64,000 nt of DNA from Eledone cirrhosa (taxonomy: Eukaryota). The position numbers and the translations under genes are program-made. Positions 1 to 64,000 of the stretch are shown here, one piece after another. The stretch covers positions 11,656,001-11,720,000 of the forward strand of contig OZ024740.1 of NCBI GenBank assembly GCA_964016885.1. The letters are read 5' to 3'. The notes under the pieces are model-generated. The model saw only the letters and a list, made by a program, of their open reading frames with translations. It was not told the origin of the DNA and did not search any database. Every line of letters begins with the position of its first letter. Position 1 is the first letter of the stretch.

Positions 1-420
1 CACCCCTCTTCCTTTACCCTTCGACTGACGCCCCCTATCTGTCCCTCCCCTGCTAACACCTCTAACCTCTACCCACAAACGCCAACACCTCACCACCCTA
101 CTAGTACTACCAAATGCTGCCCTACCTTCCCCCTTACAACACACACCAGTATATATACACTCACATGTATGTACACATGAACCTTCCCCTCTCCCATCCC
201 CTCCCTTTACTATCACCACCAACCTCTACTCACACACCCACACCTCGCCACCCTACTAACACTTCTACTATTAAACACCCCCTACCACCACCACCACTCT
301 TACCTTCAACATTACCCCTGTTCACCACATCCTAAACACACACACACACCAATATATACACTCACTCCCACCAACCTACCTCCTCACATGTCCACCAAAC
401 CTTCTGCACACACATAACAT

Positions 421-3420
421 TTTCAATTCAATTCAATATATTTGGCAGAAAATAAAACATAGATGCTTCAGATGCCATGTAAGGAGGGGAGAGGGGCAAA
501 ATTTACACAGTGAAACAGCTTTTTGTCATGTCCACGTAGACACCTTTCAAGTGCCAGAGTGAATAAGAGGTCTTGAGGGAGATCATAATGGCCATTGAAG
601 AGATTGTAAGCCAAAATGAGATCGCCTCGTAGCCGTCGACGCTCCAAGGAGAAGAGGTTCAGCTTCTGCAGCCGGCTTTCGTAGGGCAGCTCATGAAGAC
701 CCTGTACCATTCGAGTCACTAGTCGTTGAACTCTCTCCAAGTGATGGATATCCCGGATGAGATATGGGTTTGATGCTTGGATGCCATATTCTAGGTGCGG
801 TCTCACGAGGGCGACATAGAGAGGCCTGAAAATTTCTGGAGTGAGTTTGGCAAAGGAGCGTCCAATAAGAAAAAGAGAGTTCCTTGCCTTGTTTGCGGCT
901 TGAATGCAATGTTTTGATGGTTTGAAGGACGAGTCGACCAGCAAACCAAGATCTTTAGTCTCCTCAACCTCCTTCAAAGGAGTAGTACCACCGTTGAAGG
1001 TAAGAGCTGAGTTATAAGGTGTACCCACTGCCATATGACAACACTTATCGACATTGAGGTATAAATCCCCGTCAATGGACCAACTCCAGGCGCACTGGAG
1101 ACTGGACGTGAGATTGTCGATCTCGCTCCTACGGGCTACCATCTTCACATCTGCAAATAGGAGCACGTTTCCACCAATCATGTCCGGCATGTCGTTGATG
1201 TATAGATGGAAAAGAATTGGGCCCAACACAGAACCCTGGGGAACGCCACTGCCCACACCCACCCCCGATGACAAACTGCCATTGATCCAAACTCTGCAAG
1301 AATGACCCTCAAGAAATGATCCAATCCACTTTATAATCGAGTCATGGAGACCATAGTTGCTGAGCTTATACAGGAGCAGGCGGTGGTTGACAGAGTCAAA
1401 GGCTTTGGCGAAGTCGAGAAAGATAATATCGGCCGCATCTCCATCGTCTATTATTCTCCTCACCCATTCTTCCATCACGAGTAGGTTTGTAAGACAGGAA
1501 CATTTCTGGATGAAACCGTGTTGCGATGGAGAGATGGCAGTGAAAGACGCAAGATGAGCCATAATTGCCCGCTTGATTAGAGATTCCAAGGCCTTACAGA
1601 CAATTGAGGTGAGGCTCACGGGTCTGTAGTTCCCTGGGTCTTCTTTGTCGCCTTTTTTAAAGATAGGGCAAATTGTAGCTACTTTCCAGTGGGCAGGAAC
1701 AACTCCGGTAGGTCAATGATAGGTTGAATAGCATGGCTAGAGGTTTAGCAAGGTTGGGTGCAACTGCACCCAAAATCACTGGATGTAGACCATCTGGACC
1801 ATGCCCCTTATTCACATCTAAGGACAAAAGCAACTTTTCCACCTCGTCCGGTCTGATGGCGGGGCGATCGTGTTTAGATTTGGAGGTTCTCTGCCATCGT
1901 CCTCTTTGAAGATATTTGCAAAAACATCGGCAAAAAGAGAAGCTTGTTGGTCAGCGTGTTCAATAACTGCACCTTCGGGGTTTTGAAGAGTGACAATTTG
2001 GTTATTCAGTTTTTGATTTCTCTGCACGTGAGCGTAAAAGCGCTCTGGATTACGACCGGCATCATTTGCAAGTTCCCTTTCAAAATTATGCCTTCCAATT
2101 CTGGAAATATGCTCGACATGATTTCGCTGCTTTCTGTAGACTTCAAATGCCACAGCAAACATGGTCTCTTGATAGTGCCCCATGCAGTGTTTCTTAACTT
2201 CCGTTCGCGGATAATTGTCTTTGTTATCCAGGGTTTGTGTTTCTTGCGTTTTGGCGTTCTCAGCGTCACTGTCATTACTGTTAGCCCAAGTAGAATTTTC
2301 TTTATTTCTCGTCACAAAGTTTCAACAAACTGATTTTCAGTTAGGCTGAGCCAATTTATCTCGTCGGAGGCCATTTTGATAAAATCATGATTCATAGAAG
2401 TAAATATTCTTCTTGGCTGATTTGAAACGGGAGGCGGTGCAAGCAAAGTAAGCATGCTAAAGCTCAGTACTGCATGGTCGCTTTTCCCAAGTGGAGACAG
2501 AACTTGCAGAGACGATACGGATCTAGGATAACAGGAGAAGATAAGGTCTAGTAACGACGGCCATTGACCACTTCGAGCCCTTGTTGGTTTTGTAATATGC
2601 TGGCAGATGAAACATTCTTCCGTCGTATCGAGCAATAGTTGGTCGAAGTTATTGTTGGACGTGCACACATTTGAGTTCCAGTCTATAGTCGGGGCATTAA
2701 AATCCCCGAGTATAAGACAGTCATTTGGACATCTTGAGACAGCTTTCATTGCATTAATGAGACTCTGATCTTCATCTGTTGTAGAACTAGGACTGCGATA
2801 GATGGAAAGAATGGGAATAGTTTCTCCACCCACATTAAGACTGCGAAGAACAGCATCAAAGTTCTCCGAAAATACGGTGTTCGGTGGTAGAGGCTGACGG
2901 GATGGTTTGAGCGATGATCTTGTATAAATGATAACTCCCCCACCTTTTCTTTGACATCTATCACATCGGAATGTAGTAAAGTCAGGAATGTGAATCTCTG
3001 CATCTTTGGCTTCTGAATTTAACCAGGTTTCGGTTATGACTATCAGGTTTGCCTTCTCGTCTGCAATAACGGAATGGAGATCATCAAGTTTGGACAGAAG
3101 AGAGCAAGCGTTGGTTAAAATAACTTTGAATGAGTGATCAAGGGACAGCTATTTGGGCTTTAATCGCTTTTTGGGGATCTTCGGGAGGAAGTTGGAGGGC
3201 TTCTTGCACACCTTCTCATCTGAGATGGCTGTTTGTTCTGCCAGGGAAGTTTGGAGTCTTTGGATATCATTATTGGGGCCGCCCAAAGGTAAGAGTATAC
3301 TATCGTTCCGTTTCTTATCCGCAGACCAGTCTCTCCGGCAGCTATGCGTGACCCGAGTTCTGTCTTCAAAGTTCTCCAGCGGATTCTTTCTTTTAAGGAG
3401 AACTCCTTCCGAAAATCCAA
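421..3420 (-). mobile_element. 5'-truncated, frameshifted CR1/L2-type non-LTR retrotransposon (ORF1 C-terminus, APE endonuclease, RT)
   Basis: ORF1-like tail ERIRWRTLKTELGSRIAAGETGLRIRNGTIV (~3410-3290). APE motifs ITETWL, YRSP, ILGDFNAP, LLDLIF, SDHA (~3120-2312). RT motifs QHGF, FLDFAKAFDSVNH, GVPQGSVLGP, LFADV (one Asp missing), LVRPHLEY, ERRRLRGDLI (1619-468). Split across several frames, with a short (TTGAA)n-like 3' tail near 421-437. Confidence 0.92.
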
Positions 3421-4111
3421 TTTACTACTCCATACACACATACATACTACTCCATACACACATACATACTACTCCATACACACATACATACACACATGCC
3501 ATTCTCACCCACACATATGCACCTGCCTGTCTACCAGCTTCTACCCTCACACACACACAGCAATACTACTTGCCTCTCATTCACCAGTCCTCCCCTCCCT
3601 CTCACACATCGCCCTGCCATCATCACCCTCTTGACCCTCTCCTCGACCACTTCCTGTTGCACGCGCCGCCATACATTCCACTTCCTCTTCCCCATTTTCA
3701 ACTCTGAAGTGAGGAATTTACCACAGGGATATCCACGCGATTATACATCAGGATCTTTACCATCCATTCAGAAACTTAAACACACAGACACATGCACCAT
3801 GTTCGCACACATGCAACTACACATTTCACACAAACCCACATCACCTACAGACACACCACGCATGCCCCTCTCTTAACCACACAAACATACGCACACACGT
3901 GCACATCTACACATACACCTTACCTTCCACTCGGACTCCAATTTTCTTGCAACTCCTCTCTATCCCCCACCACACCCTTGCCTTCCCAGACCCATATACC
4001 CCTCTTATTTTTAAAATTCTCTTTTTTTATATTTAATTCTATTTTGATTTCATGTTTTATATTTATTGATATTTCTATTTTTCCTGCTAACTCCCCCCCA
4101 CTCACCCCCAC

Positions 4112-4148
4112 TTTCTGATGAAGGACTTATGTCCGAAACGTTGTAAAC
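4112..4148 (+). ncRNA. Minimal type I hammerhead ribozyme motif at the end of a degraded PLE-like pyrimidine-rich tract
   Basis: CTGATGA(4115-4121)-A-GGAC ttat GTCC-GAAAC-GTT-GTA. Palindromic AACGTT around stem III. Stem I is only 2 bp, so probably decayed. Confidence 0.65.
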
Positions 4149-4237
4149 AACCCCCCTCCACTCTCATTAAGCATGAAGATAATAACACTATGTACCATTG
4201 TTGTTTGTGTTGTTTGTCATTTTGAACTATATATATA

Positions 4238-4750
4238 TCATCATCGTCATCACTGTTTTACGTCCATTCTTCCACACTAGCATGGGTTAGACGAGTTCTC
4301 CTGTTGTGGGCAGTGTCCGTTCGGCTGACCTTGTCTTGTTCATACAGGAACTGATTCTGGCATGATTTCTACAGCTGGATGCCCTTCCTAACACCAACCT
4401 CATTTACAGTGAGTGCTGGGTGCTTTTTTCCGTGGCGCCTACACATCCACTTTACAGTGTGGGCTGGGTGCTTTTTTTTGCCGTGGCACCCCCACGACCA
4501 CTTTGCAGTGGGGGGGTGTGGGGGCATATTGTCTATATGCTTCAGCTTTGGGTTGTACCCATGGGAAGTCAGGTCTTCTGTATTACTGCATGACGCCAGA
4601 CGTCACGGTCGTGTGTCATCGCCCTTGATAGGTACAATTGGGTAAGGTCGGCTTTTATCAACTCATCCCAGGTATTCTTGGGTTTCCCCATTCCGCGGCT
4701 TCCATGAACTTCTAGCGCTCTGCATCTTTTTATGCAGCTGTCATCCTTCA
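4238..4750 (-). mobile_element. RTE-clade LINE family B, 3' fragment
   Basis: MKDDSCIKRCRALEVHGSRGMGKPKNTWDE. 3' UTR similar to 30842-31150. (GAT)n tail next to (TA)n. Confidence 0.88.
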
Positions 4751-4856
4751 TAAATAAATGAAACAAACAAAACATAGGAGGCAATTTGACACAGTTATAT
4801 TAGTTTCACGCTTGGTGGAAGTGGAGGAGGTTTCAAATCAAAGGATGCACGACACC

Positions 4857-5512
4857 GACAACAGTAGCTGTGGTGTGACGACAGCTCAAGACAACAGTAG
4901 CTGGGGTGTGACGACAGCTTGGGACAACAGTAGCTGGGGTGTGACGACAGCTTGGGCAACTAGCTGTGGTGTGACGAAAGCTCGGGACAACAGTAGCTGT
5001 CGTGTGACGACAGCTTGAGACAACAGTAGCTGTGGTGTGACGACAGCTTGGGACAACAGTAGCTGTGGTGTGACGACAGCTTGGGACAACAGTAGCTGTG
5101 GTGTGACGACAGCTTGGGACAACAGTAGCTGTGGTGTGACGACAGCTTGGGACAACAGTAGCTATGGTGTGACGACAGCTTGGGACAACAGTAGCTGTGG
5201 TGTGACGACAGCTTGAGACAACAGTAGCTGTGGTGTGACGACAGCTTGGGACAACAGTAGCTGTGGTGTGACGACAGCTTGGGACAACAGTAGCTGTGGT
5301 GTGACGACAGCTCAAGACAACAGTAGCTGTGGTGTGACGACAGCTTGGGACAACAGTAGCTGTGGTGTGACGACAGCTTGGGACAACAGTAGCTGTGGTG
5401 TGACGACAGCTTGGGACAACAGTAGCTGTGGTGTGACGACAGCTCGAGACAACAGTAGCTGTGGTCTGACACCAGCTTGGGACAACAATAGCTGTGGTGT
5501 GACGACAGCTCA
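4857..5512. repeat. 33-bp minisatellite (GACAACAGTAGCTGTGGTGTGACGACAGCTTGG), about 20 copies
   Basis: Directly visible tandem units. 11-aa periodicity in all overlapping ORFs. Confidence 0.97.
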
Positions 5513-5822
5513 AATGCGTCATCAGTCTCAGTCTAATATTTTGGCCACGACCAACACACATAAAGTGAATGTCTTCCTCAGCCCTTGGGCAAGTTTTCTA
5601 CGATTAGATGCACTTTCTTGTGTTAACCAATTTAAATTTCCATTTATTTGTACCCTCAGCTGGGCTTTTTAGTTTTAGTATGGTTAGAGCTGTTTTAATT
5701 CAATACCTGTATGTATAACTTTTCAATTCCAATTACTTGTCCCAAGCTCACTTTGATAATTGGGGGGTTTGCTGTGTATTCTAATTTTTTGTGTATGAGG
5801 AACCCCTCCTCCCCTCAACCTG

Positions 5823-5939
5823 ATGTATTCAGTGACAACTCCACCCCCATCTCTATATGTATTCAGTGACAACTCCACCCCCATCTCAATATGTATTCGG
5901 TGACAACTCCACCACCCCCACCTCTATATGTATTCAGTG
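5823..5939. repeat. Short tandem repeat, ~34-bp unit (ATGTATTCAGTGACAACTCCACCCCCATCTCTAT), about 3.5 copies
   Basis: Directly visible. Confidence 0.9.
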
Positions 5940-6554
5940 CCCCCCCCCCCCCCCCCAAAAAAAAAAAACAGCTATAAGGTAGTGTTGAACAAGACATGTC
6001 TTTCAAAACAAGACATCATAATTCTTTCTAAACAAACTATTCTATCTGATGTCAACTTCTATAAATATTGTCACTAGTTTGTCTTTGATAAATTCTATTA
6101 CTGTTGTTAAAACATCCCAAATATTCATTATAGTCACACCAGCTGACCTTCTGTTGGTTCAGTGACCATTTCTTAGACCAGTTTTTCGTACTCACAGGAG
6201 TCTGTTGTCATTTTATTCTGTATTCTGTCAACCTATTCTGAGATCTTTCTTGACTTGATTCTGGAAAACAATATATACTTCTTAATGGCTACTGAAGGTA
6301 AAACATGCATAAATATATACAATTATACACTCACGCACACACTGATACATTCTCAGAATATATACATATGCATATACACACACACACATATGTAGGTAGT
6401 ATATTTGAGCAGATAATACATGCGTGTGTTTGTGTGTACATGTGTGTAGGTAGTATATCTGAGAAGATAATGAACAGAAAATACGTGTCTATGAATGTAT
6501 GTACATGGAGGTAGTAATTTTGACCAGATAATACAGTGTGTGCGTGTGTACTGA

Positions 6555-7215
6555 AAGAGACAGCAATTTTGTTTTTACTATGTAATCATGAGAAAGCATT
6601 ATTGCTCCATCTCAAGTTAATTTATGTCATATATATATTTAAAGGTTAAACAAGGTTCAATGAATAAATCAAAGAATGAGTTTTACAATAGATTGGAAGC
6701 ACTCAACAAAAAATGGTTTCTAATTAATGTTGTTCTAGAAATGTTCTAATTAATATCTCCCTATATATTACACTATAAATATTATTCCTCTTTATCTCTC
6801 TCTCTGTAATCAATTCTCTTTTGCTTTCTATGCTCTTACTAGCTATATTATCCCCTCATCTGTTTCTTTCTCTATGCCTTTCTTTTCTTTCCTCTTTCTT
6901 CAGTAATTAAAATTATTTGAATCTCTAACAGTTATATTGCTGCTATGTATTTTTTAAGCTTTCTCACACGCATCCTCTCTATTATATGTATTATATGTAT
7001 TATATGTAGGTTTTTGTCATGTTTCAATATTAAGGTATATAAATATTGAGTTTTGTCATATATTACTCACTACCATGACTGAATCTTAACCATCTACTAT
7101 GTCAGGGTATGTCATGCATCATCTTATTTTATCTGATGAGGACGTACTGTTGAAGTTAACTCAATACCTCTGAAATATGTATAATAAAATATACTTGATC
7201 ATAAGAATATCTATT
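6555..7215 (+). mobile_element. Decayed Penelope-like element 3' end (endonuclease tail remnant plus pLTR with hammerhead)
   Basis: LLCNHEKALLL at ~6575-6607 resembles the CxLCxxE tail seen in the PLE at 23757-24011. Followed by a pyrimidine-rich UTR and a hammerhead. 6961-7210 is homologous to 12885-13108 (inverted). Confidence 0.65.
7125..7191 (+). ncRNA. Type I hammerhead ribozyme
   Basis: TATTTTAT-CTGATGA-GGACGTA...TACCTCT-GAAA-T-ATGT-ATA/ATAAAATA. Perfect 8-bp stem I, imperfect stem II, 1-bp stem III extension, predicted cleavage after 7183. Confidence 0.8.
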
Positions 7216-7368
7216 TTGTTAATATTTTGAATTTATATATATACATACATAATGTGTTGGTTGTTATATAGTTTATATATTTGAATATAAGCTGACCACT
7301 ATTTTATCTCTGAGAAATGGGCAAAAGTCCAAACCCCGTTTATAATCAACACATTATGGCATGGTTTT

Positions 7369-7484
7369 GAAATTTTCATGAGTGGAGAAAATATTTACAA
7401 AGTTTTAATATTTTGATGTTTAAAATATTTTAAACATCAAAATATTAAAACTTTGTAAATATTTTCTCCACTCATGAAAATTTC
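7369..7484. repeat. Perfect 116-bp palindrome with no spacer
   Basis: 58-bp arms (GAAATTTTCATGAGTGG...CCACTCATGAAAATTTC), centre at 7426/7427. Confidence 0.95.
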
Positions 7485-7666
7485 CGGTGACGATCACTTA
7501 AATAAACATACTAATTTTCTCCTAATGCAGTTTATATATAATATCGTCTTTTTTTAATGTATCATGGATTACGTTACTGATTAAATAAGACAGTGTAACA
7601 ACGTCTTCGTTCAATTTCTGTTTATATTGTCAATTACGATTTTATTTGATGTATCATATCTACATG

Positions 7667-8620
7667 TACAGGACAAGAAACTAAAATAAAACTTTAAAAG
7701 AATAGGACAAGAAACTAAGATAAAACTTTAAAAGAATAGGACAAGAAACTAAGATAAAACTTTAAAGAATTGGACAAGAAATAAAAAATTTTACAATAAT
7801 ATTAGTGGCAAAATTTTTATTGGTAAAAAATCGAGTTCCACATTCATAGGCTCTGGGTTCCACATTCAGAGGTCGTCGTCAGACCGGGGGATCATCTGAT
7901 CCTGGTTTGAACACCAATTGGGCCATAACCATACCCCTATTTCATCATTCGGCGACACACCTCATGTGTCATGCATAATGTGAATGGACCCATGGGCCCA
8001 TGAGCACAGATCTTGAGCAGTAGCGGACGGTCTTGTCGTACCGCTCATCCTTGATCTTGACCAACCCGTCCATCTTCTCCTTGCATCTTGTCCTTGAGTT
8101 CAAGTCCGGCAGTCCAGATGAATGCGTGCCACAGCTTTCTGGTACAGGAAGGGGGAGCAGGAGGACTGGAGGGATGACGGGACAGAGGGAGGGAGGACCG
8201 GTGGTTGAGGGAGGTGCCGTAGTCGGTGGTCAGAGTCGACATCTTGTCCCGGTCGTCTTCTCCATCTTCGTCTGGTGTTGCGGGACCAGAAGTGCATTCT
8301 TGGAGACCTGCAGCTGCATCGGCCAATTCTTCTTGCAATGGTCATTCTGACGGAGCAGAACTGCTCAGCCAACCAACCCCAACGGCTCAGGGGCAACGCA
8401 CAATGAGAGCATGACAATTATTATGCACTAATCAAGAAGATACTGGGGCATAGCACAGGAAACGAATAAAAAAATTTTGCCACTAATATTATTGTAAAAT
8501 TTTTTATTTCTTGTCCAATTCTTTAAAGTTTTATCTTAGTTTCTTGTCCTCTTCTTTTAAAGTTTTATCTTAGTTTCTTGTCCTATTCTTTTAAAGTTTT
8601 ATTTTAGTTTCTTGTCCTGT
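7667..8620. repeat. Fold-back module: inverted arms (7667-7819 and 8468-8620) built from 34-bp tandem subrepeats around a GC-richer ~650-bp core
   Basis: AGGACAAGAAACTAAGATAAAACTTTAAAAGAAT about 3.5x, with its reverse complement on the other side. The arms are longer in copy 2 (18250-18468 and 19117-19364). Confidence 0.9.
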
Positions 8621-8957
8621 ATTTTTAAAGGTTTATATTCCAACAATATTACTTTTTTTTGCTGTACGCATTTTTCTATCTGGTCTACTATTTTTTAAGG
8701 CAATGCAAGCAACAACTATCTAATAATTAAATGATCATAGTGAATTACTGACAAGTGATTGACATTTTAAAGTTCTTTTGAGTATAATTGCAATCTAGTT
8801 GAGGCAACTGGCTTAATGACAAAGCTAGTAAATCATGAATGCATTTGAGATGATTAGTGCATAATAGTGAATTGGTGAAACTTGTGCATTTCAATGGTGT
8901 TACAACAATAGATGTAAGTTATATAGTAGTAATACTTTATCATTTTAACTTTTTAGA

Positions 8958-9314
8958 ATGGACAAAAACCCATGCAAAGAAATGACTTTGACTGCAGTGA
9001 TTCTCTCCAATTTACTTACAAAGCAAAACGTGGTCAAATACCTTATCATCTCTGATAAAATGCCCATTGAATCACTGAAAATCGGATGCATGGAATTCCT
9101 CATAAAATGCACCTATGAATCGGAAGCCATCACATATATCAATGGATATAGGGAGTTGTTCACACTGGAAGACCACTTCATTTGTGACTTCATCAGTTAT
9201 CTCCCCGATTATCTCAGACACCCAATGCCATTGATGAGAGGTGATCCAATGTGTGAGCATGTAACTAATCTTATAGAAGTTGTTATCGACCACCTGGCTT
9301 TTAGTGACATTTGA
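8958..9314 (+). CDS. 118-aa ORF resembling the BACK region that follows BTB domains (element cargo)
   Basis: LTKQNVVKYLIISDKMPIESLKIGCMEFL matches the lxxeNvxxxlxxAdxxxxxxLkxxcxxfi pattern by eye. Possible 5' UTR intron 8914-8956 (GTAAGT...TTTTAG). AATAAA at ~9400. The ORF stays open in copy 2. Confidence 0.5.
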   Translation: MDKNPCKEMTLTAVILSNLLTKQNVVKYLIISDKMPIESLKIGCMEFLIKCTYESEAITYINGYRELFTLEDHFICDFISYLPDYLRHPMPLMRGDPMCEHVTNLIEVVIDHLAFSDI

Positions 9315-9494
9315 CTGATTTGACTGATAATGATGTATTTTTAAAAAGTATGTGTACATTCTTGTTACTATTTTAAGGCAATGCAAGCAACAACTATTTA
9401 ATAAAATTTAAATTTAAAAATGACCATTGTGCATTATTAGTATGATGACATTTTATTAAGTCACAAAATTAGTCAGTCAGCCATAGAACAAGGA

Positions 9495-10248
9495 TCAGGT
9501 GGCAAAAACATTGGCAAAAATTTGTGTCAATTTAAGATTTCCAACATTGTTCAAATGAATCATATCTGGTTTGAAGTCAGATTTGTCAAATTTTGACCAA
9601 TTTTCAATGTTGTGAAGATTGGGCAAGTTCAATTTTTGAATAATTTCTTTCATGCAGTAATTAAACTTTTCCAAACGAGAATTTCTCTTGCCCAAGTCAT
9701 TTTTATTTTCAATTACACTTTGTGGACGTGGAATGACACCACTGTAGAAAATGGGTGTACAGTGGTGCTTTTCCGCTATTTTCTGTAGCCTTGCAAAGAG
9801 ACTCTTCCCCTGTTTTTCCGGTTTTGTGCCTCGAACGGGCACTTTGTCCTTAATTTACAAATAAATGATTAATAAAAAATACTTGGGCAAAAATTATTGT
9901 ATTACTTTGCACAGCTTTGTAGTGCCAACGGTGTGACGAGGATTCAGATTATTAGAGCCGACATGAACCACCAATACTTTCACAAAAGGACAACAGATAA
10001 CAATGTTGGCGATTAACATTACCTGGCCCTGACAGGCCCCAGGTATACAAAATATCTAAGTATTTTTGTTGGTATGATAAGTAAATACATTTGAATTAAT
10101 ATTTTTATACCTTCTGGTCATTCGATTTCGCCACATTTCTAATTATGGATTTGTAAAAACTGGCATGAATGTGAATTTGATCAGTCCAATTGCCCGATTT
10201 TAGTGAAAAGTTTTGATTCGAAATGGAAATACTCCATTTCCGTGCCAT
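9495..10248 (-). CDS. Three-exon SGNH/GDSL-hydrolase-like gene, ~213 aa (exons 10248-10111, 10055-9906, 9848-9495)
   Basis: Two phase-0 GT-AG introns (55 and 57 nt) join the frames exactly. Blocks: KSIIRNV (degenerate GDS), CIPGA, VVHVGSNN, SGVIPR, DMIHLN. AATAAA on the minus strand at ~9455. Confidence 0.75.
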
Positions 10249-11416
10249 GGAAAAAATGAATAAGCCGATCAAAAAGCCGCGAAACATCATTTTTAATTAA
10301 GCGAAATTAGTGGATGCAAATCTCAGAAAATATTGTACACTTTTCGCACCTATCGGTACAAAAATATAGCGCACTATTCGCACCTATCGGTACAAAAAAT
10401 CGTACGACTGTTAATAATACTAGAAGTGCAAACTATCTGTTGAATACCTGGTATATGAAGAGCAACCGATACGATCGGTCGGCGATCGGTCTTGAAGAAG
10501 AATGAAGAATGAAGTGAAATTTTGGTCTGGTTGTTGTCATCGGTGTTTCGCAGAGATGCCGGCACGAACAAAGGTGTCAGTGACACAAAGTTGTCCGCTT
10601 GAACAAAGGTGTCGGTCCGACAAATGTGTCAGTCAGACAGACAGTCAGACAGTGTCACAGTTGGTGCGACAAAGCGATCGATGCGATTAAAAAAAATTTA
10701 ACTCACATGTTTACCTATATTTTCGCAAACTATTGATAGATTGGTACAAAAAATAGCTTTGATAATAAACATAAATTTTTAACGAAGTATTTAAAAAGCA
10801 TTTTAGCAGTGAAAAGTGAAGTAATGTTTCACACTGACGCAAGTAGGGCCGTTAGAAATGACGTAGTCAATTAGGAGGAGGGGATTCGGCGATTTGACTA
10901 CATTTGACTAACGTAATCACAATCACAAGAGTTCCGCCGAAAAAAATTCGTCATTTCTGGATTACCTCCCTTAGCGTCACGCTTACTACTCACTCACTTG
11001 AACACAAGATTTATCAGCAAACTTTGATTATAAACTTTTTCCCGCTGGACCAAATTTCTAGATTTTTAAGCCAAAAGATGCGTAATGATCTACTGTTCTT
11101 GCTCATATAAGTTTTATCTCAGTTAAATAAAGTAGAGCCGCGCTGTACTGTCGTAAACAGACGATTGCCAACGAAAACACGACCACAACAATATTACTAA
11201 ATGGACTACCGTCCGTTTAGGATACCTGCGTATAATATCAATATACACACTACACATGCTAGCAGAAAACCACCCGAAGGGTGGTTTTTCTGCTAGTTGC
11301 ATTTAATGTTAATTGGGAATTACTTGTATTTTATCTTCACTAATTGAAACATGTTGAAAAATATTGTTGATTTGATGGGCATTTGGTTAACTTGTCCTAA
11401 TTTTATTATATATTTG

Positions 11417-12460
11417 TGTGTGTGTGTGTATGATGTTTGTGGTGTGATGTGTATGTGTGATGTTTGTGGTGTGGTGTGTGTGTGTGATGTTTGTGCTGTG
11501 TGTATGTGATGTTTGTGGTGTGTGTGTGTGATGTTTGTGGTGTGTGATGTTTGTGGTGTGTGTGATGTTTGTGGTGTTTGTGTGATGTTTGTGGTGTGTG
11601 TGATGTTTGTGGTGTGTGTGATGTTTGTGTGATGTTTGTGGTGTGGTGTGTGTGTGATGTTTGTGGTGTGTGTGATGTTTGTGGTGTGGTGTGTGATGTT
11701 TGTGGTGTGTGTGATGTTTGTGGTGTGGTGTGTGATGTTTGTGGTGTGGTGTGTGTGATGTTTGTGGTGTGGTATGGTGTGTGTGATGTTTGTGGTGTGG
11801 TATGGTGTGTGTGATGTTTGTGGTGTGGTGTGTGATGTTTGTGGTGTGGTGTGTGTGATGTTTGTGGTGTGGTGTGTGTGATGTTTGTGGTGTGTGTGAT
11901 GTTTGTGGTGTGGTGTGTGTGATGTTTGTGGTGTGGTATGGTGTGTGTGATGTTTGTGGTGTGTGTGATGTTTGTGGTGTAGTGTGTGATGTTTGTGGTG
12001 TGGTGTTTGTGGTGTGTGTGATGTTTGTGGTGTGTGTGATGTGTGATGTTTGTGGTGTGGTGTTTGTGGTGTGTGTGATGTTTGTGGTGTGTGTGATGTG
12101 TGATGTTTGTGGTGTGGTGTTTGTGGTGTGTGTGATGTTTGTGGTGTGTGTGATGTGTGATGTTTGTGGTGTGGTGTTTGTGGTGTGTGTGATGTTTGTG
12201 GTGTGTGTGATGTGTGATGTTTGTGGTGTGGTGTTTGTGGTGTGTGTGATGTTTGTGGTGTGGTGTTTGTGGTGTGTGTGATGTTTGTGGTGTGTGTGAT
12301 GTGTGATGTTTGTGGTGTGTGTGATGTTTGTGGTGTGGTGTTTGTGGTGTGTGTGATGTTTGTGGTGTGTGTGATGTTTGTGGTGTGATGTGTGATGTTT
12401 GTGGTATGGTGTGTGTGATGTTTGTGGTGTGATGTGTGATGTTTGTGGTGTGGTGTGTGT
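11417..12460. repeat. Compound GT-rich mini/microsatellite, core GTGTGATGTTTGTGGT
   Basis: Directly visible; it generates spurious His/Thr and Cys/Val ORFs. Confidence 0.97.
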
Positions 12461-12689
12461 CTGTATAAACACTTCTGTGTCAAACTCCCTATAGTCAGGA
12501 GTGACCCCTTAGTATGTTAACCTATTTCTCTGCTGCTGATCTACCGAGGAACATCTACACTTGCCACCACCTTCTTTCTTTCTTTCTCACTGAATCAATT
12601 ACCTTTCACTCCACCCTCTCCCTTCTCTCCCTTGTGAAATTCTCAACTGAAAACAGGTTTACTTTAGGTCTGGAGTGAAAGGTAATTGG

Positions 12690-12736
<47 letters not shown>

Positions 12737-12816
12737 CAAAGGAATTGTGGTAAGGAACCTAGTCCAGAAATAGCCGTCGAAACGGCTTGAGCTCTGCCGT
12801 CGGGGTCATACTTTTT

Positions 12817-12864
<48 letters not shown>

Positions 12865-12884
12865 TACTTCAAAATATTAATAAA

Positions 12885-13108
12885 TATAGACATTCATGTG
12901 ATCAAATATATTTTATTATATATATTTCAGAGGTACTGAGCTATTTCAACAGTACGTCCTCATCAGATAAAATAAGTTGATGCCTGACATACCTTGACTA
13001 TGTTGATGGTTATAATTCAGTCATGGCAGTGATTAGTTATGATAAAACTCAATATTTATATACCTTAAGTTGAAACATGAAAAATTACATATAATACAGA
13101 GGGTGCGT
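12885..13108 (-). mobile_element. PLE pLTR-like fragment, same family as 6961-7210
   Basis: The reverse complement aligns by eye with 6961-7210, including the hammerhead. Confidence 0.75.
12909..12974 (-). ncRNA. Type I hammerhead ribozyme
   Basis: Minus strand reads TATTTTAT-CTGATGA-GGAC-GTACTG-loop-CAGTAC-CTCT-GAAA-T-ATAT-ATA/ATAAAATA. Loop III is palindromic. Confidence 0.85.
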
Positions 13109-13140
13109 ATGAGAATGTGTATAAAGATATATAATAATAA

Positions 13141-13620
13141 ATGGCATACGTTAAGACGGGTGTCTGGGAAAGTGAAAGTAAATTATTTGACAACAGTGAA
13201 TTTGTTTTTTTTTGTTTTTTTTACAGTGAAAGTTACGATACACACGCAATTGTATGGATTTCTTAATATATATATATGTGTGGGTGTGTATATGTGTGTA
13301 TATATGTGTGTACACTGAATTTGTTTGTTTATTTACAACAGGTCTCTATAGTGATATGGTGTTAATTAGTATTGCGTGTGTGATTATTTTTTCTTTAGAT
13401 AGACGTTAAACGATGAGGATGACACAAACACATATATATATACATACAGACACACATATATATACACACACACATATACACACCCACAGATATATATATA
13501 TTAAGAAATCCATACAATTGCGTGTGTATCGTAACTTTCATTGTAAAAAAAAAAAAAAAAATTCACTGTTGTCAAATAATTTACTTTCACTTTCCCAGAC
13601 GCCCGTCTCAACGTATGCCA
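13141..13620. repeat. Inverted repeat, arms ~165 bp (13141-13305 and ~13455-13620)
   Basis: TGGCATACGTTAAGACGGGTGTCTGGGAAAGTG... versus ...CACTTTCCCAGACGCCCGTCTCAACGTATGCCA, with few mismatches. Confidence 0.9.
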
Positions 13621-14372
13621 TAATAAATAACTAATAATATATAATACATAAACTTATATAACTGTTAAAAATTTAAATAATAATAAGATATGCATACCTC
13701 ATTATTGCAGATAGCGGAAGTGAGAGATCGAGAAAGCAAATCATGAGGAAAGAGAGAAAAAGAAAGAGATTTGATCGTAGGAACAAAAGAAGGGAGAAAT
13801 GATCAAAGGATAGAGAGAAGAAATGAAAATAAGTTTAATAGTATAAACAAAGGGAGGAAGATATGCATTGTAATGTATAAATAGCGTATAATAAGATAGG
13901 GGGGGGGGGGGAGAGAATATCTAGGCATATGATGCGTGACCGTTTATTTTCAAATCTTAAGTTAATTAGAAATAGTCAATTAATCAAGTGACATAAGATT
14001 TTAGACTATAAAATTTGAAAGGATTTATATTATTGTATTATATCAGAGTTAAAGCAAATGTAACGTGAAAGAGATAAATTTATGTTTATCATAACTCCAA
14101 AGGTAATCACAAGTATATTTAAAAGTATATTAAAATTAAGAATATAATCAGAAAACATTAAAATTAAAATGTTATTAATAAACCATAAAGCATTATAAAT
14201 GTATTTAATAAGATATTATTAAACCAGATTTATCTAGATATACTCATTTGTATAATTTATATATAGACTATAAGGTTTAAGGTTTAAGACGATATTAGTC
14301 ACTTATATATAATATAATTACTGTTAAGAGTGTTATAAATTTGATTCAACTAGATGTTACTGTATTAAATTA

Positions 14373-14411
<39 letters not shown>

Positions 14412-14464
14412 AAATGGGGAGAAGAATACTGCAGGTTGCACATGGATAACATGTTATAAAATGA

Positions 14465-14565
14465 GTCCCTCATCAGTGATTTGCCAACGATCATAGATAT
14501 TTCATTGCATTAAAAATCATATACCTCACGTTGGTCCAATAATAACTAAATTAAGTTATTAGGAC
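14465..14565 (-). ncRNA. Candidate permuted/pseudoknotted hammerhead, copy C (core intact)
   Basis: GTCC-hairpin-TTGG-A-CCAACG-TG-AGGTA-TA/TGATTTT-TAAT-GCAA-T-GAAA-TATCT-ATGAT-CGTTGG-CAAATCA-CTGATGA-GGGAC. Confidence 0.7.
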
Positions 14566-14571
14566 ATATAT

Positions 14572-15468
14572 ATATATAATCAAGGTTTAGCAAATAAGAA
14601 AAAGTTTCAAAATAAATTTGTTTAAATTAACTTTACTTACTATGGTTACCTTTACCGAATCGGTTTCGAGTCTCAAAAATAAACGGAGTCCATACGGCAT
14701 CCGTTGCAAAGAAAAACACTCGTCAGAAGGATCTTTTCACTCAGAGAATATAAAATTCCCGAGTTCAAATTACGAACTGGCACTATTCAAAATTGTTCCC
14801 GAGATGAGAGTAAATGAAGTGGAAGCAATTCTTTCAAGTGCCGTGTGTAAAGATAAGAGGCGGAGACAAGGAGGTCAGTCGGCTCCCGCAGCAGTCAGCA
14901 CGACCAAATTTTTTTTCTCAACCAAGAGGAGAATAGTAATAATAGAGTATATGTTCCTACATGCACAAGGCGCTAAGGGACACATGTATTGTCCAACCAT
15001 ATGCCAATGTGGTTCAATGGCAGGTTAATAAATTAACGAGCCTATAGCGAAGATTCTGGGGTGTATGAATGTAACAAAACGAGACATGGTTTGTGTGTAT
15101 AATATTTAATTAACAATGGTAGATAGTATACTTGACATGTCAAAGATAGATGTTAGAATGAAACAAAGTTAGTAGTTACCGTTTTGATTGCCAGGCAAAC
15201 GCGGCTGGCAGAGGACGCCTGGCTAAGGCCAGGCGTCTGTTGGCCAAATGAATGGCGGAGCCCAATGAGAGGCTCTTGACCTGGTGCCGAAAAGGCAATG
15301 AGAGAAAGGAAGCTTAAAGTTGTTAGTTTTATAGGGCTCTGACCGGAAGTTGCAGAAAGGGTTCCACTTCCCGTCTAGATCCTAATCAAAACAAGGGAGA
15401 CAACCGCTACAAGCCAGAACATATATAATCAAGGTTTAGCAAATAAGAAAAAGTTTCAAAATAAATTT
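14572..15468. repeat. ~47-bp direct repeat (14572-14618 and 15422-15468) flanking ~800 bp of unique sequence
   Basis: TATATAATCAAGGTTTAGCAAATAAGAAAAAGTTTCAAAATAAATTT occurs twice. Confidence 0.9.
15070..15411 (-). mobile_element. Possible LTR-like sequence
   Basis: TGTA...TACA termini, TATAAAA (~15333) and ATTAAA (~15108) on the minus strand. No TSD or PBS recognised. Confidence 0.25.
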
Positions 15469-15538
15469 TAAATATATATATATATATATTGCGTTGCTAT
15501 CCTTCTATGTTTGTTTACTTGTCTCGCTCGCTTTACTT

Positions 15539-15640
15539 GTCCCAATAGCTTTATTTAGCTATTGCTCGCACCAACTGGAGGTATATGAATTTTAAAGCGA
15601 TGAAATACCAATGAAGGTTGGAAAATCAATGATGAAGGAC
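15539..15640 (+). ncRNA. Candidate permuted hammerhead, copy B (C3 to A, probably inactive)
   Basis: GTCC-CAATAGCT..AGCTATTG-C-TCGC-A-CCAACT-GG-AGGTA-TA/TGAATTT-TAAA-GCGA-T-GAAA-TACCA-ATGAA-GGTTGG-AAAATCA-ATGATGA-AGGAC. Confidence 0.6.
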
Positions 15641-15736
15641 TATTTTTATCATATGTAACCCATGTGCAACCTCGCAGTATTCATTCTTTTCATGTTTTTA
15701 TATATATATATATATATTTATTTATATATATATATA

Positions 15737-15817
15737 TCATCATCATCATCAGGTTTAGCGTCCGTGTTCCACGCTTGCATGGGTTTGGACGGGGGTTTTC
15801 CCACTTGAGGCAAGAGT
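15737..15817 (-). mobile_element. RTE family A, extreme 3' end
   Basis: Matches 25305-25390; (GAT)n tail within (TA)n. Confidence 0.8.
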
Positions 15818-15862
15818 AAATATATATATATATATATATATTTATTTATATATATATATATA

Positions 15863-15926
<64 letters not shown>

Positions 15927-16013
15927 TTATATATATATATATAAACAAGCAAATTATAAATGTAAACATGTAAGTATGTTGTTGAAACGGTGCGCGAGTT
16001 TGAAAATTAGAAA

Positions 16014-16243
16014 TTAGAAATTATAAGCTTTCACCGTATTTTAGACTAAAGAAATTTCTAGCCTGATAGTGGGGTTTATAACCCTCAGAGAAAAGGAAAA
16101 AGATGAGTGTTGCCGTACATCAGGCTAGAAATTTCTTTAGTCTAAAATACGGTGAAAGCTTATAATTTCTAAGTAAACAACATCTGATCCCTCTTATTTC
16201 TAAGGGAAAAATTAGAAATAAGAGGGATCAGATGTTGTTTACT
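16014..16243. repeat. Two adjacent inverted duplications at the 5' junction of an RTE insertion
   Basis: 16014-16067 pairs with 16119-16172 (54 bp). 16172-16203 pairs with 16212-16243 (32 bp, RTE sequence). Confidence 0.9.
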
Positions 16244-16957
16244 CGAGAGAAGGCTACGTTGGTATGGTCACGTGATGCGCATGAAAGACGACAGCTGTAT
16301 AAAAAAGTGCAGGGCAATAAAGATAGACGGTAGCCACGGAGTAGGCAAACCCAGAAAAATCTGGGACGACCTGATAAACTCCGACCTCACACACTTACAC
16401 CTCTCCAAGACAATGTCACTGGACCGAGACCTTTGGCGGCACTCAGTAATATAGAAGACCCGCCTTACCTAAATACAAAGTAAAACCTACTACAGTCAGT
16501 AGGCATCTCTAACAAAATACACCACCCCCACCCCATCCACACCGCCCCTTTCAATGTAAAGTTATGTTGGTGCCACAACATCCAGGCCGAAACAAATGAG
16601 ATCGTGTAGGTGTCACGACAAAAAAACAGACAGTCCACGCTGTAATGTGGCCGTGTAGGCAACACGGTAAAAACCTCCCAGTCGCACACTGTAAATGTGG
16701 TTGGTGTTAGGAAGGGCATCCAGCTGTAGAAAACCCGCCAGACAGTCCACGCTGTAATGTGGCCGTGTAGGTAACACGGTAAAAACCTCCCAGCCCCACA
16801 CTGTAAATGTGGTTGGTGTTAGGAAGGGCATCCAGCTGTAGAAAACTCGCCAGACAGTCCTATGCGAGCAAGACAACCACTCTTGCCTCAAGTGGGAAAA
16901 CTCCCGTCCAAACCCATGCAAGCGTGGAACATGGACGTTAAACGATGATGATGATGA
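16204..16957 (+). mobile_element. RTE family A, 3' fragment with a 112-bp internal tandem duplication in the 3' UTR
   Basis: ERRLRWYGHVMRMKDDSCIKKCRAIKIDG. (GAT)n tail. GACAGTCCACGCTGTAATG recurs at 16629 and 16741. Confidence 0.9.
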
Positions 16958-16975
16958 TATATTTATTTATATATA

Positions 16976-19365
16976 TATCCTAAACGGACGGTAGTCCGTT
17001 TAGTAATATTGTTGTGGTCGTGTTTTCGTTGGCAATCGTCTGTTTACGACAGTACAGCGCGGCTCTACTTTATTTAACTGAGATAAAACTTATATGAGCA
17101 TGAACAGTAGATCATTACGGATCTTTTGGCTTAAAAATCTAGAAATTTGGTCCAGCGGGAAAAAGTTTATAATCAAAGTTTGCTGATAAATCTTGTGTTC
17201 AAGTGAGTGAGTAGTAAGCGTGACGCTAGGGGAGGTAATCCAGAAATGACGACGTTTGGAAAAGTTTAATTACTGCATGAACGAAATGATTCAAAAATTG
17301 AACTTGCCCAATCTTCACAACATTGAAAATTGGTCAAAATTTGACAAATCTGACTTCAAACCAGATATGATTCATTTGAACAATGTTGGAAATCTTAAAT
17401 TGACACAAATTTTTGCCAATGTTTTTGCCACCTGATCCTTGTTCTATGGCTGACTGACTAATTTTGTGACTTAATAAAATGTCATCATATACTAGTAATG
17501 CACAATGGTCATTTTTAAATTTAAATTTTATTAAATAGTTGTTGCTTGCATTGCCTTAAAATAGTAACAAGAATGTACACATACTTTTTAAAAATACATC
17601 ATTATCAGTCAAATCAGTCAAATGTCACTAAAAGCCAGGTAGTCGATAACAACTTCTATAAGATTAGTTACATGCTCACACATTGGACCACCTCTCATCA
17701 ATGGCATTGGGTGTCTGAGATAATCGTGGAGATAACTGATGAAGTCACAAATGAAGTGATGGTCTTCCAGCGTGAACAACTCCCTATATCCATTGATATA
17801 TGTGATGGCTTCCGATTCATAGGTGCATTTTATGAGGAATTCCATGCATCCGATTTTCAGTGATTCAATGGGCATTTTATCAGAGATGATAAGGTATTTG
17901 ACCACGTTTTGCTTTGTAAGTAAATTGGAGAGAATCACTGCAGTCAAAGTCATTTCTTTGCATGGGTTTTTGTCCATTCTAAAAAGTTAAAATGATAAAG
18001 TATTACTACTATATAACTTACATCTATTGTTGTAACACCATTGAAATGCACAAGTTTCACCAATTCACTATTATGCACTAATCATCTCAAATGCATTCAT
18101 GATTTACTAGCTTTGTCATTAAGCCAGTTGCCTCAACTAGATTGCAATTATACTCAAAAGAACTTTAAAATGTCAATCACTTGTCAGTAATTCACTATGA
18201 TCATTTAATTATTAGATAGTTGTTGCTTGCATTGCCTTAAAAAATAGTAGACCAGATAGAAAAATGCGTACAGCAAAAAAAAGTAATATTGTTGGAATAT
18301 AAACCTTTAAAAATACAGGACAAGAAACTAAAATAAAACTTTAAAAGAATAGGACAAGAAACTAAGATAAAACTTTAAAAGAAGAGGACAAGAAACTAAG
18401 ATAAAACTTTAAAGAATTGGACAAGAAATAAAAAATTTTACAATAATATTAGTGGCAAAATTTTTTTATTCGTTTCCTGTGCTATGCCCCAGTATCTTCT
18501 TGATTAGTGCATAATAATTGTCATGCTCTCATTGTGCGTTGCCCCTGAGCGGTTGGTTCTGGTTGGGGTTGGTTGGCTGAGCAGTTCTGCTCCGTCAGAA
18601 TGACCATTGCAAGAAGAATTGGCCGATGCAGCTGCAGGTCTCCAAGAATGCACTTCTGGTCCCGCAACACCAGACGAAGATGGAGAAGACGACCGGGACA
18701 AGATGTCGACTCTGACCACCGACTACGGCACCTCCCTCAACCACCGGTCCTCCCTCCCTCTGTCCCGTCATCCCTCCAGTCCTCCTGCTCCCCCTTCCTG
18801 TACCAGAAAGCTGTGGCACGCATTCATCTGGACTGTCAAGGACAAGATGCAAGGAGAAGATGGACGGGTTGGTCAAGATCAAGGATGAGCGGGACGACAA
18901 GACCGTCCGCTGCTGCTCAAGATCTGTGCTCATGGGCCCATGGGTCCATTCACATTATGCATGACACATGAGGTGTGTCACCGAATGATGAAATAGGGGT
19001 ATGGTTATGGCCCAATTGGTGTTCAAACCAGGATCAAATGATCCCACCGGTCTGACGACGACCTCTGAATGTGGAACCCAGAGCCTATGAATGTGGAACT
19101 CGATTTTTTACCAATAAAAATTTTGCCACTAATATTATTGTAAAATTTTTTATTTCTTGTCCAATTCTTTAAAGTTTTATCTTAGTTTCTTGTCCTATTC
19201 TTTTAAAGTTTTATCTTAGTTTCTTGTCCTATTCTTTTAAAGTTTTATCTTAGTTTCTTGTCCTATTCTTTTAAAGTTTTATTTTAGTTTCTTGTCCTGT
19301 ATTTTTAAAGGTTTATATTCCAACAATATTACTTTTTTTTGCTGTACGCATTTTTCTATCTGGTA
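16976..19365 (-). mobile_element. Inverted second copy of the 7665-11296 element with a ~1.27-kb internal deletion
   Basis: 16976-17252 matches the reverse complement of 11224-10948, then jumps to 9677 and continues through both ORFs and the fold-back module. Confidence 0.9.
17618..17977 (-). CDS. Second copy of the BACK-like ORF (119 aa)
   Basis: Near-identical to 8958-9314, with one in-frame codon insertion and a few substitutions. Confidence 0.45.
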   Translation of the reverse strand: MDKNPCKEMTLTAVILSNLLTKQNVVKYLIISDKMPIESLKIGCMEFLIKCTYESEAITYINGYRELFTLEDHHFICDFISYLHDYLRHPMPLMRGGPMCEHVTNLIEVVIDYLAFSDI

Positions 19366-19498
19366 TATTTATTTATATATATATATATTTATTTATATAT
19401 ATATATATATTTAATGGAAAAATTTGAACAGGAACAAAACAGAGAGGCAGTACAACGAATGTTTATTATATATATATATATTTATTTATATATATATA

Positions 19499-19543
<45 letters not shown>

Positions 19544-19644
19544 ATTTATTTATATATATATATATTTATTTATATATATATATATTTATATATATATATA
19601 TATATTTATATATATTTATATATATATTTATATATATTTATATA

Positions 19645-19691
<47 letters not shown>

Positions 19692-19902
19692 AATAACTAG
19701 AAATTGATTAACATTTATTTATATATATATATATTACTAGAAATTGATTAACATTTATTTATATATATATATATTAATTTATATATATATATATATATTA
19801 ATTTATATATATATATATATATTAATTTATGTATATATATATATTTATTTATGTATATATATATATTTATTTATATATATATATTTATATATATATATAT
19901 AT

Positions 19903-21412
19903 CAACATCATCATCATCATTTAACGTCCACCTTCCACGCTTGCATGGGTTTGGATGGGAGTTTTCCCATGTGAAGCAAGATTGGTTGTCCTGCTCGTAT
20001 AGGACTGTCTGGCGGGTTTTCTACGGCTGGATGCCCTTCCTAACACCAACCACGTTTACAGTGTGGACTGGGAGGTTTTTACCGTGTTACCTACACGGCC
20101 ACATTACAGCGTGGACTGTGTGTTTTTTTTTGTCGTGACACCTACACGACCTCATTCGTTTCGGACTGGATGTTATGGTACCAACATAACTTCACATTTA
20201 AGGGGGTGGTGTGGATGGGGTGAGGATAGTGGGACGGGGTGTATTTTGTTAGAGGTGCCTACTGACTGTAGGTTTCACTTTGTACTTAGGTAAGGCGGGT
20301 CTTCTGTATGACTGTGTCGCACCAGAGATCTCGGTCCACTGACATTGTCTTGGAGAGGTGTAAGTGTGTGAGGTTGGAATTTATCAAGTGGTCCCAAGTT
20401 TTTCTGGGTCTGCCTACTCCGTGGCTGCCGTCTATTTTTATCGCCCTGCACTTTTTTATACACCTGTCGTCTTCCATGCGCATCACGTGACCATACCAAC
20501 GTAATCTTCTCTCGAGTAAACAACATCTGATCCCTCTTATTTCTAATTACTCCCTTAGTTCGTTTATGCTTTGCTGTTCACGTATATTACTATTACACAT
20601 CGTTTCTCTCCAGTCTGCGTATTTCCTCTGAACACAATGCCCAGGTCTCACTGCTATGTAACATTGCTATTCGTATGCAGACATCATACAGCCTGCCTTG
20701 CATTTTTAGAGAGAACCCTTTAGCAGCTAATAGTGGTATAAGCTCTCTGAACTTTTTCCATCCCGTTCTGACTCTAGCTACTGTACTTTCAGAGCACCCT
20801 CCCCCACTGCTGATTTTGTCACCCAGGTAACGGAAGCTGTCCACTATTTCTATAGAACCATCTGTGCAATGGAATGAGCTAGTATTCTGTGGGCACTTGC
20901 TACTACTTATTGCACCAGAGCACCGGCCACATGTAAAATCTATGTTCTTAGTTAGCTTACCTGTGATCCCACTACATCTTTTATGCACTCATACTTTTAT
21001 GCACTCATACATTTGGGACATAAAATGGAGTTTCTACCTGCGCCTTTCATACACACTGAGCATGGCCATTTCCCGGAAGGGACCGTCGCCTTATTTTCTT
21101 TCCTACAAACTAGAACTTTAGTCTTAGCCAGGTTAATTTTAAGGCCTTTTGATTCTAGGCCGTGCTTCCATGTTTGGAATTTCTTCTCTAGCTCGGCCAT
21201 TGATACAGCTATGAGCGTTAGATCATCTGCGTATAGGAGTTCCCATGGGCAGCCGGTCTTGAACTCCACTGTTATAGCCTTAAGGGCAATAATAAATAGT
21301 AGGGGGCTAAGAACAGAGCCCTGATGAACACCAACTTTTACACTAAACTCTTCACTATATTCGTTGTTAATTCTAACCTTGCTGACTGTTTCTTTATACA
21401 TGGCTTGTATAG

Positions 21413-21420
<8 letters not shown>
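19903..21420 (-). mobile_element. RTE family A, 5'-truncated, degenerate
   Basis: GVHQGSVLSP, ELLYADDL, PHD-like Cys/His cluster, VDSFRYLG. Frameshifts present. (GAT)n tail; (TA)n on both sides. Confidence 0.93.
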
Positions 21421-21443
<23 letters not shown>

Positions 21444-21453
21444 GAAAAAGTAA

Positions 21454-21555
21454 GTCCTTCATCAGTGACCCTCCAACTGTCCCAGGTATTTCATCGCTTT
21501 AAGGGCCATATGCCTCAGGTTGGTGCGAACAACGGCTAAAAAAAGTCGTTGGGAC
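21454..21555 (-). ncRNA. Candidate permuted hammerhead, copy D
   Basis: Same as copy A except for two stem mismatches (TACCT, AGTTGG). Predicted cleavage between 21509 and 21508. Confidence 0.65.
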
Positions 21556-22125
21556 ACGTAAATAAAGGGGACGTTAGGGTAACAAACAAAATGGTTTAAG
21601 CAACGGAAGGTGAGAAGAAATAGACAAGTCCCAGATCTCTATGAATATAAACTCGGTGAAATCGTGAACAAGAGACAAAAGACCATCAAACCTGGTTGAA
21701 ATGTGAGCAAGGAAGGAATTTCGCACAAGTCTAACGGGGGGAAGAAGAAGAAGAAGGGGTCTAGTCTATGAATTCGGTAAACATAAGTTTTGTGAAGTCG
21801 CAGACGAAAGAGAGAGAGAGAGAGAAAAAAATTCCATACCAGCTTGACCAAGAACGCGCGAGAAAAGAATTACACACAGGTCAAATTTGAAGGAGGATGA
21901 GGAAAGAGGAGGAGGAGAGGTAGTGACAGAGAATGAGTGAGTGAAAGTGGAGGAGGAGGCTAACAGAGAGAGAGACTGCTAGAAAGGGTAAAAGGTACAA
22001 AGAACGAGAAAGGGTAAAAGGTACAAAGAACGAAACAGACGGGTAGCAGCAGAAGAAAAAGTATGTGTAAATATGATAATAATGATGGCTGCGCGTTGCA
22101 AATGGTGGTGCATATGAAAAAGTAA

Positions 22126-22183
22126 GTCCTTCATCAGTGACCCTCCAACCGTCCCAGGCATTTCATCGCTTTAAGGGCCATAT
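22126..22183 (-). ncRNA. Candidate permuted hammerhead, copy E: 3' part only, starting at the predicted cleavage site
   Basis: (ATA)TGGCCCT-TAAA-GCGA-T-GAAA-TGCCT-GGGAC-GGTTGG-AGGGTCA-CTGATGA-AGGAC. Homology to the full motif stops at 22181-22183. Confidence 0.65.
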
Positions 22184-22245
22184 CTTCTCACCTTCCGTTG
22201 CTTAAACCATTTTGTTTGTTACCCTAACGTCCCCTTTATTTACGT

Positions 22246-22347
22246 GTCCCAACGACTTTTTTTAGCCGTTGTTCGCACCAACCTGAGGCATATGGCCCTT
22301 AAAGCGATGAAATGCCTGGGACGGTTGGAGGGTCACTGATGAAGGAC
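22246..22347 (+). ncRNA. Candidate permuted/pseudoknotted hammerhead, copy A (best preserved)
   Basis: GTCC-hairpin-TCGC-A-CCAACC-TG-AGGCA-TA(22292)/TGGCCCT-TAAA-GCGA-T-GAAA(22309-12)-TGCCT-GGGAC-GGTTGG-AGGGTCA-CTGATGA(22336-42)-A-GGAC. Confidence 0.75.
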
Positions 22348-22395
22348 TTACTTTTTCATATGCACCACCATTTGCAACGCGCAGCCATCATTATT

Positions 22396-22463
<68 letters not shown>

Positions 22464-22537
22464 TATATATATATATTTATATATATATATTTATATATAT
22501 ATATATTTATATATATATATATTTACATATATATATA

Positions 22538-22608
<71 letters not shown>

Positions 22609-22611
22609 TTA

Positions 22612-22840
22612 TATGGAAAGGCCAGTTGAAGGAAGACGTGGTAGAGGTAGACCACGAAAAACATGGGCGAGGTAGACCACGAAAAACATGGGCGGAGGTG
22701 GTGAGAACAGACCTCAGATCATTGAAGCTCACAGTGGAGATGACGAGGGACCGTGACGAGTGGAGAGATGCTGTGCTGAATAAGACCCGTCCCACCCTTG
22801 CAAGCAGGGAAAAGCGGACGTAAAATGATGATGATGATGA
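22612..22840 (+). mobile_element. RTE-clade LINE 3' fragment (third family)
   Basis: [34 protein letters not shown] followed by a (GAT)n tail. Confidence 0.85.
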
Positions 22841-22859
22841 TATATATTTATATATATTT

Positions 22860-23040
22860 ATGAACTTGGCTGGTCTCGCTTGGAGATCCAGCCGGATCAG
22901 TTGGAGACAGTTGCTTCTGACAGGACCCACTGGAAGGAGTGTTTGAGGACTCTGCCCCCCCCCCCCCCCCCCGACTCTCTCAGGAATAAGTGGGAGAAGA
23001 TATTTTATCTAGTAATGTCCTGTACCACATAAAACCACAC

Positions 23041-23042
<2 letters not shown>
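22860..23042 (+). mobile_element. RTE (Expander/Rex3-like) 3' fragment
   Basis: Near-identical to 26518-26697. Confidence 0.8.
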
Positions 23043-23074
<32 letters not shown>

Positions 23075-23075
<1 letters not shown>

Positions 23076-25195
23076 GTTAATTTGTATTCCAATGTTACTA
23101 AGTAGTTGCATTGGATGGAGTCAACTGACGTCAGAGATTGCTCAACGTATAATAAAGTGTGTTTTAAAATCCGGAGAAAATATGGAGAAAAAATTTACGA
23201 AATGGAAATGCGGGTATATAGAATTTATTAGGTAACAATTGTTTCTATAGTGTATGGGTTACCTATACCTCGCTATTTGAATAATACACAAATATTATCA
23301 TAAACCGAAGGTACACTGTAAGCCAACACACCATGTCATCAGACCTTTGTATTAGAATGATATGAAAATATTTTATACACTAGATAAAAGATAAAGAAGG
23401 AGGTAGGAAGAGAAGGGGAAGAGGGAAGTGAGTAAGGTGGAGGGAGTCTTAGGATTTAAGACTGTCAGACTAGTAGAGATTGTGAAGAGAGATTGTTTTG
23501 GCAGCAGTTAGCTTAATGAGGCGTGCTAAGTTTGGCTGGGAAGTAGATTCTTCTAGTGGTGTTGTTCGGACAAAATTTAGTTAAAGGGGTCAAAGTGGTA
23601 CAGTGTCACAGACAAGTTATTAGGGCTATTATAGTAGCAGGTTATTTCTAAAGGGGTCCAGAAAAACAGTGTTTAGTACTATTATTATAGAAAGCCATAT
23701 CTTGTGTATAAACATATAAGACAGAAATTTGCAAACGTTGGTGTAAAAACGTAACATTATATGCATTTAAAAAAAGAAAAAGTCGTCGTTTTCAAACGAT
23801 GGTTACAGTATAGAGAACGTTCAATTTTGCTGTTCAAAAGTTTGTTTACCGACGTTAAAATGCAGTATATCTCTAAATTGCATAACGTGCAGAGTCGATG
23901 ATTTTGCTGATATGCAGGCGCAGCTGCAATAATATGCCAATCAAGGGAGAACGCTTGATTGTTCCTCCGAAGCTGCCAGGCTTTATCGGCGAGGGTTGTT
24001 ACGGAGCGCATTTTCTCGTACCTGATCGAAGATCGATGTTGGTATAGGCGAGCCTTGAAAGAAGTTGCGGTACATCCGACGTAATACCATTTGTTGGTCC
24101 CGGAATTTATTGTACACCGGTAGACAATATTGCGTGCTAGGCACTGGTTATTCAGTGGGCACGTACCTGGTTTGGTGCAGTTACAACTATTTTTATGTTT
24201 TGCAGTAGAATCCTGGATAGTTTGGTGGGGTTGTGGTTGCGTGTTAGTGCGTTGTATGTTGCTATGCTGGTGCGCTGAGTCATTAGGGATGTACTTATTC
24301 AGTATTGCTGAGTTGAGTTTTCTAATTAGTTATTCTATGTTAGGTGCAGTGGAGTATGAGAGTCTAATGGTGCGCGAGTTAAAGATTTTATAGTATTTAT
24401 GTGAAGTTGTAAAGTGTTTATTGATTAGTGTATAGAATTGTGAGATAATCTTAGTGCTAATAGAAGAATTGTACATGGGGTTATACCATATGTACTCTCT
24501 ACGTCTGACTCTATTTGCTGGTTTGCACCTGTTAGTATGCCTATTGATGTGTGTGTGTGGTGCAATACTAGTTCGACTTAGATGTGTTTTATTCATAGTA
24601 CTTATGTGGTTATCGTCTAGATATTCAATTTTCTCGCAGTAACCAGCTTTTCTAAGTGCGTCATTATAATATTCAGCATGCTCGTTGAAGGTCTGAAAAT
24701 TAGACGACAGTCGGGAGATCCTTATGGATATATTTTTAGGGATAGATTTAATAATGGAATGAGGATGGTTCGATTTTACATTAACGTACTTAAGATTTTC
24801 GTTAAGTTTGTGAAATGGCTCTATATTACCGTTATTAAGGTTAAAGGTAACATCCAAGAAGTTGACCACCTTAAGATTGTGTTCGAAGGTAATATTAAGC
24901 CCTAGTTCTAAGAAAAGTTTCCTAATGTTTTTACGTCGCCTTTCTAGGTTTTGTTTGTTCATATTCTTGACTAATAGAAGTGTATCGTCGCGGTATATTC
25001 CGCCGTGGAGGTCCGTAAATTCGCTCTGGAGTCTATGGGCTATATAGATCCCAACCAAATCCATGACCTCCGCCGAATCATTAGAACCCATCGTAATGTC
25101 GAATTCCGAGGGTCTATCCCTGCGGACCCAATAACTATTTTCAAAGTGCACTACTGTGCGTCTAGCTTCAAGTATAATATTAATTTCCTCGTAAA
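23075..25195 (-). mobile_element. 5'-truncated Penelope-like retroelement (RT, GIY-YIG endonuclease, 3' pLTR)
   Basis: RT motifs ITMGSNDSAE, YRDD, VNFLDVTFNL, SNHP. After one in-frame stop (24330-24332) the same frame continues CNC..CPLNNQCL, IVY...YVG, RLYQH, CTLCNLE to 23757. Confidence 0.93.
23230..23346 (-). ncRNA. Type I hammerhead with a greatly extended stem II in the PLE 3' region
   Basis: AGGT-CTGATGA-CATGGTGTGT...ATACACTATA-GAAAC-AATT-GTT/ACCT. Palindromic AACAATTGTT. The first stem II pair is a C-A mismatch. Confidence 0.7.
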
Positions 25196-25248
25196 TTTTT
25201 TCTCTCTATATATATATATAAATATTTATATATATATATATATATAAA

Positions 25249-25285
<37 letters not shown>

Positions 25286-25304
25286 TTATATTTATATATA
25301 TATA

Positions 25305-25941
25305 TCATCATCATCATCATCATCAACGTTTAACGTCCGTGTTCCACGCTTGCATGGGTTTGGACGGGGGTTTTCCCACTTGAGGCAAGAGTGGTTGTCT
25401 TGCTCGCATAGGACTGTCTGGCGGGTTTTCTACAGCTGGATGCCCTTCCTAACACCAACCACATTTACAGTGTGGGGCTGGGAGGTTTTTACCGTGTTGC
25501 CTACACGGCCACATTACAGCGTGGACTGTGTGTTTTTTTGTCGTGACACCTACACGATCTCATTTGTTTCGGACTGGATGTGGCACCAACATAACTTTAC
25601 ATTGAAAGGGGCGGTGTGGATGGGGGTGGGGTGAGGGGGTGGGGTGTTTTGATAGAGATGCCTACTGACTGTAGTAGGTTTTACTTTGTATTTAGGTAAG
25701 GCGGGTCTTCTCTATTACTGAGTACCGCCAAAGGTCTCGGTCCAGTGACATTGTCTTGGAGAGGTGTAAGCGTGTGAGGTCGGAATTTATCAAGTCGTCC
25801 CAGGTTTTCCTGGGTCTGCCTACTCCGTGGCTACCGTCTATTTTTATTGCCCTGCACTTTGTTATACAGCTGTCGTCTTTCATGCGCATCACGTGACCAT
25901 ACCAGCGTAGCCTTCTCTCGAGTAAACAACATCTGATTACC
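25305..25941 (-). mobile_element. RTE family A, 3' fragment
   Basis: IRCCLLERRLRWYGHVMRMKDD, 3' UTR and (GAT)n tail. Confidence 0.9.
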
Positions 25942-26219
25942 TCAGCTAGATTCCTCACAGGCAAGAACAAAGGTACCAATTCTACTAGGGAGGTAACGAA
26001 GATGGGGGTATGCTGGCAGAGAAATAGATTGTTAAAGTAATTAGAATAATGAGAGTATGGAGAGAGAAGATAATTAAACTGAGCGACACAATGGAAATTG
26101 TTATCTCTTATGAACCATTGTCAGGTCTGATGGATGAGGAGAAGGATCATCTGTGGAGGTTTTGTTGCTGATATTTTAACTTCAGCATTCAGTAATCAGA
26201 AGGGAGGTAGGTGTAAAAG

Positions 26220-26700
26220 ACAAACTCGCTATCTTCAATTTGTATTCATGCCAACCCTTACCTAGGGTCATGAATCTTGGGTAATGACTGAAAGAATACG
26301 ATCGCAAATACAAGCAGCTGAAATGAGGTTCCTACGAAGGGTCTTTGGAGTAAGGTTACTTGATAGAGTGTGTAGTTCGGAAATCAGAGAGTCACTCCAG
26401 GTAGAGCCGCTACTTCTCCGAATTGAGAGATCACAGTTCTGATACTGTGGGCATGTGATTAGAATATCTCAGGAAAGAATCGATGTAGACCCCGAGCAAG
26501 ATGGTTGGATAACATCCATGAGCTTGGCTGGTCTCGCTTGGAGATCCAGCCGGATCAGTTGGAGACAGTTGCTTCTGACAGGACCCACTGGAAGGAGTGT
26601 TTGAGGACTCTGCCCCCCCCCCCCCGACTATCTCAGGAATAAGTGGGAGAAGAAGATATTTTATCTAGTAATGTCCTGTACCACATAAAACCACATTAGC
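26220..26700 (+). mobile_element. RTE (Expander/Rex3-like) degenerate 3' fragment
   Basis: GHESWVMTERIRSQIQAAEMRFLRRVFGV...VEPLLLRIERSQ...GHVIR, with stops and deletions. Confidence 0.85.
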
Positions 26701-27111
26701 AAGGCATTCTTGAAAAGTACAAAACTACACCATGATTACATCACATAGAAAATTAAAGTTTTTACTTTGATAAACTGCAAACTTTCTATTTTAAATATTT
26801 TTGCTAACTCATTACAGGATGTTAAGAATTAAGGTCAGTCTGTCAGTCTGTCTGTATGTATGTGTGTTTATATGTATGTATGTGTGTGTGTTTATATATG
26901 TACTTATGTGTGTGTGTTTATATATGTACTTATGTGTGTGTGTTTATATATGTACTTATGTCTATCGGTGTATTTATATTTGTATTTACGAATGTTTTCA
27001 TTCCTCTCTCTCTCTCTACCTCCCACGTTCTCTCACTATCACCACCTCCCTCTACTTCTCTTCTATTAATACATCCAAACCTCTTCCTTCTCCTCCACCT
27101 TTTCCTCTCAG

Positions 27112-27335
27112 GTGCAGTCTCTCCATTGACACTTCCCACTTCATGGCTAAGTCGAGGCCGAAAACACATCAAGTCTGCTGTGATGTCTCGTCTTTTAACT
27201 GCTGTTTCTCCACATATCACCCATGATTACCTGGTAATTGGTGCTGGTTCAGGAGGTTTAGCCAGTGCCCGCAGAGCTGCTGAATTTGGTGCTAAGGTGG
27301 CCATTATTGAGGAAGCTGCATTGGGTGGTACTTGT
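27112..27335 (+). CDS. GSR: Glutathione reductase exon with the N-terminal FAD-binding motif
   Basis: [38 protein letters not shown]. Polypyrimidine-CAG acceptor at 27110-27111, GTAAGT donor at 27336, in-frame ATG at 27183. Confidence 0.9.
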
Positions 27336-27356
27336 GTAAGTTTATTATTTACTAAT

Positions 27357-27615
27357 TAAAGTACCAGTAATGCACTGGGTAATTTGCTGGCCTTGTGCCT
27401 AAAGTAGAAACAATTATTTACTAATTAAAAGTATCGGTAGAGGGTCGGACGCCATGCTTTCCAGCATAGTTACGTCCCTTTACGGTCTGAGTTCAAATCC
27501 CGCCGAGGTTGACTTTGCCTTTCATCCTTATGGGGTTGATAAAATAAAGTACCAGTAATACACTGGGTAATTGCTGGCCTTGTGCCTAAAGTAGAACAAT
27601 TATTTACTAATTAAA
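27357..27615 (+). mobile_element. tRNA-derived SINE (5'-clipped copy plus a duplicated tail)
   Basis: B box GAGTTCAAATCC, central GCCTTTCATCCTTATGGGGTTGATAAAATAAAGTACCAGT. The tail is repeated at 27357-27430. Confidence 0.8.
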
Positions 27616-27831
27616 ATTGAGGGAAATGTTGACATTGACTCTTGCTTTGAAAAACTGTAAATTAAAAAAAAACTTTTTTCAAGGATTTAGGCATAAAAAA
27701 AGTTCATTTCACAACTACATTGTTCCAGGTAAGCATCTCCCCCACATCTCTCTCTCTCTCTCTCTCTCTCACTCTCTCTCTCTCTCCCTCCCTCCCTCTC
27801 TCTCTCTCATATATATATTAATAATAATAAT

Positions 27832-28032
27832 GAGTGAATTGGCAGTATCGGTAGAGGGTCGGACGCTATGCTTTGACGCATAGAGTTACGGCCCTGGCCA
27901 TTCTGAGTCCGAATCCCGCCGAGGTTAACTTTGCCTTTCATCCTTACGGGGTCGATAAAATAAAGTACCAGTAATGTACTGGGTAATTGCTGGCCTTGTG
28001 CCAAAAAGTAGAAACAATTAATAATAATAATA
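27832..28032 (+). mobile_element. tRNA-derived SINE
   Basis: A box TGGCAGTATCGG, B-box-like GAGTCCGAATCC, same body as 27430-27615, (AAT)n tail. Confidence 0.85.
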
Positions 28033-28261
28033 AGTATAACCGAAGCTGCAGCTGCACTATTGCAGATGTCGATCTGTTTATAAGAGGCAGTCATGAAGTA
28101 CTCAATGACTGAGGAATTGATGCATTTCCACCCAGAACGGACACAAAAAGATAAAGAATTGTGACCTACAAAAGTATGTTACTACAATAATACATTAGAT
28201 ATAAAATCTATCTACTGATTTTAGACAAGTACATATGCTACTAACTGTATGTATGTATGGG

Positions 28262-28293
<32 letters not shown>

Positions 28294-28312
28294 ATGTGTG
28301 TGTGTATATATA

Positions 28313-28385
<73 letters not shown>

Positions 28386-28656
28386 ATATATATATATATA
28401 TAATGTGTGTGTATATATATATAAAATGTGTGTATATATATGTGTGTGTGTATATATATATATGTGTGTGTATATATATATAGTGTGTGTGTATATATAT
28501 ATATATAATGCGTGTGTGTATATATATAATGCGTGTGTGTACATATATGTGTATATATATAATGCGTGTGTGTATATATATGTGTGTGTGTGTATATAGA
28601 TATATAATGCATGTGTGTGTGTATATATAATACGTGTGTGTGTGTATATATATATA

Positions 28657-28696
<40 letters not shown>

Positions 28697-28729
28697 GTGT
28701 GTGTGTGTATATATTTCATTTCATTTTTC

Positions 28730-28877
28730 ATTTTACATCCAATTTTCCCTGCTTGCAAGGGTGGGACGGGAACTGATTCTGGCTTGATTTCTACAGCTGG
28801 ATGCCCTTCCTAACGCCAACCTCATTTACAGTGAGGTGCTTTTTTGTCATGGCACCTCCACGACCACTTTGCAGTGG
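28730..28877 (-). mobile_element. Internally deleted RTE 3' UTR fragment
   Basis: GATTTCTACAGCTGGATGCCCTTCCTAAC is shared with families A and B. Confidence 0.7.
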
Positions 28878-28902
28878 AATGATAGGGATCCCAGTCCCTA
28901 CC

Positions 28903-29049
28903 ATCTCATTTCTACAGCTGAGTAAACTGGAGCAATGTGAAATAAAGTGTCTTGCTCAAGGAAACAACACATTACCCGGTCTGAGAATTGAACTCACAAC
29001 CTTTCGATTGCAAGGCCAATGCTCTAACCACTAAGCCATGTGCCTCCAC
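28903..29049 (-). mobile_element. tRNA-derived SINE of a second family
   Basis: Minus strand: A box TGGCTTAGTGG, B box GAGTTCAATTC, then CCTTGAGCAAGACACTTT core. Confidence 0.8.
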
Positions 29050-29173
29050 ATATATATATGTGTGTGTATATATATAATGTGTGTCTGTGTATATATATAT
29101 GTGTGTGTATATATATATATATATATATAATGCGTGTGTGTGTATATATATATATATATATAAGGCGTGTGTG

Positions 29174-30751
29174 TCATCATCATCATCATCGTTTAACATC
29201 CATATTCCACGCTTGCATGGGTTTGGACGGGAGTTTTCCCACTTGAGGCAAGAGTGTTTGTCATTGCTCGCATAGGACTGTCTGGCGGGTTTTCTACAGC
29301 TGGATGCCCTTCCTAACACCAACCGCATTTACAGTGTGGGACTGGGAGGTTTTTACCGTGTTGCCTACACGGCCACATTACAGCGTGGACTGTCTGGTTT
29401 TTGTCGTGACACCTACACGATCTCATTTGTTTCGGCCTGGATGTTGTGGCACCAACATAACTTTACATTGAAAGGGGCGGTGTGGATGGGGTGGGGGGGG
29501 GGTGGGGGTTTTGTTAGAGATGCCTACTGACTGTAGTAGGTTTTACTTTGTATTTAGGTAAGGCGGGTCTTCTCTATTACTGAGTGCCGCCAAAGATCTC
29601 GGTCCAGTGACATTGTCTTGGAGAGGTGTAAGTGTGTGAGGTCGGAATTTATCAAGTCGTCCCAGGTTTTTCTGGGTCTGCCTACTCCGTGGCTACCGTC
29701 TATCTTTATTGCCCTGCACTTTTTATACAGCTGTCGTCTTTCATGCGCATCACGTGACCGTACCAACGTAGCCTTCTCTCGAGTAAACAACATCTGATCC
29801 CTCTTATTTCTAATTTTTCCCTTAGTTCGTTTATGCTTAGCCGTTCACGTATATTACTATTACACATCCAGCGGAGCATGCAAGCTTCGTTCCTCTCTAG
29901 TCTGCGTATATCCTCTGCACACAATGCCCAGGTCTCACTGCCATGCAGCATTGCTGTTCGTATGCAGGCATCATACAACCTGCCTTTCATTTTTAGGGAG
30001 AACCCTTTAGCGGCTAATAGTGGTATAAGCTCTCTGAACTTTTTCCATCCAGTTCTGACTCTAGCTATTGTACTTTCAGAGCACCCTCCCCCACTGCTGA
30101 TTTTGTCACCCAGGTAACGGAAGCTGTCCACTATTTCTATAGATCCCTCTGCGCAGTTGAACGAGCTAGTATTTTGTGGGCACTTGCTGCTACTTATTGC
30201 ACCAGAGCACCGGCCACATATAAAATCTATATTCTTAGTTAGCTTACCTGTAATCCCACTACATCTTTTATGCACCCATACTTTGCATTTGGGACATAAA
30301 ATGGAGTTTCTACCTACGCCTTTCCTACACACTGAGCATGGCCATTTCCCGGATGGGACCGGTGCCCTATTTTCCTTCCTACAAACTAGAACTTTAGTCT
30401 TAGACAAGTTAATTTTAAGGCCTTTTGATTCTAGGCCATGCTTCCATGTTTGGAATTTCTTCTCTAGTTCGGCCATTGATTCAGCTATGAGTGTTAAATC
30501 ATCTGCGTATAGGAGTTCCCATGGGCAGCCGGTCTTGAACTCCACTGTTATAGCCTTAAGGGCAATAATAAATAGTAGGGGTCTAAGAACGGAGCCCTGA
30601 TGAACACCAACTTTTACGCTAAACTCTTCACTATATTCGTTGTTAATTCTAACCTTGCTGACTGTTTCTTTATACATGGCTTGTATAGCTCTCACAAGAG
30701 ATTCATCAACACCTAGTTTTTTAAGAGCCCACCAGATAATGGAACGGGGGA
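29174..30751 (-). mobile_element. RTE family A, 5'-truncated
   Basis: RT motifs GVHQGSVL, YADD, RYLG, plus a PHD-like finger. One frameshift near 29720. (GAT)n tail. Confidence 0.95.
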
Positions 30752-30841
30752 CGTGTGTGTGTATATATATATATATATAATGTGTGTGTGTATATATATA
30801 ATGGGTGTGTATATATATATATATATATATAGTGTGTGTGT

Positions 30842-33148
30842 ATCATCATCATCATCATCATCACTGTTTTACGTCCGTTCTTCCACGCTAGCATGGGTTA
30901 GACGGGTTGTCCTATTGTGGGCAGTGTCTGGTCGGCTGACCATGCCTTGCTCATACAGGAACTGATTTGGCTTGATTTCTACAGCTGGATGCCCTTCCTA
31001 ACACCAACCTCATTTACAGTGAGTGCTGGGTGCTTTTTCGTGGCGCCTACACGTCCACTTTACAGTGTGGGCTGGGTGCTTTTTTGCCGTGACACCTCCA
31101 CGACCACTTTGCGGTGGGGGGTGTGGAGGCATATTGTCTATATGCTTCAGCTTGTACCCATGGGAGGTCGGGTACTCTGTATTACTGCATGACGCCAGAG
31201 GTCACGGTCGTGTGTCATTGCCTTTGAGAGGTGTAATTGGGTAAGGTCGGCTTTTATCACCTCATCCCAGGTCATCTTGGGTCTCCTCCCCACTCCGCGT
31301 TTTCCATCGACTTCTAGTGCTCTGCACCTTTTTATGCAGCTGTCATCTTTCATACGCATCACATGTCCATACCAGCGCAACCGCCTCTCCTGCACACAGC
31401 ATTTGATTCCTCTTATGCTCAGTCTCTCTCTCAATTCCTTTATGCTTTGTCGTTCATGTATATTACTGTTACACATCCATCGGAGCATGCAGGCCTCGTT
31501 TCTCTCTAATCTACGTAAGTCTTCCACCTTCAGCGCCCAGGTCTCACTGCCATGCAACATTGCTATTCGGATACACGCATCATACAGTCTGCCTTTCATT
31601 CTGAGGGAGAAGCCTTTTGCAGCTAGCAGTGGTAGTAGTTCCCTAAAATTCTTCCATCCCGTTCTTACCCTAGTTATTGTACTTTCTGAACACCCACCTC
31701 CGCTGCTAATTCGGTCACCTAGGTAGCAGAAGCTGTCTACTGTTTCTACAGAGCCCTCCCAGAGATTGGTGGTACTTGTTTCCTGTGGCTGTTTGCTGCT
31801 TGCTTTCTCAGCACAGCTGCTGCATGTGAAGCCTACATTCTTAATTAAGCTTCCTGAGATCCCGCTACATCTCTTGTGTACCCATTGTTTGCATTTGGGG
31901 CAGAGAATGGAGTTCCTACATACTGAGCAAGGCCATTTCCCTGGGGGGATCTGGATTCTGTTTTCTCGTCTACTTACAAGGACCTTAGTCTTTGTCATGT
32001 TGACTTTGAGACCCTTTCTTTCTAGTCCCTGCTTCCAAGTTTGGAATTTATTCTCTAGTTCTACCATAGATTCAGCTATGAGTGCGAGGTCATCAGCATA
32101 CAGGAGTTCCCATGGGCATCCGGTCTTAAACTCCTCCGTTATTCCCTGCAGGACTATGATGAACAGGAGGGGCTAAGAACAGAGCCCTGGTGGACCCCAA
32201 CCTGTATGCTAAATTCCTCGCTATACTCATTGCTAATCCTAACTTTGCTGACTGCTCCCCTATACATGGCTTGTACCGCTTTCACAAGCCATTCATCTAC
32301 TCCTAGTTTTCTAAGAGCCCACCAGATTACAGCACGTGGAACTCTGTCAAAGGCTTTCTCAAGGTCGACAAATGCCAAGTAGAGTGGCTTACTTTTAGCT
32401 AGGTACTTTTCCTGTAACTGCCTCACAAGGAAGAGGGCATCAGTGGTGCCTCTTCCTGGTACAAACCCAAATTGCATCTCGTCTATTTTCACCCGGTCCC
32501 TAATCAACTGTGCTATAACTCTTTCTGTTACTTTCATGACCTGGTCCATCAACTTCATACCTCTATAGTTTCCTCTATCTAGTGCATCGCCTTTACCTTT
32601 GTAGCAGTTGACAATGATGCTACTGCACCAATATTTTGGTATGACACCTTCTAGTATTACCTGGTTAACAATACATGTGGTTATAGTGTGACCTACAGAC
32701 CCAGATGCCTTCAGCATCTCGGCAGCTATACCCGATGGACCGGTTGCCTTCCCCATCTTCATATCTTTGATTGCCTTACTTACTACGTTGCTGCTGACTT
32801 GTACTGCTGGCCCCTCTATAGGGTCTACTTGGGGTAGGGTCTCTTCTTCCCATGCATTCTCCTCATTTAGTAATCTATCATAATGGCTCTTCCATGCATC
32901 TTTCTTCTCAGCACTTGTGAGGGCAAGCTCACCTTTATCATTCCGGATACACTTCTCTCCAATGACATCACAACTATCTCTGACACACTGCCTCGCAATC
33001 TTGAACACCTCCTGTTTCTGCTCCTCACGTTGCAAAACATGCTTGAATTTTCTATCCTCTGCTTCCCTCTTAGCTATGTAATGTACCCTGCTCCCCCCGT
33101 TCTTCCATTCTTTCCATGCCTGTCTCTTGGCCTTAACTGCTTCATCTA
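30842..33148 (-). mobile_element. RTE family B, 5'-truncated
   Basis: NYRGMKL, QFGFVPGRGTTDA, FVDLEKAFDRVP, GVHQGSVLSP, then a frameshift, YADD, CYLG. (GAT)n tail. Confidence 0.95.
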
Positions 33149-33165
33149 CCTATATATATATATAA

Positions 33166-33203
<38 letters not shown>

Positions 33204-33204
33204 A

Positions 33205-33236
<32 letters not shown>

Positions 33237-33261
33237 ATGTGTGTGTGTATATATATATATA

Positions 33262-33333
33262 TAATTGTTTCTACTTTTGGCACAAGGCCAGCAATTACCC
33301 AGTGTATTACTGGTACTTTATTTTATCGACCCC
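33262..33333 (-). mobile_element. SINE 3' fragment
   Basis: Reverse complement of the 27948-28020 tail. Confidence 0.8.
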
Positions 33334-33619
33334 ATGTGTATATATATATATATATAATGTATGTGTGTATATATATATATAATGTGTGTATATATATATA
33401 TATATATACATGTGTGTGTGTATATATATATATAATGTGTGTCTATGTATATATATATATATAGGGAGTGTATCTATAAGTTTGTCAGAGAATTACATTA
33501 AGGGTAGAAGTGTGTGTGGAATACTCAGCCACTTGTGCTATGATGTAGGTAGTTTAGTTGATCAAACAACTGACAAGTTTATCAATGGAACATTACTGGA
33601 CCTTGTGATCAAAGAAGGG

Positions 33620-35306
33620 TGTAGTTGTGGTTGTAGTTGTTGTGGTTGTAGTAGTAGTTGCGGTTGTAGTAGTTGTGGTTGTAGTTGTTGTAGTTGTTGT
33701 AGTTGTGGTTGTTGTAGTTGTTGTGGTTGTAGTAGTTGTAGTTGTTGTAGTTGTTGTAGTTGTTGTTGTGGTTGTTGTAGTTGTTGTGGTTGTAGTAGTA
33801 GTTGTGGTTGTAGTTGTTGTAGTTGTTGTTGTTGTTGTAGTAGTAGTTGTGGTTGTAGTTGTTGTAGTTGTATTTGTAGTTGTTGTAGTTGTTCTGGTTG
33901 TAGTTGTTGTAGTGGTTGTAGTTGTTGTAGTTGTGGTTGTTGTAGTTGTTGTAGTAGTAGTTGTGGTTGTAGTTGTTGTAATTGTAGTAGTGGTTGTAGT
34001 AGTAGTTGTGGTTGTAGTTGTGCTGTGGTTGTTGTAGTTGTGGTTGTTGTGGTTGTAGTTGTTGTGGTTGTAGTAGTTGTGGTTGTAGTTGTGGTTGTTG
34101 TGGTTGTAGTAGTTGTGGTTGTAGTTGTTGTGGTTGTAGTTGTGGTTGTAGTAGTAGTTGTGGTTGTAGTAGTTGTAGTTGTGGTTGTAGTTGTAGTTGT
34201 TGTTGTTGTGGTTGTAGTAGTAGTTGTGGTTGTTGTAGTTGTAGTTGTTGTTGTGGTTGTAGTTGTTGTAGTTGTGGTTGTAGTTGTTGTGGTTGTAGTA
34301 GTAGTTGTGGTTGTTGTGGTTGTAGTTGTTGTGGTTGTAGTTGTAGTAGTGGTTCTAGTTGTTGTAGTTGTGGTTGTAGTAGTTGTAGTTGTAGTAGTGG
34401 TTGTAGTTGTTGTTGTGGTTGTAGTTGTTGTGGTTGTTGTAGTAGTGGTTCTAGTTGTTGTGGTTGTAGTTGTTGTAGTTGTAGTAGTGGTTGTAGTTGT
34501 TGTAGTTGTTGTAGTTGTTGTAGTTGTAGTAGTAGTTGTGGTTGTTGTTGTGGTTGTAGTTGTAGTAGTGGGTGTAGTGGTTGTAGTTGTTGTAGTAGTG
34601 GTTGTAGTTGTAGTTGTGGTTGTAGTTGTTGTAGTTGTTGTGGTTGTAGTAGTTGTAGTTGTGGTTGTAGTTGCTGTGGTTGTGGTTGTAGTTGTAGTTG
34701 TGGTTGTAGTTGTTGTGGTTGTAGTTGTAGTTGTGGTAGTTGTTGTGGTTGTAGTTGTTGTAGTTGTAGTTGTTGTAGTTGTTGTAGTTGTGGTTGTTGT
34801 AGTTGTAGTAGTTGTTGTAGTTGTTGTAGTAGTTGTTGTTGTCGTTGTAGTAGTTGTTATAGTTGTTGTAGTTGTTGTAGTTGTTGTAGTTGTTGTAGTT
34901 GTAGTTGTGGTTGTAGTTGTGGTTGTAGTTGTTGTTGGAGTTGTAGTTGTGTTTGTAGTTGTAGTTGTGTTTGTAGGTGTGTTTGTAGTTGTAGTTGTGG
35001 TTGTAGTTGTAGTTGTGTTTGTAGGTGTGTTTGTCGGTGTGTTTGTAGTTGTAGTTGTGTTTGTAGTTGTGGTTGTAGTTGTGTTTGTAGTTGTGGTTGT
35101 GGTTGTAATTGTGTTTGTAGGTGTGATTGTGCTTGTAGTTGTGGTTGTAGTTGTCGTTGTTGTTGTGTTTGTAGTTGTAGTTGTGGTTGTAGGTGTGTTT
35201 GTAGTTGTGGTTTTAGTTGTAGTTGTGGTTGTAGTTGTGTTTGTAGGTGTGTTTGTAGTTGTGGTTGTAGTTGTGTTTGTAGGTGTGGTTGTAGTTGTGG
35301 TTGTTG
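33620..35306. repeat. Imperfect (GTT/GTA/GTG)n trinucleotide array, ~1.7 kb
   Basis: Directly visible; it produces spurious poly-Val and poly-Cys ORFs. Confidence 0.97.
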
Positions 35307-35538
35307 CTTACACAATAACAAAATATAAACAAAAGTATTCATTTCGCGAGAAAGTATTGACTTTCTTCGTAAGGAAAAAAACCCTCGTAATGTATGACAA
35401 ATTTTTTTTATAAGCACAAAATCTAGACACCATTCCGAGACCGAGGTATTCTGTACTTCTCTGTACTGTTTCAGAAAGGAGGGATAAACATGCCAATGAC
35501 TGTTTAGAATCCCGAGCAACGCTGGGCCATTCTGCTAG
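35307..35538 (+). mobile_element. Helitron 3' terminal fragment
   Basis: CCCGAGCAACGCTGGG imperfect hairpin followed by CCATTCTGCTAG/T, a typical Helitron 3' signature. Confidence 0.7.
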
Positions 35539-35711
35539 TTGTTTACTAAAATTTTCACAATTAGCAAAAATAAACCTGCTTTTCTTTGACTATATATTTG
35601 TGTTTTTTTATGTACATGTGAATGTCTATCTCTCTCTCTCTCTCTCTCACTCCTCTCTCTCTGTATTTATATTTTAGTGTATATAAATGAGCATGTGATA
35701 TAGATGTTATC

Positions 35712-38700
35712 TTGTGATAATGTCTATAGTAGTCAACACACTATTGTGATAATGTCTATAGTAGTCAACAACACTATTGTGATAATGTCTATAGCAGTCA
35801 ACAACACTATTGTGATAATGTCTATAGTAGTTAACAACAGTATTGTGATAATGTCTATAGAAGTCAACAACACTATTGTGATAATGTCTATAGTAGTCAA
35901 CAACAGTATTGTGATAATGTCTATAGTAGTCAACAACACTATTGTGATAATGTCTATAGTAGTCAACAACACTATTGTGATAATGTCTATAGTAGTCAAC
36001 AACAGTATTGTGATAATGTCTATAGTAGTCAACACACTATTGTGATACTGTCTATAATAGTCAACACACTATTGTGATAATGTATATAGTAAACAAAACT
36101 ATTGTGATAATGTCTATAGTAGTCAACAACAGTATTGTGATAATGTCTATAGTAGTCAACACATTACAGTGATAATGTCTATAGTAGTCAACAACAGTAT
36201 TGTGATAATGTCTATAGTAGTCAACACACTATTGTGATAATGTATATAGTAGTCAACAATACTATTGTGATAATGTCTATAGTAGTCAACAACAGTATTG
36301 TGATAATGTCTATAGTAGTCAACACACTATTGTGATACTGTCTATAGTAGTCAACACACTATTGTGATAATGTATATAGTAGTCAACAACAGTATTGTGA
36401 TAATGTCTATAGTAGTCAACAACACTATTGTGATAATGTCTATAGTAGTCAACACATTATTGTGATAATGTCTATAGTAGTCAACACACTATTGTGATAA
36501 TGTCTATAGTAGTCAACAACACTATTGTGAGAATGTCTATAGCAGTCAACACATTATTGTGATACTGTCTATAGTAGTCAACAACACTATTGTGATAATG
36601 TCTATAGTAGTCAACAACACTATTGTGATAATGTCTATAGTAGTCAACACATTATTGTGATAATGTCTATAGTAGTCAACAACAGTATTGTGATAATGTC
36701 TATGGTAGTCAACACACTATTGTGATACTGTCTATAGTAGTCAACACACTATTGTGATACTGTCTATAGTAGTCAACACACTATTGTGATAATGTATATA
36801 GTAGTCAACAACAGTATTGTGATAATGTCTATAGTAGTCAACAACACTATTGTGATAATGTCTATAGTAGTCAACACATTATTGTGATAATGTCTATAGT
36901 AGTCAACACACTATTGTGATAATGTCTATAGTAGTCAACAACAGTATTGTGATAATGTCTATGGTAGTCAACACACTATTGTGATAATGTCTATAGTAGT
37001 CAACACACTATTGTGATACTGTCTATAGTAGTCAACACACTATTGTGATAATGTATATAGTAGTCAACAACAGTATTGTGATAATGTCTATAGTAGTCAA
37101 CAACACTATTGTGATAATGTCTATAGTAGTCAACACATTATTGTGATAATGTCTATAGTAGTCAACACACTATTGTGATAATGTCTATAGTAGTCAACAA
37201 CACTATTGTGAGAATGTCTATAGCAGTCAACACATTATTGTGATACTGTCTATAGTAGTCAACAACACTATTGTGATAATGTCTATAGTAGTCAACAACA
37301 CTATTGTGATAATGTCTATAGTAGTCAACACATTATTGTGATAATGTCTATAGTAGTCAACAACAGTATTGTGATAATGTCTATGGTAGTCAACACACTA
37401 TTGTGATAATGTCTATAGTAGTCAACACACTATTGTGATAATGTCTATAGTAGTCAACAACACTATTGTGATAATGTCTATAGTAGTCAACAACACTATT
37501 GTGATGATGTCTATAGTAGTCAACAACACTATTGTGATAATGTCTATAGTAGTCAACAACACTATTGTGATAATGTCTATAGTAGTCAACAACACTATTG
37601 TGATAATGTCTATAGTAGTCAACACATTATTGTGATAATGTCTATAGTAGTCAACAACACTATTGTGATAATGTCTATAGTAGTCAACACATTATTGTGA
37701 TAATGTCTATAGTAGTCAACAACACTATTGTGATAATGTCTATAGTAGTCAACAACATTATTGTCATAATGTCTATAGTAGTCAACACATTATTGTGATA
37801 ATGTCTATAGTAGTCAACAACACTATTGTGATAATGTCTATAGTAGTCAACAACAGTATTGTGATAATGTCTATAGTAGTCAATAACACTATCGTGATAA
37901 TGTCTATAGTAGTCAACACATTATTGTGATTATGTCTATAGTAGTCAACAACAGTATTGTGATAATGTCTATAGTAGTCAACAACACTATTCTGATAACG
38001 CCTATAGTAGTCAACAACACTATTGTGATGATGTCTATAGTAGTCAACACATTATTGTGATAATGTCTATAGTAGTCAACAACAGTATTGTGATAATGTC
38101 TATAGTAGTCAACAACACTATTGTGATAATGTCTATAATAGTCAACACATTATTGTGATAATGTCTATAGTAGTCAACACACTATTGTGATAATGTCTAT
38201 AGTAGTCAACAACACTATTGTGATAATGTCTATAGCAGTCAACACATTATTGTGATACTGTCTATAGTAGTCAACAACACTATTGTGATAATGTCTATAG
38301 TAGTCAACAACACTATTGTGATAATGTCTATAGTAGTCAACAACAGTATTGTGATAATGTCTATAGTAGTCAATAACACTATCGTGATAATGTCTATAGT
38401 AGTCAGCACATTATTGTGATAATGTCTATAGTAGTCAACAACAGTATTGTGATAATGTCTATAGTAGTCAACAACACTATTGTGATAATGTCTATAGTAG
38501 TCAACACATTATTGTGATAATGTCTATAGTAGTCAACAACAGTATTGTGATAATGTCTATGGTAGTCAACACACTATTGTGATAATGTCTATAGTAGTCA
38601 ACACACTATTGTGATAATGTCTATAGTAGTCAACAACACTATTGTGATAATGTCTATAGTAGTCAACAACACTATTGTGATGATGTCTATAGTAGTCAAC

Positions 38701-41700
38701 AACACTATTGTGATAATGTCTATAGTAGTCAACAACACTATTGTGATAATGTCTATAGTAGTCAACAACACTATTGTGATAATGTCTATAGTAGTCAACA
38801 CATTATTGTGATAATGTCTATAGTAGTCAACAACACTATTGTGATAATGTCTATAGTAGTCAACACATTATTGTGATAATGTCTATAGTAGTCAACAACA
38901 CTATTGTGATAATGTCTATAGTAGTCAACAACATTATTGTCATAATGTCTATAGTAGTCAACACATTATTGTGATAATGTCTATAGTAGTCAACAACACT
39001 ATTGTGATAATGTCTATAGTAGTCAACAACAGTATTGTGATAATGTCTATAGTAGTCAACAACACTATCGTGATAATGTCTATAGTAGTCAACACATTAT
39101 TGTGATAATGTCTATAGTAGTCAACAACAGTATTGTGATAATGTCTATAGTAGTCAACACACTATTGTGATACTGTCTATAGTAGTCAACACACTATTGT
39201 GATAATGTATATAGTAGTCAACAACAGTATTGTGATAATGTCTATAGTAGTCAACAACACTATCGTGATAATGTCTATAGTAGTCAACACATTATTGTGA
39301 TAATGTCTATAGTAGTCAACAACACTATTGTGAGAATGTCTATAGCAGTCAACACATTATTGTGATACTGTCTATAGTAGTCAACAACACTATTGTGATA
39401 ATGTCTATAGTAGTCAACAACACTATTGTGATAATGTCTATAGTAGTCAACACATTATTGTGATAATGTCTATAGTAGTCAACAACAGTATTGTGATAAT
39501 GTCTATGGTAGTCAACACACTATTGTGATAATGTCTATAGTAGTCAACACACTATTGTGATAATGTCTATAGTAGTCAACAACACTATTGTGATAATGTC
39601 TATAGTAGTCAACAACACTATTGTGATGATGTCTATAGTAGTCAACAACACTATCGTGATAATGTCTATAGTAGTCAACACATTATTGTGATAATGTCTA
39701 TAGTAGTCAACACATTATTGTGATAATGTCTATAGTAGTCAACAACACTATTGTGATAATGTCTATAGTAGTCAACACATTATTGTGATAATGGCTATAG
39801 TAGTCAACAACACTATTGTGATAATGTCTATAGTAGTCAACAACATTATTCTCATAATGTCTATAGTAGTCAACACATTATTGTGATAATGTCTATAGTA
39901 GTCAACAACACTATTGTGATAATGTCTATAGTAGTCAACACACTATTGTGATAATGTCTATAGTAGTCAACAACACTATTGTGATAATGTCTATAGCAGT
40001 CAACACATTATTGTGATACTGTCTATAGTAGTCAACAACACTATTGTGATAATGTCTATAGTAGTCAACAACACTATTGTGATAATGTCTATAGTAGTCA
40101 ACACATTATTGTGATAATGTCTATAGTAGTCAACAACAGTATTGTGATAATGTCTATAGTAGTCAACAACATTATTGTCATAATGTCTATAGTAGTCAAC
40201 ACATTATTGTGATAATGTCTATAGTAGTCAACAACACTATTGTGATAATGTCTATAGTAGTCAACAACAGTATTGTGATAATGTCTATAGTAGTCAACAA
40301 CACTATCGTGATAATGTCTATAGTAGTCAACAACACTATTGTGATAATGTCTATAGTAGTCAACAACAGTATTGTGATAATGTCTATAGTAGTCAACACA
40401 CTATTGTGATACTGTCTATAATAGTCAACACACTATTGTGATAATGTATATAGTAGTCAACAATACTATTGTGATAATGTCTATAGTAGTCAACAACAGT
40501 ATTGTGATAATGTCTATAGTAGTCAACACACTATTGTGATACTGTCTATAGTAGTCAACACACTATTGTGATAATGTATATAGTAGTCAACAACAGTATT
40601 GTGATAATGTCTATAGTAGTCAACAACACTATTGTGATAATATCTATAGTAGTCAACACATTATTGTGATAATGTCTATAGTAGTCAACACACTATTGTG
40701 ATAATGTCTATAGTAGTCAACAACACTATTGTGAGAATGTCTATAGCAGTCAACACATTATTGTGATACTGTCTATAGTAGTCAACAACACTATTGTGAT
40801 AATGTCTATAGTAGTCAACAACACTATTGTGATAATGTCTATAGTAGTCAACACATTATTTTGATAATGTCTATAGTAGTCAACAACAGTATTGTGATAA
40901 TGTCTATGGTAGTCAACACACTATTGTGATAATGTCTATAGTAGTCAACACACTATTGTGATAATGTCTATAGTAGTCAACAACACTATTGTGATAATGT
41001 CTATAGTAGTCAACAACACTATTGTGATGATGTCTATAGTAGTCAACAACACTATTGTGATAATGTCTATAGTAGTCAACAACACTATTGTGATAATGTC
41101 TATAGTAGTCAACAACACTATTGTGATAATGTCTATAGTAGTCAACACATTATTGTGATAATGTCTATAGTAGTCAACAACACTATTGTGATAATGTCTA
41201 TAGTAGTCAACACATTATTGTGATAATGTCTATAGTAGTCAACAACACTATTGTGATAATGTCTATAGTAGTCAACAACATTATTGTCATAATGTCTATA
41301 GTAGTCAACAACACTATCGTGATAATGTCTATAGTAGTCAACACATTATTGTGATAATGTCTATAGTAGTCAACAACAGTATTGTGATAATGTCTATAGT
41401 AGTCAACAACACTATTCTGATAACGCCTATAGTAGTCAACAACACTATTGTGATAATGTCTATAGTAGTCAACACATTATTGTGATAATGTCTATAGTAG
41501 TTTAACAACAGTATTGTGATAATGTCTATAGTAGTCAACAACACTATTGTGATAATGTCTATAATAGTCAACACATTATTGTGATAATGTCTATAGTAGT
41601 CAACACACTATTGTGATAATGTCTATAGTAGTCAACAACACTATTGTGATAATGTCTATAGCAGTCAACACATTATTGTGATACTGTCTATAGTAGTCAA

Positions 41701-44700
41701 CAATACTATTGTGATAATGTCTATAGTAGTCAACAACAGTATTGTGATAATGTCTATAGTAGTCAACACATTATTGTGATAATGTCTATAGTAGTCAACA
41801 ACATTATTGTGATAATGTCTATAGTAGTCAACACATTATTGTGATAATGTCTATAGTAGTCAACAACACTATTGTGATAATGTCTATAGTAGTCAACAAC
41901 ATTATTGTCATAATGTCTATAGTAGTCAACACATTATTGTGATAATGTCTATAGTAGTCAACAACACTATTGTGATAATGTCTATAGTAGTCAACAACAG
42001 TATTGTGATAATGTCTATAGTAGTCAACAACACTATCGTGATAATGTCTATATTTGTCAACACATTATTGTGATAATGTCTATAGTAGTCAACAACAGTA
42101 TTGGGATAATGTCTATAGTAGTCAACAACACTATTCTGATAACGCCTATAGTAGTCAACAACACTATTGTGATAATGTCTATAGTAGTCAACACATTATT
42201 GTGATAATGTCTATAGTAGTCAACAACACTATTGTGATAATGTCTATAGTAGTCAACAACATTATTGTCATAATGTCTATAGTAGTCAACACATTATTGT
42301 GATAATGTCTATAGTAGTCAACAACACTATTGTGATAATGTCTATAGTAGTCAACAACACTATTGTGATAATGTCTATAATAGTCAACAACACTATCGTG
42401 ATAATGTCTATAGTAGTCAACACATTATTGTGATAATGTCTATAGTAGTCAACAACAGTATTGTGATAATGTCTATAGTAGTCAACACACTATTGTGATA
42501 CTGTCTATAGTAGTCAACACACTATTGTGATAATGTATATAGTAGTCAACAACAGTATTGTGATAATGTCTATAGTAGTCAACAACACTATTGTGATAAT
42601 GTCTATAGTAGTCAACAACACTATTGTGATAATGTCTATAGTAGTCAACACATTATTGTGATAATGTCTATAGTAGTCAACAACACTATTGTGATAATGT
42701 CTATAGTAGTCAACACATTATTGTGATAATGTCTATAGTAGTCAACAACACTATTGTGATAATGTCTATAGTAGTCAACAACATTATTGTCATAATGTCT
42801 ATAGTAGTCAACAACACTATCGTGATAATGTCTATAGTAGTCAACACATTATTGTGATAATGTCTATAGTAGTCAACAACAGTATTGTGATAATGTCTAT
42901 AGTAGTCAACAACACTATTCTGATAACGCCTATAGTAGTCAACAACACTATTGTGATAATGTCTATAGTAGTCAACACATTATTGTGATAATGTCTATAG
43001 TAGTCAACAACAGTATTGTGATAATGTCTATAGTAGTCAACAACACTATTGTGATAATGTCTATAATAGTCAACACATTATTGTGATAATGTCTATAGTA
43101 GTCAACACACTATTGTGATAATGTCTATAGTAGTCAACAACACTATTGTGATAATGTCTATAGCAGTCAACACATTATTGTGATACTGTCTATAGTAGTC
43201 AACAATACTATTGTGATAATGTCTATAGTAGTCAACAACAGTATTGTGATAATGTCTATAGTAGTCAACACATTATTGTGATAATGTCTATAGTAGTCAA
43301 CAACATTATTGTGATAATGTCTATAGTAGTCAACACATTATTGTGATAATGTCTATAGTAGTCAACAACACTATTGTGATAATGTCTATAGTAGTCAACA
43401 ACATTATTGTCATAATGTCTATAGTAGTCAACACATTATTGTGATAATGTCTATAGTAGTCAACAACACTATTGTGATAATGTCTATAGTAGTCAACAAC
43501 ACTATTCTGATAACGCCTATAGTAGTCAACAACACTATTGTGATAATGTCTATAGTAGTCAACAACATTATTGTCATAATGTCTATAGTAGTCAACACAT
43601 TATTGTGATAATGTCTATAGTAGTCAACAACACTATTGTGATAATGTCTATAGTAGTCAACAACACTATTGTGATAATGTCTATAGTAGTCAACAACATT
43701 ATTGTCATAATGTCTATAGTAGTCAACACATTATTGTGATAATGTCTATAGTAGTCAACAACACTATTGTGATAATGTCTATAGTAGTCAACAACAGTAT
43801 TGTGATAATGTCTATAGTAGTCAACAACACTATCGTGATAATGTCTATAGTAGTCAACACATTATTGTGATAATGTCTATAGTAGTCAACAACAGTATTG
43901 TGATAATGTCTATAGTAGTCAACACACTATTGTGATACTGTCTATAGTAGTCAACACACTATTGTGATAATGTATATAGTAGTCAACAACAGTATTGTGA
44001 TAATGTCTATAGTAGTCAACAACACTATTGTGATAATGTCTATAGTAGTCAACACATTATTGTGATAATGTCTATAGTAGTCAACACACTATTGTGATAA
44101 TGTCTATAGTAGTCAACAACACTATTGTGAGAATGTCTATAGCAGTCAACACATTATTGTGATACTGTCTATAGTAGTCAACAACACTATTGTGATAATG
44201 TCTATAGTAGTCAACAACACTATTGTGATAATGTCTATAGTAGTCAACACATTATTGTGATAATGTCTATAGTAGTCAACAACAGTATTGTGATAATGTC
44301 TATGGTAGTCAACACACTATTGTGATAATGTCTATAGTAGTCAACACACTATTGTGATAATGTCTATAGTAGTCAACAACACTATTGTGATAATGTCTAT
44401 AGTAGTCAACAACACTATTGTGATGATGTCTATAGTAGTCAACAACACTATCGTGATAATGTCTATAGTAGTCAACACATTATTGTGATAATGTCTATAG
44501 TAGTCAACACATTATTGTGATAATGTCTATAGTAGTCAACAACACTATTGTGATAATGTCTATAGTAGTCAACACATTATTGTGATAATGGCTATAGTAG
44601 TCAACAACACTATTGTGATAATGTCTATAGTAGTCAACAACATTATTGTCATAATGTCTATAGTAGTCAACACATTATTGTGATAATGTCTATAGTAGTC

Positions 44701-47700
44701 AACAACACTATTGTGATAATGTCTATAGTAGTCAACACACTATTGTGATAATGTCTATAGTAGTCAACAACACTATTGTGATAATGTCTATAGCAGTCAA
44801 CACATTATTGTGATACTGTCTATAGTAGTCAACAACACTATTGTGATAATGTCTATAGTAGTCAACAACACTATTGTGATAATGTCTATAGTAGTCAACA
44901 CATTATTGTGATAATGTCTATAGTAGTCAACAACAGTATTGTGATAATGTCTATAGTAGTCAACAACATTATTGTCATAATGTCTATAGTAGTCAACACA
45001 TTATTGTGATAATGTCTATAGTAGTCAACAACACTATTGTGATAATGTCTATAGTAGTCAACAACAGTATTGTGATAATGTCTATAGTAGTCAACAACAC
45101 TATTGTGATAATGTCTATAGTAGTCAACAACAGTATTGTGATAATGTCTATAGTAGTCAACACACTATTGTGATACTGTCTATAATAGTCAACACACTAT
45201 TGTGATAATGTATATAGTAAACAAAACTATTGTGATAATGTCTATAGTAGTCAACAACAGTATTGTGATAATGTCTATAGTAGTCAACACATTACAGTGA
45301 TAATGTCTATAGTAGTCAACAACAGTATTGTGATAATGTCTATAGTAGTCAACACACTATTGTGATAATGTATATAGTAGTCAACAATACTATTGTGATA
45401 ATGTCTATAGTAGTCAACAACAGTATTGTGATAATGTCTATAGTAGTCAACACACTATTGTGATACTGTCTATAGTAGTCAACACACTATTGTGATAATG
45501 TATATAGTAGTCAACAACAGTATTGTGATAATGTCTATAGTAGTCAACAACACTATTGTGATAATATCTATAGTAGTCAACACATTATTGTGATAATGTC
45601 TATAGTAGTCAACACACTATTGTGATAATGTCTATAGTAGTCAACAACACTATTGTGAGAATGTCTATAGCAGTCAACACATTATTGTGATACTGTCTAT
45701 AGTAGTCAACAACACTATTGTGATAATGTCTATAGTAGTCAACAACACTATTGTGATAATGTCTATAGTAGTCAACACATTATTGTGATAATGTCTATAG
45801 TAGTCAACAACAGTATTGTGATGATGTCTATGGTAGTCAACACACTATTGTGATAATGTCTATAGTAGTCAACACACTATTGTGATAATGTCTATAGTAG
45901 TCAACAACACTATTGTGATAATGTCTATAGTAGTCAACAACACTATTGTGATGATGTCTATAGTAGTCAACAACACTATTGTGATAATGTCTATAGTAGT
46001 CAACAACACTATTGTGATAATGTCTATAGTAGTCAACAACACTATTGTGATAATGTCTACAGTAGTCAACACATTATTGTGATAATGTCTATAGTAGTCA
46101 ACAACACTATTGTGATAATGTCTATAGTAGTCAACACATTATTGTGATAATGTCTATAGTAGTCAACAACACTATTGTGATAATGTCTATAGTAGTCAAC
46201 AACATTATTGTCATAATGTCTATAGTAGTCAACAACACTATCGTGATAATGTCTATAGTAGTCAACACATTATTGTGATAATGTCTATAGTAGTCAACAA
46301 CAGTATTGTGATAATGTCTATAGTAGTCAACAACACTATTCTGATAACGCCTATAGTAGTCAACAACACTATTGTGATAATGTCTATAGTAGTCAACACA
46401 TTATTGTGATAATGTCTATAGTAGTCAACAACAGTATTGTGATAATGTCAATAGTAGTCAACAACACTATTGTGATAATGTCTATAATAGTCAACACATT
46501 ATTGTGATAATGTCTATAGTAGTCAACACACTATTGTGATAATGTCTATAGTAGTCAACAACACTATTGTGATAATGTCTATAGCAGTCAACACATTATT
46601 GTGATACTGTCTATAGTAGTCAACAATACTATTGTGATAATGTCTATAGTAGTCAACAACAGTATTGTGATAATGTCTATAGTAGTCAACACATTATTGT
46701 GATAATGTCTATAGTAGTCAACAACATTATTGTGATAATGTCTATAGTAGTCAACACATTATTGTGATAATGTCTATAGTAGTCAACAACACTATTGTGA
46801 TAATGTCTATAGTAGTCAACAACATTATTGTCATAATGTCTATAGTAGTCAACACATTATTGTGATAATGTCTATAGTAGTCAACAACACTATTGTGATA
46901 ATGTCTATAGTAGTCAACAACAGTATTGTGATAATGTCTATAGTAGTCAACAACACTATCGTGATAATGTCTATATTTGTCAACACATTATTGTGATAAT
47001 GTCTATAGTAGTCAACAACAGTATTGTGATAATGTCTATAGTAGTCAACAACACTATTCTGATAACGCCTATAGTAGTCAACAACACTATTGTGATAATG
47101 TCTATAGTAGTCAACACATTATTGTGATAATGTCTATAGTAGTCAACAACAGTATTGTGATAATGTCTATAGTAGTCAACAACACTATTGTGATAATGTC
47201 TATAATAGTCAACACATTATTGTGATAATGTCTATAGTAGTCAACACACTATTGTGATAATGTCTATAGTAGTCAACAACACTATTGTGCTAATGTCTAT
47301 AGCAGTCAACACATTATTGTGATACTGTCTATAGTAGTCAACAACACTATTGTGATAATGTCTATAGTAGTCAACAACACTATTGTGATAATGTCTATAG
47401 TAGTCAACACATTATTGTGATAATGTCTATAGTAGTCAACAACAGTATTGTGATAATGTCTATAGTAGTCAACAACATTATTGTCATATTGTCTATAGTA
47501 GTCAACACATTATTGTGATAATGTCTATAGTAGTCAACAACACTATTGTGATAATGTCTATAGTAGTCAACAACAGTATTGTGATAATGTCTATAGTAGT
47601 CAACAACACTATCGTGATAATGTCTATAGTAGTCAACAACACTATTGTGATAATGTCTATAGTAGTCAACAACAGTATTGTGATAATGTCTATAGTAGTC

Positions 47701-50700
47701 AACACACTATTGTGATACTGTCTATAATAGTCAACACACTATTGTGATAATGTCTATAGTAGTCAACAATACTATTGTGATAATGTCTATAGTAGTCAAC
47801 AACAGTATTGTGATAATGTCTATAGTAGTCAACACACTATTGTGATACTGTCTATAGTAGTCAACACACTATTGTGATAATGTATATAGTAGTCAACAAC
47901 AGTATTGTGATAATGTCTATAGTAGTCAACAACACTATTGTGATAATGTCTATAGTAGTCAACACATTATTGTGATAATGTCTATAGTAGTCAACACACT
48001 ATTGTGATAATGTCTATAGTAGTCAACAGCACTATTGTGAGAATGTCTATAGCAGTCAACACATTATTGTGATACTGTCTATAGTAGTCAACAACACTAT
48101 TGTGATAATGTCTATAGTAGTCAACAACACTATTGTGATAATGTCTATAGTAGTCAACACATTATTGTGATAATGTCTATAGTAGTCAACAACAGTATTG
48201 TGATAATGTCTATGGTAGTCAACACACTATTGTGATAATATCTATAGTAGTCAACACACTATTGTGATAATGTCTATAGTAGTCAACAACACTATTGTGA
48301 TAATGTCTATAGTAGTCAACAACACTATTGTGATGATGTCTATAGTAGTCAACAACACTATCGTGATAATGTCTATAGTAGTCAACACATTATTGTGATA
48401 ATGTCTATAGTAGTCAACACATTATTGTGATACTGTCTATAGTAGTCAACAACACTATTGTGATAATGTCTATAGTAGTCAACACATTATTGTGATAATG
48501 GCTATAGTAGTCAACAACACTATTGAGATAATGTCTATAGTAGTCAACAACAGTATTGTGATAATGTCTATAGTAGTCAACACACTATTGTGATACTGTC
48601 TATAATAGTCAACACACTATTGTGATAATGTATATAGTAGTCAACAAAACTATTGTGATAATGTCTATAGTAGTCAACACATTATTGTGATAATGTCTAT
48701 AGTAGTCAACAACAGTATTGTGATAATGTCTATAGTAGTCAACATTATTGTCATAATGTCTATAGTAGTCAACACATTATTGTGATAATGTCTATAGTAG
48801 TCAACAACACTATTGTGATAATGTCTATAGTAGTCAACAACAGTATTGTGATAATGTCTATAGTAGTCAACAACACTATCGTGATAATGTCTGTAGTAGT
48901 CAACAACACTATTGTGATAATGTCTATAGTAGTCAACAACAGTATTGTGATAATGTCTATAGTAGTCAACAACACTATTGTGATAATGTCTATAGTAGTC
49001 AACACATTATTGTGATAATGTCTATAGTAGTCAACACACTATTGTGATAATGTCTATAGTAGTCAACAACACTATTGTGAGAATGTCTATAGCAGTCAAC
49101 ACATTATTGTGATACTGTCTATAGTAGTCAACAACACTATTGTGATAATGTCTATAGTAGTCAACAACACTATTGTGATAATGTCTATAGTAGTCAACAC
49201 ATTATTGTGATAATGTCTATAGTAGTCAACAACAGTATTGTGATAATGTCTATGGTAGTCAACACACTATTGTGATAATGTCTATAGTAGTCAACACACT
49301 ATTGTGATAATGTCTATAGTAGTCAACAACACTATTGTGATAATGTCTATAGTAGTCAACAACACTATTGTGATGATGTCTATAGTAGTCAACAACACTA
49401 TTGTGATAATGTCTATAGTAGTCAACAACACTATTGTGATAATGTCTATAGTAGTCAACAACACTATTGTGATGATGTCTATAGTAGTCAACAACACTAT
49501 CGTGATAATGTCTATAGTAGTCAACACATTATTGTGATAATGTCTATAGTAGTCAACACATTATTGTGATAATGTCTATAGTAGTCAACAACACTATTGT
49601 GATAATGTCTATAGTAGTCAACACATTATTGTGATAATGGCTATAGTAGTCAACAACACTATTGTGATAATGTCTATAGTAGTCAACAACATTATTGTCA
49701 TAATGTCTATAGTAGTCAACACATTATTGTGATAATGTCTATAGTAGTCAACAACACTATTGTGATAATGTCTATAGTAGTCAACACACTATTGTGATAA
49801 TGTCTATAGTAGTCAACAACACTATTGTGATAATGTCTATAGCAGTCAACACATTATTGTGATACTGTCTATAGTAGTCAACAACACTATTGTGATAATG
49901 TCTATAGTAGTCAACAACACTATTGTGATAATGTCTATAGTAGTCAACACATTATTGTGATAATGTCTATAGTAGTCAACAACAGTATTGTGATAATGTC
50001 TATAGTAGTCAACAACATTATTGTCATAATGTCTATAGTAGTCAACACATTATTGTGATAATGTCTATAGTAGTCAACAACACTATTGTGATAATGTCTA
50101 TAGTAGTCAACAACAGTATTGTGATAATGTCTATAGTAGTCAACAACACTATTGTGATAATGTCTATAGTAGTCAACAACAGTATTGTGATAATGTCTAT
50201 AGTAGTCAACACACTATTGTGATACTGTCTATAATAGTCAACACACTATTGTGATAATGTATATAGTAAACAAAACTATTGTGATAATGTCTATAGTAGT
50301 CAACAACAGTATTGTGATAATGTCTATAGTAGTCAACACATTACAGTGATAATGTCTATAGTAGTCAACAACAGTATTGTGATAATGTCTATAGTAGTCA
50401 ACACACTATTGTGATAATGTATATAGTAGTCAACAATACTATTGTGATAATGTCTATAGTAGTCAACAACAGTATTGTGATAATGTCTATAGTAGTCAAC
50501 ACACTATTGTGATACTGTCTATAGTAGTCAACACACTATTGTGATAATGTATATAGTAGTCAACAACAGTATTGTGATAATGTCTATAGTAGTCAACAAC
50601 ACTATTGTGATAATATCTATAGTAGTCAACACATTATTGTGATAATGTCTATAGTAGTCAACACACTATTGTGATAATGTCTATAGTAGTCAACAACACT

Positions 50701-53700
50701 ATTGTGAGAATGTCTATAGCAGTCAACACATTATTGTGATACTGTCTATAGTAGTCAACAACACTATTGTGATAATGTCTATAGTAGTCAACAACACTAT
50801 TGTGATAATGTCTATAGTAGTCAACACATTATTGTGATAATGTCTATAGTAGTCAACAACAGTATTGTGATGATGTCTATGGTAGTCAACACACTATTGT
50901 GATAATGTCTATAGTAGTCAACACACTATTGTGATAATGTCTATAGTAGTCAACAACACTATTGTGATAATGTCTATAGTAGTCAACAACACTATTGTGA
51001 TGATGTCTATAGTAGTCAACAACACTATTGTGATAATGTCTATAGTAGTCAACAACACTATTGTGATAATGTCTATAGTAGTCAACAACACTATTGTGAT
51101 AATGTCTACAGTAGTCAACACATTATTGTGATAATGTCTATAGTAGTCAACAACACTATTGTGATAATGTCTATAGTAGTCAACACATTATTGTGATAAT
51201 GTCTATAGTAGTCAACAACACTATTGTGATAATGTCTATAGTAGTCAACAACATTATTGTCATAATGTCTATAGTAGTCAACAACACTATCGTGATAATG
51301 TCTATAGTAGTCAACACATTATTGTGATAATGTCTATAGTAGTCAACAACAGTATTGTGATAATGTCTATAGTAGTCAACAACACTATTCTGATAACGCC
51401 TATAGTAGTCAACAACACTATTGTGATAATGTCTATAGTAGTCAACACATTATTGTGATAATGTCTATAGTAGTCAACAACAGTATTGTGATAATGTCAA
51501 TAGTAGTCAACAACACTATTGTGATAATGTCTATAATAGTCAACACATTATTGTGATAATGTCTATAGTAGTCAACACACTATTGTGATAATGTCTATAG
51601 TAGTCAACAACACTATTGTGATAATGTCTATAGCAGTCAACACATTATTGTGATACTGTCTATAGTAGTCAACAATACTATTGTGATAATGTCTATAGTA
51701 GTCAACAACAGTATTGTGATAATGTCTATAGTAGTCAACACATTATTGTGATAATGTCTATAGTAGTCAACAACATTATTGTGATAATGTCTATAGTAGT
51801 CAACACATTATTGTGATAATGTCTATAGTAGTCAACAACACTATTGTGATAATGTCTATAGTAGTCAACAACATTATTGTCATAATGTCTATAGTAGTCA
51901 ACACATTATTGTGATAATGTCTATAGTAGTCAACAACACTATTGTGATAATGTCTATAGTAGTCAACAACAGTATTGTGATAATGTCTATAGTAGTCAAC
52001 AACACTATCGTGATAATGTCTATATTTGTCAACACATTATTGTGATAATGTCTATAGTAGTCAACAACAGTATTGTGATAATGTCTATAGTAGTCAACAA
52101 CACTATTCTGATAACGCCTATAGTAGTCAACAACACTATTGTGATAATGTCTATAGTAGTCAACACATTATTGTGATAATGTCTATAGTAGTCAACAACA
52201 GTATTGTGATAATGTCTATAGTAGTCAACAACACTATTGTGATAATGTCTATAATAGTCAACACATTATTGTGATAATGTCTATAGTAGTCAACACACTA
52301 TTGTGATAATGTCTATAGTAGTCAACAACACTATTGTGCTAATGTCTATAGCAGTCAACACATTATTGTGATACTGTCTATAGTAGTCAACAACACTATT
52401 GTGATAATGTCTATAGTAGTCAACAACACTATTGTGATAATGTCTATAGTAGTCAACACATTATTGTGATAATGTCTATAGTAGTCAACAACAGTATTGT
52501 GATAATGTCTATAGTAGTCAACAACATTATTGTCATATTGTCTATAGTAGTCAACACATTATTGTGATAATGTCTATAGTAGTCAACAACACTATTGTGA
52601 TAATGTCTATAGTAGTCAACAACAGTATTGTGATAATGTCTATAGTAGTCAACAACACTATCGTGATAATGTCTATAGTAGTCAACAACACTATTGTGAT
52701 AATGTCTATAGTAGTCAACAACAGTATTGTGATAATGTCTATAGTAGTCAACACACTATTGTGATACTGTCTATAATAGTCAACACACTATTGTGATAAT
52801 GTCTATAGTAGTCAACAATACTATTGTGATAATGTCTATAGTAGTCAACAACAGTATTGTGATAATGTCTATAGTAGTCAACACACTATTGTGATACTGT
52901 CTATAGTAGTCAACACACTATTGTGATAATGTATATAGTAGTCAACAACAGTATTGTGATAATGTCTATAGTAGTCAACAACACTATTGTGATAATGTCT
53001 ATAGTAGTCAACACATTATTGTGATAATGTCTATAGTAGTCAACACACTATTGTGATAATGTCTATAGTAGTCAACAGCACTATTGTGAGAATGTCTATA
53101 GCAGTCAACACATTATTGTGATACTGTCTATAGTAGTCAACAACACTATTGTGATAATGTCTATAGTAGTCAACAACACTATTGTGATAATGTCTATAGT
53201 AGTCAACACATTATTGTGATAATGTCTATAGTAGTCAACAACAGTATTGTGATAATGTCTATGGTAGTCAACACACTATTGTGATAATATCTATAGTAGT
53301 CAACACACTATTGTGATAATGTCTATAGTAGTCAACAACACTATTGTGATAATGTCTATAGTAGTCAACAACACTATTGTGATGATGTCTATAGTAGTCA
53401 ACAACACTATCGTGATAATGTCTATAGTAGTCAACACATTATTGTGATAATGTCTATAGTAGTCAACACATTATTGTGATACTGTCTATAGTAGTCAACA
53501 ACACTATTGTGATAATGTCTATAGTAGTCAACACATTATTGTGATAATGGCTATAGTAGTCAACAACACTATTGAGATAATGTCTATAGTAGTCAACAAC
53601 AGTATTGTGATAATGTCTATAGTAGTCAACACACTATTGTGATACTGTCTATAATAGTCAACACACTATTGTGATAATGTATATAGTAGTCAACAAAACT

Positions 53701-56700
53701 ATTGTGATAATGTCTATAGTAGTCAACACATTATTGTGATAATGTCTATAGTAGTCAACAACAGTATTGTGATAATGTCTATAGTAGTCAACATTATTGT
53801 CATAATGTCTATAGTAGTCAACACATTATTGTGATAATGTCTATAGTAGTCAACAACACTATTGTGATAATGTCTATAGTAGTCAACAACAGTATTGTGA
53901 TAATGTCTATAGTAGTCAACAACACTATCGTGATAATGTCTGTAGTAGTCAACAACACTATTGTGATAATGTCTATAGTAGTCAACAACAGTATTGTGAT
54001 AATGTCTATAGTAGTCAACAACACTATTGTGATAATGTCTATAGTAGTCAACACATTATTGTGATAATGTCTATAGTAGTCAACACACTATTGTGATAAT
54101 GTCTATAGTAGTCAACAACACTATTGTGAGAATGTCTATAGCAGTCAACACATTATTGTGATACTGTCTATAGTAGTCAACAACACTATTGTGATAATGT
54201 CTATAGTAGTCAACAACACTATTGTGATAATGTCTATAGTAGTCAACACATTATTGTGATAATGTCTATAGTAGTCAACAACAGTATTGTGATAATGTCT
54301 ATGGTAGTCAACACACTATTGTGATAATGTCTATAGTAGTCAACACACTATTGTGATAATGTCTATAGTAGTCAACAACACTATTGTGATAATGTCTATA
54401 GTAGTCAACAACACTATTGTGATGATGTCTATAGTAGTCAACAACACTATTGTGATAATGTCTATAGTAGTCAACAACACTATTGTGATAATGTCTATAG
54501 TAGTCAACAACACTATTGTGATAATGTATATAGTAGTCAACACATTATTGTGATAATGTCTATAGTAGTCAACAACACTATTGTGATAATGTCTATAGTA
54601 GTCAACACATTATTGTGATAATGTCTATAGTAGTCAACAACACTATTGTGATAATGTCTATAGTAGTCAACAACACTATTCTGATAACGCCTATAGTAGT
54701 CAACAACACTATTGTGATAATGTCTATAGTAGTCAACACATTATTGTGATAATGTCTATAGTAGTCAACAACAGTATTGTGATAATGTCTATAGTAGTCA
54801 ACAACAGTATTGTGATAATGTCTATAGTAGTCAACAACACTATTGTGATAATGTCTATAATAGTCAACACATTATTGTGATAATGTCTATAGTAGTCAAC
54901 ACATTATTGTGATAATGTCTATAGTAGTCAACAACACTATTGTGATAATGTCTATAGTAGTCAACAACAGTATTGTGATAATGTCTATAGTAGTCAACAA
55001 CACTATCGTGATAATGTCTATATTTGTCAACACATTATTGTGATAATGTCTATAGTAGTCAACAACGGTATTGTGATAATGTCTATAGTAGTCAACAACA
55101 CTATTCTGATAACGCCTATAGTAGTCAACAACACTATTGTGATAATGTCTATAGTAGTCAACACATTATTGTGATAATGTCTATAGTAGTCAACAACACT
55201 ATTGTGATAATGTCTATAGTAGTCAACAACATTATTGTCATAATGTCTATAGTAGTCAACACATTATTGTGATAATGTCTATAGTAGTCAACAACACTAT
55301 TGTGATAATGTCTATAGTAGTCAACAACAGTATTGTGATAATGTCTATAGTAGTCAACAACACTATCGTGATAATGTCTATAGTAGTCAACACATTATTG
55401 TGATAATGTCTATAGTAGTCAACAACAGTATTGTGATAATGTCTATAGTAGTCAACACACTATTGTGATACTGTCTATAGTAGTCAACACACTATTGTGA
55501 TAATGTATATAGTAGTCAACAACAGTATTGTGATAATGTCTATAGTAGTCAACAACACTATTGTGATAATGTCTATAGTAGTCAACACATTATTGTGATA
55601 ATGTCTATAGTAGTCAACACACTATTGTGATAATGTCTATAGTAGTCAACAACACTATTGTGAGAATGTCTATAGCAGTCAACACATTATTGTGATACTG
55701 TCTATAGTAGTCAACAACACTATTGTGATAATGTCTATAGTAGTCAACAACACTATTGTGATAATGTCTATAGTAGTCAACACATTATTGTGATAATGTC
55801 TATAGTAGTCAACAACAGTATTGTGATAATGTCTATGGTAGTCAACACACTATTGTGATAATGTCTATAGTAGTCAACACACTATTGTGATAATGTCTAT
55901 AGTAGTCAACAACACTATTGTGATAATGTCTATAGTAGTCAACAACACTATTGTGATGATGTCTATAGTAGTCAACAACACTATCGTGATAATGTCTATA
56001 GTAGTCAACACATTATTGTGATAATGTCTATAGTAGTCAACACATTATTGTGATAATGTCTATAGTAGTCAACAACACTATTGTGATAATGTCTATAGTA
56101 GTCAACACATTATTGTGATAATGGCTATAGTAGTCAACAACACTATTGTGATAATGTCTATAGTAGTCAACAACATTATTGTCATAATGTCTATAGTAGT
56201 CAACACATTATTGTGATAATGTCTATAGTAGTCAACAACACTGTTGTGATAATGTCTATAGTAGTCAACACACTATTGTGATAATGTCTATAGTAGTCAA
56301 CAACACTATTGTGATAATGTCTATAGCAGTCAACACATTATTGTGATACTGTCTATAGTAGTCAACAACACTATTGTGATAATGTCTATAGTAGTCAACA
56401 ACACTATTGTGATAATGTCTATAGTAGTCAACACATTATTGTGATAATGTCTATAGTAGTCAACAACAGTATTGTGATAATGTCTATAGTAGTCAACAAC
56501 ATTATTGTCATAATGTCTATAGTAGTCAACACATTATTGTGATAATGTCTATAGTAGTCAACAACACTATTGTGATAATGTCTATAGTAGTCAACAACAG
56601 TATTGTGATAATGTCTATAGTAGTCAACAACACTATTGTGATAATGTCTATAGTAGTCAACAACAGTATTGTGATAATGTCTATAGTAGTCAACACACTA

Positions 56701-59700
56701 TTGTGATACTGTCTATAATAGTCAACACACTATTGTGATAATGTATATAGTAAACAAAACTATTGTGATAATGTCTATAGTAGTCAACAACAGTATTGTG
56801 ATAATGTCTATAGTAGTCAACACATTACAGTGATAATGTCTATAGTAGTCAACAACAGTATTGTGATAATGTCTATAGTAGTCAACACACTATTGTGATA
56901 ATGTATATAGTAGTCAACAATACTATTGTGATAATGTCTATAGTAGTCAACAACAGTATTGTGATAATGTCTATAGTAGTCAACACACTATTGTGATACT
57001 GTCTATAGTAGTCAACACACTATTGTGATAATGTATATAGTAGTCAACAACAGTATTGTGATAATGTCTATAGTAGTCAACAACACTATTGTGATAATAT
57101 CTATAGTAGTCAACACATTATTGTGATAATGTCTATAGTAGTCAACACACTATTGTGATAATGTCTATAGTAGTCAACAACACTATTGTGAGAATGTCTA
57201 TAGCAGTCAACACATTATTGTGATACTGTCTATAGTAGTCAACAACACTATTGTGATAATGTCTATAGTAGTCAACAACACTATTGTGATAATGTCTATA
57301 GTAGTCAACACATTATTGTGATAATGTCTATAGTAGTCAACAACAGTATTGTGATGATGTCTATGGTAGTCAACACACTATTGTGATAATGTCTATAGTA
57401 GTCAACACACTATTGTGATAATGTCTATAGTAGTCAACAACACTATTGTGATAATGTCTATAGTAGTCAACAACACTATTGTGATGATGTCTATAGTAGT
57501 CAACAACACTATTGTGATAATGTCTATAGTAGTCAACAACACTATTGTGATAATGTCTATAGTAGTCAACAACACTATTGTGATAATGTCTACAGTAGTC
57601 AACACATTATTGTGATAATGTCTATAGTAGTCAACAACACTATTGTGATAATGTCTATAGTAGTCAACACATTATTGTGATAATGTCTATAGTAGTCAAC
57701 AACACTATTGTGATAATGTCTATAGTAGTCAACAACATTATTGTCATAATGTCTATAGTAGTCAACAACACTATCGTGATAATGTCTATAGTAGTCAACA
57801 CATTATTGTGATAATGTCTATAGTAGTCAACAACAGTATTGTGATAATGTCTATAGTAGTCAACAACACTATTCTGATAACGCCTATAGTAGTCAACAAC
57901 ACTATTGTGATAATGTCTATAGTAGTCAACACATTATTGTGATAATGTCTATAGTAGTCAACAACAGTATTGTGATAATGTCAATAGTAGTCAACAACAC
58001 TATTGTGATAATGTCTATAATAGTCAACACATTATTGTGATAATGTCTATAGTAGTCAACACACTATTGTGATAATGTCTATAGTAGTCAACAACACTAT
58101 TGTGATAATGTCTATAGCAGTCAACACATTATTGTGATACTGTCTATAGTAGTCAACAATACTATTGTGATAATGTCTATAGTAGTCAACAACAGTATTG
58201 TGATAATGTCTATAGTAGTCAACACATTATTGTGATAATGTCTATAGTAGTCAACAACATTATTGTGATAATGTCTATAGTAGTCAACACATTATTGTGA
58301 TAATGTCTATAGTAGTCAACAACACTATTGTGATAATGTCTATAGTAGTCAACAACATTATTGTCATAATGTCTATAGTAGTCAACACATTATTGTGATA
58401 ATGTCTATAGTAGTCAACAACACTATTGTGATAATGTCTATAGTAGTCAACAACAGTATTGTGATAATGTCTATAGTAGTCAACAACACTATCGTGATAA
58501 TGTCTATATTTGTCAACACATTATTGTGATAATGTCTATAGTAGTCAACAACAGTATTGTGATAATGTCTATAGTAGTCAACAACACTATTCTGATAACG
58601 CCTATAGTAGTCAACAACACTATTGTGATAATGTCTATAGTAGTCAACACATTATTGTGATAATGTCTATAGTAGTCAACAACAGTATTGTGATAATGTC
58701 TATAGTAGTCAACAACACTATTGTGATAATGTCTATAATAGTCAACACATTATTGTGATAATGTCTATAGTAGTCAACACACTATTGTGATAATGTCTAT
58801 AGTAGTCAACAACACTATTGTGCTAATGTCTATAGCAGTCAACACATTATTGTGATACTGTCTATAGTAGTCAACAACACTATTGTGATAATGTCTATAG
58901 TAGTCAACAACACTATTGTGATAATGTCTATAGTAGTCAACACATTATTGTGATAATGTCTATAGTAGTCAACAACAGTATTGTGATAATGTCTATAGTA
59001 GTCAACAACATTATTGTCATATTGTCTATAGTAGTCAACACATTATTGTGATAATGTCTATAGTAGTCAACAACACTATTGTGATAATGTCTATAGTAGT
59101 CAACAACAGTATTGTGATAATGTCTATAGTAGTCAACAACACTATCGTGATAATGTCTATAGTAGTCAACAACACTATTGTGATAATGTCTATAGTAGTC
59201 AACAACAGTATTGTGATAATGTCTATAGTAGTCAACACACTATTGTGATACTGTCTATAATAGTCAACACACTATTGTGATAATGTCTATAGTAGTCAAC
59301 AATACTATTGTGATAATGTCTATAGTAGTCAACAACAGTATTGTGATAATGTCTATAGTAGTCAACACACTATTGTGATACTGTCTATAGTAGTCAACAC
59401 ACTATTGTGATAATGTATATAGTAGTCAACAACAGTATTGTGATAATGTCTATAGTAGTCAACAACACTATTGTGATAATGTCTATAGTAGTCAACACAT
59501 TATTGTGATAATGTCTATAGTAGTCAACACACTATTGTGATAATGTCTATAGTAGTCAACAGCACTATTGTGAGAATGTCTATAGCAGTCAACACATTAT
59601 TGTGATACTGTCTATAGTAGTCAACAACACTATTGTGATAATGTCTATAGTAGTCAACAACACTATTGTGATAATGTCTATAGTAGTCAACACATTATTG

Positions 59701-62700
59701 TGATAATGTCTATAGTAGTCAACAACAGTATTGTGATAATGTCTATGGTAGTCAACACACTATTGTGATAATATCTATAGTAGTCAACACACTATTGTGA
59801 TAATGTCTATAGTAGTCAACAACACTATTGTGATAATGTCTATAGTAGTCAACAACACTATTGTGATGATGTCTATAGTAGTCAACAACACTATCGTGAT
59901 AATGTCTATAGTAGTCAACACATTATTGTGATAATGTCTATAGTAGTCAACACATTATTGTGATACTGTCTATAGTAGTCAACAACACTATTGTGATAAT
60001 GTCTATAGTAGTCAACACATTATTGTGATAATGGCTATAGTAGTCAACAACACTATTGAGATAATGTCTATAGTAGTCAACAACAGTATTGTGATAATGT
60101 CTATAGTAGTCAACACACTATTGTGATACTGTCTATAATAGTCAACACACTATTGTGATAATGTATATAGTAGTCAACAAAACTATTGTGATAATGTCTA
60201 TAGTAGTCAACACATTATTGTGATAATGTCTATAGTAGTCAACAACAGTATTGTGATAATGTCTATAGTAGTCAACATTATTGTCATAATGTCTATAGTA
60301 GTCAACACATTATTGTGATAATGTCTATAGTAGTCAACAACACTATTGTGATAATGTCTATAGTAGTCAACAACAGTATTGTGATAATGTCTATAGTAGT
60401 CAACAACACTATCGTGATAATGTCTGTAGTAGTCAACAACACTATTGTGATAATGTCTATAGTAGTCAACAACAGTATTGTGATAATGTCTATAGTAGTC
60501 AACAACACTATTGTGATAATGTCTATAGTAGTCAACACATTATTGTGATAATGTCTATAGTAGTCAACACACTATTGTGATAATGTCTATAGTAGTCAAC
60601 AACACTATTGTGAGAATGTCTATAGCAGTCAACACATTATTGTGATACTGTCTATAGTAGTCAACAACACTATTGTGATAATGTCTATAGTAGTCAACAA
60701 CACTATTGTGATAATGTCTATAGTAGTCAACACATTATTGTGATAATGTCTATAGTAGTCAACAACAGTATTGTGATAATGTCTATGGTAGTCAACACAC
60801 TATTGTGATAATGTCTATAGTAGTCAACACACTATTGTGATAATGTCTATAGTAGTCAACAACACTATTGTGATAATGTCTATAGTAGTCAACAACACTA
60901 TTGTGATGATGTCTATAGTAGTCAACAACACTATTGTGATAATGTCTATAGTAGTCAACAACACTATTGTGATAATGTCTATAGTAGTCAACAACACTAT
61001 TGTGATAATGTATATAGTAGTCAACACATTATTGTGATAATGTCTATAGTAGTCAACAACACTATTGTGATAATGTCTATAGTAGTCAACACATTATTGT
61101 GATAATGTCTATAGTAGTCAACAACACTATTGTGATAATGTCTATAGTAGTCAACAACACTATTCTGATAACGCCTATAGTAGTCAACAACACTATTGTG
61201 ATAATGTCTATAGTAGTCAACACATTATTGTGATAATGTCTATAGTAGTCAACAACAGTATTGTGATAATGTCTATAGTAGTCAACAACAGTATTGTGAT
61301 AATGTCTATAGTAGTCAACAACACTATTGTGATAATGTCTATAATAGTCAACACATTATTGTGATAATGTCTATAGTAGTCAACACACTATTGTGATAAT
61401 GTCTATAGTAGTCAACAACACTATTGTGATAATGTCTATAGCAGTCAACACATTATTGTGATACTGTCTATAGTAGTCAACAATACTATTGTGATAATGT
61501 CTATAGTAGTCAACAACAGTATTGTGATAATGTCTATAGTAGTCAACACATCATTGTGATAATGTCTATAGTAGACAACAACACTATTGTGATAATGTCT
61601 ATAGTAGTCAACACATTATTGTGATAATGTCTATAGTAGTCAACAACACTATTGTGATGTCTATAGTAGTCAACAACATTATTGTCATAATGTCTATAGT
61701 AGTCAACACATTATTGTGATAATGTCTATAGTAGTCAACAACACTATTGTGATAATGTCTATAGTAGTCAACAACAGTATTGTGATAATGTCTATAGTAG
61801 TCAACAACACTATCGTGATAATGTCTATAGTAGTCAACACATTATTGTGATAATGTCTATAGTAGTCAACAACAGTATTGTGATAATGTCTATAGTAGTC
61901 AACAACACTATTGTGATAATGTCTATAGTAGTCAACAACACTATTGTGATAATGTCTACAGTAGTCAACACATTATTGTGATAATGTCTATAGTAGTCAA
62001 CAACACTATTGTGATAATGTCTATAGTAGTCAACACATTATTGTGATAATGTCTATAGTAGTCAACAACACTATTGTGATAATGTCTATAGTAGTCAACA
62101 ACATTATTGTCATAATGTCTATAGTAGTCAACAACACTATCGTGATAATGTCTATAGTAGTCAACACATTATTGTGATAATGTCTATAGTAGTCAACAAC
62201 AGTATTGTGATAATGTCTATAGTAGTCAACAACACTATTCTGATAACGCCTATAGTAGTCAACAACACTATTGTGATAATGTCTATAGTAGTCAACACAT
62301 TATTGTGATAATGTCTATAGTAGTCAACAACAGTATTGTGATAATGTCAATAGTAGTCAACAACACTATTGTGATAATGTCTATAATAGTCAACACATTA
62401 TTGTGATAATGTCTATAGTAGTCAACACACTATTGTGATAATGTCTATAGTAGTCAACAACACTATTGTGATAATGTCTATAGTAGTCAACAACAGTATT
62501 GTGATAATGTCTATAGTAGTCAACACATTATTGTGATAATGTCTATAGTAGTCAACAACATTATTGTGATAATGTCTATAGTAGTCAACACATTATTGTG
62601 ATAATGTCTATAGTAGTCAACAACACTATTGTGATAATGTCTATAGTAGTCAACAACATTATTGTCATAATGTCTATAGTAGTCAACACATTATTGTGAT

Positions 62701-64000
62701 AATGTCTATAGTAGTCAAAAACACTATTGTGATAATGTCTATAGTAGTCAACAACAGTATTGTGATAATGTCTATAGTAGTCAACAACACTATCGTGATA
62801 ATGTCTATATTTGTCAACACATTATTGTGATAATGTCTATAGTAGTCAACAACAGTATTGTGATAATGTCTATAGTAGTCAACAACACTATTCTGATAAC
62901 GCCTATAGTAGTCAACAACACTATTGTGATAATGTCTATAGTAGTCAACACATTATTGTGATAATGTCTATAGTAGTCAACAACAGTATTGTGATAATGT
63001 CTATAGTAGTCAACAACACTATTGTGATAATGTCTATAATAGTCAACACATTATTGTGATAATGTCTATAGTAGTCAACACACTATTGTGATAATGTCTA
63101 TAGTAGTCAACAACACTATTGTGCTAATGTCTATAGCAGTCAACACATTATTGTGATACTGTCTATAGTAGTCAACAACACTATTGTGATAATGTCTATA
63201 GTAGTCAACAACACTATTGTGATAATGTCTATAGTAGTCAACACATTATTGTGATAATGTCTATAGTAGTCAACAACAGTATTGTGATAATGTCTATAGT
63301 AGTCAACAACATTATTGTCATATTGTCTATAGTAGTCAACACATTATTGTGATAATGTCTATAGTAGTCAACAACACTATTGTGATAATGTCTATAGTAG
63401 TCAACAACAGTATTGTGATAATGTCTATAGTAGTCAACAACACTATCGTGATAATGTCTATAGTAGTCAACAACACTATTGTGATAATGTCTATAGTAGT
63501 CAACAACAGTATTGTGATAATGTCTATAGTAGTCAACACACTATTGTGATACTGTCTATAATAGTCAACACACTATTGTGATAATGTCTATAGTAGTCAA
63601 CAATACTATTGTGATAATGTCTATAGTAGTCAACAACAGTATTGTGATAATGTCTATAGTAGTCAACACACTATTGTGATACTGTCTATAGTAGTCAACA
63701 CACTATTGTGATAATGTATATAGTAGTCAACAACAGTATTGTGATAATGTCTATAGTAGTCAACAACACTATTGTGATAATGTCTATAGTAGTCAACACA
63801 TTATTGTGATAATGTCTATAGTAGTCAACACACTATTGTGATAATGTCTATAGTAGTCAACAGCACTATTGTGAGAATGTCTATAGCAGTCAACACATTA
63901 TTGTGATACTGTCTATAGTAGTCAACAACACTATTGTGATAATGTCTATAGTAGTCAACAACACTATTGTGATAATGTCTATAGTAGTCAACACATTATT
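35712..64000. repeat. Satellite array of 33-bp and 31-bp monomers (AAC[AA]CACTATTGTGATAATGTCTATAGTAGTC), >28 kb, roughly 880 monomers, open at the window end
   Basis: Uninterrupted head-to-tail monomers with recurring diagnostic variants. Confidence 0.99.

Follow-up and report, generated by a model that had tools for sequence, protein, structure and literature searches.

A candidate self-cleaving RNA with a rewired hammerhead fold of S-G-C order in Eledone cirrhosa and in Naiad retrotransposons

Non-circular hammerheads and Penelope-like elements

Type-SGC hammerheads, a non-circular permutation in which the cleavage site (S) is followed by GAAA (G) and then CUGAnGA (C), were validated by Eckert et al. 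(2023) and found in metatranscriptomes (PMC10085705). These ribozymes cut themselves as they are transcribed, compensatory changes restore their stems, and in some of them a linker of 0 nt lies at the place where the motif described below is tight (PMC10085705). In these forms (HRIMA-1 and the SGC variants), stem II and the partner strand of the stem I-II interaction helix follow CUGAnGA at the 3′ end. Animal non-LTR retrozymes (bioRxiv 10.64898/2026.07.22.740005; see also PMC7229834) are tandem units without coding capacity that each carry one hammerhead and descend from the pseudo-LTRs of Penelope-like elements (PLEs). Among PLEs, Naiads have (TA)n targets and partial tandem and inverted arms and lack canonical hammerheads, an absence taken to suggest that hammerheads could be expendable passengers (Craig et al., 2021; PMC8557442); that paper flags “HHR_core” and “HHR_half_core” in Naiads and gives no fold. 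Another PLE did not need hammerhead cleavage in vitro, and none of its RNA ends mapped to the cut (PMC11167929).

The motif analyzed here has the same S-G-C block order. An earlier sequence-only reading had recognized this reversed cyclic order and the crossing of helices that follows from it, and both hold; its authorship knew of no described natural example, which does not stand, as the order is that of the validated type SGC (PMC10085705) and is not new. Judged from the sequence, what is new is that a strand of stem II comes from the 5′ side, which that reading missed along with the host element.

Motif copies and their host elements

The window (64,000 nucleotides of E. cirrhosa contig OZ024740.1) contains five motif copies, A to E, at the coordinates and on the strands first reported, and each helix quoted for them is present in the sequence. 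Copy A (22246..22347, +) is complete and family-typical: all 40 of the genome matches that were scored agree with it at 100% over 121 nt. It is the only window copy to agree with its family form. Damaging changes occur in the other three of the four full copies: copy B (15539-15640, +) carries C3 → A, which probably leaves it inactive, its family keeping C3; copy C (14465-14565, −) has a substitution in a stem II strand; and copy D (21454-21555, −) is mismatched both in stem III and in the extra helix. Partial copy E (22126-22183, −) consists of the 3′ part only, beginning 3 nt before the predicted cut. Copies A, D, and E belong to one composite insertion and are not three independent copies. 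One arm is a 5′-truncated element with copy A that ends in (TA)n (22180..22402, +, ends approximate), and the inverted arm (21441..22183, −) comprises partial copy E, one 672-nt non-coding unit, copy D, and then (TA)n. Copies B and C lie in truncated elements of families B (15490..15699, +) and C (14408..14566, −).

No Rfam model matched at gathering threshold anywhere in the window, and at loose E-values no hammerhead was found in window 14300-22500 or in 20 of 30 Naiad loci, which bears out the expectation that standard hammerhead models would miss the motif. With its S-G-C order and no Rfam hammerhead match, the motif is not of type I, II, or III, and published type I descriptors would not match it. 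Other PLEs of the same genome carry canonical type I hammerheads (e.g., window 4115, +) with the same core, and one such family has the 15 nt from CUGAUGA onward in common with copy A, but these hammerheads differ in their circular order (C, G, S) and hairpin stem II.

A pattern covering the GAAA-to-CUGAUGA half of the motif matched 10,518 times (5277 + 5241) in the 3.0-Gb E. cirrhosa genome, compared with 0 + 0 for the reversed control; the motif is not due to chance. Copies sit in non-coding tandem units of 445–806 nt inserted in (TA)n, with partial tandems, 5′ truncation, inverted arms, a fixed 3′ end, and a microsatellite target. PLEs likewise insert in (TA)n, and the (TA)n targets, partial tandems, and inverted truncated arms agree with those of Naiads. 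The window units resemble the animal retrozymes in their non-coding tandems and differ in carrying the S-G-C form rather than a type I hammerhead. Whereas type SGC is reported only from metatranscriptomes, this motif occurs in animal genomic retroelements in over 10,000 copies, which moves a non-circular RNA permutation from metatranscriptome contigs into animal genomes.

Unlike Naiads, the window elements encode no protein; no ORF with N-terminal GIY-YIG, DKA, and RT was present in the window units. Genome-wide, we found neither an intact Naiad nor a motif-bearing autonomous element. The Naiad protein-motif pattern gave a single match, a decayed relic, with which a protein word search returned nothing; Naiad matches in this genome are decayed and lack the motif in their 3′ flanks, the intact 775-aa PLE ORFs are without it, and the 19-nt motif of the published Octopus Naiad is absent. 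These relics are too decayed for a comparison of their 3′ sequence with that of the units. Two candidates were rejected: loci with motifs ∼2.9 kb apart, considered as a host element, hold an unrelated PLE on the opposite strand, and the motif copy at locus L256, considered as part of a Naiad, is a separate insertion ∼1.2 kb from a Naiad relic.

Predicted wiring of the fold

The hammerhead core (CUGAnGA, GAAA, and UH) is present, and stems I and III are in register with it and covary; the motif is very probably a self-cleaving RNA. On the sequence evidence, it is very probably a self-cleaving hammerhead of S-G-C order, further rewired around a four-way junction, that serves as the 3′ (pseudo-LTR) ribozyme of many Naiads. 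In copy A, a short 5′ strand of P1 (22246..22249) is predicted to pair with 22344-22347 and clamp both ends of the RNA, followed by the P2 hairpin (22250..22271), an arm of the junction. A stem II strand (22273..22276) would pair with 22304-22307, and the 5′ strand of the stem I-II interaction helix (22278..22283), the counterpart of helix “I” in PMC10085705, with 22323-22328. Block S (22286..22299) then supplies a stem III strand, U16.1-A17, the cut, and a stem I strand, and block G (22304..22317) the second stem II strand, U11.1, GAAA, and the second stem III strand. After the second strand of the I-II helix come the remaining stem I strand, CUGAUGA (22336-22342), and the purine after A9 (together 22329..22343), and finally the 3′ strand of P1. 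The core and numbering register of the sequence-only reading fit this arrangement, as does the predicted cut at 22292/22293, after AUA.

Stem II does not directly follow CUGAnGA (0–1 contiguous bp in 17 of 17 motifs, where the published descriptor needs 3 or more), and the partner strand of the I-II helix is 5′ rather than 3′ as in type SGC; relative to that type, strands come from the 5′ side, and P1 and P2 are added. As read from these pairings, the strand after A9 enters the extra helix to give a four-way junction. The chain would thus be broken at or next to the A9–10.1 step, with the junction clamping the break, and the rewired form would amount in effect to the published SGC form circularly permuted. 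No such variant was found in the literature searched, and the accessible parts of PMC3088659 and PMC11300833 describe no split at A9–10.1. We consider it likely that this is an active hammerhead with a core split at A9/G10.1 and held by a four-way junction, an arrangement not covered by the six permutations of Eckert et al., and that it is an old Naiad ribozyme widespread across several animal phyla; it would be the first family of non-circularly permuted ribozymes present at high copy in animal genomes. Such a split would break an assumption stated in earlier work, that stem II is inseparable from CUGAnGA, widening the search space for hammerheads. The motifs would also suit structural studies as natural constructs that are compact and GC-rich (GC-rich Naiad motifs include L270:2013-2155, L275:2645-2790, L277:2822-2972, and L281:2908-3051), and they suggest how one permutation might pass into another.

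Covariation, noticed earlier among the window copies, was also seen among copies from across the genome. Nineteen related representatives were hand-picked to cover seven sub-families; of their 703 cells, 92.5% pair (slid controls, 28–44%), and 41 cells change on both sides against a shuffled mean of 15.1 (0 of 500 shuffles as high); the count of further pair types was not above shuffles (416/500). Stem II pair 29-61 and P2 covary in this genome, with four of the eight P2 pairs changing on both sides. P1 shows no covariation within this genome, only among Naiad relatives, and the outer pairs of stems III and II are mostly open (closed in 5 and 7 of the 19 rows, respectively). The nested minimum free energy of copy A is unremarkable (z −0.27), from a program unable to model these pseudoknots. 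Catalytic nucleotides are kept across genome families that are 72–86% alike, although the search pattern itself demands part of the core, and some of this invariance among genome copies therefore reflects how they were chosen. In keeping with the NUH rule, H17 is A or C in this genome and A, C, or U across 11 families, under a descriptor that itself excludes G there; N7 is variable in those 11 families.

Naiad 3′ ends and predicted cleavage

Twelve of 26 metagenome Naiad 3′ UTRs (at least 150 nt; stems I + III at least 8 bp) hold the S-G-C fold 3′ of the ORF, and none a canonical hammerhead; antisense, ORF, and 30 shuffled controls gave 0. The other 14 UTRs lack the motif, with nothing found under a relaxed core, and a scan of viral contigs for Naiads gave none. 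Metagenome carriers such as L260, L265, L268, L269, L271, and L277 have the GIY-YIG, DKA, RT ORF, and carriers, only 37–70% identical in RT, are scattered across the tree. The long branch of L286 probably reflects a frame error; since this locus has the same motif as L275, 11 families are counted. Inspected by eye, the 3′ ends of published Octopus Naiads have the same fold, with a P2 loop and 6-nt linker in common with genome family E, whose predicted site is AUC. One Naiad without the motif has instead a twister-like match, below threshold. The rewired fold would explain the published lack of canonical hammerheads in Naiads and bears on the puzzle of their half cores in retroelement biology.

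In all 12 Naiad motifs, P1, stem II, and the I-II helix draw on the 5′ strand, with a score that 0 of 200 shuffles equaled. The same score is not significant alone in three of five genome families (32, 34, and 18 of 200 shuffles as good), whose stems are thus weaker than those of Naiads. The putative A-U or G-U pair proposed earlier at 10.1–11.1 forms in all 19 genome rows, where U11.1 finds a partner in the purine that follows A9. In Naiad relatives, however, 10.1 is a G on the 5′ strand facing C11.1 in 11 of 12 motifs by automatic parse, with the twelfth agreeing on inspection by eye, and any of C, G, U, and A may follow A9.

Minimal PLE hammerheads are reported to work as dimers, and motif copies are often in tandem. 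The RNA might be active only as a domain-swapped dimer or between neighboring tandem units, with one copy lending its 5′ strand to the core of another. The linker between the I-II helix and stem III, only 2–3 nt on one strand in this genome, favors this reading, the ends being far apart in the hammerhead structure (PMC10085705). We nevertheless regard it as unlikely: the fold calls for no palindromic stem, a single chain would have its two ends clamped by P1, and short Naiad linkers accompany long I-II helices (0 nt with 8–11 bp), such that helix plus shorter linker is never below ∼8 nt, as a single-chain span would need. Of the earlier proposal, the pseudoknots stand; an obligate dimer is not required, since published SGC forms, some with 0-nt linkers, cleave in transcription and are rescued by compensatory pairs (PMC10085705).

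Under the preferred reading, a single-chain rewired hammerhead, the motif would survive here in non-autonomous 0.45–0.8-kb units, presumably of Naiad descent, that spread into (TA)n by way of RNA. Transcripts reading through tandem units would be cut after AUH, setting many template 5′ ends, while reverse transcription would begin at a fixed internal site ∼110–125 nt 3′ of the cut and run through uncleaved or re-ligated ribozyme. Five of 70 arms begin within −3..+1 of the predicted cut, 5.8-fold over baseline (p 0.0025, or 0.014 with one head-to-head junction counted once); this set excludes two duplicate loci, two running off the locus edge, and one misaligned, and includes one set by eye. 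Enrichment at +2..+60 in the unbiased set is only 2-fold (p 0.056), and best-hit loci, which may be biased, gave 6.3-fold (80 of 82 rows, two dropped for internal indels); we rely on the 70-arm figures. 5′ ends are thus modestly enriched at the predicted cut; most lie elsewhere, and many copies run through it. TA junctions number 17 on the 3′ side and 1 on the 5′ side, counts that TA microhomology can bias, and 99 of 136 3′ ends fall at +113..+125.

That many insertions span the cut, that three of the four full window copies are damaged, that Naiads without the motif exist, and that hammerhead cleavage was dispensable in vitro for another PLE (PMC11167929) would suit a fold kept as a binding or packaging signal for a retrotransposon protein, or a decaying relic, with little or no cleavage. 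This is quite unlikely given the 5′-end enrichment and the catalytic nucleotides kept both in the genome families (in part through the choice of copies) and in Naiads 37–70% alike in protein; the twister-like match also weighs against it. That the motif is simply a type-SGC hammerhead whose stem II has 1 bp and whose 5′ helices are accessory is highly improbable: such a form would accommodate the pairable purine after A9 and the P1 pattern in this genome, but not the G10.1 on the 5′ strand and the variable base after A9 in Naiads, where a stem II of the Eckert type reaches only 0–1 bp, nor the covariation of pair 29-61 and P2.

Copies, pairing and wiring of the motif

The five copies of the rearranged hammerhead motif described in the sequence-only reading were all found, with the helices quoted for them, at window positions 22246-22347 (+) (copy A), 15539-15640 (+) (B), 14465-14565 (-) (C), 21454-21555 (-) (D) and 22126-22183 (-) (partial copy E). 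The comparison with Rfam that it had proposed gave no match in the window at the gathering threshold (Rfam 15), and loosening the thresholds brought up no hammerhead. A genome-wide collection, also proposed there, returned 5277 + 5241 pattern matches to the GAAA-to-CUGAUGA half in the 3.0-Gb Eledone cirrhosa genome, where a backwards-read control pattern had none. All 40 scored matches on five contigs were 100% identical to copy A, and copies B and C are members of other young families. Given that the ribozyme region and the rest of the monomer are similarly alike among five family monomers (72-86% and 73-85%, respectively), it is apparently pairing, more than sequence, that is conserved. The expected covariation was recovered in 19 hand-picked and mutually related representatives, which paired in 92.5% of 703 cells (28-44% for a slid-partner control) and showed 41 two-sided changes vs. 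15.1 after shuffling (reached in 0 of 500 shuffles); "further pair types," one of five covariation measures, did not rise above shuffles in this set.

The claim of an unusual strand order held insofar as the motif is not type I, II or III, but the order itself is already known and validated. In Eckert et al. (PMC10085705), the hammerhead is split into blocks S (stem III strand, cut and stem I strand), G (GAAA) and C (CUGAnGA), and type SGC is reported from metatranscriptomes and validated with core and compensatory mutants. These authors assume that CUGAnGA is inseparable from its neighboring stems, and in their descriptor and alignments it is followed directly by stem II and then by the stem I-II interaction helix. 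The window motif shares the S-G-C order, whereas its stem II and I-II partner lie on the 5′ strand rather than 3′ of CUGAnGA: in 17 of 17 motifs the strand after CUGAnGA and the one preceding GAAA could form just 0-1 bp with each other, stem II is supplied by the 5′ strand, whose continuation enters the I-II helix, and the nucleotides 3′ of CUGAnGA pair with the 5′ end (end-clamping helix P1) beside the 5′ hairpin P2. Judged from these predicted pairings, the motif corresponds to an SGC topology whose chain is broken at A9-10.1 and closed instead between the I-II helix and stem III; the block order is known, and the wiring is what is new. Within open PMC and bioRxiv full text, only the Eckert paper treated SGC or non-circularly permuted hammerheads, and no link between Naiads, (TA)n-targeting Penelope-like elements (PLEs), and a permuted hammerhead was found. 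A 2026 retrozyme preprint relied on type I descriptors.

The host element and its Naiad relatives

Motifs are spaced 445-806 nt apart (65 spacings, overlapping loci included). The units are non-coding and rich in pyrimidines, and as many as nine follow one another; one family A array (L155:1-7501) holds at least nine tandem units. Insertions are 5′-truncated and mostly flanked by (TA)n, and they often include an inverted arm. Of 136 3′ ends, 99 lie at +113 to +125 from the predicted cut (BLAST positions, which overshoot by a few bases), at an AT-rich stretch within the unit. The truncation, flanks, inverted arms and fixed 3′ end are traits of PLEs. In the window, one such composite insertion accounts for copies A, D and E: its inverted arm reads E-unit-D and meets arm A head to head. 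LINE-like reverse transcriptase (RT) fragments (20593-21458, -) adjoin the (TA)n stretch next to copy D. Pieces of the element, motif included, were present in a second organism.

One decayed Naiad RT in the E. cirrhosa genome led to full-length Naiad-type proteins and then to 30 metagenome loci, 26 of which extended 150 nt or more beyond the match. Among these 26, 12 carried the motif (S-G-C order, stems I and III totaling 8 bp or more); a canonical hammerhead was seen in none. At the same threshold, no hits came from the antisense strands, the ORF stretches or 30 shuffles. Stems I and III had served to choose the hits, which leaves the 5′ strand as an independent test. In all 12 motifs this strand gave, in a constant order, P1 of 4-13 bp, stem II and an I-II helix of 5-11 bp, and each outscored 200 of 200 shuffles. 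Automatic parsing begins stem II with a 5′-strand G opposite C11.1 in 11 of the 12; the nucleotide following A9 is variable. The carriers represent 11 Naiad families (37-70% RT identity) spread across the tree. The motif is real and not type I-III, with SGC order but without SGC block structure; it very probably works as a hammerhead does and is best classed as a novel variant, SGC in order, that belongs to Naiad pseudo-LTRs and has been multiplied in the E. cirrhosa genome in non-autonomous units.

Craig et al. (PMC8557442) describe Naiads as targeting (TA)n and lacking canonical hammerheads, and their survey lists 10 "HHR_core" and 8 "HHR_half_core" cases. Judged by eye rather than computed, and not as a census, the layout is present at the 3′ ends of published Naiads from Acropora (three near-identical), a cubozoan, Clytia, a rotifer-group element, an ostracod and two Octopus species; it is less clean in a ctenophore and Euprymna, and a spider element has S-G-C order but a simple stem II. 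By eye too, the P2 loop of the Octopus motif and the linker that follows its stem III′ recur in family E of the E. cirrhosa genome, a likeness that may point to descent. Several nematode Naiads (File S5, by eye) carry at the 3′ end a hammerhead in canonical order whose stem II is long.

Other features stand out in some metagenome Naiad loci. In L257:3076-3135 (+), a 3′ UTR without CUGAnGA, a type-P5 twister-like match stayed below gathering (28.7 bits vs. 37.6; E 0.058), suggesting that different ribozyme classes can replace one another at this position; L260 and L261, its neighbors in the tree, have the SGC form. A 3′ UTR that is conserved and looks structured is common to the related L262 (1246-1712) and L263 (2436-2792); it holds neither a hammerhead core nor an Rfam match and is a candidate for another ribozyme. 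At L261:347-487 (+), upstream of a Naiad ORF, SRP RNA is partially matched (42 bits against a gathering threshold of 70, E 1.9e-07).

Predicted cleavage and element copying

Read-through RNA of tandem units would fold and cut after AUA or AUC (22292/22293 in copy A), and a PLE protein would prime at nicked (TA)n, with reverse transcription beginning inside the unit. For another PLE assayed in vitro (PMC11167929), priming at a nick and an internal RT start are reported, and cleavage was dispensable. The position of arm starts is consistent with RNA cleavage at the predicted cut during copying: in a position-ordered sample, 5 of 70 arms begin within -3 to +1 of it (5.8-fold, p 0.0025; p 0.014 if the head-to-head junction L157 is counted once), with a 2-fold excess at +2 to +60 (p 0.056) and no enrichment at -50 to -4. 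At that junction (L157:1140-1200), both arms start at the predicted site. By eye, 17 element junctions lay at about -4 to +11 vs. 1 at -5 to -19 among the first 100 rows of the junction pattern, a count that includes duplicates from segmental copies and is confounded by TA microhomology. Against this, most copies end away from the cut, many span it, three genome families failed the 5′-strand shuffle test on their own, and the PLE assayed in vitro did not need cleavage. Naiad matches in the E. cirrhosa genome are broken, and the motif is absent from its intact 775-aa DKG-type PLEs.

Other features of the window

At 4115-4160 (+), a different PLE family contributes a type I hammerhead of canonical form; it agrees with copy A over 15 nt from CUGAUGA onward, which may reflect chance or exchange between families. 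A GIY-YIG-like frame (23757-24329, +) adjoins an RT-like frame (24330-25205, -), and we take 23757-25205 to be fragments of another PLE. Two neighboring long, near-perfect inverted repeats (16015-16243) have miRNA-like hairpin scores below threshold, and a 33-bp satellite (~868 copies, 93% matches) fills 35712-64000.
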